From positions 1 through 26,260 of the forward strand of contig JBBIOM010000028.1 in the NCBI GenBank assembly GCA_037443365.1: 26,260 nucleotides of DNA, read 5' to 3'. The DNA comes from Armatimonadota bacterium. GTDB taxonomy: Bacteria; Sysuimicrobiota; Sysuimicrobiia; Sysuimicrobiales; Humicultoraceae. A program made the position numbers and the translations under genes. Shown in pieces: positions 1 to 26,260 of the stretch; positions within the stretch are counted from its first letter, which is position 1; each line of letters begins with the position of its first letter. The notes under the pieces are model-generated. The model saw nothing but the letters and a program-made list of their open reading frames with translations, was not told the DNA's origin and ran no database searches.

Positions 1-37
1 GAAGGAGGGCCTTGTCAACATCCACGGTGGTGCGCAC
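1..37 (-). CDS. Probable VapB-type (DUF2191-like) type II antitoxin, 5' fragment truncated by the window edge
   Basis: The minus strand reads GTG CGC ACC ACC GTG GAT GTT GAC AAG GCC CTC CTT = MRTTVDVDKALL, with an alternative GTG at 40. This matches the typical MRTT(I/V)D(I/V)DxxLL ribbon-helix-helix N-terminus. Only 12 codons are visible. Confidence 0.5.
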   Translation of the reverse strand, partial: MRTTVDVDKALL

Positions 38-73
38 CACTGGGAGCCGGTGATCTATGCGTCTCGTGGCCCG

Positions 74-880
74 CTATGCCCAGCGCCGCCGGACCTTGAA
101 CCGCCGGAAGCCCTTGACCGACTCCTCCTTGACCATGCCGAGGTAGAGCTCCTGTACGTTCGGGTCGGCTTCCAGGCGGGCGCTGGTGCCCTCCAGCACG
201 ATGCGCCCGCTCTCCAGCACGTAGCAGTAGTCGGCGACCCCCAGCGCCTGCCTGGCGTTCTGCTCGATCAGGAGCATGGCCGTCCCGGCGGCGTGTATCG
301 CGCGGATGGTAGAGAACACCTCGCCGACGATGCGCGGGGCCAGCCCCAGCGAGGGCTCGTCCAGCAGCATCAGCCTGGGGCGGCTCATCAGCGCGCGCGC
401 CAGGACGAGCATCTGCTGCTCGCCGCCGGAGAGCGTGCCCGCCAGCTGCCGGCGCCGCTCGCCCAGGATCGGGAAGCGCGCCTCCATCTCCGCGATGTCG
501 CCGGCCACCCCGGCGTCGCCGCGCGCGTAGGCGCCCAGGCGCAGGTTCTCGTGCACGGTCAGTTCCGGGAAGATGCCGCGTCCCTCGGGGATGTACGCGA
601 CCCCGAGGCGTGCTATGTCCTCGGGGTCCCACCCGTTGACGCGCCGGCCCATGACCTCCACGGTGCCCTTCTCGGGCTGGTCAGGGATGTAGCCCATTAT
701 CGTCCGAAGCAGCGTGCTCTTGCCCGCGCCGTTGGATCCCAGGATGGCGACCACCTGCCCTGGGAGAACCTCCAGTGAGACGCCGCGCAGCACCGTCAAC
801 CTGCCGTAGTACGCGGTCTCGATGTTGCTGATGCGCAGCAGCGGGACGCCCGCACCCAGGGCTGGCTTGGGAGCGCTCAC
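74..880 (-). CDS. livF: HAAT/Liv-type ABC transporter ATP-binding subunit (LivF-like), 268 aa
   Basis: Walker A GSNGAGKST, signature LSGGEQQM, Walker B LLLDEPSLGLAP, and IEQN. The start is placed at GTG 880, which overlaps the livG stop (GTGA), rather than at 1045. Confidence 0.92.
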   Translation of the reverse strand: MSAPKPALGAGVPLLRISNIETAYYGRLTVLRGVSLEVLPGQVVAILGSNGAGKSTLLRTIMGYIPDQPEKGTVEVMGRRVNGWDPEDIARLGVAYIPEGRGIFPELTVHENLRLGAYARGDAGVAGDIAEMEARFPILGERRRQLAGTLSGGEQQMLVLARALMSRPRLMLLDEPSLGLAPRIVGEVFSTIRAIHAAGTAMLLIEQNARQALGVADYCYVLESGRIVLEGTSARLEADPNVQELYLGMVKEESVKGFRRFKVRRRWA

Positions 881-1650
881 GCGACCGTCTCCCCGAGGTA
901 GGCGCTGACCACGGCCGGGTCTCGCTGGATCGCCTCGGGCGGGCCCTGCGCTATCTTCACGCCGTGATCGAGCACCGCGATCCAGTCCGAGATCCCCATG
1001 ACGATCTTCAAGTCGTGCTCCACCAGTACAACCGTGATGCCCCACTCCTCCCGGATGTCCCTGATCCGAAAGACCAGATCGGCCTTCTCCTCGGCGGTCA
1101 TGCCCGAGGACGGCTCATCGAGCATGAGCAGGACCGGCTCGGTGGCCAGCGCGCGGGCAATCTCGACCAGGCGCTGCTGGCCCATCGGCAGGTCGCCCAC
1201 GCGGCGGCGGCGCGTCGCCTGGAGATCGAGGAAGTCCAGGATCTCCTCGACCCTGCGTCGGTGTCGCACCTCTTCCCGCTTCCACCGCCAGGTGCCCAGC
1301 GCGGCGTCCGCAAACGAGGTCCTGATGTGCAGGTGCCGTCCCAGCATCACGTTGTCCAGCACCGTGCTGTTGCGGAACAGCTCGAGGTTCTGAAAGGTGC
1401 GGGCGATGCCGCGCCGGGCCACCGCGTCGGGACGCCGCGGGAGCGGCTCCCCCTGGAACTGGGCCGTCCCGCGGTCAGGCCTGTAGAGCCCGCAGATGCA
1501 GTTGAAGAGCGTTGTCTTGCCTGCGCCGTTTGGGCCGATCACCGAGACCAGTTCGCGCGCCCCGACGCAGAGATCCACGTTGTCGAGGGCCACCACGCCG
1601 CCAAAGGCGATCGAGAGGCCCTCGACTTCCAGCAGCGGCTGCGCGCTCAT
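877..1650 (-). CDS. livG: HAAT/Liv-type ABC transporter ATP-binding subunit (LivG-like)
   Basis: GPNGAGKTT, ARTFQN, LMLDEPSSG, VEHD and the C-terminal VVSAYLG motif. Confidence 0.93.
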   Translation of the reverse strand: MSAQPLLEVEGLSIAFGGVVALDNVDLCVGARELVSVIGPNGAGKTTLFNCICGLYRPDRGTAQFQGEPLPRRPDAVARRGIARTFQNLELFRNSTVLDNVMLGRHLHIRTSFADAALGTWRWKREEVRHRRRVEEILDFLDLQATRRRRVGDLPMGQQRLVEIARALATEPVLLMLDEPSSGMTAEEKADLVFRIRDIREEWGITVVLVEHDLKIVMGISDWIAVLDHGVKIAQGPPEAIQRDPAVVSAYLGETVA

Positions 1651-1676
1651 GGAGAGATGACCATCCTGGTGGAGGA

Positions 1677-1705
1677 AGGGGCCGGGTCCGCTACCCCCGG
1701 CCCCT
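1677..1705 (-). terminator. Intergenic GC-rich hairpin after the binding-protein gene (partial terminator or mRNA-stabilising stem)
   Basis: AGGGGCCGGG (1677-1686) and CCCGGCCCCT (1696-1705) form a perfect 10-bp inverted repeat with a 9-nt loop. There is no clear U-tract. Confidence 0.5.
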
Positions 1706-1712
1706 GCCCGAC

Positions 1713-2912
1713 CTAGAACTTCCTGGCATAGGTGTACCAGCCGGTCAGCTTCGTGTACTGGCCCCGCTCAGACCTCACCATGAAGAGGCGGTTGATGCCC
1801 TGCCGGCTCTCCTTGGTGAAGGTTACGCCCCTTATCGCCTCGCCGTCCCAGTTCTTGATGGTCTCCATCGCCTCGACGAGCCGCTCCTTGGTCAGAGTCG
1901 GCCCGGCCCGGCGGATGCCCTCGAGGAACGGCTCGATGAACGAGACGCCCGCGGCCGCATTGAATGAGAGACGGGCCAGCGCCGGGTTGTACCGGACCAG
2001 GGTGGCCAGCACCGCGTCCACGCGCGCGTCGCCCGTGCCCAGCACCGGCATGTAGGAGGTGAGGTAGATATCGTTCCAGGCCTCGCCGGCCAGGGCGAAC
2101 ATCATGGGATCCAACAGCGTGAAGGTGGCCATCAGCGTGGGCCGGTACCCCACCTTCGCGATCTCCCGCACGAGCAGCGCTGACTGCCGGGGAGCGCCAT
2201 ACAGGATGACCGTGTCGGCGCCCGACTCCTTCAGCTTGAGCGCCTGTGCCGTCACCTCCACGTCAACGACCTCATAGGATACCTGGGCCACCAGTTTCGC
2301 GCCCTTGGCCCGGGCCGCAAAGACCCCTCGCTTGACGCCGAGCAGCCCTTGCTGGCCGTAGAGGTCGTTCTGGTAGAAGACGGCGATGTTCTTGGCCTTG
2401 AGGTTCTCCACCCCGTACTTGGTCAGGTAGATGCCCTCATCCACATAGCCGGGGTAGGTGATGAACACGTACCGGTTGCGCTCGCGCATGCCCGCCCACA
2501 TGTCCGCGCCGCAGGCCGGGGTGATCCAGAAGGTCTTGCTCTCGACCATGAAGTCCCTGACCGCGTAGCAGTTGGCGGTGCCGATCTGTGAGACGATCGC
2601 TAAGACGCCGTCCCGCTCCACCAGCTCGCGCACGTTCGCCACGGCGCGGGGCGGAAGATAGGCGTCGTCGCGTATCAGTAGCCGGAACTTGCGGCCGTGG
2701 ATGCCGCCCTGATCGTTGACATGTCGGAGCCAGGCGTCCATGCCTCCCCCGACCCCCATCCCCCAAGGGGAGGCCGGGCCGGACATGGGCATCGAGGTCC
2801 CGAGCACTATCTCGGTGGGCGTGACGCCCCGCTCGGCAGGCTGGCCGATGGCCGGGATGCCAAGGGCCGCCACAACCGCCAGTGCGACTGCAAACCTGAC
2901 AAGAGATCTCAT
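1713..2912 (-). CDS. ABC transporter substrate-binding protein, periplasmic binding protein type 1 (Liv/aromatic-/fatty-acid-binding family), 399 aa
   Basis: Signal peptide MRSLVRFAVALAVVAALGIPAIG, followed by GVTPTEIVLG..PMSGPAS, NDQGGIHGRK, DDAYLP and YQNDLYG. A GGAGG-like RBS precedes ATG 2912. Confidence 0.9.
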   Translation of the reverse strand: MRSLVRFAVALAVVAALGIPAIGQPAERGVTPTEIVLGTSMPMSGPASPWGMGVGGGMDAWLRHVNDQGGIHGRKFRLLIRDDAYLPPRAVANVRELVERDGVLAIVSQIGTANCYAVRDFMVESKTFWITPACGADMWAGMRERNRYVFITYPGYVDEGIYLTKYGVENLKAKNIAVFYQNDLYGQQGLLGVKRGVFAARAKGAKLVAQVSYEVVDVEVTAQALKLKESGADTVILYGAPRQSALLVREIAKVGYRPTLMATFTLLDPMMFALAGEAWNDIYLTSYMPVLGTGDARVDAVLATLVRYNPALARLSFNAAAGVSFIEPFLEGIRRAGPTLTKERLVEAMETIKNWDGEAIRGVTFTKESRQGINRLFMVRSERGQYTKLTGWYTYARKF

Positions 2913-2946
2913 TCGCGCTCCCTCCCCGCGTCTCGGGTCTGTGATC

Positions 2947-3822
2947 TCATACCCTCCTGTGGTACACGCGCCCAAGCATTCCTTCCGGTCGTAGGAGCAG
3001 CACCAGGATGATAACGGCGAAGGCCATCGTGGTCTTGAACTTGAACGAGACGTACCCGGCGAAGACGTTTTCGGCGATCCCGAGCAGGAATCCCCCCAGG
3101 ACAGCTCCTGGAAGGCTGTCCATCCCGCCCATGACCGCGGCCGCGAAGCCCTTGAGGAACGGGTCGAGCATCATGAATGGGTCGAGGTAGACGACCGGCG
3201 CCAGGAGCACGCCGGCGGCCCCGCCCAGGGCCCCGGCCAGGCCCCAGGTGAGGGCGTAGATCCGGCGGGCAGGGATGCCCAGCGCCTGGGCCGCATCCAC
3301 GCGCTGCGCCACCGCGCGCATGGCCAGGCCCACCTTGGTGCCCTGTACCAGGACATAGAGCAGGGTCATCAGCACGATGCCGATGACGATCGTACCCAGG
3401 TTCATCTCGCTGATGACAACCTGCCCGAGCCGGTAGACCCGCAACTCCGAGAGCGGGAACGGGAAGACCAGCGTCTCGGTTCCCCAGACCACCTGTACGG
3501 TGCCGCCCAGCAGCAGGGCCAGTCCGATCGTGAGCACGATCTTGCCCAGCAGCGAGGCCTCCTTGGCCGGGCGGAGCACGAGGAAGAAGAACAGCGCGCC
3601 GACCAATGCGGCCGCGGCCAGACCACCGATCACCGCGAGTGAGAACGGTAGTTTGCGCGCAATCAGCGTGAACGCGACAAAGGTCCCCAGGGTCGCGATG
3701 TCGCCGTGCGCGAAGTTCAGTACTCTTGAACTCCTGTACAGAAGAACCACGCCCAGGGCCACGAGCGCATAGAGACTGCCGGCAGCCAGTCCACTCACCA
3801 GGTACTGCGCCAGGTGCGTCAC
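2947..3822 (-). CDS. livH: HAAT ABC transporter permease (LivH-like)
   Basis: GLAAGSLYALVALG, VLNFAHG, GLAMRAVA and GGMDSLPGA. The start is GTG 3822, coupled to the livM stop (GTGA); ATG 3831 is an alternative. Confidence 0.9.
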   Translation of the reverse strand: MTHLAQYLVSGLAAGSLYALVALGVVLLYRSSRVLNFAHGDIATLGTFVAFTLIARKLPFSLAVIGGLAAAALVGALFFFLVLRPAKEASLLGKIVLTIGLALLLGGTVQVVWGTETLVFPFPLSELRVYRLGQVVISEMNLGTIVIGIVLMTLLYVLVQGTKVGLAMRAVAQRVDAAQALGIPARRIYALTWGLAGALGGAAGVLLAPVVYLDPFMMLDPFLKGFAAAVMGGMDSLPGAVLGGFLLGIAENVFAGYVSFKFKTTMAFAVIILVLLLRPEGMLGRVYHRRV

Positions 3823-4844
3823 AGCGGCCATGCCTTGAAGTACAACTTGATCCTAATCCACCGTCCGTAGAGCCCCAGCGGCTCGACCATCATCATCAGG
3901 ATTATGCTCGCGCCGTATACGACCGGGAGCCACTGCTTGAGCCCGCTCAGGTAGTGGGGCAGGAGCGTGAGGATCACCGCGCCGATGATGGCGCCCGAGA
4001 CCGTTCCCAACCCTCCGATCACGATCATCGCGAAGTAGGTGATGGACTCCAGGAAGGTGAACGATTGGGGCTCCAGGTGCCGCAGGGCCTGCGCCACGAT
4101 GGCGCCCGCGACCCCGGCGTAGGCGGCGCTGATCCCAAACGCCAGGGTCTTGTGCCAGAGCAGGTTCACCCCGGTCACCTCGGCGGCGATGTCGCTGTCG
4201 CGCAGGGCCGCGAACGCCCGGCCGATGTGCGAGCGGGCAAGGTTGTAGCCGATCCATGAGAGCAGGACGGCCGCGCCCACGGCCACGTAGTAGAGCTGCT
4301 GCGTGGGCGTCAGCCCGGCTATCCCGAGCGAGAGTTGCTGGACCGGCAGCCCGGTGCGTCCCCCGGACAGCGCCGTCCAGTTGACGAGAACCTGGTAGAC
4401 GGCGATGCCGAACCCCAGCGTGGCGATGGCCAGGTAGGGGCCGGTGAGGCGCAGCGCCGGCAGGCCTACGACGAAGCCAAATCCGGCCGTGATCGCCGCC
4501 GCACCGATCCAGGCCACGTACCAGGGGAGACCGAGTTTGGCAGCCAGCAGGCCTGAGGCATAGGCGCCGATGGCCACGAAGCCGGCGTGCCCCAGCGAGA
4601 TGAGCCCGGTGAACCCGACCAGCATGTTCAGGCCCACCGCCACGATCACGTTCGCGGCCATCAGGATGGCGATGAAAAGGAGATAGCCCAGGCCGAACCT
4701 GGGCAGGAGGAAGGGCAGGGACGCCAGCCCGACCAGCAGGAACACGACCGCGGCCCAGCCCGGCGCTCCCTTCACTAGATAGAGGTCGTCCTGGTACCGC
4801 TCCAGCAGATTGCTCGACACGACGATTTGCGGTATTCGCCCCAC
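3819..4844 (-). CDS. livM: HAAT ABC transporter permease (LivM-like)
   Basis: GLNMLVGFTGLISLGHAGF, LRLTGPYLAIATL, GRAFAALRD and IGGLG. Hydrophobic and polytopic. Confidence 0.9.
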   Translation of the reverse strand: MGRIPQIVVSSNLLERYQDDLYLVKGAPGWAAVVFLLVGLASLPFLLPRFGLGYLLFIAILMAANVIVAVGLNMLVGFTGLISLGHAGFVAIGAYASGLLAAKLGLPWYVAWIGAAAITAGFGFVVGLPALRLTGPYLAIATLGFGIAVYQVLVNWTALSGGRTGLPVQQLSLGIAGLTPTQQLYYVAVGAAVLLSWIGYNLARSHIGRAFAALRDSDIAAEVTGVNLLWHKTLAFGISAAYAGVAGAIVAQALRHLEPQSFTFLESITYFAMIVIGGLGTVSGAIIGAVILTLLPHYLSGLKQWLPVVYGASIILMMMVEPLGLYGRWIRIKLYFKAWPL

Positions 4845-4863
4845 TGGGGGCAGGCACCTTCTG

Positions 4864-4872
4864 TGCTATACT
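4864..4872 (+). promoter_or_regulatory. Extended -10 promoter element (TGcTATACT) for the oxidoreductase operon
   Basis: TG-n-TATACT ends 10 nt before ATG 4883. No SD sequence is visible, implying a near-leaderless mRNA. Confidence 0.5.
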
Positions 4873-4882
4873 TTGCTCGCCC

Positions 4883-6775
4883 ATGCCTGCACAGACGGTA
4901 GTTGACAGCCTCAAACTGCTCGTCGGAGGGGTCCAGCTCCGCGACGCGGTTACCACGGTTACGGACATCCTCGGGAAGCTGTTCGTACGATCCGGGCTGC
5001 ACGTCCTGGCCATGGAGAGGGGATACGCCTCGACGATCTACGGCGCCCACCAGTTCGACCCGATGGTCGTTTCAGTCGCCCCACCGCTCTCCTACGGCGA
5101 CGATTGCAGCGATATTCTCGTCGCGTTGGAGCACGATTCCAACGTTGACGCACCCATCCAGCCCAATCGCGACACGATTCTGCGGCACGGCGGGAACCTG
5201 ATTGACCATGGGGTCCTGATCTACGACAACAGCAACGACACCGTGGATGTGAGCGATCTCCAGGCACGCGGGATTCGGGTCTTCCCCATACCGGCCCGCC
5301 GGATCGCGCAGCGCGAGTTGCGACTCGAGGTGACGAAGAACACGATCATCTCCGGCGCGCTGCTGCGCCTGCTCGAGTTCGACATGGACTACTCCCTGCT
5401 CCGCGCCTATCTGGAGGGGCGCTTCCTCGACAAGGGGCGCGCGGTTGTGGACGTCAACCTCGAGGCGGCGCGAAGGGGCCGGGCAGCGGTCGAGGAGGTG
5501 CTCTCGAGCGCCGGGTGGGACGGCATCGGCTACCGCCTCGAGCCGCAGCCCGCGGCGCCCAGCCTGCTGCTGACCGGCAACGAGGCCGTGGCCATGGGCT
5601 GCATCCTGGCCGGCTGCCGGTTCTACTCCGGCTATCCGATTACGCCCGCCACCTCGATCATGGAGTTCTTAGAAGAGCACCTGCCGCGGTACAGGGGCAG
5701 GGTGCTGCAGGGGCAGAACGAGCGCGAATCCATGCGCGCGGCGATCGGCGCCAGCATCGCCGGGGCCCGCAGCGCCGTGGGATCCTCGGGGCCGGGGATA
5801 TCGCTGAAGATCGAGGAGTTAGGGCTGGCCGGCGCGACCGAGACGCCGCTCGTGCTCATTGACACGCAGCGCGCGGGTCCTGCGACCGGCATGCCCACGA
5901 AGAGCGAGCAGGGCGACCTGGCGATGGCCGTCTACGCCGGGCACGGCGAGATACCACGCATCGTGCTCTCGGCAGGGACGGTCGAGGAGTGCTACGCCCT
6001 CGCTTTCGAGGCGTTCGACCTGGCCGACAAGTACCAGTGCCCGGTGTTCCTGCTGAGCGACCTCACCCTGACGGACGGCCGCCAGAGCCTTCCCGAGGCC
6101 TTTTTCACCGAGAGCCGCAGGCCCGTGATCCGCCACGGCCTGGTGCGCGCGCCGGACGCGGAGGGCGACGGATACCGCCGCTTCGCGATGACCCCGTCGG
6201 GCATCTCTCCCCGCAGCATCGTGGGCACCCCGGGCGCCATCTTCAAGGTGAGCGGGACCGAGCACGACGAGACCGGGCTCATCACCACCGATCCATCCAA
6301 GCGCAAGGCGATCGTCGAGAAGCGGATGCGCAAGATGCAGACCTACCTTCGGGAAGACGCCCGGCCGCCACAGGTGTTCGGCTCGCCCGACGGCGTCCCG
6401 CTGCTCGTCGGGTGGGGCTCGACCAAGATGCCGCTCCTGGACGCGCAGGCGCGCCTTCGCTCCGAGGGGACCGAGACGTGCGTGATCTACTTCACGCACA
6501 TCTGGCCCTTCCCTGTTCATCTGGTGGCGCCCCTGCTGCGGCGGGGGTCCGCGCTCATCGTCGTCGAGGGGAACTACTCGGGACAGCTCGCGTCGCTCGT
6601 CCAGCAGGAGTGCCTGATCGAGACATGCCGCGTCCTCAAGTACAACGGCCGGCCGTTCTACACGGCGGACATTGCAGGCGGCGTACGCCTGGTACTGTCC
6701 GGCGCGGCGCGCGAGGTCCGGGTGGGCGAGGGGGCGCCGGCCGCCGGCCCCCAGACACCGGCGGAGGCCAAGTAG
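4883..6775 (+). CDS. 2-oxoacid:ferredoxin (acceptor) oxidoreductase alpha subunit with fused N-terminal gamma domain
   Basis: LLTGNEAVAMG, GCRFYSGYPITP, SSGPGISL, QRAGPATGMPTKSEQGDL, EHDETG and VVEGNYSGQLA. KorA/OforA-like; substrate uncertain. Confidence 0.9.
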   Translation: MPAQTVVDSLKLLVGGVQLRDAVTTVTDILGKLFVRSGLHVLAMERGYASTIYGAHQFDPMVVSVAPPLSYGDDCSDILVALEHDSNVDAPIQPNRDTILRHGGNLIDHGVLIYDNSNDTVDVSDLQARGIRVFPIPARRIAQRELRLEVTKNTIISGALLRLLEFDMDYSLLRAYLEGRFLDKGRAVVDVNLEAARRGRAAVEEVLSSAGWDGIGYRLEPQPAAPSLLLTGNEAVAMGCILAGCRFYSGYPITPATSIMEFLEEHLPRYRGRVLQGQNERESMRAAIGASIAGARSAVGSSGPGISLKIEELGLAGATETPLVLIDTQRAGPATGMPTKSEQGDLAMAVYAGHGEIPRIVLSAGTVEECYALAFEAFDLADKYQCPVFLLSDLTLTDGRQSLPEAFFTESRRPVIRHGLVRAPDAEGDGYRRFAMTPSGISPRSIVGTPGAIFKVSGTEHDETGLITTDPSKRKAIVEKRMRKMQTYLREDARPPQVFGSPDGVPLLVGWGSTKMPLLDAQARLRSEGTETCVIYFTHIWPFPVHLVAPLLRRGSALIVVEGNYSGQLASLVQQECLIETCRVLKYNGRPFYTADIAGGVRLVLSGAAREVRVGEGAPAAGPQTPAEAK

Positions 6776-6778
6776 CCG

Positions 6779-7648
6779 ATGAGCGCGACGTCGCCCGAGA
6801 TCCTCGAGATGTGGGAGAAGAACGCGTTCCCGCGACACCGGATCCAGTGGTGCCCGGGCTGCGGAGACTTCGGGGTTCTCTCGGCGCTAAAGGCAGCGCT
6901 GGTGCGCCTTGGCGTGATGCCGCACGAGGTGCTCCTGGTCGGGGGGATCGGCTGCTCGGGGCAGACGCGCAACTATCTCAACGGCAACGGGTTCCACGGC
7001 ACGCACGGCGGCCCTCTTGGATACGCGCTGGGCGCCAAGATGGCCGCCCCCGACATCACGGTGATCGCGCTCGCCGGCGACGGCGACACGCTGGCCATCG
7101 GCATGGAGACCTTCATCCACGTCTGCCGCCGCGACCCGGCCGTGGCGCTGATCATGATGAACAACGGCGTGTACGCCCTGACCAGGGGTCAGGACTCGCC
7201 CACCACGGGGCTGGGCAGGGTCATCGAGGAGCACACGGAGGAGCATCCCCCGTTCGTGGATCCCGCACGGCTGGCGATCACGGCGGGCGCGACCTTCGTG
7301 GCGCAGTCGTTCTCCGGAGACCCCAGGCACTGCGCGGAGATCTACCTCGAGGCCTTCCGGCACCCGGGCTTCGCCCTGGTCAACGACTTCTCGCCCTGCG
7401 TGACCTACAACAAGTTCAACACCTTTGCCTGGTTCAGGGAGCACGTCGAGCACATCCCCGAGGGTCACGATGCCTCGGATCGGGCCGCAGCGTGGGCGCT
7501 GCTCGACGACTTCGACCGCAGGGGGAAGCTGCCGCTGGGGATCATCTACCGCGCGCCCAGGCGCAAGCGCGCTCACGCGCGGCTTCCGGTCTGGGAGGAA
7601 GAGCTGGAGGGAGTAGATCCCTCCCCGATGTTCAGCGCGTTCCGCTAG
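6779..7648 (+). CDS. 2-oxoacid:ferredoxin oxidoreductase beta subunit (TPP- and [4Fe-4S]-binding)
   Basis: WCPGCG, GIGCSG, the TPP motif GDGD...NN, and SPCVTYN. Confidence 0.92.
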   Translation: MSATSPEILEMWEKNAFPRHRIQWCPGCGDFGVLSALKAALVRLGVMPHEVLLVGGIGCSGQTRNYLNGNGFHGTHGGPLGYALGAKMAAPDITVIALAGDGDTLAIGMETFIHVCRRDPAVALIMMNNGVYALTRGQDSPTTGLGRVIEEHTEEHPPFVDPARLAITAGATFVAQSFSGDPRHCAEIYLEAFRHPGFALVNDFSPCVTYNKFNTFAWFREHVEHIPEGHDASDRAAAWALLDDFDRRGKLPLGIIYRAPRRKRAHARLPVWEEELEGVDPSPMFSAFR

Positions 7649-9347
7649 GCCCCCGGGGAGGTGGGTCCAGCCCGGCGAGGGCTTCCTCGACGAGCACCCG
7701 GCGCAGCACCTTGCCGATCAGGGACTTGGGCAGGCTCTCCCGGAACTCTATCCCCTTTGGGATCTTGTACGGTGCCAGGTGCGCCCGGCAATGCGCCAGG
7801 ATCTCCTCGGGCGTGGCCTGGGCCCCGGGGCGCAGGACCACGAAGGCCCTCCCCACCTCGCCCTTGTGGGCGTCCGGTACGCCTACCAGCGCCGCCTCGA
7901 GCACCGCGGAATGCGCGAAGAGCACCTCCTCGACCTCGCGCGGGTAGACGTTGAGGCCGCCGGTTATCAGCATCTCCTTCTTGCGGTCCACGATGCAGAA
8001 GAACCCGTCCTCGTCCGTCCTGGCGACGTCGCCGGTGTAGAGCCAGCCATCGCGCAGCGCCGATGCCGTCTCGGCCGGACGGTTCCAGTAGCCGCGCATG
8101 ACCTGCGGACCCCGGATCACCAGCTCACCTGTCTCCCCGACCGGCAGCGTGCGCTCGCCCCGCTCGAGGTCCACGATGCGCGCGTCGGTGTCCGGCACCG
8201 GAACGCCTATGCTGCCGCTCTTGCGCAGCCCGGCCAGCGGGTTGACGTGCGTCACCGGCGAGGCCTCGGTCAGGCCGTATCCCTCGACCAGGCTGCCCCC
8301 GGTCATGCGCTCGAAGCGCGACTGCACCTCGGCGGGCAGCGCGGCGGCGCCGCTGATGCATGCCCGAATCGAGCGGAGATCGTATCTGCCGGTGGCGGGG
8401 TGGTTGACCAGCGCATTGTATAGCGTCGGAACCCCGGGGAGCTGGTCGGGCCGGTAGCGGGCAATGGCCCGCAGCACGGCCTTCATCTCGAAGCGCGGCA
8501 GGAGCACCATGCGCCCGCCCCGCAGAAGGGTGCCGTTCATCACGACCGTCATCGCGTAGGAGTGAAAGAGCGGCAGCACGCCCAGGGTGGTGCCCGTGGC
8601 GTCCGGCGGCGCTACGTACCACGAGGCGCTCTGGCTCGCGTTGGCCACCAGGTTGCCGTGCGTGAGCATCGCGGCCTTGGGTGTGCCGGTCGTGCCGCCC
8701 GTGTAGAGCAACACGGCCACCTCTTCGCTGCCCTGCGCGGCCTGCTCGGCCAGGGCGGCGGCGCGCGCGATGTCGCGGTAGCGGTGCGTTCTCGCGTCCG
8801 GGGCGACCGGCGGCCACTCCCTGCGCAGGCGCGCGCGCAGGGGATACAGCAGGCGCAGCGGCGCCGGGAAGAACTCGTTGATGCGCGTCACGATGACGTG
8901 CGCGAGGCAGCCGGCACCCGCGGCCCGGACGCGCTCCGCGAAGAGGTCCAGTGTCACCGCGACCCTTGCCCCGCAGTCGGCCAGCTGTCCGGCTACCTCG
9001 CGCTCCACGTAGAGGGGGTTGAACGGCACCACCACGCCCCCGGCCTTCAGCGTCCCGTAGTAGGCGATCACGAACTGGGGGCAGTTGGGCAGGTGGAGCG
9101 ACACCCGGTCCCCGGGCCGCACGCCCAGCGCCCGCAGGCCTCCGGCGAAGCGGTCGGCCAGGTCGCGCAGGGCTATGTAGGCGAGATCGCGTCCGAAGAA
9201 CGTGACCGCCGGGCGGCGAGGATACCGCCCGGCGGCGTCGTCCAGCAGGTGCTGCAGCGGCCGGTCAGGGTAGGCGATCGTCGCGGGCACTCCGGGCTCG
9301 TAGTGCCGCAGCCACGGCCGTGACTCGATCGGCGCCTGGCTGTTCAT
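7632..9347 (-). CDS. fadD: Long-chain-fatty-acid--CoA ligase (AMP-forming)
   Basis: YTGGTTGTPK, EGYGLTEASP, GWLYTGD, DRKKEMLITGG.NVYPREVE and PKSLIGKVLR. Confidence 0.92.
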   Translation of the reverse strand: MNSQAPIESRPWLRHYEPGVPATIAYPDRPLQHLLDDAAGRYPRRPAVTFFGRDLAYIALRDLADRFAGGLRALGVRPGDRVSLHLPNCPQFVIAYYGTLKAGGVVVPFNPLYVEREVAGQLADCGARVAVTLDLFAERVRAAGAGCLAHVIVTRINEFFPAPLRLLYPLRARLRREWPPVAPDARTHRYRDIARAAALAEQAAQGSEEVAVLLYTGGTTGTPKAAMLTHGNLVANASQSASWYVAPPDATGTTLGVLPLFHSYAMTVVMNGTLLRGGRMVLLPRFEMKAVLRAIARYRPDQLPGVPTLYNALVNHPATGRYDLRSIRACISGAAALPAEVQSRFERMTGGSLVEGYGLTEASPVTHVNPLAGLRKSGSIGVPVPDTDARIVDLERGERTLPVGETGELVIRGPQVMRGYWNRPAETASALRDGWLYTGDVARTDEDGFFCIVDRKKEMLITGGLNVYPREVEEVLFAHSAVLEAALVGVPDAHKGEVGRAFVVLRPGAQATPEEILAHCRAHLAPYKIPKGIEFRESLPKSLIGKVLRRVLVEEALAGLDPPPRGPSGTR

Positions 9348-9375
9348 GCTCCGCCCGCTCCCGCTCCCCGCGCTG

Positions 9376-11154
9376 CTAGCAGGTGTACCTGCCCGCCTTG
9401 ATCACCGCCGCGGCGATCTGGCGTCCGAGGCCAACCGTGTTCACCGCGGGGATCTTCAGGAACCGCCGCAGGCCGGAGAGCATCGTGCGCAGCGTGTCGC
9501 CATCCTCTGTTGCGGCCAGCACCCTTCGCGCGTTGGTCTCGATGCGCGGCAGTGCCTCATCGAGGAAGTACCGCGCCATCGCCGCCTGCAGCCCCGCGGA
9601 CTGCCCACCGCGCGCCGCGGTCTTGGCCGCGCGCAGCACCGCGCTCTCGCAGGCGAACAGGTCGATCGCCATGTCGGCTATGCCGCCGAGGATCTCCTGC
9701 TGGTTCTCCAGCTCGGTCAGGTACTTCTGGGTGGCGGCGCCGGCCGCGAACAGGGTCGCGCGGCGCGCCGCGTCCAGGAGCCGGCGCTCCTCGGCCAGCG
9801 GTCCGGAGACCGCGGCATCCCCGCCGACGGTCGCGGAAAGCATCTCGCCCGCCACCTTCTGCGCGGCCGCGAACAGCCCCAGCCGGCCCTTCTGCGCCCG
9901 GCGCAGCAGCATCGCGGGGATGAGCAGGCGGTTGATCTCGTTCGTGCCCTCGAAGATCCTGTTGATGCGGGCGTCCCGGTAGGCCCTCGCCACGGCGTAC
10001 TCCTCGACGAAGCCGTAGCCCCCGTGGATCTGCAGCGCCTCGTCCACGACAAGGTCGAGTACCTCGGAGGCCAACACCTTGTTGAGCGAGCACTCGACGG
10101 CGTACTCCTCCAGCGCCGCCACCACCTGGCTGCTGTCGTAGGCATCGCCGCCCAGCGCCTCGCTGATGAGGCCGCCGGTGCGGTAGAGCGTGCTTTCGGC
10201 GGCGAAGGTCGCCGAGGCCATCCGCGCCAGCTTCTGCTGAATCAGGCCGAACTCGCTGATGGCCTTGCCGAACTGCTTGCGCTCGTTCGCGTAGGGCACG
10301 GCCTCGCGCATCGCGAAGCGCGAGCCGCCCACGCACCCGGCCGCCAGGTAGAAGCGGCCGACGTTGAGGATGTTGAAGGCGATCTTGTGCCCCTGGCCTA
10401 CCTCGCCCAGCAGGTTCTCGGCCGGCACGCGCGCGCCCTCGAGGAAGATCGTGGCGGTCGAGCAGCCCTTGATGCCGAGCTTGTGCTCTTCCTCGCCTAT
10501 GGTCACGCCCTCGGTGCCGCGCTCGACGATGAAGCACGAGTGGTGCTCGCCGTCCACCTTGGCGTAGACGAGATAGATGTCCGCCATCCGCGCGTTGGTG
10601 ATGAACTGCTTGACCCCGGTGATCACGTAGTGCGAGCCGTCCGGGCTGCGCGTCGCGCGCGCCCGTATGGCCATCGCGTCGCTCCCTGCGGTGGGCTCGG
10701 TCAGGGCATAGCTGCTCACCCACTCGCCCGACGCCAGGAGGGGGAGGTACTTCTTCTTCTGCTCCTCGGTGCCGAAGAACACGATGGGCAGCGTACCGAT
10801 GCCGGTGTGCGCGCTCACCATGGTTGCGAAGGCAGCCGCCGAGCTCATCGAGTCCTTGATGACCAGCGCCGAGATCTTGTCCAGGCCGCCGCCCCCGTAG
10901 GCCTCGGGCACGTCGGCTCCCAGGAAGCCCAGCTCCCCGAACCCGCGGAACAGCTTGACCATCAGGTCCCAGTCGTGCGCCTCGGTCTCCTTGATGCGGG
11001 GGTGGACCTCCTGCTCCAGGTACTGCTCCACCGTGCGCTGAACCAGACGGTGGTCGTCGGTTAGGTCCTCGGGCGTGAACACCGCCTCCGGGGCCGTGGG
11101 TCCGACGACGAATCCGCCGCCGGGGATCGTAACCTGCGCCGTCTTGGGGTCCAT
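9376..11154 (-). CDS. fadE: Acyl-CoA dehydrogenase, Bacillus FadE(YusJ)-type with C-terminal extension, 592 aa
   Basis: GGGF...FTPED N-terminus, YALTEPTAGSDA, KQFITN, ERKQFG, QIHGGYGF and RIFEGTNEINR. RBS AGGAGG precedes ATG 11154. Confidence 0.9.
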   Translation of the reverse strand: MDPKTAQVTIPGGGFVVGPTAPEAVFTPEDLTDDHRLVQRTVEQYLEQEVHPRIKETEAHDWDLMVKLFRGFGELGFLGADVPEAYGGGGLDKISALVIKDSMSSAAAFATMVSAHTGIGTLPIVFFGTEEQKKKYLPLLASGEWVSSYALTEPTAGSDAMAIRARATRSPDGSHYVITGVKQFITNARMADIYLVYAKVDGEHHSCFIVERGTEGVTIGEEEHKLGIKGCSTATIFLEGARVPAENLLGEVGQGHKIAFNILNVGRFYLAAGCVGGSRFAMREAVPYANERKQFGKAISEFGLIQQKLARMASATFAAESTLYRTGGLISEALGGDAYDSSQVVAALEEYAVECSLNKVLASEVLDLVVDEALQIHGGYGFVEEYAVARAYRDARINRIFEGTNEINRLLIPAMLLRRAQKGRLGLFAAAQKVAGEMLSATVGGDAAVSGPLAEERRLLDAARRATLFAAGAATQKYLTELENQQEILGGIADMAIDLFACESAVLRAAKTAARGGQSAGLQAAMARYFLDEALPRIETNARRVLAATEDGDTLRTMLSGLRRFLKIPAVNTVGLGRQIAAAVIKAGRYTC

Positions 11155-11167
11155 GCGTCCACTCCTC

Positions 11168-12343
11168 CTATGCCGCTTCAAAGATGCCGGCGGCGCCCAT
11201 TCCGCCGCCGATGCACATCGTCACCATTCCGTAGCGCGCCCCCCGCCGGCGCATCTCGTACAGCAGGCTCGCCGTCAGCTTCGCGCCGGTGCAGCCCAGC
11301 GGGTGGCCCAGGGCGATGGCGCCGCCGTTGACGTTGACGCGATCCGGGTCTAGCCCCGCCTCCCGGACCACCGCAACCGCCTGCGCCGCGAAGGCCTCGT
11401 TCAACTCGATCACGCCGACGTCGTCCAGTTGCAGGCCTGCCAGGGCCAGGGCCTTGGGGATGGCCCGAACCGGGCCTACGCCCATCTCCTCCGGGGCCAC
11501 CCCGGCCACGGCGAACGCCCGGAAGATGCCCAGCGGCTTCACCTTGAGCCGCCGCGCACGCCGGGCGGACATGACCACCGCCGCGGCCGCGCCGTCGCTG
11601 GTCTGCGAGGAGTTGCCCGCGGTGATCGTGCCCTTGGCTGAGAAGGCCGGCCGCAGCTTCGCCAGGGCCTCCAGGGAGGTGTCGGCGCGGACCCCCTCGT
11701 CCGCGGTCAGGTTGATCTCCTCCCGGCGCGGCCGCCCGCCGTCCGCGGTCCAGCGCGCGGCGGCGACCGGCACGATCTCCTCGACGAACCTGCCCGCCTG
11801 CTGGGCCGCGGCCGCGTTCATGTGGCTGCGCAGGGCGAACCGGTCCTGATCCTCGCGGGAGACGCCGTAGCGCTCGGCCACGACCTCCGCGGTCAGGCCC
11901 ATGGACAGGTAGACCTCGGGCCAGTGCTCCGTGAAGTGCGGATTCGGCGCGTACTTGTTCCCCGTCATCGGCACCATGCTCATGCTCTCGGTGCCACCGG
12001 CCACCACGACCTCGTTCTGCCCGGTCATCACCTGGTGGGCCGCCATGGCGATCGCCTGGAGCCCAGAGGAGCAGTACCGGTTGACCGTCATCGCCGAGGT
12101 GGTGATGGGCAGGCCGGCGCGCAGCGCCACCACCCTGGCCACGTTCATCCCCTGCTCGGCTTCGGGGAAGGCGCAGCCCAGGATGCAGTCCTCGACCTCC
12201 TCGGGGGCGAGCCCCTCCACGCGCCGCACCGCCTCGCGCACGGCGATGGCGGCAAGCTCGTCGGGCCGCGTGTCCTTCAACGCCCCGCGCGGCGCCTTGC
12301 CCACCGGGGTGCGTACGCATGACACAACGACTGCTTCTCGCAT
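11168..12343 (-). CDS. fadA: Acetyl-CoA C-acyltransferase (3-ketoacyl-CoA thiolase)
   Basis: NRYCSSG (catalytic Cys), [16 protein letters not shown] and CIGGGMG. Confidence 0.95.
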
Positions 12344-12362
12344 CGCACGACTCCCTTCATAG

Positions 12363-12383
12363 GCCGGCGCCTGTGGCGCCGGC
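12363..12383. other. Intergenic hairpin between fadN and fadA
   Basis: GCCGGCGCC-TGT-GGCGCCGGC, a perfect 9-bp stem just upstream of the fadA RBS. Confidence 0.5.
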
Positions 12384-12395
12384 AGATCGTTACCG

Positions 12396-14819
<2,424 letters not shown>

Positions 14820-14931
14820 CGAGAGGGTCACCATCCTGCTCTCAGGTGGCTTACATTGTGGGCTTCGTCGAGCAACGCGCATCCTCCTTGCAGGGATGCG
14901 AATCCCTCTGGGATCTCTGGGCTACCTCAGA

Positions 14932-17235
14932 CTACTGCGGCGCTAGCACCAGCCTTCCGGCAGCGGCCTCCTCGATCTTCTGCCGCGAGAACAGCAGCGG
15001 CACGTACTCGCCCCGGGCCCAGCGGCCCGCGTAGTCGCGGTAGTGCCGGTGGAAGGGTAGCCCGCTCTGCCCTGTGGTGTGGATCACAAGCGACCGGTCC
15101 CAGTCCGCCGGGTCGAGGATCTGCCGGTACGAGGCCACGATCACCTGGCGGAACGGCTCCTCGGGGTTGAAGGCGCTGTTGTTGACGGTGAAGGCGTCGC
15201 CGCCTACCTCAGGCGGCGTCGTGTTGAAGATCCAGCCGAGCGCCTTGATGCGCCCGATCGGATGCACGAATGTCGGCTGGTGCAGGCGTCCCCATCGCCA
15301 CCTGTCGCGGTTGGATCCGAGCCGGCCTTCCAGCGTGCGTACCGCGTCGCGCAGGGCGGCTTCCACGAGCCGGTCGCGGCTGCCCCGCCACCAGCCGGAG
15401 GACGGGTCGCGCAGGAGCGCGAGCAGCGTCTGCACCGCTCCCTCGAACTCCCGCTGGTAGCGCGCGAAGGTCGCGTCATCAAGCGGCGTGCGGAACACCT
15501 CCCGGATGAGGGCTTCCAGGAGCGCCTGGTAGACGGCCGCGGGCCGGCTGGAGGGAGCGAGCACGCCATCCCACGCGAGCAGCTCGGCGAAGAGCGGCTG
15601 CAAGGCGGGGTCGAGGATTCGCACCGAGCGCAGCGCCTCTACCAGCGCCTGCCCGGGCAGCGAGGTCACGTCCATGTGGATGCGCCCGAAGGTCTGGGCC
15701 GAGTGGGTGCCTTCGGAGAGAAGCGCCGTGATGCGGCGCGCGCGGTAGCCCACGTCCCAGTCGCGGCCCAGGAAGTGCGGGTAACCCGGCGGCGCGATGC
15801 GGTTGTTGGCGGTGACTATGAATCCGGCGCGACGGTGGACGCTGGGGAGCGCCTCGAACGGCAGCCATCCTGTCCACTCATACTCGCCGGTCCACCCGGG
15901 GGCAGGCATCGCGCCCGTGCCCTTTGCCCGCACCGGGACGAGCCCGGGCATCTGGTAGCCGATCTCGCCGTTCCTGTGGGCGAACACGAAGTTCTGTGAC
16001 GGCGCGTCCCACGCGCGCAGCGCCTGCCGGAACTCTTCCCAGGTGGTCGCGCGGTTGATCCCGTCCACCGCCTCGATTATGTTGCTGGATTCCAGCGCGG
16101 TCCAGCGCAGCGCCAGCGTGGCGTGCAGCCCGCGCACGACGTTGTTGAGGATCGGGCCGTGGCGTGTGATGCGCACGATCTCGACCACCGGCTCGCTTCG
16201 GCCCTTGACCTTGATCGTCTCACGGACAACGGTCGCCGGGATCCACTGCCCCTTGTGCAGGTAACGTGTGGGATCCTCGGGATGAAACCGCTCAATGTAT
16301 AGGTCCTGCACGTCGGGGTTGGCGTTGGTCACGCCCCAGGCGATGTCGCGGTTGTGCCCGACGATGACGCCGGGCGTGCCCGGGAACGTGGCCCCGGCCA
16401 CATCGTAGGGCCCGCCGCTCAGGTGCATCAGGTACCAGATAGAGGGCATCTGGGCTTCCAGGTGCGGGTCGTTGGCCAGCAGCGGGGTCTTGGTCTCGGT
16501 GCGATCCCCGGCGACCACCCAGTTGTTGCTGCCGATCCCGGGGAGACTCTGCAGGCCCGTCCCGGGCAGGCGCCACCCGCCCGTGATACTGGGCGCGTCG
16601 GGCGGGTAGTCGGGCAGGAGCCGCTCCAGCGCGCCTTCGCCGAACCGCTCGACGAGCTGCTGGCGCAGTATCTCCATCCGCCAGTCGCCGCCCAGCACCC
16701 ATGCCATCAACTTGCCGTAGGACAGGCTGTCGGCCGGGGTCCAGGGCTCCGGGGCGAAGCGCAGCAGCACGAACTCTATCGGGAGCCGGCCGCGCGCCTG
16801 CGCGATGAAGGCGTTCACCCCGGCGGCGTAGGCCTCCAGGTTCTGCTTCGTCTGCGGGCTGACCGCGCCCAGGTGCGCCTCGGCCACGCGCCGCAGGCCG
16901 AGCGTGCGCAGGAACCGGTCGGTCGGCAGCGCCGCCTCGCCGAAGATCTCGGATAGCCGGCCAGCGGCGGTGCGGCGGTTGAGTTCCATCTGCCACAGGC
17001 GGTCCTGCGCGTGCACGAAGCCCTGCGCGAAGAACACGGAGCGGGCCGAACGCGCGAAGATGTGCGGGATCCCCCAGCGGTCGCGCACCACTTCTGCGGG
17101 ATCGCCCAGGCCCTGCACGCGCACGGTCCCGGAGATCTGGGGGAATGGGCGGCGCGCCAGGTAGACCCCGGCACCCCCCGCGGCGACGGACGCGGCCAGG
17201 ACGAGCACGAGCAGGCCGAGCAGCACTCGACGCAT
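14932..17235 (-). CDS. Penicillin acylase family Ntn-hydrolase (peptidase S45) with N-terminal signal/anchor
   Basis: RDRWGIPHI, QGFVHAQDRLWQM, the autocleavage site G|SNNW (Ser236, codon at 16530-16528), LLANDPHL, TRHGP, TANN and GQSG. Hydrophobic N-terminus. Confidence 0.92.
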   Translation of the reverse strand: MRRVLLGLLVLVLAASVAAGGAGVYLARRPFPQISGTVRVQGLGDPAEVVRDRWGIPHIFARSARSVFFAQGFVHAQDRLWQMELNRRTAAGRLSEIFGEAALPTDRFLRTLGLRRVAEAHLGAVSPQTKQNLEAYAAGVNAFIAQARGRLPIEFVLLRFAPEPWTPADSLSYGKLMAWVLGGDWRMEILRQQLVERFGEGALERLLPDYPPDAPSITGGWRLPGTGLQSLPGIGSNNWVVAGDRTETKTPLLANDPHLEAQMPSIWYLMHLSGGPYDVAGATFPGTPGVIVGHNRDIAWGVTNANPDVQDLYIERFHPEDPTRYLHKGQWIPATVVRETIKVKGRSEPVVEIVRITRHGPILNNVVRGLHATLALRWTALESSNIIEAVDGINRATTWEEFRQALRAWDAPSQNFVFAHRNGEIGYQMPGLVPVRAKGTGAMPAPGWTGEYEWTGWLPFEALPSVHRRAGFIVTANNRIAPPGYPHFLGRDWDVGYRARRITALLSEGTHSAQTFGRIHMDVTSLPGQALVEALRSVRILDPALQPLFAELLAWDGVLAPSSRPAAVYQALLEALIREVFRTPLDDATFARYQREFEGAVQTLLALLRDPSSGWWRGSRDRLVEAALRDAVRTLEGRLGSNRDRWRWGRLHQPTFVHPIGRIKALGWIFNTTPPEVGGDAFTVNNSAFNPEEPFRQVIVASYRQILDPADWDRSLVIHTTGQSGLPFHRHYRDYAGRWARGEYVPLLFSRQKIEEAAAGRLVLAPQ

Positions 17236-17353
17236 GATGCACCCCGGCGGTGAAGAATGGACGCCGAGGTCTTCGCCCCTCGGCCGCGTCCTCCTCTGGC
17301 GCCGGCATGCCTATGCGGACTATGATGGAGCGGAACTTCCGTTTGGGGGACCG

Positions 17354-19873
17354 ATGCCAGCATCCGCACCATCAGCCGGGTACCACCGGCTCCGCGCCGC
17401 CGGAATCTCGCTGGCGGCCAGCGTGGCCGTTCTGGGGGTCAAGGTGGCCGCCTACCTGGTCACCGGGTCGGTGGCGCTGCTCAGTGACGCCGCGGAGTCG
17501 GTGGTCAACATCCTGGCGGCGAACATCGCGCTAGTGAGCCTGCTCGTCGCATCTCGCCCCGCCGATGAGGGGCATCAGTACGGGCACGCCAAGGCCGAGT
17601 ACGTGAGCAGCGCCACCGAGGGCGCGATGATCGCGGCGGCCGGGGGCTGGATCGTGCTGACCGCGGCCCGCCGGCTGCTCGACCCGCGGCCGCTCGCCCA
17701 CCTGCCTGCCGGCCTCCTCCTGCTCGTGGTGGGCACGGCGCTGAACCTGGGCGTCGCCCTCTACCTGCTGCGCGTGTCGCGCTCCGAGCGGTCCATAGCG
17801 CTCGAGGCATCGGCCCGGCACCTGCTCTCCGACGTCATCACCTCCGCTGGCGTCTTCGTCGGGCTGGGGCTGGTGACCGCCACGAGATGGCTGCCGCTCG
17901 ACGCGATCGCTGCCGCCCTCGTGGGCGCCAACATCGGCTGGATGGGCGCATCCCTGCTGCGGCGCTCGATCAGCGGCCTGATGGATGCGCGGTTCCCGCC
18001 GCAGGACGAGGAAAGGATCCGCGCGGTCTTCGATGCGCACCGCGGCGACGTGGTGGAGTACCACGCGATGCGCACGCGCCAGGCCGGCGCCGATCGGTTC
18101 CTCGACCTGCACCTGGTGCTGCACAGGTCGCTCTCGGTAGGCCAGGCGCACACCATCTGCGACCACCTGGAGCACCACCTGGAAGAGGCGCTGCCCGGCG
18201 TGGACGTGACGATACACGTGGAGCCCTGCAGCGCCGCCTGCCCACGGTGCTCTGCCCAAGCGCAGGACCGGCTGCGCGAATGGCAGGAGGCGGGATTCGC
18301 GCAGCGCATCTGGGCCAGAGACGCGACCCTTTGGTCGGCCGCGTGGCCGGGCGGCCCTGCCCCTGAACTGGCCGACCGTCTCGGGTGGCTTGCCCTTCCC
18401 GATACGATGCAGGGCCAGATCGCCGACCTCGAGGACTTTGCGCGCGAGATTGCCGGGGCCGGGGTGCGCCATGTCGCGCTGCTGGGAATGGGCGGGTCGA
18501 GCATGGCTCCCGAGGTGTTCGGGCGCACGTTCGGCGCGGCGCCGGGCGCTCCAGGACTGATCGTCCTCGACAGCACGCACCCCGCGGCGGTGCGGCGCGT
18601 CGAGTCGCAGATGGACCTCGGCCGCACGCTGTTCGTTGTCTCCAGCAAGTCAGGAACCACGCCCGAGACGCTGTCCTTCTTGCGGTACTTCTGGAGCCGC
18701 GTCGCCCAGAAAGATGCGCGGCCCGGGCAGCGGTTCGTGGCCATCACCGATCCAGGGACCCCGCTCGAGCGCCTGGCCCAGGAGCGCGGCTTCCGCCGCG
18801 TGTTCCTGGGACCGCCTGACGTGGGCGGGCGGTACTCGGCCCTCTCGGTCTTCGGGCTGGTGCCGGCCGCGCTGCTGGGAGTTGACCTGCGGCGCCTGCT
18901 CGCCCGGGCGCGGCGGATGGCCGCGGACTGCGGGCCTTCATCACCCGCGCCGCGCAGCCCTGGGCTGGTGCTGGGGGCCGTGCTCGGGGAGAACGCAATG
19001 GCCGGGCGCGACAAGCTGACCCTGCTGGCTTCGCGCTCGCTGGCAGGGCTGCCGGCCTGGATCGAACAGCTCGTCGCCGAGAGCACCGGCAAGGATGGGA
19101 AGGGCATCGTGCCGATCGCGGACGAGCCGCTGGCAGCGCCGCTGCGGTACGGCGCCGATCGCGTCTTCGCCTACGTGCGCCTGGCCGACGATCCCGCGGA
19201 AGACCTGCACGCCTTGGCGAGCGCGCTCGAGGCCGCCGGACATCCTGTCTTCCACCTGGGCTTGGCGGAGAAGGCCGATCTGGGCGCCGAGTTCTTCAGG
19301 TGGGAGATGGCCGTGGCAGCGGCCGGGGCCGCACTTGGCATCCACCCGTTCAATCAACCCGACGTGCAACTGGCCAAGGACATGGCGAGAGAGGCCATGG
19401 CACGGCGCGCGGCCGCGGACGGGCGTACTGCTGACCTGGATGTGCCGGACGCTGCCACAGGCGATTGGGCGACATGGCTGCGCCCTGGCGACTACCTGGG
19501 GCTGCAGGTGTACCTGGCACCTGACGAGACCACCACGGCGCTGCTTGCGGAGATACGGCGCGCCGTCGCGGACCGCTATGGCGTGGCCACGACCCTGGGC
19601 TACGGTCCGCGCTTCCTGCACTCCACCGGGCAGCTTCACAAGGGCGGGCCCCAAAGCGGGGTCTTCGTGCAGATCGTGGACGATCCCGCAGACGACCTGG
19701 AGATACCGGAGGAGGGCTACACCTTCGGCGAACTGATCAGGGCCCAGGCCATGGGCGACCTGCGCGCCCTGGCTCAGCGCGGGCGTCGCGTCGCAAGAAT
19801 GAACGTGGGCAGGGATGCCCCCGGCGCCCTGGCGCGTCTCGCTCAGCGCTTGGTCAGTGCACCGGGCCCTTGA
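17354..19873 (+). CDS. Fusion protein: CDF cation efflux transporter (about 17354-18250) plus glucose-6-phosphate isomerase of the Tal-Pgi type (about 18251-19873), 839 aa
   Basis: CDF motifs: GSVALLSDAAES, HQYGHAKAEY, HLLSD, six hydrophobic segments, and the C-terminal domain YHAMRTRQAG..FLDLHL..IHVEP. PGI motifs: GMGGS, SSKSGTT.ET, VGGRYSALS, EQLVAESTGK.GKG, PFNQPDV..AK and GPRFLHSTGQLHKGG. There is no stop between the domains. RBS GGGGGA precedes ATG 17354. Confidence 0.88.
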   Translation: MPASAPSAGYHRLRAAGISLAASVAVLGVKVAAYLVTGSVALLSDAAESVVNILAANIALVSLLVASRPADEGHQYGHAKAEYVSSATEGAMIAAAGGWIVLTAARRLLDPRPLAHLPAGLLLLVVGTALNLGVALYLLRVSRSERSIALEASARHLLSDVITSAGVFVGLGLVTATRWLPLDAIAAALVGANIGWMGASLLRRSISGLMDARFPPQDEERIRAVFDAHRGDVVEYHAMRTRQAGADRFLDLHLVLHRSLSVGQAHTICDHLEHHLEEALPGVDVTIHVEPCSAACPRCSAQAQDRLREWQEAGFAQRIWARDATLWSAAWPGGPAPELADRLGWLALPDTMQGQIADLEDFAREIAGAGVRHVALLGMGGSSMAPEVFGRTFGAAPGAPGLIVLDSTHPAAVRRVESQMDLGRTLFVVSSKSGTTPETLSFLRYFWSRVAQKDARPGQRFVAITDPGTPLERLAQERGFRRVFLGPPDVGGRYSALSVFGLVPAALLGVDLRRLLARARRMAADCGPSSPAPRSPGLVLGAVLGENAMAGRDKLTLLASRSLAGLPAWIEQLVAESTGKDGKGIVPIADEPLAAPLRYGADRVFAYVRLADDPAEDLHALASALEAAGHPVFHLGLAEKADLGAEFFRWEMAVAAAGAALGIHPFNQPDVQLAKDMAREAMARRAAADGRTADLDVPDAATGDWATWLRPGDYLGLQVYLAPDETTTALLAEIRRAVADRYGVATTLGYGPRFLHSTGQLHKGGPQSGVFVQIVDDPADDLEIPEEGYTFGELIRAQAMGDLRALAQRGRRVARMNVGRDAPGALARLAQRLVSAPGP

Positions 19874-20360
19874 AGTCCCCGGGCTTGACCCGCTCGAGGA
19901 ACTTGCGGAACTCCTGGGGATCCAGCTCGTCGCTCAGCGCTTCCGGATGCTCTCCTTCCGCCGCCTTGCGCAGCGGAATGCCCTGCGCAGCCACCTTGTC
20001 ATCAACGAAGATCGGGGCGTCCGTTCGCAGGGCGATCGCAATGGCGTCGCTGGGGCGCGAATCCACCACCAGGGCCTGACCGTCGCGCGTCAGGTGGATC
20101 TCGGCGAAGTAGGTGGCATCGCGCACATCGCTCACGACCACGCGCGTCACCGTCGCCTGGAGCTGCCGGATCACCGCTGAGAGCAGGTCGTGCGTCATCG
20201 GGCGGGGCGGCTGCACGTTCTGCAGCCGCAGGGCGATCGCCATCGCCTCTGCCTGCCCGATCCAGATGGGCAGCGCGATCGTCTCGTCCATGTCAACCAG
20301 CAGCACCAGGGGATTGCTCTGCTGGTCGAGGGCGACCCGTCGCACCTTCATGAGCCGCAC
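19854..20360 (-). CDS. Bifunctional nuclease family protein (DUF151/BFN), 168 aa
   Basis: LPIWIGQAEAMAI, PRPMTHDL and DSRPSDAIAIALR. The start is GTG 20360 (MRLMKV...) after GGAGGGAG; ATG 20411 lies inside the -10 box. Confidence 0.88.
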   Translation of the reverse strand: MRLMKVRRVALDQQSNPLVLLVDMDETIALPIWIGQAEAMAIALRLQNVQPPRPMTHDLLSAVIRQLQATVTRVVVSDVRDATYFAEIHLTRDGQALVVDSRPSDAIAIALRTDAPIFVDDKVAAQGIPLRKAAEGEHPEALSDELDPQEFRKFLERVKPGDFKGPVH

Positions 20361-20409
20361 GCCGAACTCTCCCTCCGCGGGGGACGCCGATCCGTCTCCC
20401 CGCGCGCTC

Positions 20410-20418
20410 ATTATAGCA
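20410..20418 (-). promoter_or_regulatory. Extended -10 promoter element (TGcTATAAT) of the nuclease gene
   Basis: Perfect TATAAT at 20415-20410, preceded by TG-n, in a very GC-rich context. Confidence 0.65.
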
Positions 20419-20424
20419 GACCGA

Positions 20425-20456
20425 ACCCCGCCGCCGGAGTCGGCTGGCGAGCGGGG
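20425..20456 (-). terminator. Possible terminator hairpin downstream of phoD
   Basis: Imperfect inverted repeat CCCCGC-CGCCGG ... CTGGCG-A-GCGGGG just past the phoD stop, with a weak U tail. Confidence 0.35.
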
Positions 20457-20472
20457 CTCGGCGCGGAGCGCC

Positions 20473-22002
20473 TCAGGGCGCTGCCGTGATCACCAGCGGC
20501 GCCCGGCAGATCGGCCGGCCGGCCGCGTCCTTGGGGGTCAGGGTCACCGTGCGTGCGCGGCTGCTGATGTCCACCCTGACGTAGGTGTAGCGATCCACAA
20601 CAGCGCAGCTCATGCCCACGCCCTGCGGAACCGGGGCGGTGAGGAAGGCCAGCAACGCCGGTACGACGGCGCGCCCGGCCATGCCGGCAACCGACTCGCC
20701 GTAGGGCGTCGCCGCTATCGGGCCGGTGACGACCTCCTTCATACCCGTCGTCTCAAACGGCGGAGTGAAGGTGGAGAGGCGCACGTCGTTGACGAACGTG
20801 GCATGAGTGTCGCCGGTTAGCCACACCACGTTCTTGATGCCGCTTGTTCTGATGAAGGTGAGGATCTCTGCGCGTTCGGCCGCGTATCCCTCCCACCTGT
20901 CGTAAGGGTTGGCGAAGAACTCCTGGATCGGAGTCTGGTTCAGGATCAGCTTCCACGTGGCGGTGCTGCGGGCCAGCTCGCGCTTCAGCCAGATCTTCTG
21001 GCCGATCCCCAGCATCGTGCGGTTGGGATCGGCGAGCGTCTCCTGGCACCCCGGGGGAGAGGGCAGACGCATCTGCGGAACCAGGGGGGCGAAGGCCGCC
21101 CTGATGGCAGGCGGCAGCGTGGGCGCCAGGTCGGGCGTCCTGCTCCCGGGCGGGTTGTCGCAGACCGGGGTGCTGCTCGCGTGGCGGCTCCGGTACGACC
21201 GCCCGTCGAGCACGAACAGCTCGATCTCGCGCCCCCAGCGGAACTTGCGGTAGATGCGGCCTCCGGGCTGTTCGGCGATCGGCGAGTACTCCATGAATGC
21301 CCTGTGCCCTTCCGCCCACCTCCGGGGATCCACCGTCTCGCGCGCATAGTCGTTCTCGACCTCGTGGTCGTCCCAGGTGGTTATCATCGAGGTGCTCGCC
21401 ATGAAGTTGCGGAACGTGGCGATGGACCGGATCTCCTTGTACTTCGCGCGGTATGCCTCCAGGGTGAAGATGGGATTGGGCACGAGCGACGAGTCCGGGT
21501 AGATGTTGTCGCCCAGGTGCGCGAAGAAGTCGGGCCGGTCGGCGACCACGGCGTCCAGCAGCCCCAGCGACAGCGCCGGGACGCCGCCCACGTACCCTCC
21601 GTCGGAGCACGCCGAGTACGCGAAGGTCAGGTCGGCAGAGGCGTCCGCTGCCGGAGGGGTCACGAAGGTTCCGGTCTGGGAGTAGGCGCCGCCCCCGGAG
21701 CGGAAGCGGTACTGGTACCGGGTGGCCGGTGTCAGCCCCGAAGCCAGGATCTTCACCGTGAGATCACGCTCTGGGCTCGGCACAACGGTGCGCTCGAAGA
21801 CGAGCGACGCAAACCGTGGATCCGCTGACACCTCTACGGAGACCGGAGCGCTCCGCGCCGAGCGCGTCCAGAGCACCGCCGACGTCTCGCGCACGTCCCC
21901 TGAGGCCACGCCGTGCGGGAACAGCAACGCGACCTGCGAGAGCAGCGGCGCCTGCGCCACGACAACGGCGGCGGCGACGATTGCGATAGTGATTGCCCGC
22001 AT
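20473..22002 (-). CDS. phoD: Alkaline phosphatase D family phosphoesterase
   Basis: [14 protein letters not shown], metal-ligand motifs (SACSD, GDNIYPD, WDDHE, TGDTH), LDGRSYRS and [11 protein letters not shown]-terminal signal peptide. Confidence 0.9.
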
Positions 22003-22128
22003 CGGGGTCCCCCTGTGGAATGCAGATGGTTGCCGCCCTCCAGGACGGCAACGGCTAGGGGATTCGTCCTGGTGTGCCGAAGCCCTCTCGCACTACCGCC
22101 CGGTGACGGACGGTCTGGAGGTGGACGC

Positions 22129-22671
22129 GTGATATACATCGTCGCGATCCTTGCATTGCTTGCGCTGTTCGTCGTTGCGCTCTACAACCGGTTGGTGGTC
22201 TTCCGCAACCGGATAGACAACGCCTGGTCTCAGATTGACGTGCAGCTCCGCCGGCGCTACGACCTGATCCCCAACCTGGTGGAGACCGTGAAGGGGTACG
22301 CGACCCATGAGCGCGAGGTGTTCGAGCGCGTGACAGAGGCGCGCTCCAGGGCCATCGCCGCGGGAAGCGTGGGCGAACAGGGGCAGGCGGAGAACATGCT
22401 GAACCAGGCGCTGCGCAGCCTCTTCGCGGTGGCGGAGAACTACCCCCAGCTGCGCGCCAGCGAGAACTTCATGCACCTCCAGGAGGAGCTGAGCGGCACC
22501 GAGAGCAAGATCGCCTTCGCCCGTCAGTTCTACAACGACACGGTGCTGCGCTACAACAACACCCGGCAGGCGTTTCCCGCCGTGTTGATAGCCGGCGCGC
22601 TGGGCTTCGGTCCGCGCGAGTACTTCGAGATGGAGGAGGCGGCGCGGGAGCCGGTCAAGGTGGCGTTCTAG
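22129..22671 (+). CDS. lemA: LemA family protein, 180 aa
   Basis: N-terminal TM helix, then [43 protein letters not shown] and ARQFYND. RBS GGAGGT precedes GTG 22129. Confidence 0.93.
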
Positions 22672-23363
22672 CGGGCTTCGGCCGCCACGTCCCCTGCGGG
22701 GGCCAGGTGGAGGTGCGCCACCAGCGCCAGCCCGGCCTGCCGCACGTGGCGGCGCATCGAGTCCTCCGCCGCGGCAGGGTTCCTGCGCCTGATGGCCTCA
22801 ACCACTGCCACGTGCTCCTGAAGCGAGGCGGGCAGCCGCCCTGGTAGCTTCGCCGAGGTACTGATCAGCAGGCGTATCTGCCCGCCGAACGAGTCTCCGA
22901 CCCTCGACAGCCGCCGATTTCCGGAGGCCTCCCGCAGTCTCCTGTGGAAGGCCAGGTCCAGATCCCCGTACTCCTCCACGTCACCCTTCCTGACCGCGGC
23001 GCGCTGCCTGGAGAGCAGGCGGTCAAGGTCGGCGACCAGGTCCTTGTCCGCCCGCCCCGCGGCCAGTCTCGACGCCAGCCCCTCGATCACCTCTCGCAGT
23101 GCGTACAGCTCCTCGATATCGTGCAGGGTGATGCGCGGTATGAAGTAGCCGCGGTGCGGAACTGCGGCCACCAGGCCCTCGCGCTCCAGGGCCGCGAGCG
23201 CCTCCTTGATTGGGGTTGGTGATAAGCCCAGCTCCTCCGCCAGAACACGGACGACCAGCTTCTGCCCAGGCACCAGCCGACGGTTGAGGATGGCCGAGCG
23301 CATCGCCCGATATGCCTCTCGCGAAAGGGTCGTGCGGCCGATGGCGTGGCGGATGGTAGGCAC
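22668..23363 (-). CDS. GntR-family transcriptional regulator with FCD domain (probable regulator of the divergent suyAB operon)
   Basis: Winged [31 protein letters not shown] motifs LREVIE, DLAFH..L..ASGN, EH..VVEAI and MRRH. Confidence 0.92.
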
Positions 23364-23369
23364 GCCCCA

Positions 23370-23398
23370 ATTATGGCGCGGCCCTATTGACTGGTCAA
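23370..23398 (-). promoter_or_regulatory. Sigma70-type promoter of gntR (TTGACC-N17-CATAAT), predicted leaderless transcript
   Basis: -35 at 23398-23393, -10 at 23375-23370, 17-nt spacer. The GTG start is the 7th nt after the -10. Confidence 0.7.
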
Positions 23399-23415
23399 GA
23401 TATTAAATCTAAAAT
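23387..23415 (+). promoter_or_regulatory. Sigma70-type promoter of the suyAB-SBP operon (TTGACT-N17-TAAAAT), with a candidate operator AGATATTAAATCT in the spacer
   Basis: -35 at 23387-23392, -10 at 23410-23415, 17-nt spacer. The near-palindrome at 23398-23410 sits in a conspicuously AT-rich patch. Confidence 0.7.
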
Positions 23416-23513
23416 CCATTTAGCCGAACCGGGGTGCTCGTTGGACGCAACGTCACCTTCCCAGGCGGCGACATGGAGATGCTGTCGCGGTACTTCTGAA
23501 GAGGAGAGTGACG

Positions 23514-23801
23514 ATGGGCTACGAAGCGCTGGCGCACCGCCGCAACGATCACGTGGCCGTCGCGGTGACCGACCTTGCCGCGGGCGCCGCTGTCGCAGTG
23601 AGAGTCCTGGAGGGCGGAGATCCGATCGCCGCCAGGGCGGTGGAGGCGATTCCCCTCGGGCACAAGATCGCGCTCACAGACCTTCCACAGGGCGCCGACG
23701 TCATCGAATACGGGGCGCGTATCGGGCGGACCACCCGGCCGGTCAAGGCAGGAGAGCACGTCCACGTTCACAACATCAAGAGCGTGAGGTGGTCGGCATG
23801 A
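23514..23801 (+). CDS. suyA: UxaA-family SAF-domain small subunit, probable (2R)-sulfolactate sulfo-lyase alpha subunit, 95 aa
   Basis: H...DHVAVAV.DL..G, IPLGHKIAL.DL..G..VIEYG..IG, GEHVHVHNIKS.RW. RBS GAGGAG; ATGA coupling to the next gene. Confidence 0.75.
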   Translation: MGYEALAHRRNDHVAVAVTDLAAGAAVAVRVLEGGDPIAARAVEAIPLGHKIALTDLPQGADVIEYGARIGRTTRPVKAGEHVHVHNIKSVRWSA

Positions 23802-24946
23802 AGCTGACCGGATACCGCAGGCCCAACGGTGCGGTCGGCGTTCGCAACTACGTCGCGGTCATCCCGCTCGACGACCTCTCGAACACGGCCGCCGAAGGGG
23901 TCGGGCGCCTTATACCGGGAGCCCTGGTGCTGCCCCATGCGTATGGACGACTGCAATTCGGCGAGGACCTCGACCTGTTCTTCCGCACGATGATCGGAAT
24001 CGGGGCGAACCCAAACGTTGCGTCCGCCGTCGTGGTCGGGATCGAGCCCAAGTGGACGCAGCGCCTTGCCGACGGGATAGCGAAGAGCGGCAAGCCGGTC
24101 GAGGCGTTCGCCATCGAGGGAGAAGGCGACCTGCGCACCATAGAGAAGGCCTCGCGGGCCGCCATGCGCCTCGTGGCCGACGCGAGCGAACTCGTGCGCG
24201 AACCGATCGAGATCGGGGACCTCACCCTCTCGATCAAGTGCGGCGAGTCGGACACGACGCTCGGCGCCGCAGGCAATCCCGCCCTGGGCCGGGCGATAGA
24301 CCAGTTCGTGGATGGGGGCGCAACGGTGATCTTCGGCGAGACCTCCGAGCTGACCGGAGGCGAGCATCTGATCGCCGAGCGCTGCGCCGCGCCCGAGGTG
24401 CGAGAGGCGTTCTTGCGCACGTACGAGGCATACATCGAGTTCATAAAGGGTACGGGCGCAGACCTTCTGGGCTCTCAGCCCACCGAGGGCAACATCGCCG
24501 GCGGGCTTTCGACCATAGAGGAGAAGGCCCTGGGCAACATCCAGAAGACCGGGACGAAGCCCGTTCGGTCTGTCCTGGCGCCGGCCGAGGCCCCGATCGG
24601 GCCTGGGCTCCACTTCATGGATACATCGAGCGCTGCGGCCGAGATGATAGTCCTGGCGGCGGCGGGGGGCTCGGTGCTCCACTTCTTCACCACCGGCCAG
24701 GGGAACGTCGTCGGCAACCCAATCGTGCCGGTGATCAAGATCTCTCCAAACCCCAGGACCGTCGGCACCATGGGCGAGCACATCGACGTGGATCTGACGC
24801 AGTTGCTGGCTGGCGAGATCGGGCTGGAGGAGGCGTCCCGCCGGATCATCGAGGTGTTCGAGAGGACAGTCTGCGGCAGGCTCACCAAGGCCGAACTGCT
24901 CGGACATAGGGAGTTCGTGCTGACGAAACTCTACAGGAGCGCGTGA
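23798..24946 (+). CDS. suyB: UxaA-family large subunit, probable (2R)-sulfolactate sulfo-lyase beta subunit, 382 aa
   Basis: It carries motifs I recall as characteristic of the SuyB clade rather than altronate/galactarate dehydratases: P.DDLSN.A, PHAYGRLQFGEDL..FRT.IG, GIEP.WT, SQPT.GNI.GGL.TIEEKALGN, MD.SSAAAE, TGQGNVVGNPIVPVIK and LGHREF..TKLYRSA. Confidence 0.8.
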   Translation: MKLTGYRRPNGAVGVRNYVAVIPLDDLSNTAAEGVGRLIPGALVLPHAYGRLQFGEDLDLFFRTMIGIGANPNVASAVVVGIEPKWTQRLADGIAKSGKPVEAFAIEGEGDLRTIEKASRAAMRLVADASELVREPIEIGDLTLSIKCGESDTTLGAAGNPALGRAIDQFVDGGATVIFGETSELTGGEHLIAERCAAPEVREAFLRTYEAYIEFIKGTGADLLGSQPTEGNIAGGLSTIEEKALGNIQKTGTKPVRSVLAPAEAPIGPGLHFMDTSSAAAEMIVLAAAGGSVLHFFTTGQGNVVGNPIVPVIKISPNPRTVGTMGEHIDVDLTQLLAGEIGLEEASRRIIEVFERTVCGRLTKAELLGHREFVLTKLYRSA

Positions 24947-24951
24947 GAACA

Positions 24952-24980
24952 GGCGCGCCGGCGGGAAGAGCGGGCGCGCC
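24952..24980 (+). other. Intergenic hairpin between suyB and the binding-protein gene
   Basis: Two copies of the self-complementary GGCGCGCC (24952-24959 and 24973-24980). There is no U-tract, so read-through is plausible. Confidence 0.4.
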
Positions 24981-25037
24981 CGGCAGATGTGAGGGTGACG
25001 ACGAGGTAGTTATCCGGACACGAAGGGGGAGACTGTG

Positions 25038-26260
25038 ATGAAGCTAAGACTGCTCGCAGTGGTGGCAGTGCTAGCGGTCGGGCTCGCCGTGGTTCCGGTT
25101 TCGGCCCAGGCGCCCGTAACGATCACCTGGAACACGCTCGCAACCGGCGGCCCCATTGTCGCCGACCTCTACCGGGCGCTCGCTGCGCAGTTCGAGCGGC
25201 AGAACCCGGGATACAAGGTCAACGTGGCGATTCAACCGGGTACGTCGGGTGAGCAGTACGCGCGATACGTCACGCTCTTCGCCGCGAAGGACCCGTCGGT
25301 GGACGTCATCTCGATCGACGTCATCTGGCCTGCGACGATGGTGGCTGCGGGCTGGTTGGCGCCGCTCGATCAGTGGTTCGTCCGCGAGAGGCGCGCCGAG
25401 TATCTGCCCGGCGCCGTGGCGGCCAATACGATAGGGGGCAAGGTCTACGGGGTGCCCTGGTACGCCGACGCAGGGCTGCTCTACTACCGAAAGGACCTGC
25501 TCGACAAGCACGGTGCCAAGGTGCCGGCGACTTGGGATGAGCTCATTGCGACCTCACAGCGGATCGTCACGGCCGAGCGCGATCCGGCGCTGGCCGGCTT
25601 CCTGTTCCAGGGCGCGCGGATCGAGGCGCTCGCCTGCTTCTTCTTCGAGATTCTGTGGGGGAACGGCGGCGACGTGCTCGACCGAGCCGGCAAGGTCACC
25701 CTGGACGACGGCAAGGGGCTGGCCGCGTTGAACTTCATGCTGGACTTCGTGAGGCGGCACCGCATCACGCCGCCCGGCGTCACCACCCTTCCCACCGACG
25801 ACACGCGCGTGGCGTTCCAGGACGGCCGCTACGTCTTCCTGCGCAACTGGACCTACGCGTACGCCATGTTCCAGGGTGAGGGCTCCAAGGTCGCGGGCAA
25901 GGTGGGCATCGCCCCGCTTCCGCGCGGCAGCGCCAGCAGCGCCACGACGCTCGGTGGCTGGCAGCTCGCGATCAGCGCCTTCTCAAGGAACAAGGAGGCC
26001 TCCTGGAGGTTCGTGGAGTTCCTGACCGGCCGGGTATCCCAGAAGAGCATGGCGCTGCAGCTCAGCACCGTGCCGACCCGGCATGACATCTTCGAGGACG
26101 AACAGGTGAAGCGGCAGGCACCGCACTACCCCGACATGCTGAAGGCGGTGCTCGGGGCGCGGCCTCGGCCCCAGACTGCGGAGTACCCGCGGCTGTCGAG
26201 CATCGTGCAAACCAACCTGCACGCGGCGCTGACAGGCCTGATCCCGCCCGAGGAGGCGAT
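25038..26260 (+). CDS. CUT1 sugar ABC transporter substrate-binding protein (trehalose/maltose/SmoF-like clade), 3' end truncated by the window
   Basis: Absent from the ORF track because there is no stop in the window. My translation: MKLRLLAVVAVLAVGLAVVPVSAQ (signal), then DVISIDVIWP, DAGLLYYRKDLL, PATWDEL, FQG, RNWTYAY, TLGGW and ARPRP...Y. RBS AAGGGGGAG. Confidence 0.9.
   Translation, partial: MKLRLLAVVAVLAVGLAVVPVSAQAPVTITWNTLATGGPIVADLYRALAAQFERQNPGYKVNVAIQPGTSGEQYARYVTLFAAKDPSVDVISIDVIWPATMVAAGWLAPLDQWFVRERRAEYLPGAVAANTIGGKVYGVPWYADAGLLYYRKDLLDKHGAKVPATWDELIATSQRIVTAERDPALAGFLFQGARIEALACFFFEILWGNGGDVLDRAGKVTLDDGKGLAALNFMLDFVRRHRITPPGVTTLPTDDTRVAFQDGRYVFLRNWTYAYAMFQGEGSKVAGKVGIAPLPRGSASSATTLGGWQLAISAFSRNKEASWRFVEFLTGRVSQKSMALQLSTVPTRHDIFEDEQVKRQAPHYPDMLKAVLGARPRPQTAEYPRLSSIVQTNLHAALTGLIPPEEA

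Follow-up and report, generated by a model that had tools for sequence, protein, structure and literature searches.

Does the single reading frame in which a CDF metal transporter runs into a phosphoglucose isomerase (PGI) record a real gene fusion, and, if so, is its product a new regulatory device or the recent by-product of a tightly packed gene pair? The frame lies in a stretch of 26,260 nt (the window) from an Armatimonadota bacterium (GCA_037443365.1, contig JBBIOM010000028.1, positions 1 to 26,260). The reading favoured here, at a probability of about 0.7, is that the fusion is real and young, arose from an 80-bp deletion, and leaves both halves working much as before, with a neutral or mildly costly effect.

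The fused reading frame

The open frame counted from its first ATG spans 17234..19873 on the plus strand (879 aa, ORF list). The start homologous to those of the relatives is the ATG at 17354, which is preceded by a G-rich stretch (17345-17349). The principal features of the frame are as follows.

17354..19873, plus strand: fused cdf-pgi ORF, 839 aa and a stop; its start equals the stand-alone CDF starts in relatives
17405..17983, plus strand: CDF transmembrane domain, Pfam Cation_efflux (PF01545, residues 18-210, 132 bits), six helices
17996..18229, plus strand: CDF C-terminal domain, Pfam ZT_dimer (PF16916, residues 215-292, 75 bits), cytoplasmic
18266..19870, plus strand: PGI half, Tal-PGI subfamily (residues 305-839), without the relatives' first 16 codons

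Pfam PGI (PF00342) covers residues 367-581 with 56.3 bits vs a gathering score of 22, and all three Pfam matches (Cation_efflux, ZT_dimer and PGI) exceed their own cut-offs. The description in an earlier note on this DNA, of a CDF fused in frame to a PGI that has no start of its own, is confirmed: one 839-aa ORF encodes a full CDF and then the PGI with no stop between them, every CDF and PGI motif listed in that note is present in the translation, and there is no convincing in-frame start at the junction. The sole internal start candidate with an SD-like core is a GTG at residue 283 (GAGG upstream). The ATG codons 352 and 379, considered as starts of a free PGI, have no SD-like core upstream and were rejected. 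Translated as one chain, the ORF would yield a predicted inner-membrane protein of ~90 kDa. A promoter and terminator scan of 17000-20500 returned 0 of each, a scan that is uninformative for a high-GC non-model phylum.

The junction in assembled contigs

The genome is a metagenome assembly of 69 contigs, and the junction might have arisen as an error of assembly or consensus, or might be a minority allele where the dominant genome has two genes. The junction was checked on assembled contigs, from which rare variants drop out. The Logan assembly of run X1 contains one contig of 4465 nt (depth 43.2) that crosses 17000-20000 with 0 differences. X1 is the probable source run of the window and so does not represent independent data; the assembler, however, is separate, and it yields the identical junction. 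A 198-nt low-depth contig from a second sample (X3; 18092-18289, 1 mismatch, 0 gaps) also reads over the junction, extending ~21-25 nt past the breakpoint where the threshold for a bridge is 31 nt. The X2 piece ends at 18243 and the X4 piece begins at 18318, neither covering the breakpoint. In the contigs over the breakpoint, 18264-18268 is free of indels, joints and loose ends. Moreover, the microhomology at the breakpoint is at most 5 bp, far under assembler k-mer sizes and too short for collapse, and an erroneous join of two ORFs that is nevertheless exactly in frame is itself unlikely. The objection that the join could be chimeric, raised in the earlier note, thus fails at the X1 contig, and an artefact or minority allele is considered highly improbable.

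Origin of the fusion

In 6/6 same-genus genomes cdf and pgi are separate genes, arranged as a stop, 5 nt and an ATG. Pairwise comparison of the window with each of these six relatives shows one internal gap each time, always of exactly 80 nt, at the following position.

18264..18268, plus strand: deletion breakpoint, within AGGAC; relatives have 80 extra nt there

The stop within the relatives' 80-nt segment is TAG, with TAA in genome G004. In G002 the missing segment has AGGAC at either end; in the other relatives, AGG alone is common to the two ends. The loss covers the CDF tail, the stop, the spacer, and the PGI start with 16 codons. The reading frame is restored, since 80 equals 2 modulo 3 and the PGI frame is offset by 8 nt. 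The impression recorded in the earlier note, that the junction was not the product of simple stop-codon loss, was correct, because the event is an 80-nt deletion. Outside the genus the genes are also separate, by TAG, 9 nt and ATG in G014 and by an ATGA overlap in G020. The two-gene state is ancestral, as other genera likewise have cdf and pgi apart.

The ancestor carried a tightly packed cdf-pgi pair (stop, 5 nt, ATG) that was probably co-translated. The branch to the GCA_037443365.1 genome then lost 80 bp between two short direct repeats (AGG or AGGAC). This deletion took the final nine CDF codons, which are not conserved, and their stop, together with the spacer, the ribosome-binding region and ATG of PGI, and its first 16 codons, which are not conserved either.

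The CDF half

The CDF half matches the CDF superfamily model TIGR01297 (213.6 bits vs a cut-off of 82.35) over model positions 3-284 of 285 (residues 14-293), and its alignment with E. coli FieF/YiiP runs from end to end (2qfi; residues 14-298 vs FieF 11-292). Five Kyte-Doolittle windows score at least 1.5. The AF2 model places six long helices within residues 9-209 and an H-E-E-H-E order over residues 216-291, a CDF-like topology. Its confidence is low in this half, a value that is itself uninformative, the alignment consisting of the query and 44 PGI-only rows, none over the CDF. The equivalog cut-offs are not reached for either MntE (NF052621, 265.8 vs 500) or FieF (NF050169, 165.8 vs 420). 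The nearest stand-alone CDF homolog among the matches listed is 81% identical.

The half matches 89/92 of the columns that are at least 97% conserved among 120 stand-alone homologs, and one change, P70A, gives the residue found in E. coli FieF. The FieF transport site comprises D45, D49, H153 and D157, a numbering with which the alignment is consistent. His156 and Asp160 on TM5 align with FieF H153 and D157. The TM2 positions are occupied by Glu48 and Asn52 where FieF has D45 and D49, and Asp45 of the window protein lies one turn earlier. The TM2/TM5 site residues are conserved in 118-120 of 120 homologs, and the TM2 variant is, on the alignment, typical of the clade. The CDF half is predicted to be a complete FieF/MntE-like exporter.

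The PGI half

The PGI half belongs with the Tal-PGI model NF007080, of which positions 391-945 of 949 are matched by residues 299-834 (649.9 bits vs a cut-off of 712). This NCBIfam model alignment bears out the earlier suggestion that the CDF sits in the slot taken by transaldolase in Tal-PGI. The transaldolase family PF00923 has no match in the window protein, and this genome encodes its transaldolase separately, in a short gene on contig C5. True Tal-PGI fusions (~920-950 aa) are present in relatives of the same family.

Across 119 homologs, 128/129 columns that are at least 97% conserved are matched, and the conserved blocks GMGGSS, SKSG, GGR, AESxGK, PFxQPDV and HSTGQLHKGG are all kept. 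In the AF2 model the pLDDT is mostly above 90 from residue 301 on. The homolog P0011 begins exactly at the conserved PGI segment. The PGI half is predicted to be a complete SIS-type PGI.

Linker geometry and integrity of the fused product

The two halves are connected through the conserved end of the CDF.

18227..18250, plus strand: C-x3-C-x2-C tail motif (C292, C296, C299), conserved in this CDF clade

These cysteines are almost invariant among the stand-alone CDF homologs (C292 120/120, C296 120/120, C299 119/120), and the motif makes up the entire 9-residue linker (292-300) ahead of the first PGI helix. In the AF2 model residues 292-300 form coil, with pLDDT below 50 at 291-297. The C-terminal domain of FieF/YiiP faces the cytoplasm. 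Given the full-length alignment of the CDF half with FieF/YiiP, the PGI should lie on that side of the membrane too, as the earlier note had placed it.

Across so short a connection, the CDF and PGI dimers might clash sterically. The fusion could then be a damaging lesion, in which the Cys-rich tether blocks dimerisation of PGI or CDF, or membrane insertion, so that one half or both would lose activity; the cell would live on its cupin-type PGI and PGI/PMI enzyme, with the fused gene at the onset of decay. We consider this unlikely, although several features fit it: only ~9 residues separate the last CDF strand from the first PGI helix, the PGI start region is lost with no good internal start to replace it, and singleton status would suit a recent mutation that has not yet been purged. 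The gene itself argues otherwise, with no frameshifts or stops and with nearly all conserved columns of both halves retained. Only non-conserved termini were deleted; the tails of stand-alone CDFs vary from 1 to 25 aa beyond the last Cys, and P0011 manages with a start right at the conserved PGI segment.

The dN/dS ratio is not raised either: it is 0.27-0.31 for the CDF half vs 0.15-0.35 among unfused relatives, and 0.23-0.28 for the PGI half vs 0.22-0.27, values that average over the whole branch (dS 0.47-0.79) and are without power on selection after the fusion. The CDF match in this genome (97.7% complete) is the only one, and its loss would leave no CDF exporter.

For PGI the situation is different. 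The earlier note had implicitly treated the fused enzyme as the sole cellular PGI, a premise that proves wrong: the genome has, at other loci, genes for a cupin-type PGI (143.5 bits) and for a PGI/PMI C-domain protein (166.5 bits). The former is present in 8/8 genomes of the genus and the latter in 12/13 genomes searched. Both genes are older than the fusion, which favours the lesion. With these two further PGI types, the genome probably has redundant PGI activity.

The favoured reading remains that of two working halves. The product would both export metal and serve as a PGI tethered to the membrane, each half much as before the fusion. The cell would tolerate such an arrangement because CDF and PGI are each homodimeric on their own, because the two genes were co-expressed before they fused, and because the two other PGI-type enzymes provide redundancy.

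Distribution of the architecture

A single match across residues 1-839 was found in 1/34 family genomes, the window's own, and a wider genome search recovered the fused form in 1/41, again in the window's own genome. The fusion is therefore not a trait shared by relatives in the family. Two separate genes in close relatives, with a fusion confined to this assembly, was the outcome that the earlier note had itself named as refuting its idea, and it is the one observed. Other long frames were examined as second fusions and rejected. The '869-aa open frame' of G014 has a TAG between CDF and PGI, as is also the case in G022; the 1164-aa frame of G032 is a Tal-PGI with a long open upstream stretch; and the 729-aa frame of G019 holds a CDF and, after it, an unrelated gene similar to multicopper oxidases.

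In searches of 5.8 billion proteins, no other protein combining PF01545 and PF00342 occurs among the 120 best matches listed of 1168 in one, and of the 7/7 long CDF-containing matches in the other only the query has a PGI. All 120 CDF homologs listed are stand-alone proteins of 254-378 aa. A full-text literature search returned no description of a CDF-PGI fusion. The remark in the earlier note that no described protein of this architecture is known thus holds for the listed protein matches and the literature text searched.

Genomic context and possible coupling

The fused ORF is flanked on both sides by genes on the opposite strand.

14932..17235, minus strand: penicillin amidase family gene (795 bits), divergent neighbour; the neighbourhood is conserved in relatives
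19854..20411, minus strand: bifunctional nuclease (BFN) domain gene, convergent, with a 20-nt overlap with the 3' end of the fused ORF

In L004, L015, L023 and L024, the CDF is preceded by fragments of the penicillin amidase gene. Among the 33 other family genomes, 12, which represent three genera, have cdf and pgi closely spaced side by side on the same strand. These arrangements, including the ATGA overlap in G020, would imply translational coupling.

According to the earlier note, the fusion could link metal efflux to sugar-phosphate status, or could protect and localise PGI. A selected tethering of this kind could draw on the intact state of both halves and on the family-wide adjacency, which hints at an old co-expression link. 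However, the two genes may have become neighbours by chance, because in other genera the CDF simply precedes a sugar-phosphate operon, with an intervening ROK kinase, transketolase or ndh gene. Furthermore, no metal regulator or related gene was found near the fused ORF, and SIS-type PGIs are not metal enzymes. With the fused form confined to one of the 34 family genomes and no fused homolog among the matches listed from 5.8 billion proteins, the proposal is unsupported and a selected device is very unlikely.

It is equally doubtful that the fusion is the end-point of a partnership in which, within this Armatimonadota family, the CDF clade with the C-x3-C-x2-C tail is translationally coupled to PGI in three genera and, merged into one membrane protein in this genome, the dimers influence each other; hexose-phosphate flux linked to Mn/Fe/Zn efflux, or a PGI shielded from mis-metallation, would be examples of such an effect. 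The fusion is more likely to be neutral or mildly costly than to serve as a new regulatory device, and on present evidence the locus reveals no new regulatory link between metal homeostasis and glycolysis.

The value of the locus would lie elsewhere. It represents an early-stage natural gene fusion for which the two-gene ancestor, the exact 80-bp deletion, its microhomology and the intact product can all be made out. The locus also amounts to a natural experiment, with a soluble dimeric glycolytic enzyme tethered to a dimeric membrane transporter by a 9-residue linker. If the fused protein is active, the CDF and PGI folds tolerate such tethering, and the protein would offer a ready-made scaffold for membrane-localised PGI.

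Comparison with known systems

The CDF and PGI parts are ordinary, and the mechanism of fusion is a textbook one. Adjacent operon genes can in general fuse through a small deletion across the stop of one and the start of the next. The present case agrees with this scheme in its co-oriented neighbours, the loss of stop, spacer and start, the restored frame and the short repeats at the breakpoint. Its mechanism is nothing out of the ordinary; what is unusual is solely the choice of partners.

Compared with the stand-alone exporters of the FieF/YiiP and MntE type (TIGR01297; 2qfi, 3h90 and 5vrf), the window protein matches the full-length CDF model and differs by 535 extra C-terminal residues. 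CDF/P-type ATPase fusions (P0121 and P0122) come from the same broad CDF clade (42-43% identity) and likewise join the transporter to a large module in one chain. Their partner is another ion pump and they form a cluster of 31 member sequences, whereas the partner in the window protein is a metabolic enzyme and the sequence is single.

The closest parallel on the enzyme side is Tal-PGI (NF007080/PRK09533). The PGI belongs to the same subfamily and is the C-terminal partner in both fusions, and the join falls just before the conserved R306/W310 segment in each. In Tal-PGI, however, the N-terminal partner is a soluble pentose-phosphate enzyme rather than a membrane transporter, and that fusion is widespread, in contrast to the CDF-PGI fusion, which is a singleton.

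Domain organization of the fused protein

The fused gene lies in a single open reading frame on the forward strand, which runs from 17234 to the stop codon at 19871–19873. The ATG at 17354 is equivalent to the starts of homologous CDF (metal exporter) genes and has a G-rich stretch (17345–17349) just upstream; counted from this codon, the product (P0001) contains 839 residues. Three Pfam domains score above their gathering thresholds:

Residues 18–210, Cation_efflux
Residues 215–292, ZT_dimer
Residues 367–581, PGI (phosphoglucose isomerase)

In NCBIfam, residues 14–293 cover the entire CDF superfamily model (213.6 bits, where 82.35 is required). Residues 299–834 match positions 391–945 of the 949-position model of the bifunctional transaldolase/PGI (Tal-PGI) with 649.9 bits; as it lacks the transaldolase half, the protein stays below the cut-off of 712 bits. 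The ORF and both domain libraries bear out the earlier note's description of a CDF that runs in-frame into a PGI, and every motif listed there is found in the translation.

The penicillin amidase gene (reverse strand) begins at 17235, back to back with the upstream in-frame ATG (17234) of the cdf-pgi frame. The intergenic region up to 17354, the probable true start, measures only ~118 nt and has to accommodate both promoters; a consensus scan of 17000–20500, in a high-GC, non-model phylum, returned none.

Verification of the junction

The junction was checked on contigs, using the independent Logan assembly of sequencing run X1, which holds the same data as the window and is its possible source. 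One 4465-nt contig (depth 43.2) spans 17000–20000 and is identical to the window there, with neither indels nor joints nor loose ends reported at the breakpoint. In run X3, taken from a second sample in the study, a 198-nt contig (depth 3.8) aligns to 18092–18289 ungapped and with a single mismatch; as it extends ~21–25 nt past the breakpoint, less than the 31 nt needed for a bridge, it counts as a weak hint only. A chimeric assembly, which the earlier note had considered, is therefore not indicated, since the X1 contig crosses the junction unbroken. That the 80-nt deletion described below is an assembly artefact or a minority allele is highly improbable, given the intact, deeply covered X1 contig and a repeat of at most 5 bp, from which an assembler collapse cannot arise.

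Origin of the fusion by an 80-nt deletion

In six genomes of the same genus (G002–G007), cdf and pgi are neighbouring, separate genes on the same strand. Alignment of window positions 18150–18420 with these six junction regions revealed one internal gap of exactly 80 nt in the window relative to each of the six. In the relatives, this segment carries the final nine codons of the CDF with their stop (TAA in G004, TAG in the other five), then a spacer of five bases, then the PGI ATG with the first ~15 codons. The CDF and PGI frames are 8 nt out of step and 80 equals 2 modulo 3, so that loss of the segment joins them. The breakpoint falls inside AGGAC (18264–18268), which is present at both segment ends in G002, while the remaining relatives share AGG only; the ancestral microhomology was therefore 3–5 bp.

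The genes are also separate in other genera. In G014 and G022, a TAG, 9 nt and an ATG lie between them, with both genes in the same frame by chance; in G020 (contig C10), the CDF stop and PGI start overlap as ATGA, as is typical of translationally coupled genes. Separate genes are thus the ancestral condition, and the fusion arose later, on the branch leading to the window's genome, very probably by a recent microhomology-mediated deletion of 80 bp.

Tight adjacency (same strand, at most 100 nt between the CDF and PGI matches) was found in 11 of the 33 other family genomes, or 12 if G022 is included, whose PGI contig opens with a CDF tail; these pairs are spread over three genera. The genes are 0.9–4.3 kb apart in G010, G013, G017 and G024, where a ROK kinase, transketolase or ndh gene intervenes. 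In the remaining genomes, unrelated genes follow the CDF, or CDF and PGI are on different contigs. The unpublished genomes G015 and G024 enter these counts only, and the conclusions are independent of both. The likely history starts with a CDF upstream of a sugar-phosphate operon, followed by loss of the genes between CDF and PGI, tight coupling of the pair and, in the window's lineage alone, its fusion.

Integrity of the two halves

The CDF half agrees with the consensus at 89 of 92 columns with a conservation of 97% or more among 120 homologs (exceptions P70A, L214F and I233V), and the PGI half at 128 of 129 such columns among 119 homologs (exception A719V). Pro70, in a PPD motif ahead of a conserved HxYGH, is invariant in all 120 stand-alone homologs but is Ala in the fusion (17561–17563); an alanine likewise stands there in E. 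coli FieF, so the change is probably tolerated.

A C-x3-C-x2-C motif (residues 292–299; 18227–18250), strictly conserved in this CDF clade, directly follows the final strand of the cytoplasmic domain in the homologs (P0127–P0246). Its cysteines C292, C296 and C299, found in 120, 120 and 119 of the 120 homologs, respectively, are kept in the fusion, whereas only the first aligns with a cysteine in FieF. The motif may serve as an additional site for sensing or binding metal. Past the last cysteine, stand-alone CDF tails vary from 1 to 25 residues. On the PGI side, the first strongly conserved column, R306, lies immediately past the breakpoint; in stand-alone PGIs of the subfamily (n = 45) it is preceded by non-conserved residues, with a median of 22. 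The deletion thus removed variable termini only.

Nei-Gojobori dN/dS values between the fused gene and the six relatives are 0.27–0.31 for the CDF half (0.15–0.35 among the unfused relatives) and 0.23–0.28 for the PGI half (0.22–0.27); both are in line with the unfused ranges, and they cannot date the fusion because they average over a long branch (dS 0.47–0.79).

Predicted structure and topology

The AF2 model was computed from the query and 44 PGI-only alignment rows. Residues 301–839 are folded with pLDDT mostly above 90. The CDF half shows six long helices followed by a helix-strand-strand-helix-strand domain at low confidence, as expected because no alignment rows cover it. The only coil that links the final CDF strand to the first helix of the PGI consists of residues 292–300, the Cys motif. 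The CDF half aligns end to end with FieF/YiiP, the E. coli CDF, whose C-terminal domain is cytoplasmic; on this alignment, the PGI should be located on the cytoplasmic side of the membrane.

Genome context and probable PGI redundancy

The surroundings of the fused gene are ordinary chromosome, and no metal regulator is found among the window genes:

4883–7648 (+), two-subunit 2-oxoacid:ferredoxin oxidoreductase, beside the beta-oxidation cluster
7632–14882 (−), fatty-acid beta-oxidation cluster (acyl-CoA synthetase, acyl-CoA dehydrogenase, thiolase, fused 3-hydroxyacyl-CoA dehydrogenase/enoyl-CoA hydratase)
Divergent neighbour of the fused gene, penicillin amidase
Convergent neighbour of the fused gene, BFN-domain nuclease
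Also in the window, branched-chain amino-acid ABC transporter; PhoD, LemA, GntR regulator, altronate dehydratase and solute-binding protein

The fused gene is the sole PF00342 match and the sole PF01545 match in the genome (97.7% complete), and a short transaldolase is encoded on a separate contig. Two further PGI types accompany the fused SIS-type PGI, making three in all: one of the cupin type (PF06560, 143.5 bits) and one carrying a PGI/PMI C-terminal domain (PF10432, 166.5 bits). Their genes lie outside the window, at C23:19866–20330 (−) and C24:8919–9368 (+). The cupin type was recovered from all eight genomes of the genus and from none of the five outgroup genomes searched; the PGI/PMI type occurs in 12 of 13 genomes, the single miss being 73% complete. 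PGI activity is therefore probably redundant, and was so already before the fusion. The presence of these two proteins elsewhere in the genome would fit a damaging lesion tolerated through redundancy, which we consider unlikely.

Rarity of the architecture

When 41 related genomes were searched in all six frames, the window's own genome alone gave a full-length match; likewise, among all 34 family genomes searched, a single match covering residues 1–839 was confined to that genome. Protein searches were run against a collection of 5.8 billion proteins. A junction-centred query (residues 200–420; candidates of 461–1469 aa) gave 1168 matches; among the best 120, PF01545, PF16916 and PF00342 occur together in the query only (493 bits; runner-up 189), the others being PGI alone or Tal-PGI. 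Among long proteins, where only the 8000 candidates with the most shared words were scored, the CDF half had seven matches: the query, two CDF–P-type ATPase fusions and four long CDFs. Among shorter proteins it had 1798, of which the best 120 are all stand-alone CDFs (254–378 aa), the closest 81% identical. In the two ATPase fusions (P0121 and P0122; 1147 and 1179 aa), a CDF 42–43% identical to the window's is joined to a complete P-type ATPase; one of these two clusters has 31 member sequences.

No description of a CDF-PGI fusion was found in the parts of the literature covered by the search. The earlier note knew of no described protein of this kind, and the architecture indeed appears undescribed, yet it is a singleton, and fusions with a very different CDF could escape word-based searches. 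The special function suggested there, a coupling of sugar-phosphate status to metal efflux or a protected and localised PGI, is not upheld: the genes are separate in close relatives and fused in the window's genome only, a pattern that the earlier note itself had named as a refutation. An adaptive coupling is correspondingly improbable. The reading we prefer, with a probability of about 0.7, is that a recent microhomology-mediated 80-bp deletion produced a protein that, judged from its sequence, is probably still a bifunctional, membrane-tethered PGI-CDF, with no support for a new coupling. The locus is a tidy case of gene fusion in the making, rather than a new system.

The reverse arrangement is seen in a more distant genome of the same genus (G001, contig C74, ~1080–1160), where transaldolase and PGI share one frame with a single TAG between them; a TTG directly follows this stop, a few bases downstream of GGAGG. 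The arrangement suggests a Tal-PGI fusion that has come apart into two genes, or else a nonsense allele, and is the mirror image of the CDF-PGI fusion in the window.

Follow-up and report, generated by a model that had tools for sequence, protein, structure and literature searches.

A candidate sulfosugar uptake and desulfonation operon at a contig end of an Armatimonadota bacterium

Sulfoquinovose is a plant sulfosugar, the uptake and full desulfonation of which are usually thought to require two organisms. The contig of an Armatimonadota bacterium analyzed here (the window, 26,260 nucleotides) raises the question of whether both tasks could be accomplished in one cell, because a regulator, the two subunits of a SuyAB-like enzyme and a sugar-binding protein are encoded side by side at its end. 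The explanation we put forward, with confidence and doubt evenly matched, is that this locus is the head of a GntR-repressed operon that combines a SuyAB (R)-sulfolactate sulfo-lyase with a SmoF-type sulfosugar ABC importer. In the periplasm-like space, the binding protein would bind either sulfoquinovose or sulfoquinovosyl glycerol; an ABC permease, expected to be encoded just past the window end, would import it; a sulfoglycolytic route encoded elsewhere would convert the imported sugar to sulfolactaldehyde; and, following oxidation of the latter to sulfolactate, SuyAB would release pyruvate and sulfite. If so, the carbon of the C3 half and the sulfur would be kept in the same cell rather than excreted.

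Gene order, control region and linkage

The layout reported by the first-pass annotation, a GntR gene divergent from coupled suyA and suyB, with a CUT1 binding-protein gene 91 bp further on, was confirmed for all four genes. The GntR/FCD regulator (positions 22668-23363, minus strand; 231 aa; Pfam GntR HTH 3.6e-15, FCD 2.2e-33) is separated by a divergent control region (23364-23507) from the plus-strand genes for a small subunit of 97 aa with a SAF domain (23508-23801; 4e-7) and a large, catalytic subunit of 382 aa (23798-24946; GD_AH_second 7.9e-31, GD_AH_C 8.7e-80). The ATG of the large-subunit gene overlaps the TGA of the small-subunit gene (ATGA), so that suyA and suyB are translationally coupled. 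The binding-protein gene (25038-26258; SBP_bac_1 1.2e-43, with a signal peptide) begins on the same strand 91 nt past the large-subunit stop, at ATG 25038, with an additional GTG at 25035, and runs off the window end, with about 14 residues missing, judging by the 421 aa of complete relatives. The contig terminates within this gene, and the 22 kb upstream of the locus carry genes of unrelated functions.

In the control region, the promoter scan found two promoter-like sites, against 0.2 expected from shuffles, one on the plus strand (23387-23415, TTGACT-17-TAAAAT) and one on the minus strand (23398-23370, TTGACC-17-CATAAT). The -35 boxes of both are supplied by a palindrome, TTGACTGGTCAA (23387-23398), which, together with the A/T-rich stretch that follows it, is found again as CTTGACCAGTCAAG in the intergenic region of L001, an Armatimonadota locus and the closest one fetched. 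This palindrome is a candidate GntR operator. The 91-nt spacer (24947-25037, plus strand) contains a G+C-rich hairpin without a U-tract, and then GGGGGAG just before the start codon. The fold of 24944-25040 (-35.4 kcal/mol, z = -2.8) was equaled in stability by 2 of 200 shuffles, so that separate regulation or transcript processing of the binding-protein gene is possible. The scan of the spacer found no promoter-like or terminator-like site, and suyAB and the binding-protein gene are presumably co-transcribed.

L001 has the same divergent GntR gene and the same small and large subunits, the latter 81% identical to that of the window, and downstream, with one aldehyde dehydrogenase gene in between, a 78%-identical binding protein. 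Furthermore, for 9 pairs of large-subunit and binding-protein homologue clusters, with lyase identity down to 71%, the length of the longest contig coincides, an indirect sign that the two genes share a contig. The GntR-suyAB-binding protein arrangement is more than a chance one. The regulator is 71% identical to that of L001, 57% to the one ahead of SuyAB-TauE in L075 and 48.5% to the GntR protein of the Deinococcus peraridilitoris sulfo-EMP-type cluster (L086). The Paracoccus versutus and Rhodococcus SuyAB loci also have a divergent GntR regulator; identity to the regulators of the Rhodococcus and Prauserella SuyAB loci is only 33%, and the comparison with the P. versutus regulator yielded no match.

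Ligand of the binding protein

We lean toward the view that the binding protein takes a sulfonated sugar. Alternatively, the two halves of the locus could be unrelated neighbors, SuyAB degrading C3 sulfonates (sulfolactate or DHPS) that come from other organisms via a transporter encoded elsewhere, and the binding protein heading an ordinary alpha-glucoside operon of the maltose/trehalose type. We consider this unlikely, albeit of some weight. Among solved structures (phmmer against the PDB), the binding protein is closest to MalE3 of Thermotoga maritima (6.3e-93) and the trehalose/maltose-binding protein (TMBP) of Thermococcus litoralis (1.1e-80), followed in third place, at 1.7e-76 and nearly full length, by SmoF, the CUT1-fold sulfoquinovosyl-glycerol binding protein of Agrobacterium tumefaciens (PDB 7NBZ/7OFY). 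Likewise compatible with unrelated neighbors are the database names of the homologues, which are generic or trehalose/maltose, the spacer hairpin, the lack of a sulfoglycolytic gene within the window, and the lack of this binding protein in L006 and L020, which are the closest lyase relatives, L006 having in its place a binding protein of the NMT1/SsuA type, as is typical of sulfonate uptake.

The phylogeny, however, speaks against this alternative: the binding protein shares one side of a bipartition (SH-aLRT 97.6) with its counterparts from sulfo-ED, sulfo-EMP-type and sulfo-TAL clusters, the MalE3-like and trehalose/maltose-like homologues being on the opposite side. For SmoF, which was compared through the PDB alignment rather than the tree, the motifs agree with those of Rhizobium-type proteins on the window's side. 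Within its TDDTR motif, the binding protein carries T253, aligned to SmoF Thr220, which hydrogen-bonds the sulfonate according to the available text of PMC8795539. The xTDD[TS]R motif is present in 51 of the 121 alignment rows, all of them within the 55-row half that contains the window protein, and in none of the 66 rows of the maltose/trehalose-like half, where the threonine position is occupied by Glu; unlike SmoF and the window protein, MalE3 has this Glu, and TMBP a different motif. The SmoF-like character suggested in the first-pass annotation thus finds agreement between tree side and sulfonate-binding motif. The recurrence of the SuyAB-binding protein linkage in L001 and apparently the 9 contigs, and a spacer without a promoter-like site, likewise speak against unrelated neighbors.

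A restriction of SmoF-type importers to the monooxygenase route, from which that annotation regards them as best known, is not borne out by the nearest annotated relatives. Identity is 37-41% to the best annotated plasmid relatives, and about the same to SmoF-like rhizobial proteins; the relevant Rhizobium cluster is sulfo-ED-type (IlvD-like dehydratase, HpcH aldolase, lactonase, SDR and alpha-glucosidase), and the Deinococcus cluster sulfo-EMP-type (FucI-like isomerase, PfkB kinase, aldolase, GH31 and SSADH). SmoF is linked to a monooxygenase, whereas the binding protein of the window is linked to a lyase.

It is also improbable that the importer takes some other sulfonate that is converted to sulfolactate and then cleaved, be it sulfoquinovosyl glycerol only, sulfofucose, another sulfonated glycoside or DHPS, the sulfonate analogue of glycerol phosphate. 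In favor of this reading, the Thr is the one position of the five in the SmoF sulfonate cluster that is clearly kept: Gly166 is replaced by Ala197, the match at Ser43 and Gln46 changes with the alignment register, and His13 has no aligned partner, the N-terminal stretch around it being five residues longer. In addition, an aldehyde dehydrogenase gene adjoins the lyase in L001, in at least 12 related contigs and in Rhodococcus, where the locus has, besides, an MFS transporter gene and genes for dehydrogenases that would suit DHPS or sulfolactaldehyde; no counterpart of the L001-type enzyme at 72% identity or above was found on the 26,260-base contig or a 49,481-base sister contig. A sulfofucose route that feeds SuyAB is known, too, from the portion of PMC12421959 available to us. 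Against another sulfonate stand the nearest binding proteins with informative neighbors, which sit in sulfoquinovose-type clusters, and the fact that the binding protein is not UgpB-like (NCBIfam UgpB, 5.7e-5 only).

Identity of the two-subunit enzyme

SuyAB is the (R)-sulfolactate sulfo-lyase of Paracoccus pantotrophus NKNCYSA, Cupriavidus pinatubonensis JMP134 and Desulfovibrio sp. DF1. The enzyme of the window resembles these in having coupled genes for a small SAF subunit and a large catalytic subunit and in belonging to the same well-supported clade, and it is, we believe with considerable confidence, a real sulfolactate lyase. The large subunit is 57-63% identical to the lyases of classical sulfolactate/DHPS loci, namely, 59.2% to that of C. 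pinatubonensis (a plasmid locus annotated, in order, as hpsN, hpsO, MFS, dehydrogenase, small and large subunit), 57.6% to that of P. versutus (with a GntR regulator, a 'putative sulfate exporter' and sulfite oxidase) and 63% to that of Rhodococcus. A tblastn search against plasmids gave 13 matches at 56.7-63.1%, the other 27 among the matches listed being at or below 41.5%, and in a representative library the best scores were 466, 412 and 408 bits (51-58% identity), with the next near-full-length representative at 45%.

The phylogeny bears out the SuyAB-like assignment of the first-pass annotation: the large subunit lies inside a clade with SH-aLRT 100 and FastTree support 100 that includes the C. 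pinatubonensis protein, pairs with L001 at support 98-99, and is far removed from E. coli UxaA and GarD; it therefore does not group with altronate/galactarate dehydratases. Relatives at 58-67% identity adjoin TauE (L002, L012, L075, L079), Ldh_2, 2-hydroxyacid dehydrogenases, an HpsN-like gene (L022) and sulfite oxidase (L012). The small subunit is 57% identical to that of L001, 40% to that of the C. pinatubonensis hps-suy locus and 41% to the E. coli UxaA N-terminal domain, so that its identity alone does not discriminate between a predicted SuyA and a UxaA N-terminus. A reading as a heteromeric dehydratase of sugar acids from the UxaA/GarD superfamily, its sugar substrate being imported by the binding protein, is hardly credible: Pfam and NCBIfam see galactarate/altronate dehydratase domains only, some sources call the homologues D-galactarate dehydratase, and the superfamily is inferred to include a heteromeric L-fuconate dehydratase (PMC6336799, in the text accessible to us), but the TIGR03248 score, 140.6 bits, stays below the cut-off of 730.85, the large subunit shares 28% identity with E. 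coli UxaA and GarD, three of the four Cys common to these two (the dehydratase iron-binding Cys) are gone, a loss shared with 26 of 107 other relatives outside the SuyB clade, and the clade, set apart with support 100, has lyases in hpsN, TauE and sulfite-oxidase contexts. The NCBIfam scan of the large subunit returned no SuyB-specific match. The predicted large subunit is SuyB rather than a UxaA/GarD dehydratase, and no support was found for the idea raised previously that the lyase acts on some other sulfonated sugar acid. For Desulfovibrio sp. DF1, cleavage of sulfolactate by recombinant SuyA plus SuyB is described in the part of PMC6278857 at hand; in the Armatimonadota host, activity and stereospecificity are predicted.

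A possible route within one cell

Known SuyAB loci encode MFS, TRAP, SDF or SsuA-type transporters, whereas the window encodes a sugar-type CUT1 binding protein, with no HpsN/HpsO/HpsP, SlcC/ComC, TauE or YeiH-like gene adjoining the lyase. Besides SuyB and the binding protein, the window was searched with 25 other markers of the pathway (TauE, Ldh_2, 2-hydroxyacid dehydrogenase, LarA, aldehyde dehydrogenase, YeiH-like, HpsN, kinases, aldolases, transaldolase, isomerases, GH31, sulfo-ED enzymes and sulfite oxidase), requiring E <= 1e-15 and coverage of 50% or more of the query, and none matched; no racemase was seen within the window, and the scan of the genome returned no contig that continues past the binding-protein gene. 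Given that the window up to the contig end contains no sulfoglycolytic, racemase or sulfite-exporter gene, we only infer mineralization of sulfoquinovose in a single cell, along with the ligand of the binding protein, the stereochemistry of the lyase and the presence of sulfoglycolytic, racemase and sulfite-export genes in the genome. The single-organism sulfosugar locus initially envisaged is hence upheld by the lyase clade and the binding-protein subfamily, whereas its sulfoglycolytic part was not found within the window. As far as the accessible text of PMC13436972 and PMC11193023 goes, sulfoquinovose yields (S)-sulfolactate whereas SuyAB is reported to be (R)-specific, which counts against the route. 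That the whole single-cell sulfoquinovose route exists is something we entertain tentatively, with doubt slightly ahead.

A similar known system is the tandem sulfofucolytic-sulfolactate sulfolyase pathway of Paracoccus wurundjeri (mBio 2025, PMC12421959), where, in the text available, one organism imports its sulfosugar by an ABC system, cleaves it to sulfolactaldehyde and releases sulfite by means of SuyAB. As described there, the sugar differs, being sulfofucose, the route is Entner-Doudoroff-like, and the pathway includes SlcC/ComC and is backed by proteomic and biochemical evidence, whereas in the window the lyase, regulator and binding-protein genes alone are seen and the sugar would be sulfoquinovose.

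The association of SuyAB with C3-sulfonate genes, taken as usual in the first-pass annotation, does not predominate outside Proteobacteria: sugar-cleavage markers (transaldolase, a kinase and aldolase pair, or GH31) are found in the flanks of 41 of the 80 SuyB loci fetched, which lends the single-cell route support from relatives. A precedent among these is the Chloroflexia locus L004, in which a SqvD-like isomerase, a CUT1 transporter, a transaldolase and a GH31 protein without the YihQ sulfonate triad share one strand with a YeiH-like exporter, SuyA, SuyB, a LarA-like protein and an aldehyde:ferredoxin oxidoreductase, so that each step has its gene on a single strand.

Gene layout and control region

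The four genes that the first-pass annotation had proposed, namely, a GntR gene divergent from coupled suyA- and suyB-like genes and, on the strand of the latter and 91 nt after the large-subunit stop codon, a gene for a CUT1 sugar-binding protein, were all confirmed by the ORF list and Pfam. The regulator (22668-23363, minus strand) has both FadR-type features, an N-terminal winged-helix GntR domain and a C-terminal FCD effector domain. On the plus strand, the gene for the small subunit of the putative lyase (23508-23801; 97 residues, SAF domain) is followed by that for the large subunit (23798-24946; 382 residues, GD_AH_second and GD_AH_C domains), the ATG of which overlaps the small-subunit stop codon (ATGA). 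The gene for the CUT1 solute-binding protein (plus strand) begins at 25038 and is still open where the window stops; its full-length relatives comprise 421 residues, so that about 14 residues are missing from the window copy. The window is probably a complete contig, since a large subunit identical to that of the window is on record from a contig of 26,260 bases.

The 144-nt divergent region contains two promoter-like sites against 0.2 expected from shuffled sequences, and their two -35 hexamers are the halves of a palindrome, TTGACTGGTCAA (23387-23398). The core of this palindrome and the A/T-rich stretch after it are retained in the intergenic region of L001, the closest of the fetched loci, which likewise comes from Armatimonadota. 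The conserved palindrome is a candidate operator and would fit a FadR-type repressor acting on its own gene and on the lyase operon.

The G+C content is 65-72% along the whole window, and the closest homologs of the window genes come from Armatimonadota metagenome bins. The upstream 22 kb are unrelated to sulfonates and encode a branched-chain amino-acid ABC system, a 2-oxoacid:ferredoxin oxidoreductase and beta-oxidation enzymes, along with a penicillin-amidase-family protein, a bifunctional-nuclease-domain protein, PhoD and LemA. At 17234-19873 (plus strand), a single 879-codon ORF without an internal stop joins a cation-efflux (CDF) transporter and its dimerization domain to a phosphoglucose-isomerase-like domain, which is either a real fusion or the product of a lost stop codon. 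The LemA gene (21913-22671, plus strand) converges on the GntR gene and overlaps it by 4 bases, and the sole terminator-like hairpin of the region (22564-22582, minus strand) is located inside the LemA frame, 86 bases beyond the GntR stop.

Identity of the lyase

The coupled subunits are, in all likelihood, an ortholog of SuyAB, the (R)-sulfolactate sulfo-lyase, as judged from gene architecture, phylogeny and the neighborhoods of their relatives. The architecture is that of SuyAB, a heteromer of an SAF small subunit and a GD_AH large subunit encoded by adjacent genes with an ATGA overlap. NCBIfam gave no match to a curated model of SuyB or SmoF, its hits being to galactarate dehydratase and to generic sugar-binding proteins and all below threshold, and Pfam resolves these proteins at the superfamily level only, so that the naming of the families rests on trees and context. 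The small subunit is 40% identical to its Cupriavidus pinatubonensis counterpart and 41% identical to the N-terminus of UxaA, and thus appears to contribute architecture and no specificity.

The large subunit has 3976 matches (E <= 1e-3) in a library of representatives clustered at 50% identity. The three best reach 466, 412 and 408 bits, with 51-58% identity, and the next near-full-length representative is 45% identical. A FastTree phylogeny of 152 rows, comprising the window protein, 30 of the 80 fetched loci with large-subunit relatives, 3 plasmid proteins, Escherichia coli UxaA and GarD, and 116 of 150 representatives (350-560 residues; the other 34 representatives and 50 loci are left out), contains a 45-row clade with support of 100 that includes the window and the C. 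pinatubonensis protein. A quick IQ-TREE run on 48 rows picked from this set recovers the same clade with 27 rows, SH-aLRT support of 100 and a stem of 0.44. Within it, the window groups with L001 (support 98) and, more inclusively, with the lyases of L006 and L020 (support 99), and an eight-row group including the lyases associated with LarA-like genes has support of 98. UxaA and GarD, each 28% identical to the window large subunit, fall outside the clade, and the suyB-like label of the first-pass annotation, for which a comparison with altronate and galactarate dehydratases had been called for, stands. A narrower grouping, in which 22 context-bearing lyases named beforehand would form an exclusive clade, was rejected by the AU test (p = 0.006) because four divergent representatives, P0126, P0145, P0187 and P0264, nest inside it; the larger 26- and 27-row lyase clades have support of 99 and 100.

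Among solved structures, E. coli GarD is the one relative found for the large subunit (6.6e-32). A dehydratase of the UxaA/GarD type is very unlikely given the split architecture, the loss of three cysteines, the 28% identity and a score against the galactarate dehydratase model TIGR03248 of 140.6 bits, far below the cut-off of 730.85. According to section 8 of PMC6336799, four cysteines are conserved across the superfamily, with the sulfo-lyase as the exception. Of the four cysteine columns common to UxaA and GarD, three are occupied in the window protein by L, R and a gap, and C148 alone is kept; the aligned clade members likewise lack three of the four. Judged from spacing, these columns would correspond to Cys134, Cys173, Cys208 and Cys276 of PMC6336799. 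All four cysteines are present in none of the 45 clade rows compared with 65 of the 107 other rows. The same loss, with an xR-C pattern, is seen in 26 of the 107 relatives outside the clade, and the cysteine loss, therefore, agrees with SuyB and is insufficient to diagnose it.

The genomic context of the relatives points in the same direction. Matches to the large subunit were found in 274 records of a plasmid collection. The 40 listed ones fall into two sets, 13 with 56.7-63.1% identity and 27 that do not exceed 41.5%. The C. pinatubonensis protein, 59.2% identical to that of the window, is encoded in an hps locus of a plasmid, annotated in the order LacI, hpsN, hpsO, MFS, dehydrogenase, small subunit, large subunit, which is the layout of the 2,3-dihydroxypropanesulfonate (DHPS) pathway of strain JMP134 in the available text of PMC6278857 and PMC9594981. 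In Paracoccus versutus, a divergent GntR gene and both subunit genes are accompanied by a "putative sulfate exporter", with a sulfite oxidase nearby, and in Rhodococcus koreensis, a divergent GntR gene and both subunit genes are found with an aldehyde dehydrogenase, an MFS transporter and three dehydrogenases. Among the genome loci, TauE, which our tblastn panel under-detects, adjoins the subunit pair in L002, L012, L075 and L079; Ldh_2 and/or 2-hydroxyacid dehydrogenases flank the pair in many loci; and an HpsN-like gene and a molybdenum sulfite oxidase are present in L022 and L012, respectively. Relatives that are 58-67% identical to the window protein thus have neighbors implicated in sulfolactate and sulfite handling (TauE, Ldh_2, 2-hydroxyacid dehydrogenase, HpsN-like protein, sulfite oxidase). 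In the window itself, the panel found no marker of neighboring sulfolactate metabolism or sulfite handling. The recombinant subunits of a clade-typical enzyme, that of Desulfovibrio sp. DF1, are active, as stated in the available part of PMC6278857.

The binding protein and its link to the lyase

The ligand of the binding protein is harder to predict, and we somewhat favor a sulfonated sugar. The protein has the CUT1 fold (SBP_bac_1, 1.2e-43; SBP_bac_8, 5.2e-36) and, in translation, a signal peptide with a hydrophobic N-terminus ending in AQA. Its ranking among solved proteins, in which Thermotoga MalE3 (6.3e-93) and the Thermococcus trehalose/maltose-binding protein TMBP (1.1e-80) precede SmoF, the sulfoquinovosyl-glycerol binding protein of Agrobacterium tumefaciens (1.7e-76), points away from a sulfosugar, as do the generic names given to homologs by their sources. 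Most named homologs are called "multiple sugar transport system" or "ABC transporter substrate-binding protein" and three are called trehalose/maltose binders, and as a guide to the ligand, we found none of these names informative. If the protein were an ordinary maltose or trehalose binder, the window would be left with a sulfolactate lyase locus of the usual kind, in a phylum where it is new.

Phylogeny and a binding-site motif argue for the sulfosugar. The plasmid collection contains 311 records that match the binding protein, and the best annotated relatives, 37-41% identical, lead to gene clusters with the appearance of sulfoquinovose pathways. The Rhizobium cluster L085 encodes LacI, UgpC, two permeases, an IlvD-like dehydratase, an HpcH-type aldolase, an SMP-30 lactonase, an SDR and an alpha-glucosidase of family GH31 that is 47% identical to the E. 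coli sulfoquinovosidase YihQ and keeps its R-W-Y positions; by gene content, this would be a sulfo-ED cluster. The Deinococcus peraridilitoris cluster L086 encodes a divergent GntR, a succinate-semialdehyde-type dehydrogenase, two permeases, a FucI-like isomerase, a PfkB kinase, a class I aldolase, a GH31-like protein and an AEC exporter. In the Spirochaetia locus L007, a 36%-identical binding protein occurs together with an SqvD-like gene, a transaldolase, an aldehyde dehydrogenase, SuyAB and a LarA-like gene. A FastTree phylogeny of 121 rows (the window, 5 locus proteins and 115 of 120 listed homologs, five shorter than 370 residues having been dropped) splits into one half of 55 rows, with the window clade and all five sulfoquinovose-cluster proteins, and another of 66 rows, with Fervidobacterium MalE3-like proteins and proteins that their sources name trehalose/maltose binders. 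A quick IQ-TREE run on 42 rows picked from the FastTree set keeps the split (19 versus 23 rows, SH-aLRT 97.6), with the window on the same side as the proteins of L007, L085, L086 and a further locus, L087. Both trees are unrooted, L007 is a long branch, and the sequences of SmoF, MalE3 and TMBP are not among the rows; with that composition, both uphold the initial description of the protein as SmoF-like, in the sense that it groups with sulfoquinovose-cluster proteins and not with maltose/trehalose binders.

In the accessible text of PMC8795539, SmoF contacts the sulfonate with Thr220, with the backbone at Gly166 and Ser43, and through a water molecule that His13 and Gln46 hold in place. In an alignment with the PDB sequences, Thr220 of SmoF lies in ATDDTR and its window counterpart, T253, in PTDDTR, with TDDTR identical, and the place of the motif is taken by MEEDAR in MalE3 and MTEEPVR in TMBP. 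The pattern xTDD[TS]R is present in 51 of the 121 rows, all 51 within the half that includes the window; in the other half, nearly all rows have Glu at the Thr position, where its carboxylate would be expected to repel a sulfonate. The remaining contacts are less well preserved or placed: Gly166, a backbone contact, is replaced by Ala197; the register of Ser43 and Gln46, within the TSGEQ/TSEMQ stretch, differs between MAFFT (S70/Q73) and HMMER (G71/Y74); and His13 of SmoF does not align to the window protein.

Several observations favor the lyase and the importer forming one unit. The spacer is short and both genes are on the same strand; promoter-like or terminator-like sites were sought in the spacer and none was found. 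L001 keeps the gene order (lyase, regulator and binding protein 81%, 71% and 78% identical), with a GabD/ALDH21-like aldehyde dehydrogenase inserted between the lyase and the binding protein. As an indirect sign of co-location, nine binding-protein clusters have a longest contig of the same size as that of a lyase cluster (49,481, 9,015, 108,684, 6,410, 14,053, 13,039, 6,792, 10,840 and 24,657 bases), and twelve aldehyde-dehydrogenase clusters match lyase clusters by the same indirect measure; the sizes 108,684, 13,039 and 14,053 are shared by the tables of all three genes, and the L001 contig (24,657) carries all three. The 49,481-base size belongs to a lyase 93% identical to that of the window (P0002) and a 96%-identical binding protein (P0271), and the longer contigs matched for lyase and aldehyde dehydrogenase homologs include, besides that of 108,684 bases, those of 95,901, 141,649 and 73,076 bases. 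The window regulator is 48.5% identical to the regulator of the Deinococcus sulfoquinovose cluster compared with at most 33% to those of classical SuyAB loci. Against a single unit stand a G+C-rich hairpin without a U-tract within the spacer (-35.4 kcal/mol, z = -2.8) and the lack of this binding protein in L006 and L020, the rest of the four-row lyase subclade. Also against it, by the size matching, no aldehyde dehydrogenase that is at least 72% identical mapped to the 26,260- or 49,481-base contigs.

In L006 (2887-5702), from Candidatus Thermofontivivens primus, the genes that come after a 75%-identical lyase encode an alpha/beta hydrolase, an NMT1/SsuA-type binding protein and an ABC ATPase, so that different importers are paired with the lyase inside the window's own subclade. 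L020 has neither the CUT1 binding protein nor the NMT1/SsuA-type protein and ABC ATPase.

The binding-protein gene of L001 contains an in-frame TAG and two extra codons (13115-13117; VPW*WY against VPWY in the window) and is either a pseudogene or the victim of an assembly error. Two independent assemblies break off within a few dozen bases of the 3' end of this gene, the window at 26260 and L001 (13963-13993) 30 bases past it. This points to a repeat, or to sequence that varies between strains, immediately beyond the gene.

Possible sulfosugar catabolism in a single cell

Sulfoquinovose is produced on a gigatonne scale. In the available portions of current reviews, its breakdown is a two-tier process, and the consulted part of a 2026 review describes complete catabolism in one organism as undemonstrated apart from oxygen-dependent (oxygenolytic) routes. 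Paracoccus wurundjeri combines tandem sulfofucose cleavage with SuyAB in one bacterium, a coexistence that the authors call unusual in the accessible text of PMC12421959, and in those of the 2026 papers PMC12890257 and PMC13372026, SuyAB is merely a second-tier enzyme or a screening query. Each component is of a known kind, be it SuyAB, the SmoF-like binding protein or the FadR-type regulator. Their arrangement in the window, the lyase first and then a sulfosugar-type binding protein, with one GntR, in Armatimonadota, does not appear in the available parts of the cited texts.

A tblastn panel of 27 query proteins from related loci (E <= 1e-15, at least half of the query covered) detected no pathway marker in the window apart from the lyase and the binding protein; the contig ends inside the binding-protein gene. 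The relatives are more informative. Among the best 80 of 530 confirmed matches (one genome per species), a choice that biases the counts towards the window's relatives, some sugar-cleavage marker is found near the lyase in 41 loci: a transaldolase in 14, nine of them with a FucI-like isomerase as well, a PfkB kinase with an aldolase in 26, and GH31 in 6. In the same 80 loci, an aldehyde dehydrogenase is found near the lyase in 10, Ldh_2 in 43 and a 2-hydroxyacid dehydrogenase in 41, the last two together in 33, and only 8 loci have no counted pathway marker. Sulfoglycolysis-type genes combined with SuyAB are thus common among the window's relatives, which makes the single-cell route plausible for the window, not proved.

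One example is an uncultured Chloroflexia metagenome-assembled genome (L004, 689-14536), in which Pfam identifies eleven genes on one strand, in the order SqvD-like isomerase, CUT1 binding protein, two permeases, transaldolase, GH31, YeiH-like exporter, SuyA, SuyB, LarA-like protein and aldehyde:ferredoxin oxidoreductase. Every step of a route combining sulfo-TAL with the sulfolactate lyase thus has a candidate gene in this single locus. Locus L059 similarly encodes, by Pfam, ROK, a binding protein, a permease, GH31, a transaldolase, SuyA, SuyB, a YeiH-like protein and a LarA-like protein. The GH31 proteins of L004 (6420-8519), L059 (6625-8925) and the Deinococcus cluster L086 (15228-17414) are 25-28% identical to YihQ, and in alignments at that identity, the positions of the YihQ sulfonate triad, which we take to be R301, W304 and Y508, were not seen in any of the three. 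We therefore dropped the label of YihQ-type sulfoquinovosidase for these proteins, which may be a different kind of sulfoquinovosidase, or none.

Stereochemistry poses a separate problem: according to the consulted text of PMC13436972, PMC11193023 and PMC12421959, sulfoglycolysis yields (S)-sulfolactate and SuyAB acts on the (R) form, with the center inverted by SlcC and ComC acting together. A LarA-family gene is present in the suyB flank in 14 of the 80 loci, from Chloroflexota, Verrucomicrobiota, Spirochaetota and Acidobacteriota, and lies directly 3' of suyB in the six loci scanned with Pfam (L002, 11182-12501; L004, 11301-12554; L005, 10728-11987; L007, 11279-12790; L027, 11188-12447; L059, 12350-13609), except in L059. 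The best solved match of the LarA-like protein is the malate racemase Mar2 (1.1e-68), and sulfolactate is the sulfonate analog of malate. The LarA-like protein is, then, a candidate nickel-pincer sulfolactate racemase that would act in place of SlcC/ComC. A literature search for "sulfolactate racemase", supplements of the cited papers aside, found no paper describing such an enzyme, and "sulfolactate" and "sulfo" are absent from the main text of PMC11770544. No racemase candidate was found in the available sequence of the window, L001 or L020; in L006, a 2-hydroxyacid dehydrogenase is encoded about 7 kb downstream.

Taking all these loci together, we offer a tentative reading that seems to us possible rather than probable. 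Non-oxygenolytic mineralization of sulfoquinovose in single cells would be widespread outside Proteobacteria, and the window operon would be its most compact form, with SuyAB and a sulfosugar importer co-transcribed under one GntR repressor. The sister clade, in Chloroflexota, Verrucomicrobiota, Spirochaetota and Acidobacteriota, would close the gap between (S)- and (R)-sulfolactate with a LarA-family nickel-pincer racemase, and in Armatimonadota, either the racemase would be encoded elsewhere or the lyase would accept (S)-sulfolactate. A lyase operon tied to a sulfosugar importer would, if this reading is true, alter the two-tier picture, and so would the one-strand loci that combine import, hydrolysis, isomerization, cleavage, oxidation, racemization, the lyase and export. 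It would then also change which taxa in soils, hot springs and lakes are credited with releasing sulfite from the sulfolipid of plants and algae. The window alone is suggestive; the pattern is seen across several phyla and is undescribed in the literature searched, and the window and the related loci supply specific enzymes and organisms with which to test the one-cell route.

Another form of the combination of sulfoglycolysis-type genes with SuyAB comes from Nanopelagicales. The acI Actinobacteria are abundant in freshwater, and none of the papers listed in a search of the literature on Nanopelagicales, Planktophila and acI mentions sulfoquinovose. In L052 (5134-18515) and 25 other loci of the Nanopelagicales/Planktophila type, SuyAB adjoins an aldolase and a kinase that resemble E. 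coli YihT (46% identity, 7e-87) and YihV (30% identity), respectively; these loci also encode 2-hydroxyacid and Ldh_2 dehydrogenases, a YeiH-like protein and a CUT1 transporter.
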